Virus record (IMG/VR): IMGVR_UViG_3300050034_000334
Origin: a virus
Taxonomy: Duplodnaviria > Caudoviricetes
Length of the DNA stretch: 64,000 bases
Strand: one strand, 5' to 3'
Below are positions 1-64,000 of the stretch, one piece after another. How positions within the stretch are numbered: the stretch's first letter is position 1; each line of letters starts with the position of its first letter. The notes below the pieces were generated by a model that ran no database searches, was not told the DNA's origin, and worked only from the letters and a program-made list of their open reading frames with translations. A program made the position numbers and the translations under genes.

Positions 1-1159
1 GAAATGCCTGTTGCATGATCCAATCCCGTTCCGCCGGTGTCAAAGCATTGAACTTCGCCAGCAGTTCCGGAGGGAGATTGCCATAGGAATCCATGTGATT
101 GGCATCTTGCACGATTTCAGCTACATGTTCAGCAGACAAGGTGATCCTCTTGTTGTTGTACATGTTGAGAATGTCGGTACCAATCGCATCCCAAGTGAGC
201 TCAGCCGCTCTCTCTATCTCCTTGATCTCCTGAGGAGTCATGTTCTTGGGCTGTACGGCAGTGGATTTCCGTGTCTCAGTGCGCTCTTCACGCAACCGCT
301 CAAACTCTTCCTCGTCCTCATCTGTGATGTTATCGATGAACTCCTTGCGGAGTGCATCGGTCACCTTCTCATAGAGATCACGATTGTAGTATTCGTACTC
401 AAGATGGAACTTGTCGCGGATGATATCAGTGATGTAATCCCAGGCGCTGTCGCGACCGCCTTCGGATAGAGCTTCTCCGTACTCGAGCTCACCTTCTCCA
501 TGAAGGTACTCAGAGATGCGAGTGATGTATCCAGCCGCCTCTTCCTCTAGCTCCTGTGCAGCCTGTGCTTCGTAGTCTTCTGGCTCTGGCTCGGGCTTCA
601 GAGCTTCAACAAGATCTTCGAGGCCATTGCCTTCCTTCTTGGACTCCTCGAACAGCCAGTTCCCATTTTCGGAGATGTAGAGAGTTTCCCCTGGTTCTCT
701 GGGGACGGTCTTCTTCAGGTTGAAGGTCTTGCCATCTTCGTCTTCGTCGAAAAGACCTTCCCACTTGAATCCGTCTTGCTGGGCAGCCTCGCGCATTTCC
801 TCGACATTCTCAGGAACTGAGACATCAGAGAAAGTGTTGGGTGTACCTTCAACCAAGTCTGGATCGTCTTCGAAGTCGTCGGCTTTCTTTCCCACTGACC
901 CTGTTTTGGAGGACACTGTGCTCTCAGCACCCGCCTTATCCGGATCTCCATGCCAGTGACCATCACTGTGTTCGTAACAGCAGTAGTCTCCGTCATTCCG
1001 ATTCGCGTAGAAATCTTCTCCACATCCTGCACAAGTCTTAACTTCTAGGTGGTCGTCCTGGCGCACGTTTAAGTCGTGCTGATCACGCAACTCTTGATAG
1101 AGTTTAGCTCGCTCTTGAGGAGTCCTCTCAAATCCAGTTTTGACTGATGGGATCTTCAT
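1..1159 (-). CDS. Acidic hypothetical protein, 3' truncated by window edge (not in ORF track)
   Basis: Manual translation: GGAGAG RBS then ATG at 1159 (MKIPSVKTGFERTPQ...), frame open to position 1; D/E-rich. Confidence 0.85.
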   Translation of the reverse strand, partial: MKIPSVKTGFERTPQERAKLYQELRDQHDLNVRQDDHLEVKTCAGCGEDFYANRNDGDYCCYEHSDGHWHGDPDKAGAESTVSSKTGSVGKKADDFEDDPDLVEGTPNTFSDVSVPENVEEMREAAQQDGFKWEGLFDEDEDGKTFNLKKTVPREPGETLYISENGNWLFEESKKEGNGLEDLVEALKPEPEPEDYEAQAAQELEEEAAGYITRISEYLHGEGELEYGEALSEGGRDSAWDYITDIIRDKFHLEYEYYNRDLYEKVTDALRKEFIDNITDEDEEEFERLREERTETRKSTAVQPKNMTPQEIKEIERAAELTWDAIGTDILNMYNNKRITLSAEHVAEIVQDANHMDSYGNLPPELLAKFNALTPAERDWIMQQAF

Positions 1160-1167
1160 GTACTCTC

Positions 1168-2067
1168 CTACCGGATTACAAAGTTGAATTGATATCCTGC
1201 ATCAAGACATGCTTGACGTTTTGCTTTGTTTACGAGCCACCAATCATCACATCCAAACAAAGTCCAGTTGGATTTCACTTCTATCAACCAGTTCAACCTG
1301 GGAAGGTAGAAGTCGGGATAGTAACAGCTCTGCCTGCCTGTAATGGGATTGGTATACCATATCTTAGGTACGTTACCCTTTCCAGAAAGCACCTCTTTCT
1401 CAGCAAAACCAGATTTCAGCAATTCCAATAATACTCTGAATTCATATCCTTGAAGGTAGCGAACCTCTCCTGAAGGGGTTGTGTACGGTTTGGCCTGTAA
1501 CCTGGTTCTGAGACTTTTCTCATAGATTTCAGCATCCTGTGATGGGTTATCTACTCCATATCTTTCTCTACAAGAGGCTACTATCTTCCCTTTCACTATT
1601 TCTGATTGAAAAACAAATCGAGTACCATACTTTCTAAGACAAGTCTTCTGAATTTTTTGTTCTACTTGAACACTTTGTCTGACATTGTCAACACCATACA
1701 CCCTTTGGCAAGTATCATCACGCTTTTTCATCACTTCTTTTGAACACATTGGTGAATTACCACCATATCTATCCAAGCAAGTCCTACTCTTTTTAGCACG
1801 AACATCCGAGCTTGCTAGCGGATTAGTACCTCCAAATTTGTTGATAAAATACTGGTTTCGTTTAGCAACTATTTCAGGCATTAATGACGGGTTTCTAGAA
1901 CTCAAACAAGTCTTCAGTTTCCATCCGTTACAGCTGTTGTGTCTGGAACTGCAACACGGACGTCTCCCCTTTCCAAGAAAGAACTTGGCAGGTAGTGTAC
2001 ATCCATAGTTACAGATAAGGTTGATTTCTGGTGGTATAACTTCGACATGCGGCTTCCCAATGCTCAT
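1168..2067 (-). CDS. Putative homing endonuclease, PD-(D/E)XK type with CxxRYG repeats
   Basis: Repeats CLDRYGGNSP/CQRVYGVDNV/CRERYGVDNPSQ; C-terminal YYPDFYL...LIEVKS. Confidence 0.75.
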   Translation of the reverse strand: MSIGKPHVEVIPPEINLICNYGCTLPAKFFLGKGRRPCCSSRHNSCNGWKLKTCLSSRNPSLMPEIVAKRNQYFINKFGGTNPLASSDVRAKKSRTCLDRYGGNSPMCSKEVMKKRDDTCQRVYGVDNVRQSVQVEQKIQKTCLRKYGTRFVFQSEIVKGKIVASCRERYGVDNPSQDAEIYEKSLRTRLQAKPYTTPSGEVRYLQGYEFRVLLELLKSGFAEKEVLSGKGNVPKIWYTNPITGRQSCYYPDFYLPRLNWLIEVKSNWTLFGCDDWWLVNKAKRQACLDAGYQFNFVIR

Positions 2068-2085
2068 ACTTAGAGTCAGGAAGTC
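2068..2085 (-). promoter_or_regulatory. GACTT-type promoter-like motif abutting ATG (leaderless)
   Basis: GACTTCCTGACTCTAAGT-ATG, no SD sequence. Confidence 0.65.
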
Positions 2086-2112
2086 GCAATGTACGAAGTA
2101 ATAGTCAGAGGA

Positions 2113-5100
2113 CTATTCCGCTTCTTTTGTTCCTGTAATGAACTCATACTCCATAGTAAGAGTGTCTTTGTTGATCTTATTGCAGCGGACGAAAACTTCG
2201 TAAATGTATCCATCTACAGGATCATTTCTCCAAACCGCACTTTGTGCCCATGCCCCGTTGATGATGTCCTGAAGATCTGTGTCATTGAGATCCGCCAGCA
2301 GTGAACGAATCCTGGATCCGTTGCTAATACCAGGCCCAGCACTCATGCCAACTGAGGATACCGGGGAAGTTGAAGACTCGACAAACTCCAGGCTGATTGA
2401 TCCCTTGCCTGGAACCTTGTTCAGCACTGGGCGAGAGGTCACCTTGAAAGCTGAAACGAATGCTGCAGCGATCTCACCAACCAGCAACTTGATGAACTCG
2501 GAGAACTGCTCCTTGTCCTGAGTCTTGTTGGCTGTCTTCTTCAGTCTCATAGAAGCCAGTAGAGCAGAGGGAATACCATCGTCAAGTTGACCATGGTACT
2601 CGTCCATGAAGTCTATACCTCTTATACCTTGCTCATTGCGAAGCGGAAGGCTGTCATTCAGGATCTGAGGCTGGCCCTGGATTCCCACACCCACCGCGCT
2701 GGGAGCCGTGGAGACATACTTGCCCGCATCGCTGACATCAAAGTCGTTGATCATCGGGTTGTTGGCCTCGTTCGGAGCAGGGTTCGGCATGGAGTCTACG
2801 ATCTCTCCTTGAATTTCAGGGTAGAACTCCTGCAGAGCCTGACCAGGATAGAAGAAGCTGAATCCGGCTGTGATTGGACGTTCGGAATTGGTTACCCAAT
2901 CCTCACGCTCGTCCTTGCGAACTGTCTCAGGGTTCTCGGTCTTTCCTTTGGGAGCACCTTCGACTACCACAGGGAGGTCTTCTTCAGCCGCCACAAGGAC
3001 GAATGCAGAAGCCTTCTTGGAAGGATCCGTTTTAACGAAATCCTTGATGTTGAAAGAAGCACCACTGGGCTTGGACTGTTTGGGCTTAGGATCAATCGCG
3101 TTTCTCAGATCGTAAGGTTTGGAGTCAAGTGGATGCTTGGCTTCTTCGGCCTTCTTGGACTTGGCCGCCTTGGCGTGTTCCTCTTCCTCGCGCAAAGCCG
3201 GGCAGCCATCGTAGTGCTGTTGAATTCCCTGAACGCTGGTGCAATTGCAGTCAGGGCACTTCTTCTCAGGAGGAGCCTGCTCGTCACGAGCAGCATGATG
3301 ACGTTGGCCTTCCTCGCGCTCAGACTTCAGCCGCTCGTCGAACTCAGGAGTGTGAGGCTCGTAACCCTCGGAGAAGTAGGGAGCCTCGCCGGCATTCTCT
3401 CCATAGACCGCTCCACAAGCGCAGGTGTAGACGTTCATGCCATCAGGAGCACCCTTGTCCTCTTCCCACTCATGACCTTCGGGAAGAGTGGATGAACCTG
3501 GATCCGGGTATGCCTTCTTGGAGGAAGCCATCCTGCCTTCTTGTGAATGTTCGTTGTTCCACATATCCGCTTCGCTACGATCTTCAGCAGCTGCATCAAC
3601 AGCCTCGAGGATTTCGTAGCTGTTGTATTCTTGAATGAGAGTTCTGATCAACTCGTCCATGAGATCGCCGGTGCGAGCATCGAGGCCAAAATCATTCCAT
3701 CCGCTTCCCACGACTTCATCTTCGCCATTGATGGCTCCAAGAGCCGTTTGGAAGATTAGATGAATCGTTTCGGCATCGAATCCATCGGCCTTCATCTCCT
3801 CAACAAGACTGTCGAGCTCGGTGAATTCCATGGCCGTCTTCACAATACCAGCGAACTTGTCCAACTTCTCGGTGGCAGGAATCTTGATTCCAGTGTGATC
3901 TTCTTCCTCACTGCTGGCGTCATTGATGGAGGTATCACCTTCGAGCCGCTTGGCTGTGTCCTGATCCTCCGGAGGATTAGACAGGGCCTTCTTGACACTT
4001 CCGCCCTTGTGAGTCACTTCGTTGTGGGGATCGTTGTCTTCATCCTCATCTTCGTCTTCGTAGATCCCCGACATGGACTCATCAGTCTGTTCTTCCGGCC
4101 ACTCAATCTTCTCTTCACCGTAGTCCTTGCCATAGTTCGCGATGAAGTCATCGACCCAGGAAGCATTGCCAAAGCTGATGCGCCACATCGCCAAGGTGCC
4201 AACATTGGGCTGGCTTTCCGGGGAGAAGATCAGGGCAAGATCAGTTCTACCCTCCTTGCCAGAGACGTTGCCATCAATGATGAATGCTTCCGAGAACACC
4301 GGGGCCTTGGCAATCCCTTCCTCTACCAGCATCTCTGCAATTCCGTTGACCCATGCCTGCTGAGGAGCTCCTGCTCCCATGATTACCAGACCAAGGTCCT
4401 TGTCGTGTGCCAGGAGTGCTGAGAATGGCTGATTGGATACCTGAGGCTCACCAGCTGTCTTCTTTACAGAAGCAGACTTCTCTTTTTCATGATCCTCAAC
4501 CTCAGCTTCGTGATCGTCTTCTTCCTTCTCGTGATCCTCAACCTCAGCTTCGTGATCTCCTTCTTCGTGAGCTTCCTCCTCAGCCTCGTGTTCGTGACTC
4601 TCTTCCTTGTGCTCTTCCTGCTCCTCAGCGAAGTAGTCCGCATTCCAATAGTCGTCTTCCTTGGGCTCAGCCTTCGGTTCGGACTTTGGCTCTTCAGATT
4701 TCGGTTCAGCAGCTGGTTCTGTTGACTCAGCCTTCGGTTCGGTAGATTCAGCCTTTGGCTCGGACTTCTTGGTTTCCTTGAGTTCTACCAGCGGGGCCGG
4801 TCCAAGGTCCTCAGTGATGGCATTCCAAATGCTGTCAAAGTCCATGTTGACATCAGCCGTCTTGGCATCCACCACACCAGCGGGACGGAGCTTGGCAAGG
4901 CGAGCTTCGCGATCAGCCGCCTTCTTGCTCGCCTTGCTTGAGAATCCTCTTGAATGAGTGGCCGCCGTCTTTCCGCAAATGCATTCAGAGGCTGGACGAT
5001 CACAGGCATCACAGTAACCATCATCAGGAACGTCTTCTTCTGGTTTCTGATACGGAGCAGTGAATGCGGAAACCTTGGGAGCCGGAGCTTCAATCCTGTC

Positions 5101-6321
5101 CACTTCCATGGAGTGAAGCCGACTGATGGCATCGGCATCATTTGCGACACCGGGGGTCCTCAGCATTCCAGCGCCCGCATTGCCACTGGTGTTCTCGCCG
5201 CCGTTGCCAGCCGACTTGAAATACTCATGTGAACGGAGGGCCTTCTCAGCTTCCTCCTTGGATGCGTGAGAGTCAAGAATCTTCCCATCCTTGACATTGC
5301 ACCACGGGGCTTCCTTACCCTCTGAATCCTTGTGACCAGGCTTGTGCTCGATGGTTGCGAACTTGGACTCGAACTTGACTGAAGCACCCTTGCTGTTTTC
5401 GATGTTCATGTCAGAGGTGAATGATCCAGGCTCTCCGTAATCCGGATGGGCGCGAATTCCTTCAGGTTCCTTGATTGTGGTCTTTCCCACTTCCTCAGGA
5501 GCCTTGATCTCCTCGCCCTTGACTGTGAAGTCCTTGGTCAGTTCAGCCAAGACCTGAGTCTCACCAGGTTCCAGACCGTTATTCTCGGCCAGGATGATGG
5601 CTGCAGTCTTTCTGCTGAGCACAGCATAAGGCTTGCGAGCCGATGCCTTCTTGTTGACCTCATCACCCTTCTCCAACTCAGGGAAATTCTTGAGAGGATT
5701 TTCAGTGATGAACGGATACTGCATCTTCGGAGTCACGTCACAGACATCCACGCGAGCGGTGTCGATGTCAGTGGTGAGTGTTTCGAAAGCACTGGACAAG
5801 GCTGGATCGAAGTAGCAAGAGAAGATCAGGTGGCGAACCAGGTTGGCCAGTTCCTGATCATCCTTCGTGTACTTGAACATGACATATTCGCGAGGATTGG
5901 TCCAGGCCGGCAAGAACATGACGATGGATTCATACTTGCCCGACTGTTCGTTCTTGAAGAGCCGGTCTTTGATCTCCTGGTAGTCGGCCTTGCTGTATTC
6001 ATCGAACTCGGACTCACCAATCTTGTGCTCGAGAAGATCTGAAACCTCCTCGCCACCGAACTCACGGACAATTGCTCCGTAGAGGAGAGCCAGAGGGAAG
6101 TCTTCAAGGTTGTCTGCCACTGAAGCAGGAACAATCATGACGCGCCCAATGACAATGTGCTGACGAAGACCCTCGTAGAAGACCTGAAGAGACTGAATCG
6201 TTCCAGAACTCTTGGCCTTGTCCTCGCCCTGTTTGATAGCGGCGACGACTTTCGCGAGTAGATGATCTCCGATCATGAATGACTGCCAAGATCTTGCGGA
6301 GACTGTTCCCATTGGTTGCAT
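2113..6321 (-). CDS. Large acidic modular protein with K-x-A motifs, probable internal virion protein
   Basis: 1402 aa ORF; acidic blocks separated by KTA/KKA motifs. Confidence 0.6.
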   Translation of the reverse strand: MQPMGTVSARSWQSFMIGDHLLAKVVAAIKQGEDKAKSSGTIQSLQVFYEGLRQHIVIGRVMIVPASVADNLEDFPLALLYGAIVREFGGEEVSDLLEHKIGESEFDEYSKADYQEIKDRLFKNEQSGKYESIVMFLPAWTNPREYVMFKYTKDDQELANLVRHLIFSCYFDPALSSAFETLTTDIDTARVDVCDVTPKMQYPFITENPLKNFPELEKGDEVNKKASARKPYAVLSRKTAAIILAENNGLEPGETQVLAELTKDFTVKGEEIKAPEEVGKTTIKEPEGIRAHPDYGEPGSFTSDMNIENSKGASVKFESKFATIEHKPGHKDSEGKEAPWCNVKDGKILDSHASKEEAEKALRSHEYFKSAGNGGENTSGNAGAGMLRTPGVANDADAISRLHSMEVDRIEAPAPKVSAFTAPYQKPEEDVPDDGYCDACDRPASECICGKTAATHSRGFSSKASKKAADREARLAKLRPAGVVDAKTADVNMDFDSIWNAITEDLGPAPLVELKETKKSEPKAESTEPKAESTEPAAEPKSEEPKSEPKAEPKEDDYWNADYFAEEQEEHKEESHEHEAEEEAHEEGDHEAEVEDHEKEEDDHEAEVEDHEKEKSASVKKTAGEPQVSNQPFSALLAHDKDLGLVIMGAGAPQQAWVNGIAEMLVEEGIAKAPVFSEAFIIDGNVSGKEGRTDLALIFSPESQPNVGTLAMWRISFGNASWVDDFIANYGKDYGEEKIEWPEEQTDESMSGIYEDEDEDEDNDPHNEVTHKGGSVKKALSNPPEDQDTAKRLEGDTSINDASSEEEDHTGIKIPATEKLDKFAGIVKTAMEFTELDSLVEEMKADGFDAETIHLIFQTALGAINGEDEVVGSGWNDFGLDARTGDLMDELIRTLIQEYNSYEILEAVDAAAEDRSEADMWNNEHSQEGRMASSKKAYPDPGSSTLPEGHEWEEDKGAPDGMNVYTCACGAVYGENAGEAPYFSEGYEPHTPEFDERLKSEREEGQRHHAARDEQAPPEKKCPDCNCTSVQGIQQHYDGCPALREEEEHAKAAKSKKAEEAKHPLDSKPYDLRNAIDPKPKQSKPSGASFNIKDFVKTDPSKKASAFVLVAAEEDLPVVVEGAPKGKTENPETVRKDEREDWVTNSERPITAGFSFFYPGQALQEFYPEIQGEIVDSMPNPAPNEANNPMINDFDVSDAGKYVSTAPSAVGVGIQGQPQILNDSLPLRNEQGIRGIDFMDEYHGQLDDGIPSALLASMRLKKTANKTQDKEQFSEFIKLLVGEIAAAFVSAFKVTSRPVLNKVPGKGSISLEFVESSTSPVSSVGMSAGPGISNGSRIRSLLADLNDTDLQDIINGAWAQSAVWRNDPVDGYIYEVFVRCNKINKDTLTMEYEFITGTKEAE
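4490..4557. repeat. Direct repeat (26 bp copies, 42 bp period) encoding DHEAEVEDHEKE
   Basis: tgatcctcaacctcagcttcgtgatc at 4490 and 4532; EPKAEST repeats follow at about 4660-4765. Confidence 0.85.
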
Positions 6322-6324
6322 GTC

Positions 6325-6876
6325 TTATTCCTCGTTGTTGTGCCGGTAAATCTTCTGAATATGGGACAGAAAGTCTCTTACTCCCATAGCACTCTTCATA
6401 CGATTACACTGCCAACAACAAGGAACTGCATTGCCTTCAGTGTAACCAAGAGCACTATTGACCCTGTCTATCCCACCATAGATGAAAAACCCAGTATTCT
6501 CTGATTTCTTAAAAACCCTACTTGGAATCTCTCCACAGTAAACGCAAGAGGAAGTGATCAGAGAATCAAATTCTTCGTCAGACAAATCCCATACAATGTT
6601 TCTGTTTCTTGCATTTCTAGTGTAAACCTCTTTGATGCCGTTTCTAGCTGCTACTCCAAAAGGTTTTGCATTGGATTTTCCTGTACCAGAAAGAGATTCC
6701 CTTCTCAAGCAACCGCAACTACGCGCATTGCTACTGGTCAGATTGCCACCTTGAATGCTGCATTCTTTGCCACAGTCACAACGACATATCCAGCGTGCAG
6801 GAGTAATACGTCCGTCTCTCCGCATCACTACAAGTCGTCCATATCGTTTGTCGGTTAAATCGATGAGACGCGTCAT
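6325..6876 (-). CDS. HNH (His-Me finger) homing endonuclease
   Basis: N-term RYGRLVV...WICRCDCG...SCGC; C-term CVYCG...GIDRVNS..GY..GNAVPCCWQCNRMK. Confidence 0.85.
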   Translation of the reverse strand: MTRLIDLTDKRYGRLVVMRRDGRITPARWICRCDCGKECSIQGGNLTSSNARSCGCLRRESLSGTGKSNAKPFGVAARNGIKEVYTRNARNRNIVWDLSDEEFDSLITSSCVYCGEIPSRVFKKSENTGFFIYGGIDRVNSALGYTEGNAVPCCWQCNRMKSAMGVRDFLSHIQKIYRHNNEE

Positions 6877-7409
6877 ACTTCTCCTATCCTTGCAGTCTCT
6901 CGACGAAGCCGTTCATCATTGGTTTTCACCAAATCAGAAAACTGTTTCATGACACTGTCAATTGTAGTTCTGTCCAGTCCTGACTCTTTCAGAGATTTAG
7001 TATACAGAGTCATTAGCTCAACAAAAACGAATTGGAATTTTGGGCCGTCAAACGACAAAAAATCCTTCTTGGAAAGGATATCACTTTCAGTCAGTGATTT
7101 CTGCAATTCCCGAAGCATTTTGATTTCGTCATTCAAACTTCGACGCTGTGATATGAAGGTGGGATCGGAGTTGCCCAGCAGCACCAGTTCCTTGAGAGCG
7201 ATGGTCATCTCAATGGTGATCATCCTGGAGATGTCAGCGACCGATGAAGTCTGGTCCTGCATCTTCACCAGAATGTCTTCGATGTTCGTTTTCCGGTGCT
7301 TCGGCCCATCATCCTTCTCTTCTTCTTTCGGAGGCATAGTATTCTCAGGAGACGGAGCTACCTTTCCATCTGAGCCATCACTGAGAAATTTGAACTCCTG
7401 GTCTTCCAT
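6873..7409 (-). CDS. Hypothetical helical protein
   Basis: 178 aa ORF, overlaps both neighbours at start/stop. Confidence 0.75.
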   Translation of the reverse strand: MEDQEFKFLSDGSDGKVAPSPENTMPPKEEEKDDGPKHRKTNIEDILVKMQDQTSSVADISRMITIEMTIALKELVLLGNSDPTFISQRRSLNDEIKMLRELQKSLTESDILSKKDFLSFDGPKFQFVFVELMTLYTKSLKESGLDRTTIDSVMKQFSDLVKTNDERLRRETARIGEV

Positions 7410-8728
7410 TAAATCTCCAATGAGAAGTGAGAGCCAACTTCAATCTCGTATCCTTTGGGCTGGATGATGTCAATGTCTCCCAGCTTGGCAGTCGACGAGA
7501 GGTCGTATTCATTAAGCATCTGATGACCATCTTTCGGTGCACCAGAAGCAATCTTGTGGTTGGAAGAAGCCGTGCTCATCCCAGGGAAGCTCAGCAAAGT
7601 CCCGCCAGTGAGACCGCAGTGCATGCTGCTGCGATAAGCACAAGAGGAACACTTGGGTGCTCCAACGATGGCGTTCTGGACTCCCAATTTCCCCTTGAGG
7701 AAACGGCAGTCAATCTGGGAGAGAGCGATCTTGGTTCCTGCAGTCTTCAATCCACCCACGAACTTCTTCACGACATCAGCCGCCCGGACTACGCCAGCGG
7801 TCTTGACACCGAATGAATAAATCTTCTCGAGGGATGCTCCAGCAGTGTGAGCCTTGGAAATTGCAGCAACGGTGAATTCCGGAGAGGTGGTCTTGATGGT
7901 AGAAGCTGTCTTGGCCGCCGTGGTTCTCTGGGTGACCTTGTCATCCACTCGGACGATAGGAGCCTTGTCAGCGGTCTTCTGCTCGGCGCCATCACGGATC
8001 TTGGCAAGGTGTTCGGCTGCAGTAAACTGCTTCTTTTCCATGAACTTGTTGGGTTCCCAATAGTCCATGCCGTTCACATCTTCTGTTCCGCCGGCATCCA
8101 GATACTCGTGGGCAGAATTCCAGTTGAAGATGACATTTTCAGCCAGCTTCTTCTTGAGATAGTTGCTGATCTTCTCCTTGGAGTGACCGGCAGCTATGGC
8201 CTTGCGAATGCCCGCCCGGATGCTCTCATCAGAGATACGCTTGCCCTTGGTTTCGACTGTGGTGCCCTTGGCTTTCTCAAGTGAGATTGAGACATCCGCC
8301 AGCGCATTGTCATCCGAAGTGACCGCCGCCGCGCGATTCTTCCAGTCGTTGGGGACGGAAGAAACTCGAACGGTATCAAACGGATCTCCAAGAGGATCTC
8401 TGTCGTCGATTGGTTGCGAAACTTGCGCAGTCAAACCCTCTTCAGAGCAACCATTGTTATAGCAGCGAAGTACACCCAGTTGGTCCTTCTGCAATGGTTT
8501 ACTGCATGCCGGGCAATTCTGGTCGTACCCAGAGGCAAAGTGAACACCACCGTGGACTTCTCCTCGGTCACCTTCAATGGAACGTGTGAATGCCTTGTCA
8601 ACCTCGTCATGAGTCAGGTTCAAGAGTTCCTGACCAGAAGCTCTGGCTGCATTGAGTCCCACATCCTCATAGTCCGATGGTCCGTCAAGGAACGCGTCGA
8701 TGATACTCGAATACAGTTTTTCTGCCAT
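7409..8728 (-). CDS. Hypothetical K-x-A motif protein with Cys-rich segments
   Basis: 439 aa; CPAC...CYNNGC and CSSCAY...HC clusters; QKTA, AKTA, HKIA motifs. Confidence 0.75.
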   Translation of the reverse strand: MAEKLYSSIIDAFLDGPSDYEDVGLNAARASGQELLNLTHDEVDKAFTRSIEGDRGEVHGGVHFASGYDQNCPACSKPLQKDQLGVLRCYNNGCSEEGLTAQVSQPIDDRDPLGDPFDTVRVSSVPNDWKNRAAAVTSDDNALADVSISLEKAKGTTVETKGKRISDESIRAGIRKAIAAGHSKEKISNYLKKKLAENVIFNWNSAHEYLDAGGTEDVNGMDYWEPNKFMEKKQFTAAEHLAKIRDGAEQKTADKAPIVRVDDKVTQRTTAAKTASTIKTTSPEFTVAAISKAHTAGASLEKIYSFGVKTAGVVRAADVVKKFVGGLKTAGTKIALSQIDCRFLKGKLGVQNAIVGAPKCSSCAYRSSMHCGLTGGTLLSFPGMSTASSNHKIASGAPKDGHQMLNEYDLSSTAKLGDIDIIQPKGYEIEVGSHFSLEI

Positions 8729-9519
8729 TACAACCCTCCTTGGTATAGGCCGGACTTGGACCTATTTCTTTCAGCAATTCGAATTGCCTGAGCAGCGCGA
8801 CGTTCGGGAGTCCATGCCGATACCATTTTCTTGCAAAATTCGGAAGAACGCTTCTGACCTAGGTTTGAAAGACGACTTTTTAGACGCTCTTCTTGTGAAA
8901 CTACCCTTCCCTTGGAGGATTCTCTGTGCTTTCGACGAGTTTCATCAGTTACACCTGCTCTAATGGCTGAAGAAGAGTTTTCTCTGTAGTCTGGATCTCT
9001 CCATAAACTTTCCATTCTTACAGCAAGTAAATCGTAATTGACAGAAGGAGTTTTTCCCTTCCTCTGAGCACAAAATAGAGCTCTTGTGAAATTTGAATGA
9101 GTCCTGCCGGTACTACTGACCCTGTGTTTCTCTCGTGTATCCTCAGAAACGAACCTTCCTGTCATTGCTACACGCAGCTTCTGCTTTGTGGATTCTGAGG
9201 AAGTTCTCCCACGCATAGGAGCACCTGCTTGAAGAGCGATGTTGTACCCACTATGAACAGCATCGAAAGCATCAATGGCTAGCTGTTCTTTCTCCAGAAG
9301 TTGCTCTGTAGGACAGTAAATAATCACGTCGAATTCAAAAACGGATTCTCCATACTTATTGAAGGCATTCTGAAGTTTGGGGTTGTAATGCTTGTTTGTT
9401 TTCAACTCTCCGAAGTGTTCCTGGCATCTCTTTGATAAATCGGCACTGCTTCCTATGTACACTTTTTGGTTCAAAGTGTTTAGTATCCTGTAAACCCCGC
9501 AATTTGACCAATCATTCAT
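8728..9519 (-). CDS. GIY-YIG homing endonuclease with NUMOD3-like repeats
   Basis: GVYRILNTLNQKVYIGSS; HYNPKLQNAFNKYG; basic repeat tail. Confidence 0.9.
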   Translation of the reverse strand: MNDWSNCGVYRILNTLNQKVYIGSSADLSKRCQEHFGELKTNKHYNPKLQNAFNKYGESVFEFDVIIYCPTEQLLEKEQLAIDAFDAVHSGYNIALQAGAPMRGRTSSESTKQKLRVAMTGRFVSEDTREKHRVSSTGRTHSNFTRALFCAQRKGKTPSVNYDLLAVRMESLWRDPDYRENSSSAIRAGVTDETRRKHRESSKGRVVSQEERLKSRLSNLGQKRSSEFCKKMVSAWTPERRAAQAIRIAERNRSKSGLYQGGL

Positions 9520-9842
9520 CAGAACGTGAGATCTCCTAAGATTTGACTCAGAAAGTTACCAGGTGAATCCGCTGGTGCTCCAGCTATTGACTCTCCGTTG
9601 TCAACTTCATCAACAGACAGTCGTATAATCTTTCCTCCCTGTACTTTCCAAAAGTTTTTTGTTGATACGCACCTGTATGCATTTCCAGCCACACGAATCA
9701 GCCCCATCTCCTTTATCTTTTGGCGGAGTTCTGGGGTTATGGATGCTGTCTTGAAATGATGTTCAGTAGGAGCAGAAGAGGGTTGTTCACTCACCTGTCG
9801 ACTTCCGCCCAAACCATGACTGCTATACCGAAATCGATCCAT
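9519..9842 (-). CDS. Hypothetical protein
   Basis: 107 aa, AGGAG RBS, FKTA motif. Confidence 0.75.
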   Translation of the reverse strand: MDRFRYSSHGLGGSRQVSEQPSSAPTEHHFKTASITPELRQKIKEMGLIRVAGNAYRCVSTKNFWKVQGGKIIRLSVDEVDNGESIAGAPADSPGNFLSQILGDLTF

Positions 9843-9848
9843 TTTCGG

Positions 9849-9876
9849 ACTCCTCTAAGAAAGGAGTACGAAAGTC
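9849..9876 (-). promoter_or_regulatory. GACTT motif and hairpin masking the AGGAG RBS of gene 9519..9842
   Basis: Minus strand GACTTTCGT-ACTCCT-TTCTTAG-AGGAGT-CCGAAA-ATG. Confidence 0.5.
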
Positions 9877-9901
9877 TCTTTATGCTGGAGAAGTATTCCT
9901 G

Positions 9902-10642
9902 CTATCGGTTTGCCCTAGATACAAAAACGCTGCGCTCGAAATCTGGATCAGAAACATCAATGCAAAACTCTCCTAGGATGTCCGGATCCCGGAGTTGAAT
10001 GTGTCCCTGCTTTGATAGTTTCCGTCTGCTGTATCCCATCCCAGACGCACTCGCCTTCTCAATGAGACCTTGTAGATAGGCACCCAGGGCCTTGCCTTGT
10101 CGATTCTCAGACTGCTCCAGAACTTGAGCAGCGCGACGTATAGCTCGACGCACATCAGGGCGATGCAAGTGGAATACGTCAGCGACAATCTGAAAACTTT
10201 TGGTCTTCTCGTAAAGTTCGATCGCCTTCGACATCTCCATATTCTCGAGCAAAGTGGACTCAAGTCCTTCCTTCTCCAAAATGCCCTTCATCGCTTCCTG
10301 AGTGGGAGGTCCCAGCAGGATGAAAGTGCCCACTCGTTCTACCGCCTTCCGGATCAGAAACGAACACAGAGTCTGTGTTGTGCGGTGGATGACCGCCAGC
10401 GTGTTCTGTGTCTTGGAGAGGAGATAGTAGCTGAGGAGAAGTTCTTGATCTTCTTTGGAAAGGTAACGGATGATCCTGAGGAACTCGGTGAAGTTTTCTT
10501 CCACATAGGTGAAGATGTCATTCTCAGACAAATCCGCCTGAGTTTCCAATGAAATAGTTGTAATCCCTTCCAGCGATTGGTCCTCAGAAAGGAGAAGAGA
10601 TCTTTGTGCGGTAACGGCGTCCATGTAAGGTGATGATTCCAT
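9902..10642 (-). CDS. Sigma-70 region 4-like / double HTH transcription factor
   Basis: YLSKEDQELLLSYYLLSKTQNTLA resembles sigma region 4; second HTH SFQIVADVFHLHRPDVRRAIRRA; start moved to ATG 10642 after GAAGGAGG. Confidence 0.5.
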   Translation of the reverse strand: MESSPYMDAVTAQRSLLLSEDQSLEGITTISLETQADLSENDIFTYVEENFTEFLRIIRYLSKEDQELLLSYYLLSKTQNTLAVIHRTTQTLCSFLIRKAVERVGTFILLGPPTQEAMKGILEKEGLESTLLENMEMSKAIELYEKTKSFQIVADVFHLHRPDVRRAIRRAAQVLEQSENRQGKALGAYLQGLIEKASASGMGYSRRKLSKQGHIQLRDPDILGEFCIDVSDPDFERSVFVSRANR

Positions 10643-10647
10643 GGTAC

Positions 10648-11355
10648 TTAACCCTCCTTCTGCCAAAGAACAGCAGCTCCCTTCATACCAATTTCTGACA
10701 TGCGATTAGGATTTGAGAGAATTTGTTTCCTAGCTCTTTCAGCCTGAGCCTTACGGCGTTCAGGAGTCCATGCTGATTTCATTTTTGTTGTGATTTTAGA
10801 TTTCCATTCAGGATCTTGCCAATTTTCTCTTAACTCTTTTGCAGCACTCTGTATGCCTTTAGCTGTATCTTCGGCAGTGAACTTGTAGTAGTCCTTATCA
10901 GCTTTCCTTCTTACCCAGGCTCTTCTCAGTTTGACAATCGCAGAATCGGAATGCTTCTTTCCCACTCTTCTAACTTTGATGTCGTCCTTGAATTTTTGCG
11001 ATTGAGCACGCTTCTTCCCAGCCGCTCTGCAGGCCTCTACTTGCCCTGGCCATGTACCTCCATCCCATCCATTTTGTGCTGCGTTGTACCCAGTGTCTCT
11101 CAGATGGGACTGTAATCTAAGTATCCAAGCGGACTCTCTGGCTCTCAACCAGAGTTCGTCTTCAACTTCTTCTAGAATCTCAAAATCCCAAAAATCTGAT
11201 TGCTTGTTCCAAGCTCTTTGCAGATAAGGATTTCTGTGTTTACCCGCTATCAAGTCCTTCTTGTGATTTTGAAGACGATTTTCCACGTCTACAGAGGAAC
11301 CTATGTAGACCTTACCATTTACCAGATTGAGAATCCAGTAAACTCCAGCAACCAT
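10648..11355 (-). CDS. GIY-YIG homing endonuclease
   Basis: GVYWILNLVNGKVYIGSS; HRNPYLQRAWNK. Confidence 0.9.
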   Translation of the reverse strand: MVAGVYWILNLVNGKVYIGSSVDVENRLQNHKKDLIAGKHRNPYLQRAWNKQSDFWDFEILEEVEDELWLRARESAWILRLQSHLRDTGYNAAQNGWDGGTWPGQVEACRAAGKKRAQSQKFKDDIKVRRVGKKHSDSAIVKLRRAWVRRKADKDYYKFTAEDTAKGIQSAAKELRENWQDPEWKSKITTKMKSAWTPERRKAQAERARKQILSNPNRMSEIGMKGAAVLWQKEG

Positions 11356-11366
11356 TTGGGTTACTC

Positions 11367-11404
11367 ACCTCCTACCCGATATCTATAATACTTCGGTAGA
11401 AGGT
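11367..11404 (-). promoter_or_regulatory. Hairpin sequestering the AGGAGG RBS of GIY-YIG gene 10648..11355
   Basis: Minus strand ACCTTCTACCGA-loop-TCGGGTAGGAGGT, about 12 bp with one bulge. Confidence 0.65.
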
Positions 11405-11422
11405 AGAAAGGGAAATGTGCAC

Positions 11423-11901
11423 TTACTTGTGCATGTAGTACACGGTTATCGCCCATCCGATAAGCCCACCGACGCCTGAAGCGAGGAAGCAAGACGCAAG
11501 CACCATTCCAATAGTCTTCCAGCGCCATTCATCCAGGACAGCAACTTTTGCTTCCAGTGCTCCATGGACTTTATCGAACCAGTCTTTTCTACCCGACTTT
11601 GCTCAAGGCCGGTAATTCTTACTTCCATCTTCCCATGGTTGGCCTCATACCATTCCTTGTCAACGAACCGATGCCGAACGTCGTTCAGCTCGACCATCTT
11701 TCCTTCGATGGCGTGGTATGCAAGCTCAACAGCCTTCTGTTCTAGAACATGCTTATCGTCATGACCCTTCTGCCAGGTTTCAAACGTGGTTTCGAGGACA
11801 GCCACCTTCCCTTCGTCTGACATCTTCTGCCATGACTGAAAGGTAGCTTCCAGAGCAGCAAACTTCAGTTCTAGATCCTTGTCACGGTTGTTGTCTTCCA
11901 C
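11423..11901 (-). CDS. Coiled-coil protein whose transmembrane C-terminus is in the -1 frame (holin-like if frameshifted)
   Basis: Frame 0 stops at 11446; -1 frame after GAA-AAG (11585-11588) reads DWFDKVHGALEAKVAVLDEWRWKTIGMVLASCFLASGVGGLIGWAITVYYMHK to TAA at 11423. Confidence 0.6.
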
Positions 11902-11915
11902 AACTGACCAACTTC

Positions 11916-13823
11916 CTACTTCCTGACAGGACGAGCACGAGTGAGCTTCGAACCGAACTTCTTCGAAGGATCATCGTTGCCCATCCAGTAGTTGTCGGAG
12001 CCAGAGGCTTCCTTGACTTCATCCTCGATAGGCTCCTCTTCGACAGGTGGCGGTGGCAGCGCAGGCTCTTCTTCGATGTGCTCTTCTTCCATGCCCATGC
12101 CCGGCTCTTCCTCGGTGTGAATTTCCACACCAGAGTTTTCGGCCAGGTTCTCGATGGCGCCAGCGGCTTCATCCAGGAGTCCATACACTTCGCTCAAGGC
12201 CTCGCCGAACTGCTCCGGCTCTTCCTCAGCCAGCTTCTTCAGGCCGGCAGCGAACTTGGAGGCTGCTGCCTTCTTCTCGGTCGGACTCGCTGTCTTCGGT
12301 GGATCGGAGAGATTGAGATTGTCTCTCATGTTGAGGAAGGAAGCACGAAGCGAGCCGAAAACATTGGCCAGTTCCGTAAGGGCTGACTTCACTTCCATGG
12401 GTTCATTCTTCGCAAGGAGAACCAACTTGTGCTGCTTGGGTGCCGCAGTGGCTGTTCTCGCCTTCTTGCGATTCGCGATTTTCTTGAGCAACTCTTGACG
12501 AGTAGTTGTTGAAGTTGCGGCCATGATGGGTTTCTCCTGTTTTGAAGCGTTCAAACTTGTGTGCAAGATCTGATTTGGAAGATCTGGAGGAACGGTCACC
12601 CGCTCCTTGCGCTCTTGAGGTTGACCAGGTGTGGGAGGAGCTCCTTCACTTCCTGGAGGTGGTGTATTCTGAGGTGCCCCATTGGGATTCACCACAGGAA
12701 TCTCTTCTTCCTGACCGGGAGCAGCTGGTGCTGTGCTCGAACCTGGAGTGGTGTGGTAGTAATCAGCCGTCTTCAGGGAGCTAAGCAACAGAGAGGATTT
12801 CTTGGAAGGAGTCTCAACTCCTCCAATGCGATCACGAATCAGATTCAGAATGCTGTGTGATGGATCGTACTCCGAGAACTCCATCATCAGCTTGCCGAAC
12901 TCCTTGTAGAGTTGCTTGAGACGATCGCCGCCCAAGCCGGTGTCACTCTTGAACTTGTCGAGGAACTCGGACTTCTTGCCATGTTCAGACTCGACAATGT
13001 AGTCGAAGATCATCGCCATCACCTTGGCGATCTTTTCAGACTTCTTGGTCTCCTTGACAAATTCATAGAACTCGTCGCGGATGGTCTTGAGTTCGTCCTC
13101 TTCCTCGATGTCCTTCACGCTCCTGTTGGCCTGAGCATGCTCTTCAGTGTCGAGGATGTTGAACTCGGTACCATCGTCTTCGGATTCTTGAATCAGTGAG
13201 ACCTGATGCTGTGAAGGCTCCTCTGAATCTTTGCCTTTCTTCCAATCCACATGCCTGTCGATGAAGTCTTTGGCATCACTGAGACGATAGCCAAAAATGT
13301 ATCTCAGATAGCCAGTTATCTGCTTTTCAAGAGGCTTGGTTCTGTCCTCTTCTGGGACCCTGTTCGGATCGAACTTGGAAAGAGTCTTGCGATCATACAA
13401 CTCTCTGACGAGAACGTGAGAGATCGCTTCATCCACCAAGTCCTCATCAAGTCCACCGGCTGCTCCCTCTCCATAGAGACGAGAGATGTAGTTCTTTTGG
13501 AACCACTTGTCCCAGTTCTGGGCTTCGTCAATAGGATAACCGGATTCCTTGATTGCCTCCTTGACGATCTTGTCGATCTCCAACCCATAGACTGCGATCA
13601 TTCGCAATGTTGCCACGAAACGCATCATCTTGGGTGAAGTGATCAATCCCTTCTTGGCCAACTCGGAGGAGCTCAAGGTCAGCTTTTGTGTTCCAGCTAT
13701 GTTTGTAAGCTGGTATTTCTCTCCAGATGGGGAGGCAATTTTCGCCTTCACCCGGAAGGAACGTCCTTCCCTGGTTGTGATTATCTGACCTGGATCAATC
13801 GAAATGTGAGCATTCAGTATCAT
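11916..13823 (-). CDS. Modular K-x-A motif protein containing a sigma-70-like domain
   Basis: EDLVDEA...SKFDP...ITGYLRYIF...VSL...GLGGDRLKQLYKEFGKLM; KTA motifs in C-terminal half. Confidence 0.55.
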   Translation of the reverse strand: MILNAHISIDPGQIITTREGRSFRVKAKIASPSGEKYQLTNIAGTQKLTLSSSELAKKGLITSPKMMRFVATLRMIAVYGLEIDKIVKEAIKESGYPIDEAQNWDKWFQKNYISRLYGEGAAGGLDEDLVDEAISHVLVRELYDRKTLSKFDPNRVPEEDRTKPLEKQITGYLRYIFGYRLSDAKDFIDRHVDWKKGKDSEEPSQHQVSLIQESEDDGTEFNILDTEEHAQANRSVKDIEEEDELKTIRDEFYEFVKETKKSEKIAKVMAMIFDYIVESEHGKKSEFLDKFKSDTGLGGDRLKQLYKEFGKLMMEFSEYDPSHSILNLIRDRIGGVETPSKKSSLLLSSLKTADYYHTTPGSSTAPAAPGQEEEIPVVNPNGAPQNTPPPGSEGAPPTPGQPQERKERVTVPPDLPNQILHTSLNASKQEKPIMAATSTTTRQELLKKIANRKKARTATAAPKQHKLVLLAKNEPMEVKSALTELANVFGSLRASFLNMRDNLNLSDPPKTASPTEKKAAASKFAAGLKKLAEEEPEQFGEALSEVYGLLDEAAGAIENLAENSGVEIHTEEEPGMGMEEEHIEEEPALPPPPVEEEPIEDEVKEASGSDNYWMGNDDPSKKFGSKLTRARPVRK

Positions 13824-13986
13824 TCTATAGAGGAGGAGGTAGTCGTTTCTTTGATATCAAAATGATAAAGTGTAATGTCTGAACTATCAGAACCACTGTA
13901 GTGAGTGACCTATCCTTATAGTCACGAGCGCAACATCAGACTACGGGATTCTCAGATTGAGAGTCACCTTTCAGGAGAAATTCCAA

Positions 13987-14193
13987 ATGGCTAAAATCGC
14001 AAAGCAGGATCGGGAAACCATGAACGCTCTTTTCACCAAGGAGCTTTCTCGGATGACAGGCACCAAGATCGCCGGGGAGAAAGACCTCCAGGCCTTCAAG
14101 GACCATGAGGAGTACATGGCAACTCTGTCGTCTGTGCTGGCTGATGACAAGACCGAAGGCGGCCAGGACCCTAACGCGAATTTCTTTGAGTGA
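13987..14193 (+). CDS. Small hypothetical protein
   Basis: AGGAG RBS before ATG 13987; GACTA-N6-TCTCAGA motif at 13939-13956. Confidence 0.65.
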   Translation: MAKIAKQDRETMNALFTKELSRMTGTKIAGEKDLQAFKDHEEYMATLSSVLADDKTEGGQDPNANFFE

Positions 14194-14211
14194 TCGAAAA
14201 ACGTACTTTCG

Positions 14212-14245
14212 ACCTCCACCAGTATCAGATCGGACTGGTGGAGGT
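14212..14245 (+). promoter_or_regulatory. 12-bp inverted repeat containing GGAGGT; RBS-masking hairpin, possibly also a terminator between convergent genes
   Basis: acctccaccagt-N10-actggtggaggt. Confidence 0.7.
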
Positions 14246-14252
14246 TTCTGGT

Positions 14253-14285
14253 ATGTTTGTCTATGTGATAGTCAATGCGGATTGA
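14253..14285 (+). pseudogene. Stump of a GIY-YIG homing endonuclease (MFVYVIVNAD*)
   Basis: ATGTTTGTCTATGTGATAGTCAAT nearly identical to the start of 32449..33153; upstream 30 nt also shared. Confidence 0.75.
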
Positions 14286-14352
14286 ACTATCGGACTCATC
14301 GCTTCACCTGCTCTGCTGCGCGGGAGACTTCCTTCCCCGTATTCAACTACGA

Positions 14353-17300
14353 TCAAAGCACCGTAACATTGTATGCCAGACTCGCTGGCGTGCCTGTTCC
14401 ACAAACATACACAGTCACTACCCCTGTTGCAGTGACGGAGGCCCGCACGTTGAATGCACCGCCTACATCCACTCCCGTCGTGCTGCTCACTGCTACTGGA
14501 TGCCCTACAACTGCTCCTGTCACCGTCGCCGTGCCTGAATCGCAGGTTGCCGTTAGCGCCGTTCCTGTGATTGTCCCGGTCGTGCCAGTCAAGACGAGTT
14601 CAACGTAAGCCGCCCCTGTGTTATTGGCAGATTTATTACCGAGAGCCGCCGAGGGTAAGAGTATGCCATTGGCGTTGTAATAAGCCCCCGGAGTCTTTAC
14701 TCCATTGCCATTTGCAAAGGCTCGGAAAAGCTCGGACGGGGAAGTCGTATTGGTCGTCGAAACAATGAAATCGTCGGTGGTTGCGTCCTTTCCGTAGAAC
14801 ATATCAACAAGGTAATAGCCCGCCGCTGATGTACCGCAGAAAATCCCCACTCCTCCATAGCAGCGCGTCGCCTCTGTCGTGGCTGATCCGGTTCCTAGCG
14901 AAGTCTGCGTGCTGAAAAGGCTGAAAAGACTATTTCCCGCATTTGCGGTGCTTGTGGATACGGTTAGCTGGTCGATGTAGCCGTTGCCGTTCGATGGATC
15001 AATACTGAATAACGTTACCGCTGGAAGAATAGGAGTAGTTTCTGTAGAATAAATCAGCTTATCAGTTGCAGCATCTTTACCAAAAAAGGTGCTTCGAGAA
15101 TAGTTCCCATTTAGGTTAATTCCGGCATAGCTTCCAGGGGCAGAATATATCGCCAGACCAGCTATATTCGAAGTCCTGGGTGCTAGAACGGCGGTCGCTA
15201 CTGCTGCCGTTCCTGTTCCACCTGTAAAGGCCACGCTCGGCGCGGACGAGCCGTATGTCCCCCCATTCGTTACGGTTGCGTTGATTACTTGCAAAGAGCT
15301 TCCCACTGTGGCGCAGATTGGCGTTGCGGCTGCTGAACCTGAACCGAAGGTAATGCCGGTGGGACAAACCGTGTATGAGCCACCACTACTTATATTCAAG
15401 TTGACCACTTGCTCTGTGTTATCGAGTGAAGTCTGCGCCGGGAAGAGAGACAACAGACCTGCGCCCGTAGTACCAGCAGCGTTGGTAGTCGCGGATTGCA
15501 GCCCCCATGTGGCGGAGTTTGGATTGTAGTATAGGTGACAGTCCTGAGAAATCCCGTTTGATTGCTGTGTGGGATAGGTCGAGAACGGAACTTCGAGGGT
15601 TGAAATATAGGTCGAGCAGTTGAGCGAATTTAGGTTTTGCGCTCCGTTAACTTTCACCTCCGACCACCAGTTATTTTTTGCTCCGTTCATAGCATTTGAA
15701 AGCCCCGTATAGCTGATCGTCGCGCCCTCGTCCGTACCTACCAAATCGTGCAGAGAGTATGGGGCGATAGATACTTCAATGTTTCCTGAGCCGACAAACT
15801 GCTCGGTCACGTAGGAGTTATAGAGGTATGTCGCGCTTCCCACCTGAATCAGCACCGGATTAGCGACTTGCCCCCCAAGATTGTTTGCGCCTTCCCACAA
15901 TGCAATGCGCGGAAACGTTAGAGTATTGGCCGGATTCTGCGTCCAGGTGTTGAAGTCTGTCGAGACAAAACGCGCAATATCGGTGGGGAGATCACCCACA
16001 CCCGCCCCAGGATAAGCCACGTGCGCCCATGCCCAATAGAAGCCAGTCACGGCGTCCTTCCACAAATACGACCCGCTAACCATGTACGTTCCGTCTGCCC
16101 CCATCACAGGGTTGCCAGAGTACTTTACCCAGTTGATACCGTCGGTAGATGTAGCGGTTCCGGTTAGAAAATCTCCCTGTTGACCCTGAAAATATCCGTT
16201 TGTGTGAACTCCGTTTGCCTGATAAAGCATCCTCCATGTAGACCCATCTACGAGAATTGATCCGGTTGCAATAACATAGTCATCCCATGCTCCACTCTGC
16301 AATGTTCCGCCGCTTAATACGGATGTTACGGTTCCCGGTGTGCCTCCGGCGGTCGCGGTGAAGGTTGGCAGGGTTGCGTAACCGGAACCAGTGGCGGATA
16401 CGGTTGCGATGACGATGGCCCCACCGGATATTGTGACAGTAATCTGAGCGCCAGTACCCCCTCCTCCAGCGCCGTTGATCGTATATGTTCCGTCCGTCTG
16501 CCCCGAACCCGGTGTAAGGATTGTCGCGCCGGTTTGCCCGAGCACTACTCCAGAAAGATTCGCAGTGGTAAGAATTCCCGCCGCAAGATTGGCGGCACTG
16601 CTGGCGGTGTAAACCTCAATCCTGTTTTGCAGGGGCATCGGCACTGCGTAAACGTAGTAAGTTGAACCCTGATGTACAAGCTGCGAACGTGCGTGATTCA
16701 AAAGTATAGGAGTGGCCGCGCTCACCCATCCATTTACACCGTTCAGCGATTCTGCATAGCAGATGTTCGACGTGCTGCTAGTGCCCGTAGTTTTGAATAC
16801 AACCGTTCCCGACGAGAGTCCTAACAGTTGCGAGTTCGCATCCTGAATGACGGACGGTTCGCCGACAACGTTACACGGATTGGAGGTGTAGCCTATTGGT
16901 CCTTTGCGATCCCACACGGTAGACATAAGAATCTTCGAGGTTGTGCCTTCGGCAATGCTTGGGGGGGTAAATCCATCATCGGATGTGGTGCCTGCTGTAA
17001 CGCTCGGCGCGCTCACCGGCCCGGTAAACGCCGCGCCGGTCAGAGCCGCGCCGCCCAGGTTCGCCAGCGCCCCGGCTGCTGTGGTTGCGCCGGTGCCGCC
17101 TGCTGTTATTGGTACTGTATTCTCGCCGGATACAGCCGTGCCGTTCGCCGGATAGTAGGCAATCTGCCCCGTTGTGCCACTGTTCACCGTGCCGCTGCCA
17201 CCTGGATTGCCGCATCCTGTGCCGTCTGCCTTGGCGTAGAGCCCAGTGCAAGAACCGCTTGCACCGCCGATAGTGACAGGGTCCGTAGCGCCAGCCGCTA

Positions 17301-18000
17301 GGGTACTTGCAGTAATCTGCTTTGTAGTGGTCATATTGCCTTGACTATCTACAGTGAGATTAGGAATCGCAGGCTGGGCAGCGTTAGCTGTTGACTGAGC
17401 ATTTGAAGCGGCAGAACGAGCCGTTGAATCGTCGGCACTTCCAGAAAGTGCGGTGCGTGCAGTTGAATCGTTAGCTGAACCAGACAAGGCAGTTCGTGCA
17501 GTGGAGTCATTAGCTGAACCGGAAAGAGCTGAATTGGCACTTGACTGAGCAGTAGCTGCAGCAAGTCTTGCAATGGAGTCGTTAGCCAAACCACTTGCAG
17601 CATTTTCTTGTAAAGAAGCACGAGCATCTGTAATTCCTGTGGTGGGAACAATAGCAGTGCCATTGGTCACTACAACAGCAATTGGAATATCTGAAGCTGT
17701 AAAGGAGGTTGTTTTCACCGCTGGAATACAAGAAGAGGATGTGTTCAGATACACGTAGTTGGTTGTAGAAGCACTCATAGTTAGAGTGCTTGCTGTATAG
17801 GTTACGATTGTTCCTGTACAATTAGCAGTTCCACCACCTAAGTTGAGGACAAGTCCAGTTCCAGGTGTTGGATCATAGCTTCCTTGAACGTACTTGGCTT
17901 TTAGAGCGGAAACTGGAGCATTGGGATTTTGAGGTTGTTGAGCAACAATAGCAGTAGTCACAACCATTGCGAATGTTAGGAAAGCCAAGAGGGTTTTCAT
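14353..18000 (-). CDS. Fibre/spike-like protein with signal-peptide-like N-terminus and glycosidase-like five-bladed propeller
   Basis: MKTLLAFLTFAMVVTTAIVA; G/T/A-rich fibre repeats; ATSTDGINWVKYSGNPVM, STDFNTW, ANPVLIQ propeller motifs. Confidence 0.65.
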   Translation of the reverse strand: MKTLLAFLTFAMVVTTAIVAQQPQNPNAPVSALKAKYVQGSYDPTPGTGLVLNLGGGTANCTGTIVTYTASTLTMSASTTNYVYLNTSSSCIPAVKTTSFTASDIPIAVVVTNGTAIVPTTGITDARASLQENAASGLANDSIARLAAATAQSSANSALSGSANDSTARTALSGSANDSTARTALSGSADDSTARSAASNAQSTANAAQPAIPNLTVDSQGNMTTTKQITASTLAAGATDPVTIGGASGSCTGLYAKADGTGCGNPGGSGTVNSGTTGQIAYYPANGTAVSGENTVPITAGGTGATTAAGALANLGGAALTGAAFTGPVSAPSVTAGTTSDDGFTPPSIAEGTTSKILMSTVWDRKGPIGYTSNPCNVVGEPSVIQDANSQLLGLSSGTVVFKTTGTSSTSNICYAESLNGVNGWVSAATPILLNHARSQLVHQGSTYYVYAVPMPLQNRIEVYTASSAANLAAGILTTANLSGVVLGQTGATILTPGSGQTDGTYTINGAGGGGTGAQITVTISGGAIVIATVSATGSGYATLPTFTATAGGTPGTVTSVLSGGTLQSGAWDDYVIATGSILVDGSTWRMLYQANGVHTNGYFQGQQGDFLTGTATSTDGINWVKYSGNPVMGADGTYMVSGSYLWKDAVTGFYWAWAHVAYPGAGVGDLPTDIARFVSTDFNTWTQNPANTLTFPRIALWEGANNLGGQVANPVLIQVGSATYLYNSYVTEQFVGSGNIEVSIAPYSLHDLVGTDEGATISYTGLSNAMNGAKNNWWSEVKVNGAQNLNSLNCSTYISTLEVPFSTYPTQQSNGISQDCHLYYNPNSATWGLQSATTNAAGTTGAGLLSLFPAQTSLDNTEQVVNLNISSGGSYTVCPTGITFGSGSAAATPICATVGSSLQVINATVTNGGTYGSSAPSVAFTGGTGTAAVATAVLAPRTSNIAGLAIYSAPGSYAGINLNGNYSRSTFFGKDAATDKLIYSTETTPILPAVTLFSIDPSNGNGYIDQLTVSTSTANAGNSLFSLFSTQTSLGTGSATTEATRCYGGVGIFCGTSAAGYYLVDMFYGKDATTDDFIVSTTNTTSPSELFRAFANGNGVKTPGAYYNANGILLPSAALGNKSANNTGAAYVELVLTGTTGTITGTALTATCDSGTATVTGAVVGHPVAVSSTTGVDVGGAFNVRASVTATGVVTVYVCGTGTPASLAYNVTVL
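17410..17530 (-). repeat. Three degenerate 39-bp tandem repeats encoding ALSGSANDSTART
   Basis: Peptide (ALSGSA[N/D]DSTAR[T/S])x3 in the ORF translation. Confidence 0.8.
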
Positions 18001-18005
18001 GAGAG

Positions 18006-18325
18006 TTAAACTCCAAACACAAAGAAATTTTCAGTGGTGAACTGGTCTGGTGGAAGGTTAGAGAGAGAGGCAGAACTGGTTGAACATGCCATCCTATTTG
18101 ATAGTTCCCTTTCCAATTTATGGGAATGGTGAAGCTGGCATAGTAGCAACCTAGAGAAGAACAGGCTGGCATTTGATTGGCAAGGACAGAAATGAGTGTT
18201 CCTTCTGAGATCCCCACAATGCTGTAATTTATGAAAAATGGGGATACGAGATCACCAGTAGAGTCTAGGACCTGAATAGCTAGGTCAGACGTACCTAGTG
18301 TTCTTCCTGGTGTGAATGCTCGCAT
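18006..18325 (-). CDS. Frameshifted paralog of the N-terminal domain of 33207..34268
   Basis: MRAFTPGRTLGTSDLAIQVLDS aligns with MQTLTQGKTLGPGDLGILIHDA; -1 frame ends SNLPPDQFTTENFFVFGV* just before the fibre ATG; end coordinate approximate. Confidence 0.55.
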
Positions 18326-18382
18326 CGTTCCCTTCCCCTCACTTTAGATTGAAAAGTCGTTATCCTAGCAACGGAAGTCAGG

Positions 18383-18745
18383 CTAGTGGAAGCAAGCAGC
18401 GATTGCGGTAACGTCTATATCAGATGCAGTCAAGTACAGATAGAGAGCATCAAACGGAGTACTCTGAAACCAGATTAGCCCTCCAGAGGTCATTTGTAGC
18501 ACAACTGCTGATGGAGGGATTCCTAGGCTATGAGCAACTGTAAAATTGCCAGGAGCAGAGGAAGATACGGGTATATTGCTAACCGTAGTGCCAGCAGGTT
18601 GAATATGCACCCACGCCAATCCAGTATCGTACCATTCTTGTCCGGTATCTGTTGCGAAGTACCTTCGTCCTGGAATTCCAAAAGTTGGAAGATTTGCGTA
18701 GGGACCAATCGCACTCACTGTTGACAAAAGAACAGGTGAACTCAT
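18383..18745 (-). CDS. Tail-associated protein
   Basis: GRRYFATDTGQEWYDTG.AW motif common in phage fibre/baseplate proteins. Confidence 0.55.
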   Translation of the reverse strand: MSSPVLLSTVSAIGPYANLPTFGIPGRRYFATDTGQEWYDTGLAWVHIQPAGTTVSNIPVSSSAPGNFTVAHSLGIPPSAVVLQMTSGGLIWFQSTPFDALYLYLTASDIDVTAIAACFH

Positions 18746-19236
18746 AGGTACACTCCAATCGGTTGCAACGTGCCATCAACATCAGCGTAGACGAAAGGCC
18801 CAAATTCAGTAATTTCCAGATACGACAGTACCTTTGGTACTCCACAAACTACAGCAAAACCGTAAAGTCTCGATTCAATGGAATCAAGCACCTCAATCAG
18901 TTGTGGTACACTACTAATCATTGCGTAAATGAAAGTTCCAGAATTATCAACCGCCAGGTAAGGAGAAACTGTAAATGGCGGGTTTGGCATGTGGTGAATC
19001 ACCTGTACAACATTGTCCGTAGTTAGCGAGATTCCCAAGTACAGCTGGTAAGTTGTCGTGGCAGCGTCATACAAGAAAGATTTCACCTGAATTTGAATAC
19101 CATCCACCCAAACCTCAACATCAGTCATGGGATTGAAATTCACCGTTAGGGCATCCACAGTTCGACTGAATGGTCCTCCTATCGAAGAGATCAGGTTGAC
19201 CACGTTCCCAAGGAACTCTGTGCTAACCTGTGACAT
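18742..19236 (-). CDS. Hypothetical virion protein
   Basis: 164 aa beta-rich ORF in operon. Confidence 0.7.
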   Translation of the reverse strand: MSQVSTEFLGNVVNLISSIGGPFSRTVDALTVNFNPMTDVEVWVDGIQIQVKSFLYDAATTTYQLYLGISLTTDNVVQVIHHMPNPPFTVSPYLAVDNSGTFIYAMISSVPQLIEVLDSIESRLYGFAVVCGVPKVLSYLEITEFGPFVYADVDGTLQPIGVYL

Positions 19237-21478
19237 CTTCGGTCTCCTCTTTCTCTTCGTCTAATGAAGACACCCTGAAATTCTGGTTCCTGTTGCGATT
19301 CTTCTTCCAGTTGTTGAACTTGTCATCCCGCATCTTCTTCAACCTCTTGCGATCGCCTTCTGCTTGTTCTTCGAGCTTGCGCTTTTCCTCCACAAGCATT
19401 TGGTCGATGAGGTCGTGATTCTGTGAATGGCTTTCCTCTTCGTCTTTAACATGCACTTCCTCTTTTCGAGGTTGTTGCAACTTTTCTTTCTGTTCCGCCG
19501 GGGTGGGCTGTGCTTCAACTGCAGCAGGAGCAGTGCGCTCAATTTCACGCTCGGTCTGTTCGTCAAGCTCAGCTTCTTCCTGCAGAAGACGATCACGCTC
19601 CTTGCGCTGCATCTCCTCAAGATCTTCTTTCTCCTTGGGAGTTCTGCGCTTCTTCTTGAGCAGCTGACGCTGGCGCATAGCCTCCTGCTCACGATCAAGA
19701 CGAGTAGGAGCTTTGGTAGGAGTCTGCTTGTATTCCTCAACCACCTTCTCACGAACCAGGTTCTGAATATTGTGCTGAACAGCCGGAAGGATGCGTTCAC
19801 ACACGGCCTTAATGTGTTTACAAATCAGAGCATTCGTTCTTAAATCGAGCCTTTCTTTGGGAGCTTGAAGTTTTGGTCTGGGTTCTCCTTCTAAAGCATC
19901 ACGTTCATGAAGGTTCCACTGATTTCCCCAGTACAGGAACGCCGGGCAATTATGTACCACCACTCCGTTAGCAATGAACGATTCGTCTTCTTCTACTGTC
20001 AAATCAAAAAATGATGGAGGACAGGATACCTGCTTCGCATAATTAAGGCAACGAAGAAATCCTTCTCTCCATTCCAAATCTCTAGATTCAGAAAACACTT
20101 TTCCCAGAGATTTTTCAACTCGTTCTTTATCTCTTTCACGTAGCCATTTGAACATTCGAAGAACTAGAGCAGGGTACTGTCTGTAGCTAATTCGCAGTCT
20201 AGTGTTAGTAAAACTTTGCCAAACTCCTTGGCTAAAGAGGAAAAAAGAGATTTGTTGAAGAAGATTTCTAGAGTAAGAAACAATATCTTGAGTGTCGTAC
20301 TCGATGTTTCCATCCCCTAGAGCATGACTAGAGATCAAATTCCACATTGCTTCCACATCCCAAGCGAGTATTTCCTCTGATAGTCTCTTGGTTAGACTAC
20401 CTTGCCCACACAATTCATACATCTGCTTAGCGAACTGGGAATCTTTCACTCTGACATTTATCCAACTATACTCAGAGTTGTCCTCAATCTCGATTCGAGC
20501 ATTAGGACCAAGGTAGCGACGTGCTCGTTCTGCTGTATCCTTGACTACAGTGTCTTTTTCGTTACGATTGTAGGTAAATGTTACTTCGTAGGCAGAGTAC
20601 TGCTCTCCGTCAACCACCACCTGAGCTGCTTTAACTTTCTTGGTAGACCTTCTTTTATGTAAATGCAAGCAACCTTCAGCGAGGTAGTATCCTGTCAAAG
20701 CAGCAAGATCTGGATCAACTACCTTAGTTCCTGTCCACGCGAACTTAGGGAAGTACAGTGTCTCTCGGTCAACTATTTCCAAGGGAGTTTTCCAAAAAGA
20801 AGAAATCTCTGGTTTAACCAACAGTCTAGTATTTCCTAGAGTGTTATGTCCGGATAAGAAATTTCTACCAAGTCTCTTTTTAACAACAGAAGAATACTTT
20901 CCTGAAGTGGGCCATAGGGGTGCTCCACATCCACAAGCACAATTTTCTCTTCCTCTGACTACAGCAATAGGATGATCTTCAGACAAAATAAGCGGAGTCT
21001 GGTACCCTTTGGCTTTAACCTCCCAAGCCTGTTCTCCTTCTCTAGGTTTTCTTTCCGACACCGCTGTGACTTTCTTAGCTCTTCCCTTGTGAGTGATGAC
21101 ATGATCACCTACAGATACTTCATCTATTCTCTTCTCTGTTCCATCAGCCATCCTAATCATGCTGTCTAGAGCTACACAGCTGCAGTTCACTTTGATATCC
21201 AGATCATTGGCTCTCATTTCCGGAGTAACCTTAGACACGTCAAAGTGAACTTTCACATCATGACCGTTAGGATCGCTAGTTTCAAGATTACATTTGACAT
21301 TATAACGAAGGAAAAGGTCTTTGGGATCAGAAGCCTCAAGATGGGGAACGCAACCTGGTCTATTTTTCACAGAAAAACTGTTTGTTTGGGACACTAATTC
21401 CGGCAAAGATATAGCCAGCTTCACCTTCTTGGTAAGGTAATCCGACAATTTGAAAGAAGACCAGATTTCGCTCATCAT
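19223..21478 (-). CDS. SWIM zinc-finger protein interrupted by an intein
   Basis: Spliced product reads VNCS|CPAFLYWG...CKH (CxC-Xn-CxH); charged coiled-coil C-terminus. Confidence 0.8.
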   Translation of the reverse strand: MMSEIWSSFKLSDYLTKKVKLAISLPELVSQTNSFSVKNRPGCVPHLEASDPKDLFLRYNVKCNLETSDPNGHDVKVHFDVSKVTPEMRANDLDIKVNCSCVALDSMIRMADGTEKRIDEVSVGDHVITHKGRAKKVTAVSERKPREGEQAWEVKAKGYQTPLILSEDHPIAVVRGRENCACGCGAPLWPTSGKYSSVVKKRLGRNFLSGHNTLGNTRLLVKPEISSFWKTPLEIVDRETLYFPKFAWTGTKVVDPDLAALTGYYLAEGCLHLHKRRSTKKVKAAQVVVDGEQYSAYEVTFTYNRNEKDTVVKDTAERARRYLGPNARIEIEDNSEYSWINVRVKDSQFAKQMYELCGQGSLTKRLSEEILAWDVEAMWNLISSHALGDGNIEYDTQDIVSYSRNLLQQISFFLFSQGVWQSFTNTRLRISYRQYPALVLRMFKWLRERDKERVEKSLGKVFSESRDLEWREGFLRCLNYAKQVSCPPSFFDLTVEEDESFIANGVVVHNCPAFLYWGNQWNLHERDALEGEPRPKLQAPKERLDLRTNALICKHIKAVCERILPAVQHNIQNLVREKVVEEYKQTPTKAPTRLDREQEAMRQRQLLKKKRRTPKEKEDLEEMQRKERDRLLQEEAELDEQTEREIERTAPAAVEAQPTPAEQKEKLQQPRKEEVHVKDEEESHSQNHDLIDQMLVEEKRKLEEQAEGDRKRLKKMRDDKFNNWKKNRNRNQNFRVSSLDEEKEETEDVTG
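19949..21178 (-). mobile_element. Intein (410 aa) with LAGLIDADG endonuclease
   Basis: Begins CVALDSMIRMADG, block B LSEDHP, LTGYYLAEG and SHALGDG, ends FDLTVEEDESFIANGVVVHN followed by Cys+1. Confidence 0.92.
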
Positions 21479-21513
21479 TTAGAATCTCAAAGTCTGACTT
21501 TCTCATTCTAAGT
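21479..21513. promoter_or_regulatory. Back-to-back divergent GACTT-N6-TCTAA motifs
   Basis: ttagaatctcaaagtc-t-gactttctcattctaagt between divergent ATGs 21478/21475 and 21517. Confidence 0.7.
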
Positions 21514-21516
21514 CAG

Positions 21517-22185
21517 ATGGACATCACAATGAAAACCGGGTATGTTTCTCCGCCAAAAGGACAGTTGAGTCTCACTGTCATCCGCGATGCTCATCCCACT
21601 GTGGTCATGACTCTTGATCTCGGAATTCCGAACTTCACAGTCTTCAGTTTGAAGTACCCATTGGTGGACGACGAGAAGCGAGCCATGAGTGAACTGACAG
21701 CCGAAGCTCTCAATGCCCTGAATGACGATGTCATCACGTTCATGCTGAGCATGGGATACGCTGAAGAGGTCTGTGTACAGATCTGTGCAACAGTCCTCAC
21801 TTGCTTCAAGAATTTCAGTCCAAAGAACGACACCCAGGCAAATTTGCCCATGGTCGGACATGACGACAGTATTGTGACCTATGAGGGCGAATTTGTAATG
21901 CCACAGATCTTTGTGGACGAGACATACGACAAGGTGGTCACAGCTGCTACAATCATCAAGAGGTTGCCAATTGTTCGTCACTTGGAATTGACTCATGTGC
22001 CTCCCACAAAGAACACGATGTCAGACGCAGCGAGGGCTGTGAAGCTATTCCGTGGTGTGAGTCTCACAAGCCAACCTCAACCTCTCTATGTCATGGTGTA
22101 CGATCAAAAAGGTAGATCTCGAGGCGTTTTGCCGATGTCACCAGGTTTCAAAAATCAAGTCTTGCAAAATCTGAGGAAACGATGA
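21517..22185 (+). CDS. Hypothetical protein
   Basis: 222 aa ORF, ATGA overlap with next gene. Confidence 0.75.
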   Translation: MDITMKTGYVSPPKGQLSLTVIRDAHPTVVMTLDLGIPNFTVFSLKYPLVDDEKRAMSELTAEALNALNDDVITFMLSMGYAEEVCVQICATVLTCFKNFSPKNDTQANLPMVGHDDSIVTYEGEFVMPQIFVDETYDKVVTAATIIKRLPIVRHLELTHVPPTKNTMSDAARAVKLFRGVSLTSQPQPLYVMVYDQKGRSRGVLPMSPGFKNQVLQNLRKR

Positions 22186-22835
22186 ACAATCCAATCCAGC
22201 AGTATATCGATCCTATTCCCTATCGCCTGAATGGTCACATCCGGATCTTCCCGAAGCCAACCGTGAAGAAGCCAATTGTGGAACCGATCTTTGATGAAAA
22301 GAACGTCATCGTGATCACGGTGAAGTCCCTCTTCGCTCGACTAATGAAGAACTCTGTCGAGCCTCAGTTCGGCATCTGGGGTCTGGCTGTTGGACTGGGT
22401 GACGGATTATGGCAGACTGCTCCACTCGAGAATGCAAGCACTTCTGCCTTGATCGGACCCTTGGCAAATCGTCCTCTGTCATCGGCCAACTTCGTGGACA
22501 TCAGCTATAATCCGCTGCCGGCAGGACAATTCTACGATCCAACTGATCTATCCACGGTGCGTGTCGATTTCCAAACGGAGATCACTTCACCTGATGACAT
22601 TCCGGCTAATTCTCAGATCCGGGAGATGGGGCTGATTGGAGGAGGATCTACTGCCAGTGCCACAAACATGGCCTCAGTTGCAACTCCGTATTGGATTCCA
22701 GGTGCCACAGGAAACGTATTATTTCCCACGGCTCCAAGTTTGAATAGCGTGGTGCTTGTGAACTATAAATCACTACCTCCGCTAAATCTTCCTCCGGAAG
22801 TACCATTTATATTTTCTTGGATTATCGCCTTTTGA
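22182..22835 (+). CDS. Probable baseplate/tail structural protein
   Basis: VDFQTEI...IREMGLIGG...FSWIIAF pattern typical of myophage tail-collar/baseplate proteins. Confidence 0.5.
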   Translation: MNNPIQQYIDPIPYRLNGHIRIFPKPTVKKPIVEPIFDEKNVIVITVKSLFARLMKNSVEPQFGIWGLAVGLGDGLWQTAPLENASTSALIGPLANRPLSSANFVDISYNPLPAGQFYDPTDLSTVRVDFQTEITSPDDIPANSQIREMGLIGGGSTASATNMASVATPYWIPGATGNVLFPTAPSLNSVVLVNYKSLPPLNLPPEVPFIFSWIIAF

Positions 22836-22869
22836 TCCAGTCACTTTCATCCCACCCATAGCCAGGTTG

Positions 22870-22902
22870 GATCTAGGGGAGTGAAACACACTCCCCTAGA
22901 TC
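22870..22902. terminator. 14-bp hairpin between convergent genes
   Basis: gatctaggggagtg-aaaca-cactcccctagatc. Confidence 0.75.
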
Positions 22903-22913
22903 ATCGTTCAGGA

Positions 22914-23597
22914 CTAGATGGGGACTTCTTCCCACGTGATGCGACCATAGACGCTGAAGGTGGTGGTGGAGATAGTGTTCAGCAGAGCCAATACACCACC
23001 TGGAGGAACGATAAGTCCACCATCAAAATTCTGCACTCCACCTATGAGTGGCGCTATGGAAGTGTTGGCGATGGTGCCGTAAGCCAGAGATCCGGGAGTC
23101 GGAATATCAGATGCCGCGAAAATAACGAGGTTGTTGGTGAGACCAGTGAGGGCCGTCGCTGGTGTAAAATACTTGGCCTGAGAACCAGAACCAGTGAGCG
23201 TCTTTACGTTTGTTGGTGTAGTACCAGTAGAAATACCACCATTGCTGGCTGATGCAGCCCAAACCAGAGCACCAGGAGGTGCTGGAGTAGTGGCAGTGTT
23301 ATACATCATCTGCAACGATGCCTGCAGAAGTACCAAGTTTACGGTGTTGGACAAATTGTTCCACAACCCAAGAATCGGAGTTGCAGTGGCCGTCAACCCG
23401 ATGGTGTTGGCAGACAAAGCTGTGACTGCGTTGATGCCACCTGTGAACACGTTGCCACGATAGGCCTGTTCATAGAATCTGCCGTGCAACTCCGACATAA
23501 TGACGTCGCCAAGGTTGCCTGAACGCATGGCCGCGACTGTGCCGGGAGCAATTGAAGCTGTGGTTGCAATTGGACCAACCTGAGTTTGAACCTGCAT
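22914..23597 (-). CDS. Probable virion structural protein
   Basis: 227 aa G/T/A-rich; AGGAG RBS. Confidence 0.6.
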   Translation of the reverse strand: MQVQTQVGPIATTASIAPGTVAAMRSGNLGDVIMSELHGRFYEQAYRGNVFTGGINAVTALSANTIGLTATATPILGLWNNLSNTVNLVLLQASLQMMYNTATTPAPPGALVWAASASNGGISTGTTPTNVKTLTGSGSQAKYFTPATALTGLTNNLVIFAASDIPTPGSLAYGTIANTSIAPLIGGVQNFDGGLIVPPGGVLALLNTISTTTFSVYGRITWEEVPI

Positions 23598-23609
23598 ATG
23601 ACTTTCTCC

Positions 23610-26600
23610 TTAACCGAATACAGTCGCGATCGGATCGTTGCGGAGTGATGATGGTTCATCACCAACACTATTAGTGGTTCCAGTAGTCAACAAAGCAGGA
23701 AGACTGTACTGGTAAAAGTTTGAAATCTTGAGTTCAATGAGGATCTGGAATAAAAGTTCTGGAACAGTTTGACCTTCAAATTGAGACAGATCTTCGATGG
23801 CCAGGGCCGCCGTATTTTGCATATTGTGGTTTGGAGACACTGATCCCAGGCTACGAGCGACGTTTGCCTGATCTATTGAAGCAGTGATAAGACGACCTGA
23901 AGTATCTGTTTGAAGACGACGAGTCAAACCAGCTGGAGTGCCAGTTGCTGATAGGGTTGTATCGATGCCGGCCATCAACACAGGGTTAGCTGTGGGAAGC
24001 ACACCAGCAGCAATGTTGCCACCTACAGCTACAACACCGGCCACACCAGCAGAAGGTCCAGCAGTACCAGCCCATGTCGCTACATTGGTGGTCAGAGAAG
24101 ATGTTGGTCCTGTGGTGGTGTAATTACCCGCCCAAGGAGTACTGCGCAGGAACACGGTTGCTGTTCCCGCTGTAGTTACAACAAAACGAATGTAACGAGC
24201 AATACAAGGGAAGCTGAATCCAGCACCAGCAGATGTAGAGGAAGTAAGAGCACCTAAGATCAGTGGAGTTCCAGACAAAGCACTCCAAGTCACCTTGTCA
24301 TTAGAACAGGTGACAGTAGCCACCATGGTTTGAGTCGTGACGTTCAGAGACTGGTACCCTTGTGTGTCTAAGATAGAAGTTTGACCAGCACTACCACCGA
24401 TATAGATGGGATTCGGGGCATCACTGATAATCAGAGAATTGTTTATGTCCTTGTTCAGATTGATGACATTGGTGTTCATTTGAACACCAGTCGTAGCATC
24501 AAATGACTGAGCCAGCAGTGGCGTATCATCCGGAGCAGCAAACTTACCTACAACTACAACAGAAAGACTTCCTAAAAGTTCCAGCACGTTATAGCGCATG
24601 TATCTAGAACATACAGGAACAGCATAGATACCTTGCCCATAGAAAACATCTAGATTGATGCCATCAGAAGCATTCTGTCCAAATAGTGGAAACCAGCTTA
24701 TGTTATCGTTGCTTCCTTCAACCCTGATATTTCCTGCCCATAGACCTGAAAACTGAAAACTGAAGGTCTGGTATCCAAAGGTAGAATACGATATTCCCGG
24801 TCCCACCAAAGTGACAGTTTCCGTGTCCAGAAGAGAATTGTCATAGGGCAAGAAATATAGATTTCCGTTGGGATCAGTTTGTACTGCCAAAACCGTGGAA
24901 CCATTTTGACCCATCATAACCGTGCCAGTGGGGGTAGGTCCTGGTGTAGTTCCATCGGTGTACTGAACACCACCAAACGAACCAGTCACGGGAATGGAAG
25001 CATTTGTGACATTGACTTGCAACTGAGCACCAGTCACCGCACCAGCTAGTGTACTCAAGGATGTTTCAGCAGCAGAATCAGCCACAGCAATGGCTGTCGA
25101 ATTGTCAACCTGCACTGACCACAAAGCTCCAGAGGAGGATGTTCCCTGATTGACTGTTCCTGAAATAGTAGGTGTTCCAGTAATCGACACTGATCCGGAA
25201 ATGGGCTGAATCACGCCTGATCCATCAACCCGCAATGCCGTCATTCCAGTGATGCCCTGGATTGAAATCACATCGGCAGAAGCAGACCCAGCAGTTCCAA
25301 GGGCTGGCTGGTTGGCGGCGGTCGCCGCACCTGTTGGAAGAGGAAGTGAAGCTGCGCTCACTGGCTGGGTTACAGGGAAATTGTCGACGCTAACACTGGG
25401 AGTTCCTGTAATCGAAACTGATCCGGAAATGGGTTGTGTGGTTTGATAGAAGGAACCGCTCACTGCAACTGTGCCCAGTGTTGCTGAATCCACTATCACA
25501 TGCTGAGGAGAAGCAAATGTGATAGCATCAGCAGTGACAGCAATCTTTGTCTTGCCACCCGTAGCAGAGTTGACAATAGCAACATCACCTGTCACACCGA
25601 ATGCAGTATTAGAGACAGAGCCGGAAATGTTGGCTGTTACAGTACCACTGACAGGTTGAGTGGCCTGGTAAAAAGCTCCAGTGACCGCGATTGACGAATT
25701 CTCAATGGCAACTTTGAGGTTTCCAGAACCATCTAAGGTCGTCGGAAGTTGAGTGCTAGAAACTGGTTGAGTGGCTTGCCAAAAGGTTCCTGTGACAGCA
25801 ACTGAGTTTTCTACAGCAACTTTGAGATACCCACTTCCATCAACTGCCAGAGCCGATACATTTGTTCCATTGTAACCCAGAGCAACAGTACCTGTCGAAG
25901 TTACAACAGCCGTTCCCGTAGCATATTGTACACCTCCACCACCTCCACCGCCACCAGTGATATTGACATTCAAAGACCCAGATGTCGATGACAGAGTGTT
26001 TCCTAATCCGTCCTGCAATCTGGAAGTTACTGTGCCACTGATTGGTTGAGTGGTCTGCCAAAATACACCTGTGACCGCTTGCGATGATGGGAAGTTAGAA
26101 ACGGAAATAGATCCGGAAATAGGAACAGTACCTGAAATAGAGACAGGTTGCGTCGCTTGCCAGAAAGTACCAGTTACAGCCTGACTTGAAGGGAAGTTAC
26201 TGACGCTGACAGAGGGAGTTCCAGAAATAGAAACTGATCCAGACACTGGCTGAGTAGTTGGCCAGAAGGTTCCTGTTACTGCAAGGCTGGAGTTCTCAAT
26301 AGCAACCTTCAAATTGCCTGAACTATCAAGGGCTGCTGGGAGTTGAGTACTTGATACTGGCTGGGTGGTCTGCCAAAAGACTCCTGTCACTATCTGAGAA
26401 GATGGAAAGTTGCTGACACTAACTGATCCTGCTACAGTCTGAGTTAAAGGAAGATTGCTGACACTCACTGATCCTGAAATAGATTGTATCGATGGCAAGT
26501 TTGAGATATTGACTGATCCACTAACTGCTTGCGTGGAAGGAAAATTATCCACACTGACAGTTTCGTATATTGGAACCTCCATGATGATCTGAAGAGGATC

Positions 26601-26834
26601 CAGGTTACTCATGGCCGTTGTATTATATGCCAACGTGATAGTACTGTGGATTTCAGACACCACAGCAGTCAGAGTAGGATCTGCAAGGTTGAAGATGATG
26701 ATGTTGGTCGCCGCATTGATGATCAATTTCACCTGTCCGGCAGCAAGAGGAGCTGGAAGACCAGATAGAGTGATCACACCTGTGGAGGCATCAAAGGTGT
26801 ATGATCCGTAGTTTTGACCAACCATTACTTGCAT
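23610..26834 (-). CDS. Long tail-fibre-like repeat protein
   Basis: 1074 aa; many SGSVSVSNFP..Q.VTGTFWQ.TQPV repeats; poly-Gly hinge. Confidence 0.7.
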   Translation of the reverse strand: MQVMVGQNYGSYTFDASTGVITLSGLPAPLAAGQVKLIINAATNIIIFNLADPTLTAVVSEIHSTITLAYNTTAMSNLDPLQIIMEVPIYETVSVDNFPSTQAVSGSVNISNLPSIQSISGSVSVSNLPLTQTVAGSVSVSNFPSSQIVTGVFWQTTQPVSSTQLPAALDSSGNLKVAIENSSLAVTGTFWPTTQPVSGSVSISGTPSVSVSNFPSSQAVTGTFWQATQPVSISGTVPISGSISVSNFPSSQAVTGVFWQTTQPISGTVTSRLQDGLGNTLSSTSGSLNVNITGGGGGGGGVQYATGTAVVTSTGTVALGYNGTNVSALAVDGSGYLKVAVENSVAVTGTFWQATQPVSSTQLPTTLDGSGNLKVAIENSSIAVTGAFYQATQPVSGTVTANISGSVSNTAFGVTGDVAIVNSATGGKTKIAVTADAITFASPQHVIVDSATLGTVAVSGSFYQTTQPISGSVSITGTPSVSVDNFPVTQPVSAASLPLPTGAATAANQPALGTAGSASADVISIQGITGMTALRVDGSGVIQPISGSVSITGTPTISGTVNQGTSSSGALWSVQVDNSTAIAVADSAAETSLSTLAGAVTGAQLQVNVTNASIPVTGSFGGVQYTDGTTPGPTPTGTVMMGQNGSTVLAVQTDPNGNLYFLPYDNSLLDTETVTLVGPGISYSTFGYQTFSFQFSGLWAGNIRVEGSNDNISWFPLFGQNASDGINLDVFYGQGIYAVPVCSRYMRYNVLELLGSLSVVVVGKFAAPDDTPLLAQSFDATTGVQMNTNVINLNKDINNSLIISDAPNPIYIGGSAGQTSILDTQGYQSLNVTTQTMVATVTCSNDKVTWSALSGTPLILGALTSSTSAGAGFSFPCIARYIRFVVTTAGTATVFLRSTPWAGNYTTTGPTSSLTTNVATWAGTAGPSAGVAGVVAVGGNIAAGVLPTANPVLMAGIDTTLSATGTPAGLTRRLQTDTSGRLITASIDQANVARSLGSVSPNHNMQNTAALAIEDLSQFEGQTVPELLFQILIELKISNFYQYSLPALLTTGTTNSVGDEPSSLRNDPIATVFG
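25640..26540 (-). repeat. Degenerate peptide repeats (VSNFPxxQxVxG / FWQxTQPVSG) including a roughly 50-aa duplication
   Basis: QPVSSTQLPAALDSSGNLKVAIENSS vs QPVSSTQLPTTLDGSGNLKVAIENSS; coordinates approximate. Confidence 0.7.
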
Positions 26835-26865
26835 GAAGTACTCCTATTATTCACATCAGAAAGTC

Positions 26866-27564
26866 TTACAAAGCGATTGCATAAGCGATGGCAAGAGACC
26901 TGCTTGCTGCATTGACAATGCGAGAATCATCACCAGCAGCCACCGTACCCGCTGTGGTTCCAACATTCAGAGCAGCCGCGCCTCCCAACGTGGGTTTATT
27001 CAGAATCTCGGTCACTCCACTGACAGCATTCCAATCAGAATTCATCTGAGCAGTCGGAATCACGGGAGTGTGATTGAGATCCAGGTATGAACCTGAGGTT
27101 GCTACGGCTGCCAACCCATAGATGTCAGACGCCGCCAAAGTCACAGCACCAGTTCTACCTGCCACCGATTGAACCGGAGCACCTGCTGCTGTGATATATC
27201 CAGCATCATTGGTAAAAGTGCTGATAAGTGTTGGCTTATTAGAGAGATCCGTATAGCTACCGGAGGTTGCCACCGTGGCTAGAGTTGGCTTATGGAGAAT
27301 CGATGCAAGACCGGAAGTTGCATTCCAATCAACCTGAACCTGCGGAGTTGGTAGAGCCCAGGTTCTATCACCTCTGAGGAAATGAATTGCATCGCCAATA
27401 GCTGGAGCAGGAACATTGCCCGCCAGACCTCCAGTTCCTGTATCTCCCACAAAAATTGGATCTGAAGCAGAAACCAGGTTGCTAAAGGCATTGAACGTGA
27501 TGTTCTGCTGACCCGTTGGAGGAGCCGGGGTTATCGAGTTGTACCTGATAAAGACGGTAGTCAT
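26866..27564 (-). CDS. Tail-fibre-associated protein
   Basis: QVDWNATSG...HKP, ATSGSYTDLSNKP, VQSVAGRTGAVTL repeats. Confidence 0.7.
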   Translation of the reverse strand: MTTVFIRYNSITPAPPTGQQNITFNAFSNLVSASDPIFVGDTGTGGLAGNVPAPAIGDAIHFLRGDRTWALPTPQVQVDWNATSGLASILHKPTLATVATSGSYTDLSNKPTLISTFTNDAGYITAAGAPVQSVAGRTGAVTLAASDIYGLAAVATSGSYLDLNHTPVIPTAQMNSDWNAVSGVTEILNKPTLGGAAALNVGTTAGTVAAGDDSRIVNAASRSLAIAYAIAL

Positions 27565-27572
27565 CAGAATCC

Positions 27573-29282
27573 TCAGAGATACTGGTTGACGAATACACCG
27601 TTGACTTCGATGATTGTCTGCGGTGTTACAAATTGAGGAGTGTTGTTCTGCGTTTGCGTGATCGGAATTCCGTTGATCTCAATTACGATCTCCGGAGGAA
27701 TGATTGAAGGCGAAATGAACTGGGTCATACCCAGTTCGTTGTATCTCGGAACGATCGAAATCTGACTTGAATATCCGGCATAGTAGGGAGTTTCTGTGAC
27801 ATCGATCGCAACTACACGAGTCACTAGAGGAAGATAGACTTTCCAGTCACACATGGCAGATACATTCAAAGTTGAGATGTACCGGGTGGCCGTGCCACTC
27901 TCATCACGAGCCTCACCCTGTATATCTCTGGCAGCCTCGAAGATCGTGATTCCATCGCGCTCCATGGATACTCTTTGAGTTATCAGCAAGGCTTGCTTAA
28001 TGAGCTCAGCAATCTCTGAGGCGGTCGAGTAGTCGTTGGCCTTACAGTCCAGCGTGAAGTTCACGTTGTCCTTGGAGCCGTAGACGTTATACGTCTCACA
28101 CATCTGTGGGGCAATGATGATAGCAACCTGATCTCCAGCAGTAACCGAATCCCCGATGGCAACTCGATATCCAGGAATCAGATTTATGTTGATGCCCCTC
28201 TTTTTGGCAATTACTGTGGTCTCTGCCCCTGTATCAATGCGAATTTCGAATCTCATCCATTCCCCAGGATTGAGAGGATACGGAAGATTGACAGTACCAT
28301 CACTGTTTGCGATGAGAATCAGATTGCTTCGAGTTGAAGTGTTTACGAACACCTGACCAGCCGCCAAAGTTTCCCCTGGGTCAAGAGTGACATTGAGAAT
28401 GTTCTCAGGATTCAACGCGCTTGCAGTTGTGGGATTGATTTTCTGAATTCCCACGACATACAATTGCGTGCCAGGAGTGTTCCAAGCTGCCACACGAATG
28501 AGAGTCGGAGAGACAAAGACGTAGTCAATTCCTTGGCGAAGAATGTATCCGTTGTTGTCTGTGATCTGAATAGAGATCCAATCTCCAGGAATCAGAAATG
28601 TTTGGATTCCACCCAAGCTCGTACCGATGTCCACAGTACTCGTTCTTTGATACCAGAAATCTCTGTAGGGTACAAGAACCAGTCCTCCCAGTCCGATCGA
28701 GCAATTGATGTTATTTACGATGGATTGTAGCAAGACTCGACCAGGGACCGCCGCGAAAGTCACTGGACTCAAGGGTGTATCAGCATTTTCAATGTACACC
28801 GTCGAAGTGTCAATGCCAGAAGCAAAGTACACCCAGCTTCCCTCTGCGTTCGACAAGTTGCCTTCACGCCATTTGAACTTCTTGACATTCAGTGAAACTG
28901 TGGCATTCTGCTCATTGGGATTGGGTACAGTGACGACACCGTCAACTACGGTAGGAGGATTCACTGCGAGATAGTACACACCAGGGTCAATGAGACTCTC
29001 ACTAAATGGAATCATCCACTCCACGAACGTCCCAGCATAGTCACGAACCTTGGCCACGAGGCCGCGTCCACGCTGTGTGAACATGAAATAGTCTGGTGAC
29101 AGGCGAGTTCCCTGGGCTGTCACATTCTTGACAATGATCTGGGCATCACCAAAACTTACTCGATTGCTAGTGAATGCTGAGACATCCCCCAGCGTCTGTC
29201 TAAACCGGGGGTTGCTGCTCACCACATTCCTGCAGATCCGCAGTATGTATGCCGCCAAGTTTGCGCCTGTTAGATCCAGCAT
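27573..29282 (-). CDS. Probable tail/neck structural protein
   Basis: 569 aa beta-rich; C-terminal NFTLDCKAND..TASEIAE resembles tail-completion folds. Confidence 0.5.
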   Translation of the reverse strand: MLDLTGANLAAYILRICRNVVSSNPRFRQTLGDVSAFTSNRVSFGDAQIIVKNVTAQGTRLSPDYFMFTQRGRGLVAKVRDYAGTFVEWMIPFSESLIDPGVYYLAVNPPTVVDGVVTVPNPNEQNATVSLNVKKFKWREGNLSNAEGSWVYFASGIDTSTVYIENADTPLSPVTFAAVPGRVLLQSIVNNINCSIGLGGLVLVPYRDFWYQRTSTVDIGTSLGGIQTFLIPGDWISIQITDNNGYILRQGIDYVFVSPTLIRVAAWNTPGTQLYVVGIQKINPTTASALNPENILNVTLDPGETLAAGQVFVNTSTRSNLILIANSDGTVNLPYPLNPGEWMRFEIRIDTGAETTVIAKKRGININLIPGYRVAIGDSVTAGDQVAIIIAPQMCETYNVYGSKDNVNFTLDCKANDYSTASEIAELIKQALLITQRVSMERDGITIFEAARDIQGEARDESGTATRYISTLNVSAMCDWKVYLPLVTRVVAIDVTETPYYAGYSSQISIVPRYNELGMTQFISPSIIPPEIVIEINGIPITQTQNNTPQFVTPQTIIEVNGVFVNQYL

Positions 29283-29291
29283 TGTTCATCC

Positions 29292-29780
29292 CTACTTCAC
29301 AACTTTGACAAGCTGAGCACCGTAGTCTACTCCCGGTGGAGGTGGCGGGACGGTTTGTTGGATAGGCTCGATCCAGGCAGCTATAGATCTCCGGACGTCG
29401 TTGACGGACACCTGCGCATTCATCCGAGGATACCAGCGATTGGTCAGTTCCACACGGCCATCCCAGTCGTATTCCTCGATGATCCACTGCTGTCCATCAT
29501 GAGACTGGAACACGGCTCCAGGATCCATGTACATGAAGAAGATTTCGTCTCCTTGGATCGGAGATAGAGGATTTGGAATCTGTTCATCATGTGGATTCGG
29601 CCTGAACTGAGCGAAGGTCGAGATCGCCACATCATCCGGATCTCCCACGATCACTTGTAGTTCCATGTTCGTGGAAGGATGGTCATCAGTCGTGAGAATA
29701 GCAGCGGTCTTGGTGGTTCCTTCCTCTGCAACTCCAGCGAACGATGCAAGCATGTTTGCGAGTTTTGATTCTTTGGCCAT
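29292..29780 (-). CDS. Hypothetical protein
   Basis: Start moved to MAKES after GGAG; TKTA motif. Confidence 0.7.
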   Translation of the reverse strand: MAKESKLANMLASFAGVAEEGTTKTAAILTTDDHPSTNMELQVIVGDPDDVAISTFAQFRPNPHDEQIPNPLSPIQGDEIFFMYMDPGAVFQSHDGQQWIIEEYDWDGRVELTNRWYPRMNAQVSVNDVRRSIAAWIEPIQQTVPPPPPGVDYGAQLVKVVK

Positions 29781-29797
29781 GGAAACTCCGTGTGTTC

Positions 29798-30406
29798 TTA
29801 GATGGATTGTGAAGTCAAACAAGGAGGAATGAACACTTCTTTTCCTTCTCGCATCTGCTCTTCAGTTGTCAGGCGAGATTGATTCAGAGATTTATCTCTG
29901 CTCCAGTTATTCTGCTGCCGGCGCAGTCGCACAGTCTCTGCTATTCGTTGCTTTGTAGCCTCTGAATGCTTAGTAACTCCTCCGTGTTGAGTGGAACCCT
30001 TTGGTCTAGACAATCTCATTTTCTGTCGTGTTTCTTCCGGTAGACACTTGTTCCAAAAAGGATGATTTTCACCTCTCACTGCCTTGCTGATTCGTTTCCT
30101 AACATCTTTGTTAGGTTCTCCACCATCAGCTCCCTTTGTCATATTGTACCCATCGACAAAAGTTCCAAGTTTCTCTATCCAGAAGACTTCAGCCTCATTC
30201 AGTTCTTCAGGACTATCACAATGTTGAATTGTACTGATGTCAAATGCTGCCTCTCCGTGCTTTCTAAGGGATCTATGCAAGTAATAACGCGATCCTCTAG
30301 ATGATTCCAGCCGGTGTCTATACCAGCGATCATCAGGAGTATCCTTGATGCTCTGGCCTACATACATCTTACCATTTATCCTGTTTCGTACCAAGTAGAC
30401 TATCAT
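29798..30406 (-). CDS. GIY-YIG homing endonuclease with NUMOD3
   Basis: MIVYLVRNRINGKMYVGQS; GENHPFW; ATGA overlap with upstream stop. Confidence 0.88.
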   Translation of the reverse strand: MIVYLVRNRINGKMYVGQSIKDTPDDRWYRHRLESSRGSRYYLHRSLRKHGEAAFDISTIQHCDSPEELNEAEVFWIEKLGTFVDGYNMTKGADGGEPNKDVRKRISKAVRGENHPFWNKCLPEETRQKMRLSRPKGSTQHGGVTKHSEATKQRIAETVRLRRQQNNWSRDKSLNQSRLTTEEQMREGKEVFIPPCLTSQSI

Positions 30407-31923
30407 GACATTATTGCCCCCCAAACCGTTGTCCTTCCAACTTCTGGATTGGGATTTTCCCACTGAGCATCTGGCTGATTGGTCTTTTCGAAGATAGGTT
30501 CCGGATCGACGCCAGGTACTCCATCGTTGACATTCGCCTGCAATGGATTGTACAAAGTGGGAGGATATGGATTCCCAGCAATGACCGGAATGAGGTAACG
30601 AGTGTCTTTGGGATTCAGCAACTTGACATTGAACTCTTGCTGAGCGATAGCACCCTGAGGCTGCGTATAGTTCATGTCGAACACGATCAGCCGTTCACCG
30701 TTCCGTCGAATGATGAGGTCACCATTTTGAATGATGGGAGTCGGTCCAAGGTAGGATTTCGAGATGCGCTCTACTTTCCGGCCTCCCTCCTCAATGGTGG
30801 TATTGGTTGCCGTGTCTGGCGGAATGTAGACAATGTCGAATGGTCCGTAGTATCCGCCAACCCATCCTGTTTCGTAACACACTGGGCAGCCGTGACGAGG
30901 CTCTCCAACTCCGTCTCCCACGCAGCCACACGCTGTACCTCGCGACATCCGGAACATGATAAATGCTGGCTCTCCTACTCTCTCAAAGAGCCAGGCATTT
31001 CTCCGTATCTGCTCCTTGAGCATGTAATTCAGACGTTCAATCGTCTGAGTGTTGACGATTTCCGATCCTGCAGCACCGGGTGCGTGGAGATCTCCACTTG
31101 CTCCTACTGGGACCACGGTGTAGTATGTCCGCACCATGTTGGTATAGATGTCGACGAAGTTCGTCAACTGGTTGTAAGTCACCTTGAAGGTAGTGACACT
31201 GGCTAGAGCCGAAATTGGGAAGTTGGAAACTGCACCACCGATTGGCAGAGTCTTGTCAACATTGATCCAGATGGCCTTGTCAATTCCACTCACCATCGCA
31301 GGGCGAACAGTCGAGGTTGCAACGAGGCTCGATATCACCGTGAGAGTATCTGTAGGAACGGTTGGTGCCAGCGAAAGGGTATATGGTCCACCATAAGCGA
31401 CAAGGGTGGCAGTCACTCCGATGGACGCAGCTGTGATGGCCGCCGCAAGCAGTACGATGCTATTGTTGGAGGTGGTTGTGAAAACCACAGGAGTTGATAC
31501 TCCCACTTGTAGAGAAATGGTTCCGGAGAGAACATCGGTACCAGAAACTGTGGTGAGGGAACCATTCAGGAAATTCAGATCCGTTGCAAGTATGACACTG
31601 ACATCCTCAGGAGAAGTGGCCACCTGAGGTCTGGTCTCCACAATCCCTGAATATGGAACGTCTGGAATCTGAAATGACCAGCGACCAAAAGTTCCCTTTT
31701 CAATCCAGTCGGAATCTTGCACTGTGTAAGTGGTTGAGGCTAGAGTTGAAATGTCACGATAGAACTGACCAGGAATTGGAGCAAGATTGAGCAGTTGCCA
31801 GTTGGCTGGATAGTCGATAGCTCGGTAGACATTGTATCCCACTGTGGCCTTGGGATCATTTGGCCACCACAGGTCACGGCTCCCGACATAGCTCGAATTG
31901 AGGACTACCAACCCACAAATCAT
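30403..31923 (-). CDS. Probable head-tail joining (neck) protein
   Basis: FN3-like N-term (VGYNVYRA); CGC...CPVCYETGWVGGY motif seen in large-phage neck proteins. Confidence 0.5.
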   Translation of the reverse strand: MICGLVVLNSSYVGSRDLWWPNDPKATVGYNVYRAIDYPANWQLLNLAPIPGQFYRDISTLASTTYTVQDSDWIEKGTFGRWSFQIPDVPYSGIVETRPQVATSPEDVSVILATDLNFLNGSLTTVSGTDVLSGTISLQVGVSTPVVFTTTSNNSIVLLAAAITAASIGVTATLVAYGGPYTLSLAPTVPTDTLTVISSLVATSTVRPAMVSGIDKAIWINVDKTLPIGGAVSNFPISALASVTTFKVTYNQLTNFVDIYTNMVRTYYTVVPVGASGDLHAPGAAGSEIVNTQTIERLNYMLKEQIRRNAWLFERVGEPAFIMFRMSRGTACGCVGDGVGEPRHGCPVCYETGWVGGYYGPFDIVYIPPDTATNTTIEEGGRKVERISKSYLGPTPIIQNGDLIIRRNGERLIVFDMNYTQPQGAIAQQEFNVKLLNPKDTRYLIPVIAGNPYPPTLYNPLQANVNDGVPGVDPEPIFEKTNQPDAQWENPNPEVGRTTVWGAIMS

Positions 31924-31951
31924 ATCTCTTCCTCAATCGAGAAAGAGAAAG

Positions 31952-32446
31952 TTAGGATTTTGCCTTGAACCATTCGGGGTGTTTCTTCTTGGCTGGATTA
32001 AGGAACTCTGTTTCGTGCTCTTCAGGATGGTAGAATTCCTTCTTCTTGTCCTCAAATTGAGAGGGCATCCACTTCGTCACCTGTTCCTTGCACTCCAACT
32101 CAGCCCTCTTCTCGTTAGGGAGCGCGTCATAGTCTTCTTGTGAAATTCCCCAGTGTTCTTCAGGGAAATCCATCCACTTCCCAGATGGGACCGGGTAAGG
32201 ATCTCCTGCTTTCATCCAGATCTGGGAGTGCTCCCAGTCACTGAGTACATAACAAGTGTACGTGCCATCGCTGTAAGAAGCCATAGGCTGGATTGTCTTC
32301 TTCAGGAATCCAATCACAGTCCGAACACAGCGGTTGCGGAACTCTTGGACCATCGGGGAGAAGAATGGATCCACCTTGTGATCCAGCTTGATCTCCTGAA
32401 TGATCTCTTCCGCCGATTTTGCTTTCTTGAGAAGTTTTGAGTTCAT
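31952..32446 (-). CDS. Hypothetical protein
   Basis: 164 aa; starts MNSKLLKKA. Confidence 0.7.
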   Translation of the reverse strand: MNSKLLKKAKSAEEIIQEIKLDHKVDPFFSPMVQEFRNRCVRTVIGFLKKTIQPMASYSDGTYTCYVLSDWEHSQIWMKAGDPYPVPSGKWMDFPEEHWGISQEDYDALPNEKRAELECKEQVTKWMPSQFEDKKKEFYHPEEHETEFLNPAKKKHPEWFKAKS

Positions 32447-32448
32447 GA

Positions 32449-33153
32449 CTATAGAGAAAGAGAAAGTTCACAAAAGGAACATCCTGGTTTTTTAATTCCT
32501 CGATTGAGATGCCAACGTGTGTGATGAGCCTTTGGAAGACTTCGAGCAGCTATCCGACCGGCTCTTTGTAGGGTTTCTCTGGAATGAGACTTGCCTCCAA
32601 GGGAGTGAACTTCACGAGACATGCGGGTTGACATTTCTTCCGGATGTTCTTCCGCATATTTCCGGCAACCAGCTACTCGAGGAGTTTCGTCTTGGACTGC
32701 ACGGGCTGCCTTGATTTTGTCAATGGTTTCCTCCGAAGTGAGATGTCCCATCATCTTGGCAGAGAACCTTTCTTTATGACCAGGACGTTGCCACATGAGA
32801 CGAGTGTTTTCAATTATCTTGAGACGAGATTCTTCAGAGTGAGGTGCAGTATGCCCTTCTCCACCTTTGCAAATATTGTATCCGATTTCAGGATCACGAG
32901 CTAAGAAAATCTTAATCAGTGCTTGTTCCCAAACACAGAGAGCCTCATTATTTGCACAATCAGTAACGAGAGGATAGATAGTGAAATTATCCCAACCATA
33001 CTTTCGAACAGCATTATAGAGATGAGGCTTTCCAGCATCGCCTTTCAGAATTGAATCTTTCTGCCTAGACCAATAATGTTGAAGATTGTTCTCTTTCGTT
33101 TTACCGACATAGATCTTGCAGTTTACCACATTGACGATCACGTAGACAAACAT
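32449..33153 (-). CDS. GIY-YIG homing endonuclease
   Basis: MFVYVIVNVVNCKIYVGKT; HLYNAVRKYG; GYNICKGGEG. Confidence 0.9.
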   Translation of the reverse strand: MFVYVIVNVVNCKIYVGKTKENNLQHYWSRQKDSILKGDAGKPHLYNAVRKYGWDNFTIYPLVTDCANNEALCVWEQALIKIFLARDPEIGYNICKGGEGHTAPHSEESRLKIIENTRLMWQRPGHKERFSAKMMGHLTSEETIDKIKAARAVQDETPRVAGCRKYAEEHPEEMSTRMSREVHSLGGKSHSRETLQRAGRIAARSLPKAHHTRWHLNRGIKKPGCSFCELSLSL

Positions 33154-33160
33154 GCCATAC

Positions 33161-33201
33161 CTCCACTCACTGATACTGGTGGAGATTGGAAAGTACGTTT
33201 T
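33161..33201 (-). promoter_or_regulatory. Promoter-like element and RBS-masking hairpin of GIY-YIG gene 32449..33153
   Basis: AAAACGTACTTTCCAAT-CTCCAC-CAGTATCAGTGA-GTGGAG-G; shared with 14197-14229. Confidence 0.65.
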
Positions 33202-33206
33202 CTTGT

Positions 33207-34268
33207 CTAGCCCAATAGCCAGCGTTGCTGTCTGAGACCCACACTCGCTGGTCTGTTCGCGGTGATTAGAGGTGCCCAGGTTTCGAACATAGCAGTGTAG
33301 GTCTGTCCTAGACCTTGGTACAGAGAGGATTTATTGATGTCCAAACTCACACCATTCAAGCTGTATCCGAACTCTTCTTCCGCCCAGCGAGCTGATTCTC
33401 CCAGCAAGCACTTGGCCGCCGCGCCGACCGCCGCCGCTTCAGCCCAGTCTTCAGGAATCGAGCGAATGTTGTAGTTGGTGAGAGCCATAGGGTTCCAGGT
33501 ATTGAGTTGGGCAATCGTGATCTTCAGCATGAGTGTGATTGTCATGTCGACCCAGATATACCCCACTCTCGAAGTGTATCCTGCTACGATCTTGCTCGGA
33601 GTTGGAGGACGGAAATGGTAGTTTCTATCCGGATTGGTGTCTGAAAGAAGCTCTCTGACACTCATGATCATCTGTGCTGTCTTTTGGTCCATCCCAGGCT
33701 TCCGAGCTACGATCATCGACGGTGCTTCGAAACTGTTGGAAGCGTAGTCGACCACCTGCACGAAGAAGTCTTCAGTCACCACATCAGAAACTAGGACAGG
33801 AGTTGAAGTTGGAGTGAACTGAGCATTGCTCGATTGACCGACCCAGATATCAGTTGAATTTGTGGTCAGGATTTGAGCAGGGGTCAATCCGTTGATCTGC
33901 ATGCTACCAGTGGAAGCCAGCACCATTGTCGCAGAAGCGAGTGTGACATTCTGGATGACAATCTCCCCGGGAATGAACACACCAGAGGTGATTGCTCCTG
34001 CTACGTTGCTGACAGGATACTGAACCAGATTCCATCGCAGTTGATACTCACCTTCCCAGCTGGTCGGGATAGTGATTGGAACATAGTAAGCTCCGATGTT
34101 CGTGTTTCCAGGAGTCTGACTTAACACGACCGGCGAGAACACTCCACTGACATTACTGTAGATGTCATAATTGATGGCGGTCGGATTCATCAGCATTCCA
34201 TTGGCATCATGGATGAGAATGCCCAGATCGCCTGGTCCTAGAGTTTTTCCTTGGGTCAAAGTCTGCAC
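33207..34268 (-). CDS. Probable head-tail adaptor/neck protein
   Basis: Ig-like N-term paralogous to 18325 gene; C-term MSVRELLSD...GYSLNGVSLDI pattern. Confidence 0.5.
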   Translation of the reverse strand: MQTLTQGKTLGPGDLGILIHDANGMLMNPTAINYDIYSNVSGVFSPVVLSQTPGNTNIGAYYVPITIPTSWEGEYQLRWNLVQYPVSNVAGAITSGVFIPGEIVIQNVTLASATMVLASTGSMQINGLTPAQILTTNSTDIWVGQSSNAQFTPTSTPVLVSDVVTEDFFVQVVDYASNSFEAPSMIVARKPGMDQKTAQMIMSVRELLSDTNPDRNYHFRPPTPSKIVAGYTSRVGYIWVDMTITLMLKITIAQLNTWNPMALTNYNIRSIPEDWAEAAAVGAAAKCLLGESARWAEEEFGYSLNGVSLDINKSSLYQGLGQTYTAMFETWAPLITANRPASVGLRQQRWLLG

Positions 34269-35146
34269 GAGCTCACCACCTCACTTAGAACTTGAAAGCC
34301 ATTCCTTGGCTTCATTCCTCGTTTCCATCCGTTGGCTTCATATTTCTGCCATTCTTCTTGTTTTATGGCTTTGCTTCCAAGGATTTCATGATGGATTCTT
34401 ATCCTCCCCTTGTTTCCTTTTCCCATTGACTGCACCTGATTCAAGTGATCATCTGTTCCAAAGTACGTTTTCCGAAGAATCTCAAGAGTTTTCCTCCGAT
34501 GTTTCGCAGCCTCTTCCGTAGCATTCCATATACGAACACTCTGTTTAGATTTCTCAATTCTAAAAGGATGTGAAGCCAGTCTTTCACGATGAGATTTTCC
34601 TTCTTCACTGTCATTCCAATTCTTCAAATGAGCGATGGCCTCTGCGGATCCCAACCAGTTATCTCGCACATAATCCCATCCTTTAGACATAGCTTTTCTT
34701 GTAAACTGCTTTCCTCTTTCAGTATTGTGCCAAGCAGCAAGCCTTGCCAATTTCTTGGGACTGCGCCTCGAGGCTTGAGCCTTAAGACTATTTCTAACAG
34801 AGCCACCAATCAAAATTCTAGTTTCTTCAGAGTGCTTCCATCCGCTAACTCCTTCTCCTCCATCTGTATGATTAATCAGTATTCCAGTTCCATTATCTTT
34901 CCTACCATACAAATAAATCAGGTTCATCTCCAGTTGAAGAGCATCCTTCTCATAAAGATTTCCAGCCAAGATCACTATGTTCAAAGGATCAGCTGGAATA
35001 GGAGTCTTCCTGTGATCTTCATACGGACGAAGATTCCTCCCCTTACCTATGTAGTAAGGAGCTCCCTTTGGTGCCGTTTGAGAATCCTTAGAACGAAGGT
35101 ATGCGTACACGAAAAACTCTTGTTCACCTTGTGTTAGAGCAACCAT
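34256..35146 (-). CDS. Divergent GIY-YIG homing endonuclease
   Basis: FVYAYLR...PYYIGKG...EMNLIYLYGR...LINHTDGGEG. Confidence 0.8.
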   Translation of the reverse strand: MVALTQGEQEFFVYAYLRSKDSQTAPKGAPYYIGKGRNLRPYEDHRKTPIPADPLNIVILAGNLYEKDALQLEMNLIYLYGRKDNGTGILINHTDGGEGVSGWKHSEETRILIGGSVRNSLKAQASRRSPKKLARLAAWHNTERGKQFTRKAMSKGWDYVRDNWLGSAEAIAHLKNWNDSEEGKSHRERLASHPFRIEKSKQSVRIWNATEEAAKHRRKTLEILRKTYFGTDDHLNQVQSMGKGNKGRIRIHHEILGSKAIKQEEWQKYEANGWKRGMKPRNGFQVLSEVVSSCRL

Positions 35147-35164
35147 ACTAAGGATCAGGAAGTC
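35147..35164 (-). promoter_or_regulatory. GACTT-type promoter-like motif abutting ATG (leaderless)
   Basis: GACTTCCTGATCCTTAGT-ATG; same geometry as 2068-2085 and 59312-59329. Confidence 0.65.
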
Positions 35165-35180
35165 AAGTAAGTTTCCACAT

Positions 35181-35208
35181 TACCCGAAACTCGTGTCCCT
35201 TCGGTAGA
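35181..35208 (+). promoter_or_regulatory. TACCCGA-N16-GTAGA promoter-like motif
   Basis: Exact motif upstream of GGAGG RBS and ATG 35226. Confidence 0.65.
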
Positions 35209-35225
35209 AAGAACTGGAGGGAATC

Positions 35226-35444
35226 ATGAACAAAGCACTATTAAAATCGCTCAAACAGGCAGTTCGATACATTGAAGTCACGAATGCATACCGTGGAGCA
35301 ATGACTGCTGCTGAAGTAGAAGCAGCGATCAAGCGTAACATCAATGACTCTCGCGTGGAAATCGGAGCCAACAGTTGCACCACGCTGGACTCATTTGATA
35401 TTCATGCTGCCAAGGCGGCTATTAAACTGGCCGAAGAGGTATAA
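35226..35444 (+). CDS. Small hypothetical protein
   Basis: 72 aa, GGAGG RBS. Confidence 0.7.
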   Translation: MNKALLKSLKQAVRYIEVTNAYRGAMTAAEVEAAIKRNINDSRVEIGANSCTTLDSFDIHAAKAAIKLAEEV

Positions 35445-35454
35445 TCAAGAAAAA

Positions 35455-35474
35455 CGGTCGCCCGAAGACGACCG
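35455..35474 (-). terminator. Hairpin with U-tract between convergent genes
   Basis: aaaaa-cggtcg-N8-cgaccg. Confidence 0.5.
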
Positions 35475-35495
35475 CTTGACTTGTAAAGGATCTCG

Positions 35496-35753
35496 TTACA
35501 CGGCGGACAAGGTCATTCTATTTCTAGACTCGATCTTTGTGGGCTTGGGATCTGGGTTCAGCATGGTCATTCTAGAGGGACTTTTGGAACCTTGATTTTC
35601 AGGGGTGAATCTCAAGTATCCCTTCGAAATGCTCTGTTTCAGAAAAACTTCAAGCTCTTTTGCCAATTTGGGGTTTGATGTTTGAACTACCAGATCTCCA
35701 CTTCCAGTGAGAAAATCAGTAATCATGATTTCAGTAGTAACTTCCGCTTCCAT
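35496..35753 (-). CDS. Small hypothetical protein
   Basis: 85 aa, AGGA RBS. Confidence 0.55.
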   Translation of the reverse strand: MEAEVTTEIMITDFLTGSGDLVVQTSNPKLAKELEVFLKQSISKGYLRFTPENQGSKSPSRMTMLNPDPKPTKIESRNRMTLSAV

Positions 35754-35829
35754 TTCGTTTTCCTATCTCCTGAATTCAATGATATACCTAGATTTCCCAC
35801 GAGGGTAACTGTTTTACACCTGATTTCAC

Positions 35830-35857
35830 TACCCGAAACTCACATGAACTCCGTAGA
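35830..35857 (+). promoter_or_regulatory. TACCCGA-N16-GTAGA promoter-like motif
   Basis: Exact motif 7 nt upstream of ATG 35865. Confidence 0.65.
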
Positions 35858-35864
35858 GAGAAGT

Positions 35865-36104
35865 ATGGAAAATAGAGCAAAGGTCATCAAGCAGAAGTAC
35901 ACCACAGCCAAAGCCAAGCTCCCTTCTTGGGCGCGCAACCTTCAGGTCGATGACGATCCTCGCCTCCCGGTGAAGACTCTCGAGAACTTGAAGCAAGCTG
36001 TTCGTGACGAGATCACGATGTACCTTCGCGGCCTGAACCCTCTCACCGACAAGCAGTATGCTCAACTCCGCGAATGGCAGGATTGGGCCGGGAGATCACT
36101 GTGA
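35865..36104 (+). CDS. Small hypothetical protein
   Basis: MENRAKVIKQK...; start reassigned from 35682. Confidence 0.6.
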   Translation: MENRAKVIKQKYTTAKAKLPSWARNLQVDDDPRLPVKTLENLKQAVRDEITMYLRGLNPLTDKQYAQLREWQDWAGRSL

Positions 36105-36330
36105 AGAGACTGACTTCGGTGGCTCTTACCTCTACACCTTCGCTGACCCGACTGGCAATGTCATCAAGTGGTTCGCTTCCAACGAACTGCAGCTGGGCGA
36201 CGGAAGCTACAATGTGAATTCCATGATTGACGCCATCGGAAAGATTGTTAGTTTGAAAGGAACCATCACCAAACACGAAGAGTACAACGGTGTCAAGGCA
36301 ACCTACATCAACCGGGCTGTGATAGTGTAA
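36058..36330 (+). pseudogene. Probable OB-fold C-terminal fragment lacking its N-terminus
   Basis: ETDFGGSYLYTFAD..GNVIKWFAS...LKGTITKHEEYNGVKATYINR; first about 15 residues look non-homologous. Confidence 0.4.
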
Positions 36331-36394
36331 CCATAATTCAACTACATTTTCACCTACAGGATTCTCTATAGCATCACAGTAAAGGAGAATCCAC

Positions 36395-37534
36395 ATGCTC
36401 AAACTGGACTATTATGGCCAGAACGATGGAACCACGGTTCCTAACGTGGTTTTGACTGGCACCCCAGGGGTTGACCAGACTACCCTCACCAACGCTGGTT
36501 ACCTTGGCGGAAAAGTTATGGCCATGGTGGGAACGTACTCAGCAGATGGATTCCCACTCATCGCGCCTTGCGATGCGTACACCATGAACCCCTATGGACT
36601 GCTCGCAAACGGTCCTGGAGAGTTCGCTGGGGCAATCGGACCTTCCGGCTCCAAGAAAGCTCCAATCTTCCGCGCAATGCTCAAGGGCGGAGTGGACAGT
36701 CAAGCATATGCCGGCAGTGGATTCGTCGCCGGACATCCCATCTACTGCGGTGCCGGAGTCAACTCTGGACTCATGGTTGCGACCGCTCCGATCATTCCTC
36801 TGGCGCTGACCAATCCCTCGGTAGTTCTGGCACAAGTTGCTGCAGTTTCCACCGCGACGTTTACCTTCAACGCTGCCGCAGACACCCTCTTTGGCAACTT
36901 CGTTGTTGGACTTGGCGCAAGAACTCTGATTACAAACCCCACTCCAACCGTACCCACTGCCCTGGTTCCTGCGACCGCGACCTACACCTTTGCCGCTGCC
37001 GGCGACACTGTGATTGGCAGCTTTGTGATCAACATCGCTGCGGTTGGCGCAGTTACCACTGTCATCCCTGCAAGAACAACTCTTGGCGGTGCTGTCACTC
37101 TGCTGAATACCGCTGGCAATCTTCCTGCTGGAGTGACCGCCTCTGTCTCTGGTGCCTCGATCGTCTTTACAGGTATCGTTGGAACAGGCAACACTCTGAC
37201 GGTCTCTGCGACTGCGGTCTATGACGTGGTGACAACCACCACCACTATCGTTATTCCGGATGACACGACCCTTCCAGCCGCCGTTCTTCTGCTGAATGCT
37301 CTGCCGGCTGCTGGTGGTCTTCCCACCGGAGTGGTTGCCACTAACCCTGGCGCTGGTGCAACGATCGTTCTTACCGGCAGTCCAGTTGGAATCGGCAACG
37401 ATCTGGTCATCACCGGAACTTCACTCTTCGACGTCAAGGCAACGGGAGGAGTTGCTGTTCCTCCCATTGGCATCTGCATGGCGCCACCTTCGGCAACCAA
37501 CAGTTTCTTCCTGAAATTCGCGTCCTTGCTGTAA
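36395..37534 (+). CDS. Probable capsid decoration/fibre protein
   Basis: 379 aa G/A/T/V-rich with internal duplicated TATFTFNAAADT/TATYTFAAAGDT modules; AAGGAG RBS. Confidence 0.45.
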   Translation: MLKLDYYGQNDGTTVPNVVLTGTPGVDQTTLTNAGYLGGKVMAMVGTYSADGFPLIAPCDAYTMNPYGLLANGPGEFAGAIGPSGSKKAPIFRAMLKGGVDSQAYAGSGFVAGHPIYCGAGVNSGLMVATAPIIPLALTNPSVVLAQVAAVSTATFTFNAAADTLFGNFVVGLGARTLITNPTPTVPTALVPATATYTFAAAGDTVIGSFVINIAAVGAVTTVIPARTTLGGAVTLLNTAGNLPAGVTASVSGASIVFTGIVGTGNTLTVSATAVYDVVTTTTTIVIPDDTTLPAAVLLLNALPAAGGLPTGVVATNPGAGATIVLTGSPVGIGNDLVITGTSLFDVKATGGVAVPPIGICMAPPSATNSFFLKFASLL

Positions 37535-37555
37535 TCAGTATTTGCCGCTAAGACC

Positions 37556-37594
37556 AGAACCTCTCCGAGATTAAGCGGAGAGGTTCTTCTTTTT
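37556..37594 (+). terminator. Intrinsic terminator
   Basis: agaacctctccg-N8-cggagaggttct then tcttttt; contains the stop of the convergent kinase gene. Confidence 0.85.
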
Positions 37595-38365
37595 GAATTC
37601 AGATCTCTTGAAGTGATAGAGATCGTCTGCACGACCGCACACTCCACAAGTGGGATCCTTGGGATCAGGTTCACCCTCCGAGAAATCTGGTTCCCACTGA
37701 TGATGAAAGGCCTCTGCTTCATCCCTGATCCAACCCAACACAGTTGAGACCGCTTGCTTGTGAGGAATGGTCCGCACGTCCTTGGTCTTGGACTGGCAGG
37801 GCTTGATCTTGCAACACTCACACTTGTCAGTTCCCGCCAGTTCGAACTTCTTCCTGGATGAGATGATAGCCTCGAACTTCGGCGCCAGAGTCTTGTAAGG
37901 ATCGAAGGGCTTGATATTCCCCTTGGCCGCCCTGCGGGACAGCGTCTGATCGATGCAACGCTGGAGAGGGGTGTCGAGAAAGCCAAAGATGAAGTGATGC
38001 TCATTGAGTTCATCAGCCAAACTGTTGTAGCGACTGAACAGACCGGAGATCAGCAAACCTTCATACAGGACGTTGCCCAGAGGAGCCCACTCACGAATGA
38101 GATCACAGATCTTATCCTGAGTGTTGATCCCGTCACATCCACCACACTCATTGACATAGGAGCCTAGAACATACAAATCTTTGGGTTGCATCTGTTTGTT
38201 ATTTGGATTCTTAGGAGGGATAACCACGTTCTTACACACGTATCCACGGATCTTGCCTTTTTCATCCAGAATGGGCTGACCATCGTATACACTCAGAATC
38301 GCTCTGACAATGGTACTTTTCCCTCCGCCATTCGTGGAGCGGATGTTCACAACTAGGTTCCCCAT
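37571..38365 (-). CDS. P-loop kinase resembling 5-hydroxymethyluracil-DNA kinases of hypermodification loci
   Basis: NIRSTNGGGKSTIVR; YVLGSY...CGGCDGI; VLYEGLLIS; LDTPLQRCIDQTLSRR. Confidence 0.65.
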   Translation of the reverse strand: MGNLVVNIRSTNGGGKSTIVRAILSVYDGQPILDEKGKIRGYVCKNVVIPPKNPNNKQMQPKDLYVLGSYVNECGGCDGINTQDKICDLIREWAPLGNVLYEGLLISGLFSRYNSLADELNEHHFIFGFLDTPLQRCIDQTLSRRAAKGNIKPFDPYKTLAPKFEAIISSRKKFELAGTDKCECCKIKPCQSKTKDVRTIPHKQAVSTVLGWIRDEAEAFHHQWEPDFSEGEPDPKDPTCGVCGRADDLYHFKRSEFKKKNLSA

Positions 38366-38406
38366 TCGTTAATTCCCCTAACATTGAGACTTCCTGTTTC
38401 CAGGTT

Positions 38407-39282
38407 ATGAGAACTAATACTGAGAAAATCTGTTCATGTGGTAAGTCATTCAGAATGACATATAGGCTGGAGGGAATTCCCACCAATAAATGTCTTGCTT
38501 GTTCCTTCCCAGAAGAAATTGCTCGAAGAAAGGAGCGTTTCAAGGGATCCAGTAATCCTAGATTTGGAAAACCAGGCACTATGAAAGGAAGAAATCCGTA
38601 TGATCTGTGGGTTGAGAAGTACGGAACGGAAGAAGCCGATCGTCGTAAATCTGAACTCAACTCTAAACAGGGACGTCCTCATACAAAGGATTGGAAAGAA
38701 GATCACAGTAGGAAAATGACTGAATCTAATTCCATGGCTGGCCGTTCTATATACTCAGTCTGGCTGGAGAACTATGGGAAGGAAGAAGCCGACTGTAGGA
38801 TGATAGCATCCAGAGCTAAATGGAGTCTAGCTTCTTCCGGATCCAACAACCCCATGTTTGGAAAACCCTCTCCTATCGGTTCCGGTTGTGGATGGAGCGG
38901 CTGGTATCGGGTTCACTACTTTCGAAGTCTCCTTGAACTCTCTTACATGCTCAAATTTGATGAGGAAGGTACTGTTTGGGAATCCGCTGAGAAGAAATAC
39001 CACAAAATTCCCTACCAGACTTCAACCGGATCTAAGAATTTCTTTCCTGATTTCTATCTTCCTCTCACAGAGGAATTTGTTGAAATCAAACCTCGAGCAT
39101 TGACGTACACAGAGGGTAATAAGGCCAAATTTGCTGCCGCCAAAAATCTCCTAGGAGATAAGTTCAAAGTGCTCACAGAAGACAACATTCACAAGATACA
39201 AGGAGATCAACTGAGTCACTTAGTTTCTTCTGGAACGGTCAAGCTACTTCCAAAATGGCAAAACCGACTTTCAATCTCGTAA
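38407..39282 (+). CDS. Putative homing endonuclease, TnsA-like PD-(D/E)XK with NUMOD3 repeats
   Basis: GSSNPRFGK/GSNNPMFGK; FRSLLEL; FFPDFYL...VEIKP. Confidence 0.75.
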   Translation: MRTNTEKICSCGKSFRMTYRLEGIPTNKCLACSFPEEIARRKERFKGSSNPRFGKPGTMKGRNPYDLWVEKYGTEEADRRKSELNSKQGRPHTKDWKEDHSRKMTESNSMAGRSIYSVWLENYGKEEADCRMIASRAKWSLASSGSNNPMFGKPSPIGSGCGWSGWYRVHYFRSLLELSYMLKFDEEGTVWESAEKKYHKIPYQTSTGSKNFFPDFYLPLTEEFVEIKPRALTYTEGNKAKFAAAKNLLGDKFKVLTEDNIHKIQGDQLSHLVSSGTVKLLPKWQNRLSIS

Positions 39283-39299
39283 CACAAGGAGAAAATTTC

Positions 39300-39854
39300 A
39301 TGGCGTCGTTTAGCATCGCATTCGCCTGGACAATGGTCTTTGAAGACCCCAAACTCCAATACGCACAAGTTGATGACGTGCCTAATCAGTATGACGGCAA
39401 TGGAAAACGGATTGGTGCATTTGCCATTTCCGGAATCAACAGTGCTGCTTTCCCCACTCAGTTTGCCAAGATCGCCCTGGTTCCTCAGTCGCAGAGAGGT
39501 CCGGATGTTCAGGCTTTCTATCAAGGTAACTTCTGGGGCATCCACTATGGTCAGCTGGCTGATGACATTGCCAAGAGATTGTTCGATGCAGGAGTCAATG
39601 CTGGAGAAGTGACCGCTGTCGAAATCTTCCAGAAGGCCATCAACTCTCTCGGTGGAACACTCAAGGTGGACGGAGGCATGGGTCCCATGACCGTGGCCGC
39701 CGCCAATGCTCTTGACATCAGTCATCTGGTTTCAGCCTTTCAGAACTTCCGTCTGGCTCACTACCAAGACATCGTGGCCAAGAATCCCAACGATGCTAAA
39801 TTCCTCGGCACTGCTGCCAAACCTGGTCCTTGGTGGAAGAGAGCGATGGCCTAA
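39300..39854 (+). CDS. Endolysin, glycoside hydrolase family 108 with peptidoglycan-binding domain
   Basis: FE.P...SGI...FY...FW...LFDAGVNAG...FQKAI...KVDGGMGPMT; AAGGAG RBS before ATG 39300. Confidence 0.85.
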   Translation: MASFSIAFAWTMVFEDPKLQYAQVDDVPNQYDGNGKRIGAFAISGINSAAFPTQFAKIALVPQSQRGPDVQAFYQGNFWGIHYGQLADDIAKRLFDAGVNAGEVTAVEIFQKAINSLGGTLKVDGGMGPMTVAAANALDISHLVSAFQNFRLAHYQDIVAKNPNDAKFLGTAAKPGPWWKRAMA

Positions 39855-39889
39855 TCATCCAGGGTGAACATAGGTTCGTCCTGTTCCAG

Positions 39890-40420
39890 TCAGGTATCAA
39901 GCAAGTCTCCCATGTCCTTCACTTTGGCCATTTCTATGTCGCGCCGCCGCTCGTTGGGAGACTTGCGGGTCTTGTTCAGAGGAAGTGATTGCAGGCGGGA
40001 GACGGCCTCATTGAAATTCAAGCCATCTTCCAACTGCTCATCAGAGATGTCTCCCTTGCGATGAAGGAACTCGGCAACTGTGCCCAGCAGGATCCTAAGT
40101 TGATCCACAGCAATCACTGCTGTAGGATTAGGACGAGCAGCCGCTTCGGCAATCTGGTGCTGGGCATACTCCTCGGGATAGTAGAAGAGCATCGCTTTGG
40201 TCAGGTAGGACTGAGACTTGAGCAGATCCTGGAAGCCGTTCTTGTCCTGATGACGATCAATGTACTTGCTGATCTGAGCATCCAGGTACGGAAGTCCGGC
40301 TGCGTAGTCCCAGTGCTGAATGATCCCTGAGCAATGAGGGCATTTGGACTTCTTGTTGTAATGACTTCCACCAACCTGCTTCACTGGATGGTCTTCGATA
40401 TTTGGCATGAGATCCTCCAT
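39890..40420 (-). CDS. DUF3310-like protein
   Basis: KQVGGSHY...IQHWDY...ISKYIDRHQDKNGFQDLLKSQSYL. Confidence 0.75.
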   Translation of the reverse strand: MEDLMPNIEDHPVKQVGGSHYNKKSKCPHCSGIIQHWDYAAGLPYLDAQISKYIDRHQDKNGFQDLLKSQSYLTKAMLFYYPEEYAQHQIAEAAARPNPTAVIAVDQLRILLGTVAEFLHRKGDISDEQLEDGLNFNEAVSRLQSLPLNKTRKSPNERRRDIEMAKVKDMGDLLDT

Positions 40421-40441
40421 TTGACTATTACTGTGGAAATC

Positions 40442-41038
40442 TCAGTTCTGCCAAATCCAAACCCGGTTCAATTCAGGAGAAGTGGCACGACTGCGGATGA
40501 AGGAAAGATTGTACTCTTCGTGAGGCAGAGCCATAATCTTCTTCTGTCCATGAATCTTCACGTTTCATACATTTCCACCTGACTCTGGAGGAGGAAGGTT
40601 CTGGTCGATCCACTCAGTGACCCATGAGGCAATCACAACTTCTGGTTGATAGAAGTCAACTGCTTCCACTGCGTCTAGGGTGTGAACCTCGCTGGGATAC
40701 TTTATGACAGGCTGTCTCATGATTGCATAGTGCTGGCGGATCTCTGGCCATTCCTGCATCCTGTTGTCTGTTGCAGCTATACCCAAATAGTGAGCCAGGT
40801 CTCCAGAACCAGCACCAATCTCAATTGCTTTTCTTCCGTTGATACGCTCACGAAGCCATGCCACGAGTTCAGTAGTCGGCAGCCCATACCTGGCATTCTG
40901 ATTGCACCAGACTCGCAAGGCGTCATGTGAAATCTGATCGTAGGATTCAGCGGGAAGCAACTTGAGTCTGCCATTCGCTTCCAGAAGATCCGGAAGAGAC
41001 AATGAGTTCGAAAGGATGCTGATTTCCACTGAATTCAT
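40442..41038 (-). CDS. Class I SAM-dependent methyltransferase-like gene with in-frame TGA at 40565
   Basis: AIEIGAGSG motif I; frame stays open 40 codons past GGNV* (NVKIHGQKK...VWIWQN*). Confidence 0.6.
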
Positions 41039-41295
41039 CTCTCTTCCATAAGTTTGTCGACCTCTTCGTCGTCAGCAATTTGCTTCTTCTGGATCTCGTC
41101 CTTGATCCTTGCATACTCGGTTTTCAGGGCCTCTCCCTGGCAATCCTTTGCATGGGTGATCTCAGACCCTCCCTTGCCGCCCACGTCGGAATGACCGCAG
41201 AAATGGCAGCGGGTACGACCCCAATCAATGTCGTAGTAATACTGGTACTTCTCTACAAACTGCATTGCCTGTTCGGTGACACTCTCAACGCTCAT
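41035..41295 (-). CDS. Small hypothetical protein
   Basis: 86 aa with CHFCG...H...C. Confidence 0.65.
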   Translation of the reverse strand: MSVESVTEQAMQFVEKYQYYYDIDWGRTRCHFCGHSDVGGKGGSEITHAKDCQGEALKTEYARIKDEIQKKQIADDEEVDKLMEER

Positions 41296-41313
41296 AGTTT
41301 TCTCTACGGAATT

Positions 41314-42027
41314 TCATGCCAGAGCGGGTACAAATTCGATATCCCATCTATCACATGATTCCTTTGAGAGAAATTGACCCATCGCTCGCCTAGTCATCAT
41401 CTGATTGCGAATACTTTTGCGGATTTGTTCAGGAGAGTTTACCTGCCCTTTGTGTGATTCACTAAGTCTGTCAACTGTTTCCTGTGAGGCTTTCTGGCCT
41501 ATCCTCCGACTTCGAATATCAGCAATCTGCTGTTCTGACCAAGGGTTTTCTCTTCGTATCTTGGACAACAATTGCTTCTGTTCAGCACTCATAGGCCCTT
41601 TTGTCTTGCCTCTCTGTACATCACCAATTTTCTTTCTGGAGGCTGCTGTATGACAGTAGTTCCCCCTTCTTCTTCGAGTTTCAACTCTTTTTCGTATTTC
41701 TTCTTGAGACTGAACTCTTCCAGCACCACTGTACGCCTTAGCTAGACTGTTGTATCCATTGTGGAAAGCATCTAGCTTATCAATCCAGAATTGTTCTCGT
41801 TCTTCCAATTTTGCTCTGTTTGGGTTAGTAATTTCTTCAAGCACATTCCAATCCCAAACCTCTGAACCATACTTCTTCCAGGAACGAAGCAGCTTTGGGC
41901 CGGTGTGGCTCCCGTCTTTGAATCCTTGAATATGAATTTGCCATCTTCCATAAATATCCACAGAACTTCCAACGTAGGACTTCTTGGAATTCCGATTGTA
42001 TATTTGATATACACCAGCAGTCTTCAC
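41314..42027 (-). CDS. GIY-YIG homing endonuclease with NUMOD3
   Basis: GVYQIYNRNSKKSYVGSS; REQFWIDKL; GGAGGT RBS. Confidence 0.9.
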   Translation of the reverse strand: MKTAGVYQIYNRNSKKSYVGSSVDIYGRWQIHIQGFKDGSHTGPKLLRSWKKYGSEVWDWNVLEEITNPNRAKLEEREQFWIDKLDAFHNGYNSLAKAYSGAGRVQSQEEIRKRVETRRRRGNYCHTAASRKKIGDVQRGKTKGPMSAEQKQLLSKIRRENPWSEQQIADIRSRRIGQKASQETVDRLSESHKGQVNSPEQIRKSIRNQMMTRRAMGQFLSKESCDRWDIEFVPALA

Positions 42028-42059
42028 TCTTCGTCTACCTCCAGAATCGGAAGCAGAAG

Positions 42060-44183
42060 TCAGGAAATTCCTAACATCGTCAAAAAGCGACTTGGCTCAA
42101 CCGGGGTCTTAGTCCATCCTGTGCTAGTCTTCTTCAGAAGAAAAGTTGGTACACAGATAGTCACTTTGTTTCTGGCCCTAGTGAGTGCCACGTAAAATAG
42201 GCGCATTTCTTCCTCGATTTCTGTTTCATTTCCCATCGAATACATATGGGGCAATGAGCCTTCATAACAGTTCGTTAGAAAAATCGCATCCCATTCTAAT
42301 CCCTTGGCCTTGTGAATGGTGGAGATGACCACACGACCATCCTTGTCTTCATCCTTGGCCTGTTCATCCATGGACAACTGAAAGACCACGTCTGCCAAGT
42401 TCATGATGTTCGTTTCAAGGAGACCGACTACGAGGAGCGCGAGCCGCTCGAGGTTCTCGAGCTTGATGGTCAGCTTCTCAACATCCTTCCTGTACTTGTC
42501 TCTGAGATAGTTGCTGTATCCCGAGAGCTTGATTGCGAAGTCGAATGCGTTGACCGGGTCATCGTGTTTCTGCTGGATGTGCTTGACGATATCGACGAAG
42601 GCACCGGCCTTGTCTTTGTTCACTGCCCAGCATCCCGACAGGAGATCCCCGGCGAACTGCTTGTTGGCAACGTCACGAATTTTCTCTAGGGCGACCGTAC
42701 CAAGACCTCTCTTGGGAGCCGCTATCGCTCGATTCAAAGCCATGAAATCCTTGGGATTGACCGCCAGTCGGAGATAAGCAAGGACATCACGGACCTCCTC
42801 GGTCTGAAGAAGTCCTTGGCCGCCGCGCACCACATAGGGGATGCGCAACTTGACCAGTTCGGCCTCTAGGTCGCGAACCTGGCTCTTGCCCGATCTGACA
42901 AGGATTGCGTTCTCCTTGTAGGGAGTCGTCTGCCGATCACGATAGATCTGTGAAGCGATCCGATTGGCGATCTCCCGGGGAGTACCGTCGTCCTCTCCAC
43001 CCTTCATCAAGCTGGTGGTGCCTGTGTGTCCCAGTTCTCCTCTGGCAGAGGCCATCTGTAGAGGGATAGTCATCACCATTTTCTTCTGCACAGCGTTCGC
43101 TAGACCAACGATCTCAGGCACGCTCCGGTAGTTCTGAGCGAGCCGGTAGAGTGTTGGGGTTACACCACGCCACTTCTCACTGTAAGCCTTGAGGATCTCT
43201 GGAGCAGCGCCGTTGAAGCCGTAGATACTTTGTGACAAATCTCCTACAACGAACAAGTTGAAATTGTCCACAGGAATGAGAGATTCCACAAACTGCCATT
43301 GAACCGGACTAAGGTCCTGAACCTCGTCCACAAGGACATAGTTGAACATCTTGGCCCAAGCAGTTGCCCAGGATTTATCAGCCTGAACACGTCGCACCAC
43401 TAGATGGAGCATGTCCGAAAAATCTAATGTAGACGTGGCTTGTTTTTCATCTTCGAACTTCTTCCACAGATAAACTACCTCAGAATCAAGAGCATGATAT
43501 CCTGAATGACTATGCAGGGATTGCTGATGAATTTCAGCAGTATAATCAGTTGAAAACCCAACTCCTCTGGCACGATGATAGGCAATTCGTTCAAGCAAAT
43601 TCCAGGGATTGAACTGATCACGATCACTTTCTTTAATTTCACGATCGATGATCTTTTTAAGCAGGATACCCTGATCATAGTCATCTAGTAGAGACACTCT
43701 CTCCTGCAGACCAAATCCTCTAGGATTTCTTCTAATTGCTGCCAGAGCCAACGAGTGAATTGTGGATACTCGAGGCACTCTATCTCTAGGGGTGTCAACA
43801 GTGACTCCTAGTCTATCAGCCATCTCGTTTGCAGCTTTATTGGTGAAAGTTAGAGCAGCTAATTTGCGAGGTTCTTGTCCGGCCTCTGCAATGAGCCATC
43901 TCACTCTTTCAGTAAGAACTAGAGTTTTTCCACTACCTGCTCCAGCAATCAAGCACACCGGGGATCCTACAGGATGTCTAACCACAAGTTGTTGTTCTTC
44001 GTTCATGATAATCTCCAATACTAAACTTCCTGAACCAAGGATCACAGTTCCTTTGCAGCCATTCATGAAGCAGAATCCTCCAATCGAAGGAAATTTAGAC
44101 TCTGCTCCACACTTGGGACATGTACCCGGTTTGGTGAGAAGGTTCGCAATCTGACTTTGTTGCAAAACCTTGAGGCGAGTCAT
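42060..44183 (-). CDS. uvrD: UvrD/PcrA superfamily 1 helicase
   Basis: AGAGSGKT, LTFTNKAA, STIHSLA, VDEVQD, VGDLSQSIYGF, NYRS, STIHKAKGLEW, RLFYVALTRA. Confidence 0.95.
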   Translation of the reverse strand: MTRLKVLQQSQIANLLTKPGTCPKCGAESKFPSIGGFCFMNGCKGTVILGSGSLVLEIIMNEEQQLVVRHPVGSPVCLIAGAGSGKTLVLTERVRWLIAEAGQEPRKLAALTFTNKAANEMADRLGVTVDTPRDRVPRVSTIHSLALAAIRRNPRGFGLQERVSLLDDYDQGILLKKIIDREIKESDRDQFNPWNLLERIAYHRARGVGFSTDYTAEIHQQSLHSHSGYHALDSEVVYLWKKFEDEKQATSTLDFSDMLHLVVRRVQADKSWATAWAKMFNYVLVDEVQDLSPVQWQFVESLIPVDNFNLFVVGDLSQSIYGFNGAAPEILKAYSEKWRGVTPTLYRLAQNYRSVPEIVGLANAVQKKMVMTIPLQMASARGELGHTGTTSLMKGGEDDGTPREIANRIASQIYRDRQTTPYKENAILVRSGKSQVRDLEAELVKLRIPYVVRGGQGLLQTEEVRDVLAYLRLAVNPKDFMALNRAIAAPKRGLGTVALEKIRDVANKQFAGDLLSGCWAVNKDKAGAFVDIVKHIQQKHDDPVNAFDFAIKLSGYSNYLRDKYRKDVEKLTIKLENLERLALLVVGLLETNIMNLADVVFQLSMDEQAKDEDKDGRVVISTIHKAKGLEWDAIFLTNCYEGSLPHMYSMGNETEIEEEMRLFYVALTRARNKVTICVPTFLLKKTSTGWTKTPVEPSRFLTMLGIS

Positions 44184-44461
44184 TCCTTGTAACCAGAAAG
44201 TATTTCGGCTGTGTCTCGGTCAATCAGCACATACCGACATGATCTTGAATCCCTCGGATCTGTGAAACAGGCAAATTCACTCGCATCGTAGCAGAAACCC
44301 GCTGCCTCAAATGCTCCATTGTTCACCACAGCGATGAGTGCTTTCCCTGCTGGGATATCCTCATAGGTTTTGGGTGCAGAGGCCAGGAGCACTCCGTTGT
44401 ACTTCTCGGCTATTTCCTGAGCCTTGCCATGGTTGTAGTCTGTCTGAATGTAGTAACCCAT
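44180..44461 (-). CDS. Hypothetical protein
   Basis: 93 aa; AAAGGGG RBS; upstream TTGTTC-N17-TATATA. Confidence 0.7.
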   Translation of the reverse strand: MGYYIQTDYNHGKAQEIAEKYNGVLLASAPKTYEDIPAGKALIAVVNNGAFEAAGFCYDASEFACFTDPRDSRSCRYVLIDRDTAEILSGYKE

Positions 44462-44494
44462 GATTTTTGCCCCCTTTGAGGTATATACTGATGT

Positions 44495-45136
44495 TCAGTT
44501 CACTGAACAAGTGAAACCTTTGGGAAGATCTTGCAAGTCATACCGCAGGAGTTTGCTACCGGCGATGCATCTCACGATTTCGTCAGGAGTCACAGGGCAG
44601 ACCGGAGGATAGGGACTTTCCTTGAGAGTCTGAACCACCTGTCCCGGGATACGACCCACAGAGTACTCAGGACGCATGATGAGCGGAGCATCCACGCAAA
44701 CTTCGCGGCCTCTGATCATCTTTCCCTTCTCGTCGCGAACCTCAGGTGTGATTCCCCAGAGCAGATGACCCAGGGCATGGTGCATCATCATGCCGGCATA
44801 GGTTCCTGCCAGACTCTTGATCCTCTTGCATCCACGCTTGATCGCTTCGGCCTCGACAACCTTGTAGAGTTCCGTGGCATATCCTTTGCGACGGATGGCG
44901 ACCGGAGTGTAGGCTGTGTACCAGTTGGCATAGGGTTCCCAGATGTTCTTGCTCTTCTTGCCGAAATAGGTGACATTCAGCGTGAGCAGGGCACCAGCCG
45001 GGTCACGGAGGATATAGAGGGGTGCCCCTCTGAAGACTCCCATATCAACTTCTGACAGGACTGAGGATTTCTCTCCGATATCCTTGACGATCCTTCTGGC
45101 TTCTTTGGGCTCAGTTACGATTTCAATCGTGTTCAC
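44495..45136 (-). CDS. GNAT-family acetyltransferase
   Basis: YTPVAIRRKGYATELY acetyl-CoA motif A; GTG start overlaps the TGA of the upstream gene (GTGA), GGAG RBS. Confidence 0.75.
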   Translation of the reverse strand: MNTIEIVTEPKEARRIVKDIGEKSSVLSEVDMGVFRGAPLYILRDPAGALLTLNVTYFGKKSKNIWEPYANWYTAYTPVAIRRKGYATELYKVVEAEAIKRGCKRIKSLAGTYAGMMMHHALGHLLWGITPEVRDEKGKMIRGREVCVDAPLIMRPEYSVGRIPGQVVQTLKESPYPPVCPVTPDEIVRCIAGSKLLRYDLQDLPKGFTCSVN

Positions 45137-47010
45137 TTGGACACTCCAATCGGTGCGTTGGGTAGCAGTCCTCGATTGATCATCGGCCACAAGCCGATCA
45201 TTCGACCTTCATCTCTAAGGACGTGCTCCATGGATCGGGTAACTCTGACTCTTGGAGGATCTACCAACTCTCCAAGATACTCATGAATGAGGTTTTCTTT
45301 CCTGAATTGCCATAGAACATTCCAGTCTATTCCGCTGGTGATATCCTGCTGATCTTGCATCTGCTGAATCTCGTCCGCCATTCGATCAAGGTAGTATGGC
45401 AGATAGCGACCTTTGGTGGTCCGGAAGTATCCCTTGTATGCACACAGACACGACTCCATGAACCAGTGATCCATGCCCAGCAGAGGGTACTCAACTTGGA
45501 TCTCCTTGATCAGAATTTCGAGCTCTTTCTCGAGCCAAGCCCACTGCTCCTTGTTGAGTTTTTCGAAGGCCCAATCGGCTTTGCCCAGGACGATGCAGAG
45601 GCCAGCGCGTGGCGAGTCAGCTTCTTTAAGGAAGACTGTGTCAGCCTGGAGAGGCATTCCCATACAGCGAGCAAGGCACTCAGTGTAGATGTACACACTG
45701 TAACGACCGAAGCGCATGAATTGGTTCAGGGCCTTGGTCACGTTGTGGAAGTTCTCAATCTTGTTGGTGGAGGTGAGGTGCTTGGCGAAGAATTCCTCCT
45801 GGGCAGTCGAGGTCTGTTTGCCCATCTGCTTGACATAGTCCTCGAACATCTCCACGAAGTGACCCTTGAGATACTTCCGGTCCGTGTTGTACCTCAGCTT
45901 CTTCCAGTTCTCAGTATGCCAACGACGGAGCCGCCCGATGTCGATCTTCTCGAACTCAGGAAATTCCTGCATCACATAGAAGACAGAGCCGGGGTGATAG
46001 AACACTCCATACAAGTAACAAATCCAGTACTCCTGACTCTTTGACATCTCCCACCGGCGGAAGACGTAGTTCAGCAGAGCATAGTTTGGATCTATCTCCC
46101 AGGAGGCCACGGAGGATACACAGTACCTTTTGAATGAGTCACGAAGAGCCTTGCGATGGTCTCCTCCGGTCCAAATTGGGAGGTCAAGAATCACATGCTT
46201 GCTGTCAAAAGGGACCGAATGCTTGCTCATCATGACGTTCGCAATGGGAGGTCTCTCAAATCTCTTCTCAGGAGCATAGTACGTTTTGTATCTCTGAGAA
46301 CTGACGGACTTTCCTGTACCAGAGAAGGTGTATATGGTGTAAGGTTCACACTCCTGAACTGTACACTTGTGTCCCTCGAACTCGAAGGCTCTCATGATGA
46401 TGTCCTGAGTGGAAGCGAATCCTTGCATGGACAATTCAGGACAGTCAAACATCCACAAAGGTCTCAAGTGGTCCCGCATCAGATAGATGGACCCCAGATA
46501 GTCTAGGAATCCACAAGCAAAGATAGGAGGAGCCACTTCATAAACTTTTCGAAAAGCCTCAGCAATGGTGCCTTTCAATGCATGACGTAAGAATATCTCG
46601 GAGTCATTGGCGGTCTCGGTGTCGATCTTGTAATCGGCTTCGAACTCTTCCTTGGTCGCCATAGACACCAGACCGTTATGGACGATCGCCAGCTGCGGAG
46701 TGCTGAGAGGCTGAGTGTTATTGTTGTCATGCCAGTCTCCACTGGTGGAGTACCGGCAATGTCCAATCATGGTCTTCGGAATCTTGCAAGACAGATCCGT
46801 CCAGCCAGCCGTTTCCAGCAGGGCCTCAGCACAAATTGGCGCCTTGAAGGTCTTGACCTCTCCCTGTTGCCAGGTTGGACCTTCCACCCAAGACACCCCA
46901 GACGCGTGCTTCCCACGAACCTGAGCCTCAATCATCAGCCGCTCAAATACCTTGAAGGCATCGTGTGCTCGGTCAGTATTGTACAGCTTGTACCCAACGA
47001 TTCCGCACAT
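45133..47010 (-). CDS. Class II glutamine amidotransferase fused to amino acid:DNA transferase (aGPT-Pplase2-like) domain
   Basis: MCGIVG, GHCRYSTSG, HNG, DSE; C-half DPNY, FGRYSVYIYTECL, SPRAGLC, ESCLCAYKG, GRYLPYYLDR. Confidence 0.75.
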   Translation of the reverse strand: MCGIVGYKLYNTDRAHDAFKVFERLMIEAQVRGKHASGVSWVEGPTWQQGEVKTFKAPICAEALLETAGWTDLSCKIPKTMIGHCRYSTSGDWHDNNNTQPLSTPQLAIVHNGLVSMATKEEFEADYKIDTETANDSEIFLRHALKGTIAEAFRKVYEVAPPIFACGFLDYLGSIYLMRDHLRPLWMFDCPELSMQGFASTQDIIMRAFEFEGHKCTVQECEPYTIYTFSGTGKSVSSQRYKTYYAPEKRFERPPIANVMMSKHSVPFDSKHVILDLPIWTGGDHRKALRDSFKRYCVSSVASWEIDPNYALLNYVFRRWEMSKSQEYWICYLYGVFYHPGSVFYVMQEFPEFEKIDIGRLRRWHTENWKKLRYNTDRKYLKGHFVEMFEDYVKQMGKQTSTAQEEFFAKHLTSTNKIENFHNVTKALNQFMRFGRYSVYIYTECLARCMGMPLQADTVFLKEADSPRAGLCIVLGKADWAFEKLNKEQWAWLEKELEILIKEIQVEYPLLGMDHWFMESCLCAYKGYFRTTKGRYLPYYLDRMADEIQQMQDQQDITSGIDWNVLWQFRKENLIHEYLGELVDPPRVRVTRSMEHVLRDEGRMIGLWPMINRGLLPNAPIGVSK

Positions 47011-47059
47011 AGATTCCTAATCGTCCCCAGTTAGTCAATACTGGAAAATCGAGGATTAT

Positions 47060-47257
47060 CTAGATTTGGGTCATCTTCTCTTGAAGAACAGCGAGCCCAT
47101 CCAGCACCATTGCCACAAGCAGCGTTTGGCGATGGACGTTCAATCTCAGAGCATGCTCTTCGATCAGATTCGCTTGCGACTCAGGAATTCGCAACGTGAA
47201 CGCCTTGAATGGTTCTTTCTTTCCCAGGTTATTCACCAGATTTTCAACGTAGCTCAT
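47060..47257 (-). CDS. Ribbon-helix-helix-like DNA-binding protein
   Basis: FTLRIPESQANLIEEHALRLNVHRQTLL; ATGA overlap with Nudix stop. Confidence 0.5.
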   Translation of the reverse strand: MSYVENLVNNLGKKEPFKAFTLRIPESQANLIEEHALRLNVHRQTLLVAMVLDGLAVLQEKMTQI

Positions 47258-47709
47258 AACCACCCCATGTGTCGAAACTTCTCGATGCACGGATACCAGA
47301 TCTTGTCCTGCAGCTTCGGCAAATCTGTTACTGGGACCCACTGCCAGTCGCTACTCTTGGTTGGCTCTGTGTTGACCGGCTCGCCGCCGATCCATTCTCC
47401 GACGAAGTAGATCGTGATGTAATGCTTGCCCTGTTCCCGACTGATGTCCTCGGTGAATCCGACGAGATGGACTTTTCCCAAAGTTAGACCCGTCTCTTCT
47501 TCGGTCTCACGACGAGCCGCTTCAGATGCCAACTCGTACTTCTCTACATGACCGCCTGGTAAACTGAGGAATCCATATCCGTATTCCTTCCTGCGAATTC
47601 CCAACAGGATGTACTCCAGCCCAATCCCTTCCGGGTCTCCACCAGGAAGGTACTTGTGGACGATCATGCCGGTGCCAACACCGGGCCTCTCAATAGAGTC
47701 TGAACTCAC
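47254..47709 (-). CDS. Nudix hydrolase
   Basis: GGHVEKYELASEAARRETEEETG Nudix box. Confidence 0.92.
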   Translation of the reverse strand: MSSDSIERPGVGTGMIVHKYLPGGDPEGIGLEYILLGIRRKEYGYGFLSLPGGHVEKYELASEAARRETEEETGLTLGKVHLVGFTEDISREQGKHYITIYFVGEWIGGEPVNTEPTKSSDWQWVPVTDLPKLQDKIWYPCIEKFRHMGWL

Positions 47710-48302
47710 TGTTTGCCTCTGGCTTTCTCTACAGTTTCCCGATCGATGGCCGGGTATTCAAAGACGATAGGCATCTTCCGCTTGGCGACTTCAACCTTGA
47801 CCCAGAGCGGATGACCTTGGAAGATCACTTGGCCGGTGCGATAGGCAATGGCGAGCACTTGTTCTTGACGAGGACCGTTGCTCTCGTATGGAACGATTAT
47901 GACACCATGATCAATGGCGATTTGTTCGTCAGTGATGTGGTAGGTGTGCTTGACCGCCAGCGGACCTTTGCTGGGCTTGAAGAGATTGCCAAATGCTGCC
48001 AGAGCCCAGGCGACCTGAAATCTCTGGTAGACTGTTCGCTTCTCAGGAAAGTTGATGAAGTCGACATATCCGAACCCAGGACGCAAGGTTTGTTCGTCGA
48101 GCCATGACTTCGCAGCAAGGAATTCCTCGATGGTCACATCACCATCAATCTTGGGTGTCGGATCCTCAGAAGTGGCACTCAAACCCAGTAGCCTTGAGGC
48201 TGTGTCCTTGAGGGCTTGAAAATTGAACCACCGGCGATATGCTTTCTCGCTGTAGTCCTCATCCGGCTTCTTCAACTGTGCTGCTGTGGCTCTCTTGAAC
48301 AT
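47706..48302 (-). CDS. Hypothetical protein
   Basis: 198 aa, coupled overlaps with neighbours. Confidence 0.7.
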   Translation of the reverse strand: MFKRATAAQLKKPDEDYSEKAYRRWFNFQALKDTASRLLGLSATSEDPTPKIDGDVTIEEFLAAKSWLDEQTLRPGFGYVDFINFPEKRTVYQRFQVAWALAAFGNLFKPSKGPLAVKHTYHITDEQIAIDHGVIIVPYESNGPRQEQVLAIAYRTGQVIFQGHPLWVKVEVAKRKMPIVFEYPAIDRETVEKARGKQ

Positions 48303-48574
48303 CAGTGTGCCACTCGTAGGACAGTGAGCGGTGTGTCGATAACGGAGTCATTGTCCCAGCCCAAAGAGGCCAGCAGTTCCAGCAGAGTTGTTTTGTGCTT
48401 GTTCGTGTTGTAACGAGTGACGATCATGGGCAGTCCCTCGTTGCCGATGTTGGGCTCGTTGCCCACGTGAAGCTCGGAGTGGACCTTGATGAACTCCTTC
48501 GCCTCCTCACGAGTGCCAGCGAAGTCGACCTTGAGTGTGCCCTGAGTGTGGATCTTACGTCTTAGTGACATCAT
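48302..48574 (-). CDS. Hypothetical protein
   Basis: 90 aa in a coupled gene array. Confidence 0.65.
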   Translation of the reverse strand: MMSLRRKIHTQGTLKVDFAGTREEAKEFIKVHSELHVGNEPNIGNEGLPMIVTRYNTNKHKTTLLELLASLGWDNDSVIDTPLTVLRVAH

Positions 48575-48828
48575 GCCATCCTTTCACTTCTTCCGTCTGG
48601 TGATGCTACCCAACGAATCCCAGTGGCTTGTTCGATTGCCTCTTTCGCCCAGGGGAGCAACTCTTGTTTCTCAATCAGACCAAAATCGAACTCGGTGATC
48701 TGCGTTCCATCTTCTGTATATCCTGCTGATTTCTCAGCACGACCAGCCTTGCGCTGATAACGGACATGGATGGGACCAAAGACTTCAAGCATTATATCCC
48801 AGCCGCCATATTGTCTGCCGTTACTCAT
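48571..48828 (-). CDS. Hypothetical protein
   Basis: 85 aa, GAGGA RBS. Confidence 0.65.
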   Translation of the reverse strand: MSNGRQYGGWDIMLEVFGPIHVRYQRKAGRAEKSAGYTEDGTQITEFDFGLIEKQELLPWAKEAIEQATGIRWVASPDGRSERMA

Positions 48829-48836
48829 GTGAATCC

Positions 48837-49061
48837 TCAGTAGCGAGAAGACGGCCTTGTTGACTTCCCACAGATAAGACAGTTGTCACAGTCACGTCCA
48901 GATGAAGCATCTTCGCCCCAAGGGAAGGTATGATCACAGGCCGCCACCAGAGGGTTCAGGGTCTTATCTCTGAATTCCTTGAGAGCAATCTCCTGCTGAT
49001 CCCTGAATGCCTGGACATCCTTCGTGGCCTGACGAATCACAGCGATCTGCTCACTGGTCAT
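48837..49061 (-). CDS. Hypothetical protein
   Basis: 74 aa with CDH...CLICG. Confidence 0.6.
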   Translation of the reverse strand: MTSEQIAVIRQATKDVQAFRDQQEIALKEFRDKTLNPLVAACDHTFPWGEDASSGRDCDNCLICGKSTRPSSRY

Positions 49062-49242
49062 GTTCCCATCCTAGGCTCTTGCTGATCTCTGGTGAGAAGC
49101 CACCCAATTCTCTGAGCCGGGTGGCGAAATAGGTTCCTGCTTCGTCTTGGAGCAGTGGATTTCCTACTGGAGCAAAACGCCACAACCGACACAGTTCGTA
49201 TCGAGTCATGGCGTCGATTTCAGCTTTTTGTTCAGGAGTCAT
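49051..49242 (-). CDS. Hypothetical protein
   Basis: MTPEQKAEIDAM...; TAATG overlap with upstream stop. Confidence 0.65.
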   Translation of the reverse strand: MTPEQKAEIDAMTRYELCRLWRFAPVGNPLLQDEAGTYFATRLRELGGFSPEISKSLGWEHDQ

Positions 49243-49802
49243 TACAGTTCGAATTCTCCAAGAGCGGTGTCCGCCGCGTCGCGCTGTTCCTGCAACCAGG
49301 CTTCTTTGTTCTCCACCCACTCTTCGTGCTTCTCTTCGTCATCGAGGGAAGGCTCGCTCTCTTCGTCCTCAAAGGATGTGCCGTCAACTTCATCGGCAGC
49401 GGTGTTCAGGGAATCGAGGAAGGTGTCGAGCGCATCGACCTTCTCCTGCATGTCAGAAGAATCGCGAAGGCCATCCGGCAGAGCTTCGAGGGCCTCTTCG
49501 TACTCACCCTTCACTTCTTCGCAGGTAGTGGCGCAGTCACGCAGAGCCTGAGCGATATCGCTGATATCTTCGGCAGCCGTAACATTGGCCGACGCATCCT
49601 CAATGGCAGAGTAGACGCCACTGAGTTTGGATGTGGTCAACTGAGACTGGGTGGGATGGCCGTGCTTCGAATGCTGGCGGCGAGAAGCAGACTTGTAGGG
49701 CGTCCACTCGAAATACTGGTCACCGGCGACGATCAGGTCGGGACACTTCTCGCAGGGATATTCCCTGCCGGCTTTGCTCTTTTTGTGCTCTGTAACTCGC
49801 AT
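49242..49802 (-). CDS. Hypothetical acidic protein with zinc-ribbon-like N-terminus
   Basis: YPCEKCPDLI..GDQY. Confidence 0.7.
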   Translation of the reverse strand: MRVTEHKKSKAGREYPCEKCPDLIVAGDQYFEWTPYKSASRRQHSKHGHPTQSQLTTSKLSGVYSAIEDASANVTAAEDISDIAQALRDCATTCEEVKGEYEEALEALPDGLRDSSDMQEKVDALDTFLDSLNTAADEVDGTSFEDEESEPSLDDEEKHEEWVENKEAWLQEQRDAADTALGEFEL

Positions 49803-49809
49803 ACTTCAC

Positions 49810-49837
49810 TCTACCAGTAGAATCGTAAATTCGGGTA
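49810..49837 (-). promoter_or_regulatory. TACCCGA-N16-GTAGA promoter-like motif
   Basis: Exact motif 7 nt upstream of ATG 49802. Confidence 0.65.
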
Positions 49838-49871
49838 ATGCCAAGAAACTGACTATCCGTCCCTATAGTAG

Positions 49872-50642
49872 ATGACTACAAATCTATACGCAGAGAAACT
49901 GGAGCAAAACGCCATCAGCAACAAGTACACTCGATGGTATCTACGTCTTTGCCTCAGAGCAGGTAATCGAAGTGATCTTCAAGGATACATTGAAGAACAT
50001 CATGTCCTTCCTAGATGTCTCGGAGGAAATTCTGAAAAGACTAATCTTGTGATTTTAACCGCAAGAGAACATTTCATTGCTCATCTTCTCCTCACTAAAA
50101 TGTTCAGAGGGCAACGGTTGTACAAGATGCTGGCCGCTGCTTTCTTCATGGCAAACCGTACTCGGATGTATCGAGGAAGCCGCACTTATCAAACTCTACG
50201 AGAAAACTATGCCCAGGAAGTGAGTAACCATTTCAAGGGAGTTCCAATTTGTTCAGACGTGCTGGCCGCAAGGATCGGAAAGTCTCACGACCATCATGTT
50301 CTTCCACATCCTGTTCACCAATGTATACTCGTTGGAGAAACAATAGCTGAATTTGGGCACGATCCTCGTATTCTTAAATCTATGAGTAACCGCAAAGTGA
50401 AAGTCAGGTATCCCTGCTGTGGAACTATTTTAGACCGGCCATTCTATGCAGCCAATAAAGGATTGAACTACTGTAAATCCTGTTTTATACAGAAGAATCT
50501 GGAGGCAATGAATACCTTTCAAGGGCGCAAAGAAGCTGCTGAAAGGATGCGTGATAAGTGGACAAAAGCATCCTTCCGGGAGCATACCTCTCGAGCAGTA
50601 TCCAATGCGAACAAGACTAGGAGAACTCCACCAAGTACCTGA
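49872..50642 (+). CDS. HNH homing endonuclease
   Basis: EEHHVLPRCLGG...NLVILTAREHFIAHLLL. Confidence 0.88.
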   Translation: MTTNLYAEKLEQNAISNKYTRWYLRLCLRAGNRSDLQGYIEEHHVLPRCLGGNSEKTNLVILTAREHFIAHLLLTKMFRGQRLYKMLAAAFFMANRTRMYRGSRTYQTLRENYAQEVSNHFKGVPICSDVLAARIGKSHDHHVLPHPVHQCILVGETIAEFGHDPRILKSMSNRKVKVRYPCCGTILDRPFYAANKGLNYCKSCFIQKNLEAMNTFQGRKEAAERMRDKWTKASFREHTSRAVSNANKTRRTPPST

Positions 50643-52083
50643 TGTTGGCTTGGCTTACTCTGTAGACTATGGCCTCATGATTCATGATTCCACTTCTTCC
50701 TGGTACTGCATTGCAAGAATCATACCCAGACTGCTTTCCGTTGCCTGGTCCAGAAGGAACGTACTCTCTCCCCATGGCCACATCCACTAAGAACATATAG
50801 CAGTTTTTGTCTTTGTTTCCACCGTCCCAGTAACCATATGAATAGTTCAAACTTTTCGTGCTATTTTCACTGAAATACAATCCATTTCCGAACATCGCGC
50901 CGGTGGTGGAGATGGTGCTCAGTGCATTGGGCATGACCAAGCCACGCTTGAGGATCGACAGCACGTTGAACATACGAGTTCCGTGCCACAATTCCTTGAT
51001 GTTGCCGACCTTGTGACCGTCGGTGTCGAAAGCCTTGATCATGTGAGGGATGGTAACCTCATAGACCCGAACTGGCTTCAACACGGAGGACTGATGACCA
51101 CGAGTGCCGGTCGTGAGATACTTGTGCTTGATGCGCTCGATGAGTTTGTTGTCCGAAACCAAAGTGAGTTTGCATTCAAAGGTCGAAGGAGCAGCCACGA
51201 CTTTCTTGTCAGTGACCTTGTTGGCCGCGTTCACGGCATCCGTGATGCGCTGTTCGGCGATTTCGATCGAGGTTTCGATCTGGTCGAGCAAAGAGGTCTG
51301 CTTCGCGAGATCGATGAAATCTTTGTGCCATCCCCGCAGACGAGGAGTAGCTTGGGGAACCAAGCGGAGGTATCTGCTGAGCAGACCAGGTTCACCGGGC
51401 TTGCCACAGTAGATAGGATTTTCGGTGTCGTTCTTGCGAACGAACGGCTCCATCTGAGAGAGGATTGTACGGGCACCTTGAACTGCTTCGAGAGTCACAA
51501 CGCCCATCGCGGTGCGAACGATGCCCGTTGCCAGGTCTATGTCCATGCCGCCTTGTTCGATACCACCAGTCGCCTTGATGAGTTCGTGCCTGTTCGCTTC
51601 CGCAAGTTTCTTGACCAGTTCAGCCGTGACAGGACAGGCACCGGCGATTTCCTTGACAGCCACTCTCTTGACTTCTTCCTTGGCCATTGACGATCCGCCG
51701 TTGCCATTGGAAGGCCGATTGAAAGAGACTTTGCCCGACTCAGCTTCGCCGCCCACGATCGTGATTTCCGTGTAGCTTGGCTCAGGGAAAGGCTTGTGAG
51801 TCTTCTCGTAGACCTTGGAGAGGAAGTCCCTCTCGCTGGAAGAAACAGTCTTCTTCAGAAGTTTGAAACGGATCTCGTTATTGATGACTGTCATGTCGAG
51901 AGGGAAGGTGAGACCTGAGCGCACAAGAGGTTTGGTCTGCGTGGCCATTGGGCCACCCACTCTGCCCCACTCGTATTTGACAGTATTGTCGTCGTAGACG
52001 GTATAGGTCCAGGCCTTATTGTGATTAGCGTCAGCATTTGCCTCAACTGCGATGAACTTCCGATGCTCGATTATACCAGCCAT
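50617..52083 (-). CDS. PARP-like ADP-ribosyltransferase with N-terminal WGR domain
   Basis: NKAW...YEWGRVG; LWHGT, GAMFGNGLYFSENSTKSLNY, NHEAIVY (H-Y-E); start moved to 52083. Confidence 0.88.
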   Translation of the reverse strand: MAGIIEHRKFIAVEANADANHNKAWTYTVYDDNTVKYEWGRVGGPMATQTKPLVRSGLTFPLDMTVINNEIRFKLLKKTVSSSERDFLSKVYEKTHKPFPEPSYTEITIVGGEAESGKVSFNRPSNGNGGSSMAKEEVKRVAVKEIAGACPVTAELVKKLAEANRHELIKATGGIEQGGMDIDLATGIVRTAMGVVTLEAVQGARTILSQMEPFVRKNDTENPIYCGKPGEPGLLSRYLRLVPQATPRLRGWHKDFIDLAKQTSLLDQIETSIEIAEQRITDAVNAANKVTDKKVVAAPSTFECKLTLVSDNKLIERIKHKYLTTGTRGHQSSVLKPVRVYEVTIPHMIKAFDTDGHKVGNIKELWHGTRMFNVLSILKRGLVMPNALSTISTTGAMFGNGLYFSENSTKSLNYSYGYWDGGNKDKNCYMFLVDVAMGREYVPSGPGNGKQSGYDSCNAVPGRSGIMNHEAIVYRVSQANIRYLVEFS

Positions 52084-52090
52084 GCACTTC

Positions 52091-52118
52091 TCTACTGTCT
52101 TTGAGTGAAAATCGGGTA
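52091..52118 (-). promoter_or_regulatory. TACCCGA-N16-GTAGA promoter-like motif
   Basis: Exact motif 7 nt upstream of PARP ATG 52083. Confidence 0.65.
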
Positions 52119-52205
52119 ATCTATTTGACTTCCCAATCCATAGTGTACGTGCCAATCGCGACCCTGGCAGGTCCACTGGCCCTATGACTGAGAAGGAGTC
52201 ACAGC

Positions 52206-52940
52206 ATGATAAATGGAACAGAAAGTCCCATCTATTGCCAGAAATATCTCGATAAGATCTCTGAAATTTCCCTTGACAACAAGTACACCAAGTGGTATCT
52301 GAAATTGTGTCGGAAGGCTGCTCTCAGAGACCATCCGGCCAAAGTAGATATGCACCACATTCTTCCATTCTGTTTTGATCTAGGTGGAGAAAGTGATTCA
52401 GACAACCTGGCTCACCTTTCTCTTCGAGAACACTTCGTCTGCCATCTGCTTCTCACCAGAATGATGACAGGCACTCGTCGATACCAGATGCTAGCGGCTG
52501 CTTTCCTGATGGCCAACCGGGTCAAATCCTCACGTGCATATGAGTATCTTCGCATTCAGAGAGATATAGAACAAGGGCCTCTTCACAGTATACGACTCAA
52601 GGAAACTCACAGGAATCACCCTGAAATCCAAGTGAGGCGGAAGGTTACTCTGGCTTCAAAACCCACACTGACTTGTCCCAGATGTCACAGGAATTTCCGG
52701 TATCCAGACCATCTCCTGCCAGGTAAACACATATGCAGAATCAAGAACGAGAAGGCCGCTCGGACTCACCGAGAACTAGGATCGGGGAGTATGAACCGTC
52801 TCCGAGAAACGATGGCTGGGTACACTCAGGATCTGGAGTGCTGTCACTGCAAGAGGATTTTCAAACTTCCCTGGAGATGGCGCAAGCATGTGGGATGCGT
52901 GGGGAATTCTAGTTCGTCAAAAGATGGTACCAAATCCTAA
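52206..52940 (+). CDS. HNH homing endonuclease, paralog of 49872..50642
   Basis: DMHHILPFC..GG...NLAHLSLREHFVCHLLL...MLAAAFLMANR. Confidence 0.88.
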   Translation: MINGTESPIYCQKYLDKISEISLDNKYTKWYLKLCRKAALRDHPAKVDMHHILPFCFDLGGESDSDNLAHLSLREHFVCHLLLTRMMTGTRRYQMLAAAFLMANRVKSSRAYEYLRIQRDIEQGPLHSIRLKETHRNHPEIQVRRKVTLASKPTLTCPRCHRNFRYPDHLLPGKHICRIKNEKAARTHRELGSGSMNRLRETMAGYTQDLECCHCKRIFKLPWRWRKHVGCVGNSSSSKDGTKS

Positions 52941-52945
52941 GTCAA

Positions 52946-53812
52946 TCAAAATGTCTTCCGGAATGAACTTGTTGCCACCGTCAGCATCGGATGAGCCGCC
53001 AGTTCGTCCTTGCCAATCATTTGGATAGTTGGTGCCAGTGAACTTTTCATCAGTGTTGGAGAACCTCTCCGGAACAACTGATAGCTCGACAATTCAGTCC
53101 CCAACTTGTGGCCGGACGTCGTGCGATGATGAGTGACATCCGTGAGATGCCAGTCAGGACCGATGAACTGCTTGTACCATTCACCCACCGCTTGGAAGTA
53201 CTCCGGGAGGTTGGTGATCGTCTGTCCCAGCATCTTGGAGTAGACCTCATACGACTTCTTGCCATACTGCAGGAAGTGAACTCCACAGTCGTTCAGCAGC
53301 AGGAACTTCTGGGCTGAATTAAACGATTCGACAGTAGTATCCCGGTATTCTCCCTTCCAGAACTTTGTGGGAGTGTACTCGTTGTAGTCGAGGAAGATGA
53401 AGTCTGGCTTGACACTGAGGAGCTTCGCCCGTTCCTTCTTGTCGAAGAAGTTCAGACGCGAGATGAAAGCCTGAGGGAAGTTCGCCAGCAGTAGCTCGAG
53501 GCAGCCCATGTCGATGTCGTTCAGATAGACCTGGGTCGGATCCTGTTCGAAGAGCTTCGCGTCGATCCCTGCGCCGCCCAAAGGCTCCATGTAGGACTTG
53601 TACTGTCCATCGACCTTCTGTTGGAGAACGTACGAACACAGCTTCCGGATGGACATGCTGCCACTGGCGAAACCGAAGTCACCGGGCTGATTCTTCTTGA
53701 GAAACTCTGCGAGCCATGATGTAGAATCGCTCAGATGTTCAAACTGAGATCCAAACTGAAGAAGATGTGGAGGCACTACTATGGATTTTCCGTTGCATAG
53801 ATCAAATCTCAT
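52946..53812 (-). CDS. Atypical SAM-dependent methyltransferase-like protein
   Basis: EPLGGAG motif I, YLNDID motif II, DFIFLDYNEY in place of DPPY; GAGGAG RBS before 53812. Confidence 0.55.
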   Translation of the reverse strand: MRFDLCNGKSIVVPPHLLQFGSQFEHLSDSTSWLAEFLKKNQPGDFGFASGSMSIRKLCSYVLQQKVDGQYKSYMEPLGGAGIDAKLFEQDPTQVYLNDIDMGCLELLLANFPQAFISRLNFFDKKERAKLLSVKPDFIFLDYNEYTPTKFWKGEYRDTTVESFNSAQKFLLLNDCGVHFLQYGKKSYEVYSKMLGQTITNLPEYFQAVGEWYKQFIGPDWHLTDVTHHRTTSGHKLGTELSSYQLFRRGSPTLMKSSLAPTIQMIGKDELAAHPMLTVATSSFRKTF

Positions 53813-54365
53813 CTTGCTCCTCGTGTAACCCATCCCACAATCTCTGATACTCTTCACGAACTTCTTCAGCCAAAAGAAAATCTCGTGGACAGTTGTTAGC
53901 TTTCATCAATTCCACTACGTCAGCTACATCTTTCTGACGAGTATTTGGATTACCCAAGTAACTGGATAGTTTGATTTCAATAATCTGTTGAAGACTTGCA
54001 ATGATTGGTCTCTTGGATACTTGCGTTGGCATAGGAAGTTTCAGCGGTCCACGTCCAACCGATCCTCCTCCAGGAAGTAGATCGACTTCCACTTTAGACG
54101 CACGATCAGTAACAGTCATACTTGAACCTGGATTTGCTCGAAAGCCACTGATGGACAACTTGTCTTTTGCCTCTTGTACGCTGGGAACCACCAAGTCAAC
54201 ATCGATAGTAAATCGTGGATATCCATTTTCCTGAACAGCGTACCCACCAACAACCAAAGAAGGAATTCCTGCATCTGCAAGAATGGCCACAGCACTTCTC
54301 ATTGTTTTTTCAATGTCGGTGGAGTTAGAAACCTTGCGCAGCAGCTTTGCTTTCAGGTTAGACAT
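53802..54365 (-). CDS. Nucleotidyltransferase-fold protein
   Basis: LVVGGYAV...RFTIDVDLVV; KL...RQKDVADVVEL. Confidence 0.75.
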   Translation of the reverse strand: MSNLKAKLLRKVSNSTDIEKTMRSAVAILADAGIPSLVVGGYAVQENGYPRFTIDVDLVVPSVQEAKDKLSISGFRANPGSSMTVTDRASKVEVDLLPGGGSVGRGPLKLPMPTQVSKRPIIASLQQIIEIKLSSYLGNPNTRQKDVADVVELMKANNCPRDFLLAEEVREEYQRLWDGLHEEQDEI

Positions 54366-54742
54366 CAGATTTTCTCCGCTATCACAATGCAGTTTTCCTT
54401 CGGGTTAGGCCCAACGATCCAAGCACCGGATTTACTTCTGGCCTCAATACCTTCTTCCGGCTTGGAGAATCCAAACCATCCAGCGATGATCGTAGCTGCG
54501 ATCATGTTAGGGAACCGACCAGTGATTGGAATGGAGATCGAGAGATGACGATAGTTCTGTCCATGTGATACTGTAAAGCTGAACACGCAGTGATAGGTGT
54601 CTAGAAAGCAGCAGTGGCCGGGGATGTCGCCAGGAGAGACTGCGTTGGGAGCATCGAGGATATAAGGGTGAGACATCGCATAGGCTATAACAATGTCGAC
54701 TTTGTCTTTGTTCTCGTCACTGAGAGTGAGAAATCTTGCCAT
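54365..54742 (-). CDS. Hypothetical protein
   Basis: 125 aa; RHLSIS motif. Confidence 0.7.
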   Translation of the reverse strand: MARFLTLSDENKDKVDIVIAYAMSHPYILDAPNAVSPGDIPGHCCFLDTYHCVFSFTVSHGQNYRHLSISIPITGRFPNMIAATIIAGWFGFSKPEEGIEARSKSGAWIVGPNPKENCIVIAEKI

Positions 54743-54753
54743 TGGAACCTTCT

Positions 54754-54786
54754 AACACGAAATCCGGAGACCTTTCGATCTCCGGA
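54754..54786 (-). terminator. Hairpin with GAAA tetraloop and U-rich tail
   Basis: TCCGGAGATC-GAAA-GGTCTCCGGA-TTTCGTGTT. Confidence 0.7.
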
Positions 54787-54822
54787 CTCGGGAATTGTCG
54801 AGGGCCATAGCCCACAGACGTC

Positions 54823-55572
54823 CTAGACGAACAGCTTGGCGATGTGCGAGAACTGCGAGAACGTGACTGCCTGGATGGGGCTGTCGATGTTCAGGCCGAT
54901 GCTCTGAGTGATGGCGCGAATCTCCTGCGACTTGACACCGAGAATATCGTCGCCGGCAATGAACGGTCCGAAGGTCCACTTGATACCAACGGTCGTGCGG
55001 AAGCCGGGAAGTCCAATGCACTCACAGTTGATGCCGGCCTCGCGAACCACGGTTGCGATACCCAGCAACCCAACGCGCGAAGGGACATTGACGATGACCT
55101 GTGCGCCCACGCGAACGGCTGCCAGCTTGGAGCGCATGCGAAGAAGGCCATTGACAAGGGCGTCGTCGGTTTCGGTCGAGATCACTCCCAGATGAGCCAG
55201 CTTGAAGGAGCGAAGCTCGTTGGCCATGTCCTGGCGAGCCTGAAGATAGGAAGGTGCCGTGGGATCCGGATCGACAGTGGTGTCATCGTCGTCCTGATCG
55301 ATGTAATCGGGATCGTCGCTATCAGTCTGAGATAGAAAGGAGGGAACAGGATCCACGCCATTGGAAGCGGAATGAATCTCGGTGTCAACCACGTTGCCGC
55401 TGAAGAAGGCGAGCAGGTTCCGGCGAGCACAGGCAAGTGCCAGCTTCTTGTTGTCAGCCATACGCTGTGCAAATCTGATGGGAAGTCCGGTGGAGAGGGT
55501 CTCTTCCAGACGATAGGCGGCGAGGTTTGCCCAGTAGAAACCAGGCGTGATGTTCTGCTCATTGGCAGTCAT
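54823..55572 (-). CDS. Hypothetical protein
   Basis: AAGGAG RBS before MTANEQ. Confidence 0.7.
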   Translation of the reverse strand: MTANEQNITPGFYWANLAAYRLEETLSTGLPIRFAQRMADNKKLALACARRNLLAFFSGNVVDTEIHSASNGVDPVPSFLSQTDSDDPDYIDQDDDDTTVDPDPTAPSYLQARQDMANELRSFKLAHLGVISTETDDALVNGLLRMRSKLAAVRVGAQVIVNVPSRVGLLGIATVVREAGINCECIGLPGFRTTVGIKWTFGPFIAGDDILGVKSQEIRAITQSIGLNIDSPIQAVTFSQFSHIAKLFV

Positions 55573-55713
55573 GGGTGCTCCTTGGTGTTGCTCTTCAGTG
55601 TTCGAATACCATGACCGAAGATTCATCCCTTCGATTCTGCATCCGAAGACCGTCGTAGTTTCGCTTATCCAGCGAACTCATGATACTACACTTTCCTCTG
55701 TTTCAGCGCGAAA

Positions 55714-56049
55714 TTATTTTGCCCACATCCAATTCCAGATGTATTCGACCTTGTCCTGGTGTGTGACGAACCAGTATACGAAAACCAGGAGGAATGTGGT
55801 CTCGCACAGTACACCGAAAACGAACAAGAGGGCGCGAAGGGTGCGAAGAACATTGAGCATGTTGTCCAATCTCAGTGGCAAAGAGGCTGCTGCTTGGCAC
55901 TTGGGACAGACCAGAGAAGAATCCTTGGTCCAGTTTGGACCATTCCGGTCTATCTCGCCGTGAATGGGACAGATTCCCTTCCACCAGCAGTAGATCTCAC
56001 GCTTCGTTTCACTTATCCAGTGAACTGTTTGTTGCCAGAATTTATTCAT
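55714..56049 (-). CDS. Membrane protein with CxxH/CxxC motif
   Basis: CPIHG...CPKC; hydrophobic C-terminal stretch. Confidence 0.6.
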   Translation of the reverse strand: MNKFWQQTVHWISETKREIYCWWKGICPIHGEIDRNGPNWTKDSSLVCPKCQAAASLPLRLDNMLNVLRTLRALLFVFGVLCETTFLLVFVYWFVTHQDKVEYIWNWMWAK

Positions 56050-56082
56050 CGATTCCCTCTACCACCGGGTGGAGAGAAACGG

Positions 56083-56748
56083 TTACTGGGCAACCACTTC
56101 GAAGCGAACCGACTTGATCCACTTCTCGGCTTCGGCCTTCGGAACGATCCACTTGCCTTTGCGCTTCTCACCGACAAGCTGACTCGATCGGAGAGCCTTC
56201 ATCACAAGAGTTTCGGTGCTACCGGCCAATTTGGCTACTGTACTAGCACTCCAAAATCCTCTTGGAGCAGGATTGGAACCTTGACGACGCTTCTTGCGAG
56301 GAGCAGGCACTGGGAGATCTTCGATGTTAGGGAGTCCAGGAGCTTCGACCCTGGGGATGACAATCTCCTCTTCGTCGTCCAGGGCGAAGTTGAAGATCTT
56401 CTTCTGCTTGAAGTATTGAGTTTGGACGATGTCGAAGTAGTTCAACAGGGAGAGTGTCACATCCTTGGACTTGTCGCGACACCACTCGATCAGATTGAGG
56501 AGATACCAGTCAGGTAGATCTCTCCTCTTGAACTCGTTCATCAAAGTCCGGATGCCCTCGGGATTGATGTCATGTGAATTGCGGCGCTCGCCGCGCTCCG
56601 TGGTCACCTTGCCTTTGGTGATTGGCCAAAACTCCTCGCACCAGGAGACCGCAGTATCGAACACCTCTTGTGGATCAACGCATGTGTTAATGGAGCGTTC
56701 GATGAATGGAACCAGTTTGGGATCATTAAAGGGTCGCATCATACCCAC
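56083..56748 (-). CDS. Protein with C-terminal excisionase-like HTH
   Basis: SASTVAKLAGSTETLVMKALRSSQLVGEK..GKWIVP. Confidence 0.55.
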   Translation of the reverse strand: MGMMRPFNDPKLVPFIERSINTCVDPQEVFDTAVSWCEEFWPITKGKVTTERGERRNSHDINPEGIRTLMNEFKRRDLPDWYLLNLIEWCRDKSKDVTLSLLNYFDIVQTQYFKQKKIFNFALDDEEEIVIPRVEAPGLPNIEDLPVPAPRKKRRQGSNPAPRGFWSASTVAKLAGSTETLVMKALRSSQLVGEKRKGKWIVPKAEAEKWIKSVRFEVVAQ

Positions 56749-56799
56749 TCAATACTGGGGAATTCAGGACTACCAAAATCAGAACAAAGGATGGATGTC

Positions 56800-57225
56800 A
56801 TGAAGATCTGGATTTGTTTGTTCTTGGTTTGTGCTCCATTGTTGCTTGGTCAAACAGCTAAAAAGACGACTCAGTATGTCAAGACCAAAAGTGTTCAAGC
56901 AAGCACTGGATGCGCCTTAGTCGATAGGACACAGTGCTCTCTCAATGCCATGTTGACGTCTGTCAGATCACTCAATACCGTGGAAACCATGAGAGTCTAC
57001 CAGCAAGGAGGACACGATCTGCTTCTTCCTGACTGGCTGGCTGAAAACCAGACGAGACTGTCCTTTTACAACACAGGATGTCTGTACGGAGATAGACTGG
57101 TTACCGGATGGCTGATCAGACGAGGACATCCTCGCTGGGCGAAGGCGGTCACCATCATAGACATGGGAGTGGTCATTCCATTTACAGCACGAAATATGAA
57201 GGTAGATTTTCAGTCTACGAAGTAG
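56800..57225 (+). CDS. Putative exported/membrane protein
   Basis: MKIWICLFLVCAPLLLG signal-like N-terminus. Confidence 0.55.
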   Translation: MKIWICLFLVCAPLLLGQTAKKTTQYVKTKSVQASTGCALVDRTQCSLNAMLTSVRSLNTVETMRVYQQGGHDLLLPDWLAENQTRLSFYNTGCLYGDRLVTGWLIRRGHPRWAKAVTIIDMGVVIPFTARNMKVDFQSTK

Positions 57226-57226
57226 T

Positions 57227-57303
57227 TGGAGGACGGAGAGAGAATCGAACTCTCGCATTATGGGATTTGCAGTCCCACGCCTTACCGTCTTGGCTATCCG
57301 TCC
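57227..57303 (-). tRNA. tRNA-Cys(GCA)
   Basis: Cloverleaf; TGGGA-CTGCAAA-TCCCA; U73, encoded CCA. Confidence 0.95.
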
Positions 57304-57310
57304 TCAATTT

Positions 57311-57384
57311 TGGCACCGCCGAAGGGATTCGAACCCCTACACCTGGCTCCAAAGGCCAGAGTCCTGCCATTAAACGACGGCGGT
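57311..57384 (-). tRNA. tRNA-Gln(TTG)
   Basis: CTGGC-CTTTGGA-GCCAG; G73, encoded CCA. Confidence 0.93.
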
Positions 57385-57395
57385 GTATTTCTAAC

Positions 57396-57605
57396 TCATA
57401 CTGATACAAAATGACACGAGTTGTGCCACTCTCTTGACATGAACGAACCCTTGGGCCGGTCAGGATTCTCAACCAGCAGACTGACCCCTCCACTATCTTC
57501 GTTGTGAGTGTCTCGAACGACGTAAAATTCGGGTGCAGGCCGCCAGTACACAAGATCCTTCGCGGCCTCCTTCATCCGAACTTTGTCGCCCTTCTTGTAT
57601 TCCAT
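57396..57605 (-). CDS. Small hypothetical protein
   Basis: 69 aa MEYKKGDKVR; AAGGTG RBS. Confidence 0.65.
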   Translation of the reverse strand: MEYKKGDKVRMKEAAKDLVYWRPAPEFYVVRDTHNEDSGGVSLLVENPDRPKGSFMSREWHNSCHFVSV

Positions 57606-57606
57606 C

Positions 57607-58524
57607 TCACACCTTCATAAATTTCTTGTCTCTCAATTCTTGCATGCTCAATTTCTTCCTAGAAAGTCCGAATTTCTTGGCCCATTCATGAACTGTCATA
57701 GCACTGACGCCGTAGATATTTCCAATTTGGCGATAACCAGTGTGTTCTAAGTGAGTTCTAAGTTCTTCAACCGGCGGAATTTTCTTCATTAGACCACAAG
57801 CTGAACTGCAGTGAACTACTGTTTTGTCCCTAGTCACGAATTCTTTCTCGCACTTAGGACAAACTCGGACAAATTCAGAAATTGCACCTCTCCCTGGCAA
57901 CCAGCCTAGACGAATTCTCTCTTTAGCCTCACTCTCTGGCACCGAAATAACCTCTGAATTTTTGTACATCCACATATTTCCAAAAGAGTGATTATTTTCT
58001 CCCATTGCGAGCCTAGACATCTCTTTTCTACATTCAAGAGTATGATGCTTACCTCTACGAGATTCTGCCAATCTCCTACAAGCAGCTAGAAGTTTTGGAG
58101 TAACCCGCTTGGGAAGGACTCTAATCCTGTTCCACTTCTCCATAAATTCTCTAGCAAATTCAGGATCTCGTCGCCTTCTTTCTTGAACCTTCTGAGAGCC
58201 CAGTCTTCCCCAGGATACTCTGTCAAATTTGAAGTGAGTGTTGACGTAGTCAAACCCACCAGATCCCCCTTTTCTCAGATTCATACAAAGAGGATCTTTC
58301 CGATGAAGTTCTACTACCTCATCTTCTTTCTTCCAGGCTTCCTCCTGAGTTTCAAACTCGAAGAGAATTTCTTTCTTAAAACTTGCTGGACCATACTTTG
58401 CAACGGCTCGTATGATGTAAGTACCAGAACCAAGATACTCATCATTTGGGTTATCAGTCTTATGAACACCCAAGTAGAACTTGCCGTTGACCAAATTCAC
58501 TGTTTTGTATACAGTGTATATCAT
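57607..58524 (-). CDS. GIY-YIG homing endonuclease within tRNA cluster
   Basis: MIYTVYKTVNLVNGKFYLGVH...YLGSG; GGAGG RBS; start moved out of the tRNA. Confidence 0.88.
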   Translation of the reverse strand: MIYTVYKTVNLVNGKFYLGVHKTDNPNDEYLGSGTYIIRAVAKYGPASFKKEILFEFETQEEAWKKEDEVVELHRKDPLCMNLRKGGSGGFDYVNTHFKFDRVSWGRLGSQKVQERRRRDPEFAREFMEKWNRIRVLPKRVTPKLLAACRRLAESRRGKHHTLECRKEMSRLAMGENNHSFGNMWMYKNSEVISVPESEAKERIRLGWLPGRGAISEFVRVCPKCEKEFVTRDKTVVHCSSACGLMKKIPPVEELRTHLEHTGYRQIGNIYGVSAMTVHEWAKKFGLSRKKLSMQELRDKKFMKV

Positions 58525-58568
58525 GAACCCTCCTGTACCCTCTACTTGGATACTGGAAGTCACGAAAG

Positions 58569-58641
<73 letters not shown>

Positions 58642-58656
58642 ACTACTTCTAAACTC

Positions 58657-58738
58657 TGGAGCCTTGGGAGGGACTCGAACCCCCGTTGTGTTATAGCAGA
58701 TTACAGATCTGCTGCTGTCGCCGCTGAGCCACCAAGGC
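58657..58738 (-). tRNA. Atypical tRNA, Thr(TGT) by position on a Tyr-like body
   Basis: GCAGA-TCTGTAA-TCTGC (C33); 11-nt variable region; C2:G71, U73, CCA. Confidence 0.7.
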
Positions 58739-59311
58739 TAGTCTCGTGACTTGAATCCTTTGTTGCATAGGACTCTTATCAGATGTTAACTTACAGTCTC
58801 CATTTACTGCATTTCTTCCTCTTCCCCAGTTTAGTGCTTTGTACGTTGGAGTGATCGCATGACAACATGGACAGAGCAATAACACGTTATCCGGAGAGTT
58901 ATCCTTCCAATCTCCATTCTCGTGTTCTAGTTCAATAGGTGCAATTCCAGTTACCAGATTGACTTCACACCATCCACAACGCTGACATTTATTTCCAAAC
59001 AAGTGAATGAGAGCTCGCTTAGTCCTTCCGTGAGTTTCTTCCTTTGGAGATAGCGTTCTTTCCAGCCAACGCTTAATCCAAATTGAAAGTTCGTAGCTGC
59101 TCTTACATTTGTTAGAGCAGTAAGTATTAGCAGATTTGATACCAGTTCCACAACCAGGACAAAACTTTACGACCTTTTCTGGTTTCTTCTTCACCAACCC
59201 CAGTTTGGTCAGATGATATCGGACATTGGTTTGACTTGCACCTAGTTGTTCCGCTATCTTCCAACTGCTAAATCCTGCTGTCCACAACCGAGTTAGCTCA
59301 ACTATATCCAT
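58691..59311 (-). CDS. HNH homing endonuclease within tRNA cluster
   Basis: CQRCGW...ELEHENGDW.DNS.DNVLLLCPCCHA; start moved to 59311; tail overlaps the tRNA. Confidence 0.85.
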   Translation of the reverse strand: MDIVELTRLWTAGFSSWKIAEQLGASQTNVRYHLTKLGLVKKKPEKVVKFCPGCGTGIKSANTYCSNKCKSSYELSIWIKRWLERTLSPKEETHGRTKRALIHLFGNKCQRCGWCEVNLVTGIAPIELEHENGDWKDNSPDNVLLLCPCCHAITPTYKALNWGRGRNAVNGDCKLTSDKSPMQQRIQVTRLALVAQRRQQQICNLL

Positions 59312-59346
59312 ACCCAGATTCCTAAAGTCGGAAAACAGGTGAGCTA

Positions 59347-59423
59347 TGGAGCACCCCATCGGATTCGAACCGATGTCCACTGAGTACGAAACAGTGATCC
59401 TAAACCAACTAGACGAGAGGTGC
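59347..59423 (-). tRNA. tRNA-Thr(CGT) with U31:U39 mismatch
   Basis: ACTGT-TTCGTAC-TCAGT; C2:G71, U73, CCA. Confidence 0.8.
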
Positions 59424-59437
59424 ATACTACGAAACTT

Positions 59438-59513
59438 TGGTGGACGAGAATGGTCTTGAACCATCCACCTTTCCCTTATCAGGGGAATGCTCTACCACAT
59501 GAGCTACTCGTCC
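59438..59513 (-). tRNA. tRNA-Ile(GAT)
   Basis: TTCCC-CTGATAA-GGGAA; A73, CCA. Confidence 0.95.
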
Positions 59514-59525
59514 ATTTTGACTCCC

Positions 59526-59694
59526 AAAACACGAATGCCGCCCTTATTCTGGCGGCAGATCATACGAGATTTTGTTGTTCTCTTACTCTCGCAGACTCCC
59601 ACCGCCACCCGTTTGGGTGCATGTAATGGTGATGCTAGTTTGCAACGTCTGCTTCATGATTTGATGATACCTCAACTTTTCCCATTCCGGGAAA
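59526..59694 (-). ncRNA. Putative structured RNA / attenuator-like leader upstream of the tRNA cluster
   Basis: ORF-free on minus strand; nested stems GCAGAC/GTCTGC, CACCC-AAAC-GGGTG, terminal TGCCGCC-N8-GGCGGCA plus TTCGTGTTTT. Confidence 0.35.
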
Positions 59695-59925
59695 TTATTT
59701 TGCTTCCCCAAACTGGAGACTCATTACTTCTCCTGCCAGAAAGGGTGGCGCCAGCACAACTGCTTCAAACAAGATTCGAGAAGTGTGTCCTTTGTGTTCA
59801 GCTACAAACGATTCCAAATCAGCATTGACAACTGTCTCTCTATGAGAAGAACATCTCTCACAAGATACACTCATAATCTGGAACTCTACATCCATAGCAT
59901 TCTTTCGAGATTGTTCTACCCTCAT
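59695..59925 (-). CDS. Small hypothetical protein
   Basis: CERC motif; start may be 59895. Confidence 0.55.
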   Translation of the reverse strand: MRVEQSRKNAMDVEFQIMSVSCERCSSHRETVVNADLESFVAEHKGHTSRILFEAVVLAPPFLAGEVMSLQFGEAK

Positions 59926-59939
59926 GATCAGAGGAACGG

Positions 59940-60188
59940 TTAGGCTTCGTTTTCCTGACCAAACCAGGTGTTGATCTTGTTTTCGACATACCCATCACTG
60001 ACGAGGAACGGATGGTGAATCACAGTCACTGTGAGAGTGGGTTCGACATACTCGAATTTCACTTTGCAGCCCATCTTATCAATGTTTCCGCTGTCACCCA
60101 CCAACTGAACACCTTCGTTGGTTAGATCTATGCGAATCTTTTCAAGCTGCTGACGATTCAGTGTGAAGGTTTGAACTGTCTGTGGCAT
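59940..60188 (-). CDS. Small hypothetical protein
   Basis: 82 aa; GAAGGAG RBS. Confidence 0.7.
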   Translation of the reverse strand: MPQTVQTFTLNRQQLEKIRIDLTNEGVQLVGDSGNIDKMGCKVKFEYVEPTLTVTVIHHPFLVSDGYVENKINTWFGQENEA

Positions 60189-60237
60189 GTGATCTCCTTC
60201 AGTGATGTAATACTCATCTTATTGCTTCTGCAGAAAG

Positions 60238-60921
60238 TTACATTAGGGTACTTCTCAACATTCGTTCTCGCTCCCGTCTAGAATGCTGAGCCTCAGATAG
60301 TTTAGCACGAACTTTCGTTGATCTCAAAGCAGTGCCTGCGTTTTCTAGACGCTTCGAGGACTCCTTGAAATTTGAACTATGATAGTAACAAACCGGAGAA
60401 CAGAATAACCGACTATTTCTTTTGGAGAATGGTACGGAAAAAGGTCTGCTGCATATAAGGCAAATCTTAGTTAGTGGTGGATTGCCAACTCCTTTTTTGG
60501 CATCACTTATCCTTTTACCCATCAATTTTCTAGTATCAGCGTTGGCAGGATTTGCATGCCATGATCTACGAGTAGTACTCAGTAGTTGACGAGTTGCTTC
60601 AGAATGAGGTCCAGTGAATCCCTCACCACCCTTACAAATGTTGTAGCCGTATTCAGGATCTCGAGATCTAAGGAACTCTATAAATTCCTTCTCTCTTTGA
60701 TCCAGTTCTTCCCTGGTTTCAATATCTGAAAGAAGAGCGTGAATGCTCCACAAGGAGGGATCTGGGTACTTCCTCATCGAATTGTAGAGATAGGATCTTC
60801 CGTTTCTTTGATGGCGAGCATCCCAAAATTTACCCTTGAGATAGGCTTTCAAATCCTTTCCCTTGTGCTGACCTACATAGTATTTCCCAGTGACGTGATT
60901 CACTATCAAATAGATGAACAT
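60238..60921 (-). CDS. GIY-YIG homing endonuclease
   Basis: MFIYLIVNHVTGKYYVGQH; GYNICKGGEG. Confidence 0.9.
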   Translation of the reverse strand: MFIYLIVNHVTGKYYVGQHKGKDLKAYLKGKFWDARHQRNGRSYLYNSMRKYPDPSLWSIHALLSDIETREELDQREKEFIEFLRSRDPEYGYNICKGGEGFTGPHSEATRQLLSTTRRSWHANPANADTRKLMGKRISDAKKGVGNPPLTKICLICSRPFSVPFSKRNSRLFCSPVCYYHSSNFKESSKRLENAGTALRSTKVRAKLSEAQHSRRERERMLRSTLM

Positions 60922-60928
60922 TTCTTCA

Positions 60929-60952
60929 ACCTCTAATGAGAGGTAAGAAGTC
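60929..60952 (-). promoter_or_regulatory. GACTT motif and hairpin masking the AGAGG RBS
   Basis: GACTTCTT-ACCTCT-CATT-AGAGGT-TGAAGAA-ATG. Confidence 0.55.
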
Positions 60953-60966
60953 AGGAAACGCGGGCA

Positions 60967-62433
60967 CTAACCTAAATTCAGAATCGTTAGAGTGTCGGTG
61001 CCCATCTCCCAGGCAGTGTCAATACGAGGAGCCAACAGGCCCCTGGCCTTCGTGATTACTCCAGGTGGCAAATAGGCGCCAGTATCATCCACCAGAGCCA
61101 CATCAGAGTAACAATCCGGATTGAGAGTGTAGGATGTCTGAGTGGAATCGGTCCAGGTGAGGACAGCGCCGGTTGCCGGCGGAACTGTGAAAGTCACTGT
61201 GGCGATTGTGGTTACTGGAGCAGGAGCAGTCGTTGGAGTAAAGTGAGCTCCACTTGCTTGGCCAACCCAGATGTGACTGGCATCTGGAGATCCAGTGATC
61301 GCTCCAAAGATCATCACTCCGCCAACCTGACCAATGATGTTGGCATGTGCTCCCGTGGAAGCCTGAATCACCTCTTCGTTGGCAGTGAATATACCACTCG
61401 TGATCGAGCCATAGGCCATCGTCGAACTGTAGGTGGAGAACGTGTAATCAGTTCCCTCAGTGAGTTGAACACCACCAGCATAGATTACAACAGTTCCTGA
61501 TACCACAGGAGCCGCGAACTGGTAGAACGTGTTGGTCCCATTTCCTGTTCCGAACGATGTGCTGTACTCCACCTTGAATGCCGCAGGCAGAGCAGCGAAC
61601 TGCAATGAACTGAGAATCATGCCAAAGTCAATCGGAAATGACTGACCCACATTCTTACCCAGGGCTGTCAACTGCGTCTCCGGAAGGGTCTGATCATAAA
61701 ATGGCGACTGTGTGAACGTGGTCTCCCAAGTTCCGGTGTCTGTGTTGCGGACATAGATTCTCAAGAAGTCCGTGATCGAATTGAGAATCGACTCCATGCT
61801 AAGACTCTCGGTCTGAATGGTGGTGAAATTCAGTCCAATGTGAGCAGGCTTATTCAAGTCGATCGCAGTGTACAAATTTGAAGTGATCTGCTGAATCTGG
61901 TTGATGTTGACGATGTTGATTTCAAGATCGGAGGGATTGCCGCTTCCGTAGTTGATGGACACAACGATCCCATTGTGATCGGTCATGTTGTATCCATCGC
62001 CAACCTTCTTGTAGAGTTCGACGACCGTGATCATCTTCCCAGTGTAGGCTTCAATGATCTCAGCAATGGCTATCGCAGTCGAACCTTGCTGGTAAGCAGG
62101 GATCAGGTTGACGATCATCTGCTTGTAGTCAAGGTCGTACTGGGTGCTTCCTGGATACCCGCTGCTGATGAACAGAGGAGTAGCAAACCTGCGCTTGATG
62201 TCTGGAGGAGTCAGGTATTCAGGATTCTTGGCCACGATGTCGTATGCAGTCATGTACTCCAGTCGCGCAAGTTCGATGGCGACCGCTCTCTGAACATGAC
62301 CCCACAGATTGTCGTCGTTCCTTGAGATGTAGAAGTTGGCAACAGCCGACATGAGGGCATTGAAACGAGCATCCTCGTATCGTAGCAGATCCTCACGGGT
62401 TCGGAGGTACGCGATATCGGCCTGGAATGCCAT
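60967..62433 (-). CDS. Probable baseplate wedge / tail protein
   Basis: Follows baseplate-J-like gene; AYQQGST..AI.EIIEAYTG...IDLNKPAHI pattern. Confidence 0.55.
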   Translation of the reverse strand: MAFQADIAYLRTREDLLRYEDARFNALMSAVANFYISRNDDNLWGHVQRAVAIELARLEYMTAYDIVAKNPEYLTPPDIKRRFATPLFISSGYPGSTQYDLDYKQMIVNLIPAYQQGSTAIAIAEIIEAYTGKMITVVELYKKVGDGYNMTDHNGIVVSINYGSGNPSDLEINIVNINQIQQITSNLYTAIDLNKPAHIGLNFTTIQTESLSMESILNSITDFLRIYVRNTDTGTWETTFTQSPFYDQTLPETQLTALGKNVGQSFPIDFGMILSSLQFAALPAAFKVEYSTSFGTGNGTNTFYQFAAPVVSGTVVIYAGGVQLTEGTDYTFSTYSSTMAYGSITSGIFTANEEVIQASTGAHANIIGQVGGVMIFGAITGSPDASHIWVGQASGAHFTPTTAPAPVTTIATVTFTVPPATGAVLTWTDSTQTSYTLNPDCYSDVALVDDTGAYLPPGVITKARGLLAPRIDTAWEMGTDTLTILNLG

Positions 62434-64000
62434 TAGCTCCCCACAATGTAGTCAATCGTGATGTTTCCTGGTGACAGATACTCAGTGGAGGACGTGGTGA
62501 TATCCTTGGCCCCTTCTTCGTTCCACACCTGATAGGTCACTCTGTACGAGTTGGAGTTGGCTGAGTTCTGATAGGTCGGAATGCGGATCCATACATCACC
62601 AGCAGCCGAGATGAAGAACGACTGATCAATTCTTCCCTGGAATTCGGTGAGGCTGAACGTCCGAGTGTAGGACTCACTCTCGTAGAGGAAACCCACATAG
62701 GCATTGGCCGTTCCTCCAGAGTTCAGCGTGCTGTTCTGAAGGATGGCATAGGCCACGTACACTTGATTTCCCATGGATACCCAAGGAGTGTTGCTGGGAA
62801 TCAGGAAGCCAATGTCGTAGGCTCCGTCAGACTTAGCACACTTCGTGATAGGAATCTGAACACCAGTCACTCCAGGCTGGGACCTTACCTGCTGAACAAG
62901 CAGCGATTGGTCCAGGTCAGTCTGAGAGTTGTTGAGGACTATTCCAATAGCCGAACGCACCAGGTTGTCTACAGTATCCTGGGTTGCTGTTGGACTGATG
63001 GTCACGGTCATCGTGATATCCACCGGGCTGGCGACCATCGCCTTCACGAGCACATCTGCATCAGCGTGCTTGCTTGTCGCCAAAGTGGCCGCAAGTTGAT
63101 CTACCCAGGTTGGAATCTGAGTACTGACCGCGAAGACCTCTGATGCATAGTAGGAAATGAACAGAGGATAGGTCGTTCCTCCAGTGAGGAAAGGCATCGT
63201 CGAACTTCCGCCAGACTTAGCTGTAATCGAAGTCTGGCCAGAGGTGTGATCGACAGTCAGAATGAAGTCACGATTTTCCTGCAAGACTGTCCAGATTGGA
63301 ACTGAAGTGGTTCCGCTATTCCACACCACCTTGATGTATCTGCTGGTGAGAGGCACCGGCGGAGTCGCATTGATCAGTGAAACATCACTGGTTAGAGTGG
63401 TGAGTCCGTAGCTGTTTGGCAACCAGGTGTTGTAGATGAAACCAGACTGAGTTAAATACGAGGGAACTGTTCCTGTCAAAGTGAGGGTGTCAGTGTAGAA
63501 GTTGACCTTCTCGGTCAGGATGAACTTGTAGTATGTCACCACAACCGATGGGCTTCCATTCAGGGGAATGCCGGACTGATTCAGTATGTTCAGGCCAACC
63601 AACTGCAAGTTGTACTGTTCATAAGGACCAGCAGAAGTGATCGTGTAGTCCACTCCAAAAACATAGGGTGGCCCAACAGGATCGTAAGCATTGACAACCG
63701 TGAATCCCTTGGGAGGAGAAATGGCCCCGGTGCTGGGATCGATCATCATCACCATGTTGCTGTCGATCAGTAAGCTGGTGATTGGAGAGACGTAGACAAG
63801 CGTAACCTGCTGAACTGCCGACTGAGTGCTGTCTACCTGCACCGCATCACCCGCCGCGTTGGATCCTCCAGAGAGTAGAAAGTCCTGTGTATGGATAAGT
63901 TCAATGTTCGAAGGATCGATGACTCCAGTTTGAGGTCCTGTCACTGAATTGATGCTCAGCAACGGCTGCGAAGGAGGATTGTAGAAAATGTCCTCATGGT
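62433..64000 (-). CDS. Baseplate J-like protein, 5' truncated by window edge
   Basis: Frame open past 63962 to the edge; C-term VDITMTVTI...LDQSLLVQQVRSQPGVTGV. Confidence 0.6.
   Translation of the reverse strand, partial: HEDIFYNPPSQPLLSINSVTGPQTGVIDPSNIELIHTQDFLLSGGSNAAGDAVQVDSTQSAVQQVTLVYVSPITSLLIDSNMVMMIDPSTGAISPPKGFTVVNAYDPVGPPYVFGVDYTITSAGPYEQYNLQLVGLNILNQSGIPLNGSPSVVVTYYKFILTEKVNFYTDTLTLTGTVPSYLTQSGFIYNTWLPNSYGLTTLTSDVSLINATPPVPLTSRYIKVVWNSGTTSVPIWTVLQENRDFILTVDHTSGQTSITAKSGGSSTMPFLTGGTTYPLFISYYASEVFAVSTQIPTWVDQLAATLATSKHADADVLVKAMVASPVDITMTVTISPTATQDTVDNLVRSAIGIVLNNSQTDLDQSLLVQQVRSQPGVTGVQIPITKCAKSDGAYDIGFLIPSNTPWVSMGNQVYVAYAILQNSTLNSGGTANAYVGFLYESESYTRTFSLTEFQGRIDQSFFISAAGDVWIRIPTYQNSANSNSYRVTYQVWNEEGAKDITTSSTEYLSPGNITIDYIVGS

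What the first reader, a model, noticed from the sequence alone, without database searches (positions are those of the whole stretch)
44495..47010. Glutamine amidotransferase fused to an amino acid:DNA transferase and coupled to a GNAT: candidate new DNA hypermodification route
Seen: the 625-aa ORF has an intact class II (Ntn) GATase (Cys2, GHCRYST, HNG, DSE). It is joined to a domain with aGPT-Pplase2/amino acid:DNA transferase-like motifs (FGRY, SPRAGLC, ESCLCAYK, GRY..YYLDR). Its stop overlaps the GTG start of a GNAT. Known: in ViI/M6/PaMx11-type phages, 5hmdU in DNA is phosphorylated, the phosphate is displaced by a free amino acid, and PaMx11 trims and acetylates the product to 5-acetylaminomethyl-dU. 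Inference: here glutamine-derived ammonia could be channelled straight onto phospho-5hmdU to give 5-aminomethyl-dU, which the GNAT then acetylates, a shorter route. Alternatively the GATase amidates a transferred acidic amino acid. I know of no characterised GATase-transferase fusion.
Basis: partly seen in the sequence, partly recalled or inferred. Interest (0 to 1): 0.9.

Follow-up and report, generated by a model that had tools for sequence, protein, structure and literature searches.

The report
Glutamine-fed DNA thymine aminating enzyme
A peat-soil jumbo phage encodes one protein that joins a glutamine-splitting domain to a DNA-base transferase, followed by an acetyltransferase. Comparison with about 100 related gene clusters indicates it puts ammonia directly on activated thymine in DNA, a shortcut to a known phage DNA modification that nobody has tested.

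Summary
Window 45133-47010 (-) encodes a 625-aa fusion.

- **Domains:** residues 2-245 are an intact class II glutamine amidotransferase (PurF Z 25.3). Residues 284-576 have the fold of PaMx11 gp46, the solved glycine:DNA transferase (Z 18.5; Pfam ADDT 3.5e-20).
- **Downstream gene:** a GTGA-overlapping 213-aa gene has a GNAT fold.

- **Obligate partnership:** this transferase clade is always partnered with the amidotransferase, whether fused, split upstream or split downstream (84 of 87 loci; the other 3 are cut at the contig end).
- **Exclusion of the FAD lyase:** the clade never co-occurs with the gp47-type FAD lyase (0 of 87). Every gp47 locus that keeps its transferase gene has a gp46-type transferase, and none has an amidotransferase.
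- **Shared acetyltransferases:** two acetyltransferase families, including homologues of the validated 5-aminomethyl-dU acetyltransferase gp48, occur in otherwise syntenic clusters with either partner set.
- **Active site:** the catalytic Cys, metal ligands and most of the phosphate pocket are kept. The glycine-holding Trp146 and Lys150 are replaced by Tyr and Ile/Phe.

Most likely: glutamine-derived ammonia attacks 5-phosphomethyl-dU to give 5-aminomethyl-dU, which is then acetylated.

Unresolved: no 5hmdU source was found in the 143.5 kb I could search of a roughly 342-kb genome. Papers note the amidotransferase association, but I found no functional study. The scan's notes hold this fusion only for this genome.

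The parts
46261..47010 (-). Class II (Ntn) glutamine amidotransferase domain of the fusion (residues 1-250). The nucleophile Cys2 is encoded at 47005-47007.
   Evidence: Pfam GATase_6. A family profile matches PurF chains at E 2.3e-14. The AF2 model aligns to PurF 8w7d at Z 25.3 and to the GlmS glutaminase domain 1xff at Z 24.4 over residues 2-245. C2, R32, H84, R86, Y87, S88, T89, S90, H111, N112, G113, N135, D136 and E138 are invariant or at least 90% conserved in 38 family members.
45283..46161 (-). DNA-base transferase domain (AADT/gp46 fold, residues 284-576). The predicted catalytic Cys523 is encoded at 45442-45444.
   Evidence: Pfam ADDT PF18724 at E 3.5e-20. The model aligns to PaMx11 gp46/PUGT 8z2m_A at Z 18.5, rmsd 3.4, 257 of 287 residues; the next unrelated fold scores Z 9.8. 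Residue map: C523=C247, E519=E243, S520=T244, D307=D24, Y334=Y47, Y338=Y51, E547=E265. The glycine-holding residues differ: Y437 replaces W146 and I441 replaces K150.
45133..45282 (-). C-terminal extension of the fusion (residues 577-625) plus the stop codon. It is shared by amidotransferase-linked transferases and absent from gp46-type ones. It is a candidate docking or tunnel element.
   Evidence: Residues aligned to P0001 580-620: median 40 in fused proteins, 34 in split ones and 0 in gp46-type. G602 is invariant. Its role is inferred, not shown.
44495..45136 (-). GNAT-fold acetyltransferase (213 aa). Its GTG start overlaps the fusion's TGA stop (GTGA). It is the predicted 5-aminomethyl-dU N-acetyltransferase.
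   Evidence: Overlap and GGAG ribosome site. Pfam Acetyltransf_1 at 21.3 bits. GNAT fold at Z 13.3. The family has 10 clusters with a conserved RRxGxA acetyl-CoA motif. Relatives sit between a gp46-type transferase and an FAD lyase in PaMx11-like clusters (L097, L098, L099), and next to amidotransferase plus transferase in L102 and L103.
37571..38365 (-). P-loop half of the 5-hmdU DNA kinase (264 aa). The helical half (PF18723, 295 aa) lies outside the window, 24.2-25.1 kb before its start (G000 35342-36229, +).
   Evidence: tblastn matches PaMx11 gp49 (34.6% identity, E 9e-17) and SP-10. It scores 263 bits against the kinase family of the fused-type clusters. The helical half gives Pfam HMUDK_hel at E 2e-40. 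PaMx11 has the same two-gene split, gp49 plus gp50.
47254..47709 (-). NUDIX hydrolase two genes upstream in the same gene run. It is a possible nucleotide-pool accessory, and its membership of the pathway is not established.
   Evidence: Pfam NUDIX at E 4.4e-20. It keeps this position in all three contigs with the identical fusion. No NUDIX was recorded in the clusters of homologues.

Best explanation
The 625-aa protein is a glutamine-dependent DNA aminotransferase. Thymine positions in phage DNA are first present as 5-hydroxymethyl-dU. The two-part kinase (P-loop half at 37571-38365, helical half elsewhere in the genome) phosphorylates them to 5-phosphomethyl-dU. The C-terminal gp46-like domain flips the base out, and Cys523 attacks C6. 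Phosphate leaves, and an exocyclic methylene forms. In PaMx11 free glycine attacks this intermediate. Here the nucleophile would instead be ammonia, released from glutamine by the N-terminal Cys2 amidotransferase domain and passed internally, giving 5-aminomethyl-dU in one step. The translationally coupled GNAT then acetylates the amine to 5-acetylaminomethyl-dU. The result would be DNA that resists host nucleases. What is shown: both domains, their folds, their conserved catalytic residues, the gene coupling, and the comparative pattern. What is inferred: ammonia as the nucleophile, internal channelling, the acetylated end product, and the presence of 5hmdU in this phage.
For: (1) Both domains are intact. 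The amidotransferase aligns to PurF at Z 25.3, with Cys2, R86, N112-G113 and D136 at least 90% conserved in 38 members. The transferase aligns to gp46 at Z 18.5, with the catalytic Cys, metal ligands and most of the phosphate pocket conserved. The AF2 model has pLDDT 94.2 and pTM 0.93, which suggests a fixed two-domain arrangement.
(2) Rosetta-stone pattern: of 87 loci with this transferase clade, 84 carry the amidotransferase, fused in 7 and separate in 77. The other 3 are cut at the contig end. Gene order varies (L015 has the transferase first, L016 the amidotransferase first). Fused forms appear at several places in a tree.
(3) Module swap: none of the 87 loci has a gp47-like FAD lyase. All 18 FAD-lyase locus records lack the amidotransferase, and all that keep a transferase gene carry a gp46-type one. 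L103 (amidotransferase, GNAT, transferase, kinase, helical half, TS, HD) is syntenic with L097/L099 (gp46-type, GNAT, FAD lyase, kinase, helical half, TS, HD).
(4) The GNAT in L011-L013 is a gp48 homologue (35% identity, E 9e-27). gp48 acetylates 5-aminomethyl-dU and does not act on glycinyl-thymidine (PMC8989533).
(5) The glycine contacts of gp46 (PMC11472151) are lost. W146 becomes Tyr, or Phe/His in 5 of 84. K150 becomes Ile or Phe in 79 of 84 sequences and is never Lys. D262 becomes Met or Gln in most.
(6) Chemical precedent. The gp51 intermediate accepts other nucleophiles (PMC8989533). By the title of the reference cited there, and from my own knowledge, tRNA MnmEG uses ammonium or glycine. 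PurF, the closest amidotransferase, likewise has ammonia displace pyrophosphate (general knowledge).
Against: There is no biochemical or mass-spectrometric evidence at all. No dUMP hydroxymethylase (PF00303), ThyX, Tet/JBP dioxygenase or dCMP deaminase was found in the 143.5 kb of this genome that I could search, so a 5hmdU supply is unproven here. In this phage the pathway genes are scattered: one kinase half is 7 kb away and the other about 70 kb away. The GNAT here is not a gp48 orthologue (hhalign probability 0.5%). I could not read model coordinates, so no tunnel between Cys2 and Cys523 has been shown. The replaced glycine contacts were compared only with gp46-type enzymes, not with serine- or putrescine-using transferases. 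The loci are phylogenetically related, so the counts overstate the number of independent observations.
Confidence: 0.6

Rival explanations
1. The N-terminal domain is an Ntn amidohydrolase that works on something other than free glutamine. It might release a larger amine from a gamma-glutamyl amide for transfer to DNA, or trim a glutamine or gamma-glutamyl group after the transferase has attached it. The final base would then not be 5-aminomethyl-dU.
For: The model also aligns well to EgtC, a class II-type Ntn hydrolase that cleaves a gamma-glutamyl amide rather than feeding ammonia to a synthase (Z 22.6). The residues that hold the glutamyl moiety are common to both activities.
Against: The closest matches by sequence and structure are true ammonia-channelling enzymes, PurF and GlmS. 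The perfect exclusion of the FAD lyase, together with shared gp48-type acetyltransferases, points to the same acetyl acceptor as in PaMx11. The transferase pocket has become more hydrophobic, not more polar.
Confidence: 0.14
2. One reading: the transferase still attaches an acidic amino acid, and the amidotransferase converts its carboxylate to an amide.
For: Amidoligases and amidotransferases are listed together as unexplained neighbours of these clusters (PMC8989533).
Against: From general enzymology, carboxylate amidation by class II amidotransferases needs an ATP-dependent activating domain, as in AsnB. None is present in the 625-aa protein, whose two domains and linker account for the whole chain. 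The amino-acid contacts of gp46 are lost. gp48 does not act on glycinyl-thymidine, yet gp48 homologues follow the fusion.
Confidence: 0.06
3. In this particular phage the module is a stranded remnant. The genes are intact, but the phage makes no 5hmdU, so its DNA carries ordinary thymine or the enzyme acts on another substrate.
For: No TS-like, ThyX, Tet/JBP or dCMP deaminase gene lies in the searchable 143.5 kb. The kinase halves are dispersed, and homing endonuclease genes interrupt the region.
Against: All four pathway genes are full length with conserved catalytic residues. The identical protein was read on 21 contigs. The fusion and GNAT are translationally coupled. More than half of the genome could not be searched.
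Confidence: 0.1

Closest known systems
PaMx11 gp46 (PUGT, glycine:DNA transferase), gp47 (FAD glycinyl-thymine lyase) and gp48 (acetyltransferase): the 5-acetylaminomethyl-dU pathway (PMC8989533, PMC11472151)
   Same: The C-terminal domain has the same fold (Z 18.5). The catalytic Cys, metal ligands and most of the phosphate pocket are the same. The kinase is split in the same way as gp49 plus gp50. A GNAT follows the transferase. Homologous clusters (L011-L013, L103) are syntenic with PaMx11 down to the TS and HD genes.
   Different: There is no FAD lyase. The transferase is joined to a glutamine amidotransferase. The glycine-binding Trp146 and Lys150 are replaced. A roughly 40-aa C-terminal extension is added. 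The two transferase clades do not cross-hit each other's profiles at E 1e-5. The GNAT in this window belongs to a different GNAT family from gp48.
PurF (glutamine PRPP amidotransferase) and GlmS: class II amidotransferases with an ammonia channel
   Same: Both have an N-terminal Cys nucleophile domain fused upstream of an acceptor domain. They are the best sequence and structure matches (E 2.3e-14, Z 25.3). From general knowledge, ammonia in PurF also displaces a phosphate-type leaving group.
   Different: The acceptor domain here is a DNA base-flipping helical-bundle enzyme, and the acceptor would be a base inside polymeric DNA. I found no amidotransferase described as acting on DNA. A channel has not been shown here.
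Thymine-dioxygenase (5mYOX) clusters with ParB, amidotransferase, P-loop kinase and AADT (PMC13229309; preprint 10.1101/2025.08.14.668559)
   Same: The split relatives of this fusion sit in exactly such clusters. Tet/JBP is next to the amidotransferase and transferase in 66 of 87 loci, with a P-loop kinase in 62.
   Different: In this window, and in L011-L013, the two genes are fused. The fused-type clusters use a TS-like dUMP hydroxymethylase instead of a dioxygenase. The papers list the domains but assign the amidotransferase no function. They do not report the roughly 207-aa GNAT-like gene I find in 73 of 87 loci.
tRNA wobble-uridine pathway MnmEG/MnmC, with its ammonium route to nm5U and its glycine route to cmnm5U
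   Same: The logic is the same. Glycine addition followed by an FAD lyase (MnmC1, the homologue of gp47) and direct ammonia addition both give the same aminomethyl-uracil (PMC8989533 discussion). The ammonium route itself is recalled from my own knowledge and from the title of the reference cited there.
   Different: The enzymes for the addition step are unrelated, and the substrate is RNA. MnmEG takes free ammonium and has no glutaminase domain.

Membership tests
Class II (Ntn) glutamine amidotransferase | Cys as the first residue after the initiator Met (N-terminal nucleophile) | tested here: met
   The protein starts MCGIVG. M1 and C2 are at least 90% conserved in 38 family members.
Class II (Ntn) glutamine amidotransferase | Glutamine-binding Arg and Asp, and the Asn-Gly oxyanion hole | tested here: met
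   R86 (in GHCRYST), N112-G113 (HNG) and D136 (NDSE) align with the PurF motifs. They are invariant or at least 90% conserved.
Class II (Ntn) glutamine amidotransferase | Four-layer alpha-beta-beta-alpha Ntn fold | tested here: met
   Matches are PurF 8w7d (Z 25.3, rmsd 2.6, 221 aligned), GlmS 1xff (Z 24.4) and AsnB (Z 20.1). Foldseek agrees.
Class II (Ntn) glutamine amidotransferase | Glutaminase activity coupled to an acceptor site through an ammonia channel | not testable with these tools
A pTM of 0.93 suggests a fixed interface only.
Amino acid:DNA transferase (AADT, Pfam PF18724; formerly aGPT-Pplase) | Profile match above the curated cut-off | tested here: met
   73.2 bits against a cut-off of 26.2, E 3.5e-20; 75.8 bits in the genome search.
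Amino acid:DNA transferase (AADT, Pfam PF18724; formerly aGPT-Pplase) | The two-helix-bundle fold of gp46/PUGT | tested here: met
   8z2m_A at Z 18.5, rmsd 3.4, 257 of 287 residues over model residues 284-576; the next fold scores Z 9.8.
Amino acid:DNA transferase (AADT, Pfam PF18724; formerly aGPT-Pplase) | Catalytic Cys (gp46 C247), metal ligands (E243, T244) and the phosphate pocket | tested here: met
   C523, E519, S/T520, D307, Y334, Y338 and E547 are conserved in 84 of 84, or nearly all, clade members. E92 becomes D377 and K261 becomes R543. The residue roles come from PMC11472151.
Amino acid:DNA transferase (AADT, Pfam PF18724; formerly aGPT-Pplase) | A binding site for a free amino acid (gp46 W146 and K150 hold glycine) | tested here: not met
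   W146 becomes Tyr (79 of 84). K150 becomes Ile or Phe in 79 of 84 and is never Lys. D262 becomes Met or Gln in most. It is therefore a member by fold and chemistry, but probably not an amino-acid transferase in the strict sense.
GNAT acetyltransferase (the downstream gene) | GNAT fold with the acetyl-CoA motif Q/R-x-x-G-x-G/A | tested here: met
   Z 13.3 over residues 1-153; 223 chains at Z 8 or more, and all 50 listed are GNAT-fold entries. Foldseek's top 50 are all GNATs. The RRKGYA motif sits at residues 81-86 of the 213-aa protein, and the family consensus is RRxGxA with R82, G85 and A87 invariant.
GNAT acetyltransferase (the downstream gene) | Orthology to PaMx11 gp48, the validated 5-aminomethyl-dU acetyltransferase | tested here: not met
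   hhalign probability 0.5%. Its own family does occupy the gp48 position in gp46-plus-FAD-lyase clusters (L097-L101, L106).
5-hmdU-derived thymidine hypermodification pathway | 5-hmdU DNA kinase | tested here: met
   The P-loop half matches gp49 (E 9e-17). The helical half gives PF18723 at E 2e-40.
5-hmdU-derived thymidine hypermodification pathway | A source of 5hmdU (dUMP hydroxymethylase or thymine dioxygenase) | tested here: inconclusive
   PF00303, PF02511 and PF12851 are not found in the 143.5-kb record. That record is 46% complete, and the full contig is 342,198 bases. Homologous clusters have TS (7 loci) or Tet/JBP (66 loci).
5-hmdU-derived thymidine hypermodification pathway | Modified thymidine in virion DNA | not testable with these tools
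   This needs LC-MS or native-read signal analysis.

The most novel reading that the evidence does not exclude
This is the first glutamine amidotransferase whose acceptor is a base inside double-stranded DNA. An ammonia channel would end at a flipped-out, phosphate-activated thymine. The enzyme pair, fused or split, would be one of the commonest thymine-hypermodification modules in environmental phages. It mostly works downstream of sequence-specific thymine dioxygenases, so aminomethyl- or acetylaminomethyl-uracil would be a widespread site-specific DNA mark.
Probability: 0.5. Interest if true: 0.8.

Novelty: new variant of a known kind. Interest (0 to 1): 0.72.

Why it matters
Amidotransferase genes have been listed as unexplained neighbours of thymidine-hypermodification genes since at least 2021. 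This analysis turns that loose association into a specific prediction with a simple test: kinase plus fusion plus glutamine on 5hmdU DNA should give a 257-u nucleoside. If correct, it adds a new reaction class to DNA enzymology, namely glutamine-dependent amination of a base in polymeric DNA. It would also show that phages reach the same modified base by two interchangeable enzyme modules, as tRNA modification does. It would assign a product to many metagenomic clusters, including the thymine-dioxygenase clusters described in 2026. It could also give a one-enzyme way to put a reactive primary amine on DNA for labelling or sequencing chemistry.

Tried and rejected
- **Cultured phages.** Nucleotide megablast of 8 kb around the gene found nothing. 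tblastn found only separate domain matches, with no full-length fusion among 50,697 phage records.
- **Solved structures by sequence.** Single-sequence phmmer against PDB sequences found nothing. The family profile found only amidotransferases, not gp46. The gp46 link needed the structure search. hhalign of the family against gp46 alone gave only 23.5% probability, although its alignment agreed with the later MAFFT map.
- **Foldseek on the whole model.** The list was filled by amidotransferase hits and did not show gp46.
- **Reaching the rest of the genome.** An exact 38-mer scan of viral contigs returned nothing because own records are hidden. The contig look-up did not show the 342-kb record. 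Notes of the scan mention no TS or dioxygenase in other windows. The 5hmdU source therefore stays open.
- **Iyer et al. 2013** (PMC3763556) is not held, so I could not check whether it already discussed this fusion.
- **Pseudo-enzyme idea.** Rejected, because all catalytic amidotransferase residues are conserved.
- **ParB lead.** A weak ParB_N match at G000 26660-26887 (E 5.8e-5, below the cut-off) lies in a 749-aa InPase/GNAT protein. No dioxygenase is nearby, so I do not count it as a ParB-dioxygenase system.
- **Size of the family.** The figure '518 relatives in IMG/VR' mixes hits to either domain. I do not use it as the size of the family.
Full report
**What is there.** The minus-strand ORF 45133-47010 encodes 625 residues. 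Pfam finds a class II glutamine amidotransferase domain (GATase_6, E 1.8e-8) and an amino acid:DNA transferase domain (ADDT PF18724, E 3.5e-20, 73 bits against a cut-off of 26). PHROGs has no family with both domains. The stop codon overlaps the GTG of the next gene (GTGA at 45133-45136), with GGAG 7 nt upstream. The fusion's own ATG is preceded by AGGA. No terminator-like site separates the two genes. The window is part of a 143.5-kb viral record judged 46% complete. The identical protein is also recorded on a 342,198-base contig. Earlier notes of this scan call the genome a peat-soil jumbo phage.

**Structure.** An AlphaFold2 model built on 38 homologues is very confident (pLDDT 94.2, pTM 0.93).
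- Residues 2-245 align to PurF (Z 25.3), the GlmS glutaminase domain (Z 24.4), EgtC (Z 22.6) and AsnB (Z 20.1).
- Residues 284-576 align to the crystal structure of PaMx11 gp46/PUGT, the 5-phosphomethyl-dU glycinyltransferase. The match is Z 18.5, rmsd 3.4 and 257 of 287 residues, far above the next fold at Z 9.8.
- In the family alignment the amidotransferase catalytic set is invariant or at least 90% conserved: Cys2, Arg32, His84, Arg86, Asn112-Gly113 and Asp136. It aligns motif for motif with PurF. The domain is therefore not a decayed pseudo-enzyme.

**The neighbour is a GNAT.** Pfam support was marginal (21.3 bits). The 213-aa protein does have a conserved family of its own (10 clusters). 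Its model (pLDDT 87.5) matches GNAT acetyltransferases only: Z up to 13.3, 223 chains at Z 8 or more, and all top 50 Foldseek hits.

**Other pathway parts in this genome.**
- The 264-aa protein at 37571-38365 (-) has no Pfam hit. It matches PaMx11 gp49 (E 9e-17) and SP-10, and it falls in the kinase family of the fused-type clusters (263 bits).
- The helical half of the kinase (PF18723, E 2e-40) lies at G000 35342-36229, about 70 kb from the fusion. Both leads came from earlier scan notes and hold up. PaMx11 has the same two-gene kinase, gp49 and gp50.
- I found no thymidylate-synthase-like gene, ThyX, Tet/JBP dioxygenase, dCMP deaminase or FAD lyase in the 143.5 kb.

**The fusion is a family, and its context is telling.** At least 60 protein clusters at 34-84% identity share the full architecture, and all are unnamed. 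Three homologues on contigs of about 94-106 kb sit in this cluster: unknown gene, fusion, P-loop kinase, GNAT, helical kinase half, TS-like gene, HD phosphohydrolase. This is the PaMx11 order (gp46 transferase, gp47 FAD lyase, gp48 acetyltransferase, gp49, gp50, gp51 TS, gp52 HD), with gp46 plus gp47 replaced by the fusion. The GNAT of these clusters is a gp48 homologue (35% identity over the full length, E 9e-27). Lee et al. showed that gp48 acetylates 5-aminomethyl-dU and does not touch glycinyl-thymidine (PMC8989533).

**The closest stand-alone relatives have a separate amidotransferase gene.**
- In L015 it overlaps the transferase's 3' end.
- In L016 the order is Tet/JBP, amidotransferase, 212-aa gene, transferase, P-loop kinase.

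I fetched 80 viral contigs and scored all ORFs with profiles built from these families. Of 87 loci with this transferase clade:
- 84 carry the amidotransferase (7 fused, 77 split). The remaining 3 have the transferase within 1 kb of the contig end.
- 79 carry a GNAT-family gene. The roughly 207-aa family between the two genes is a weak Pfam GNAT, and it matches this window's GNAT at 20.6 bits.
- 66 carry Tet/JBP and 7 carry a TS-like gene.
- None carries a gp47-like FAD lyase.

**The reverse test.** I collected loci by the window's GNAT family and by gp47. All 18 FAD-lyase locus records lack the amidotransferase. All that keep a transferase gene within the locus carry a gp46-type one. Both GNAT families cross over.
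- The window's family occurs with amidotransferase plus transferase in G000, L019, L102 and L103, and with gp46-type plus FAD lyase in L097-L101 and L106/L107.
- The gp48 family occurs with the fusion in L011-L013, and with gp46 plus gp47 in PaMx11, L110, L113 and L114.
- L103 and L097/L099 are gene-for-gene syntenic apart from this swap.
- The loci are related to each other, so these counts describe a pattern and are not a statistical test.
- In a quick tree the amidotransferase-linked transferases form one clade on a long branch. Fused forms appear at several places in it (branch supports not examined).

**Active site.** I used the residue roles from the gp46-DNA-glycine structure (PMC11472151) and a MAFFT alignment of 84 clade members with 5 gp46-type proteins.
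- Conserved: the nucleophile Cys247 (Cys523 here), metal ligands Glu243/Thr244 (Glu519/Ser520), Asp24 (Asp307), and most of the phosphate pocket, Tyr47, Tyr51 and Glu265 (Tyr334, Tyr338, Glu547).
- Replaced: Trp146, whose indole NH binds the glycine carboxylate, is Tyr. Lys150, which holds the glycine amine, is Ile or Phe in 79 of 84 sequences and never Lys. The pocket residue Asp262 is Met or Gln in most.
- Added: the clade carries a roughly 40-residue C-terminal extension that gp46-type enzymes lack.

**Mechanism proposed.** The kinase makes 5-phosphomethyl-dU. Cys523 adds to C6, phosphate leaves, and ammonia from glutamine hydrolysis at Cys2 attacks the exocyclic methylene to give 5-aminomethyl-dU. 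The GNAT then acetylates it. The chemistry has precedent. The M6 gp51 intermediate is trapped by borohydride and by mercaptoethanol. The tRNA enzyme pair MnmEG uses ammonium or glycine, the glycine route needing the gp47 homologue MnmC1; the ammonium route is my own knowledge, supported here only by the title of the reference cited in PMC8989533. In PurF, ammonia displaces pyrophosphate (general knowledge). I put this mechanism at about 0.6.

**Rivals.**
- A gamma-glutamyl-amide hydrolase role for the N-terminal domain, prompted by the EgtC match: 0.14.
- A stranded module in this phage, because no 5hmdU source was found: 0.10.
- Amidation of an attached acidic amino acid, for which no activating domain exists: 0.06.

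**Literature.**
- Lee et al. 2021 mention amidoligase and 'glutaminotransferase' Pfam matches near these genes as functions 'not yet known'.
- The 2025 preprint and 2026 PNAS paper on phage thymine dioxygenases list amidotransferases, P-loop kinases and AADTs as linked machinery and colour the domains in figures. They give no role for the amidotransferase.
- Full-text searches for 5-NmdU, 5-AcNmdU, 5-HMUDK, 5-PmdU, aGPT-Pplase and GATase found no characterisation.
- Iyer et al. 2013 could not be read.

The gene association is therefore known, while the functional assignment and its comparative support are, as far as I could find, new. I rate it a new variant of a known kind of system.

**Limits.** There is no experiment. 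No model coordinates were available for a tunnel analysis. More than half of the genome could not be reached. The residue comparison uses only one characterised transferase type.

Noticed in passing
window 49810-49837(-), 52091-52118(-), 35181-35208(+), 35830-35857(+), 11373-11400(+); one-mismatch copies at 45214-45241(-) and 41303-41330(-): The bipartite motif TACCCGA-N16-GTAGA, reported by another note of this scan, is real: 7 matches at up to 1 mismatch against 0.14 expected by chance. The copy at 49810-49837 sits just upstream of the first gene of the minus-strand run that contains the fusion. A one-mismatch copy lies inside the fusion's 3' end, about 80 nt before the GNAT start, and could be an internal promoter.
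   Followed up: partly
window 50617-52176(-): A 519-aa protein has a PARP catalytic domain (Pfam PF00644, E 6.4e-23), preceded by the same bipartite motif. It lies in a region that also encodes NUDIX proteins, so this may be an ADP-ribose-centred host takeover or counter-defence module.
   Followed up: no
G000 26645-28894(-) = L003:6645-8894, about 32-34 kb before the window's start: A 749-aa protein combines an InPase domain (PF18823, E 1.7e-26), an FR47-like GNAT and a weak ParB_N-like C-terminus. It lies next to a 994-aa NUDIX protein, and its function is unknown.
   Followed up: no
window 41314-42027(-), 38407-39282(+), 49872-50642(+): Three homing-endonuclease-like genes (GIY-YIG plus NUMOD3; NUMOD3; phrog_655) are interspersed among the modification genes. 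They may explain why the cluster is scattered in this phage, whereas it is compact in relatives.
   Followed up: no
L052:7194-8066 (family c4, about 292 aa) and L011:8426-9913 (family c50, 495-658 aa): Two conserved partners have no Pfam match. c4 occurs in 44 of 87 amidotransferase-transferase loci, sometimes where no P-loop kinase is seen. c50 lies directly upstream of the fusion in L011-L013. Both may be unrecognised pathway components.
   Followed up: partly
proteins P0132, P0155, P0199, P0074, P0104, P0165, P0078, P0192, P0197 (relatives of the transferase domain): The transferase domain is also found fused to a 5-hmdU kinase (HMUD2, Ploopntkinase3), a PLP enzyme, a Tet/JBP dioxygenase and a low-molecular-weight phosphatase. 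In two cases it is interrupted by an HNH intein. Fusion to pathway partners is therefore a habit of this family.
   Followed up: partly
L017 and L018 (fused-type clusters): These clusters have the fusion, both kinase halves and a TS-like gene, but no detectable GNAT. Their end product may be unacetylated 5-aminomethyl-dU. Five FAD-lyase loci likewise lack a GNAT.
   Followed up: no
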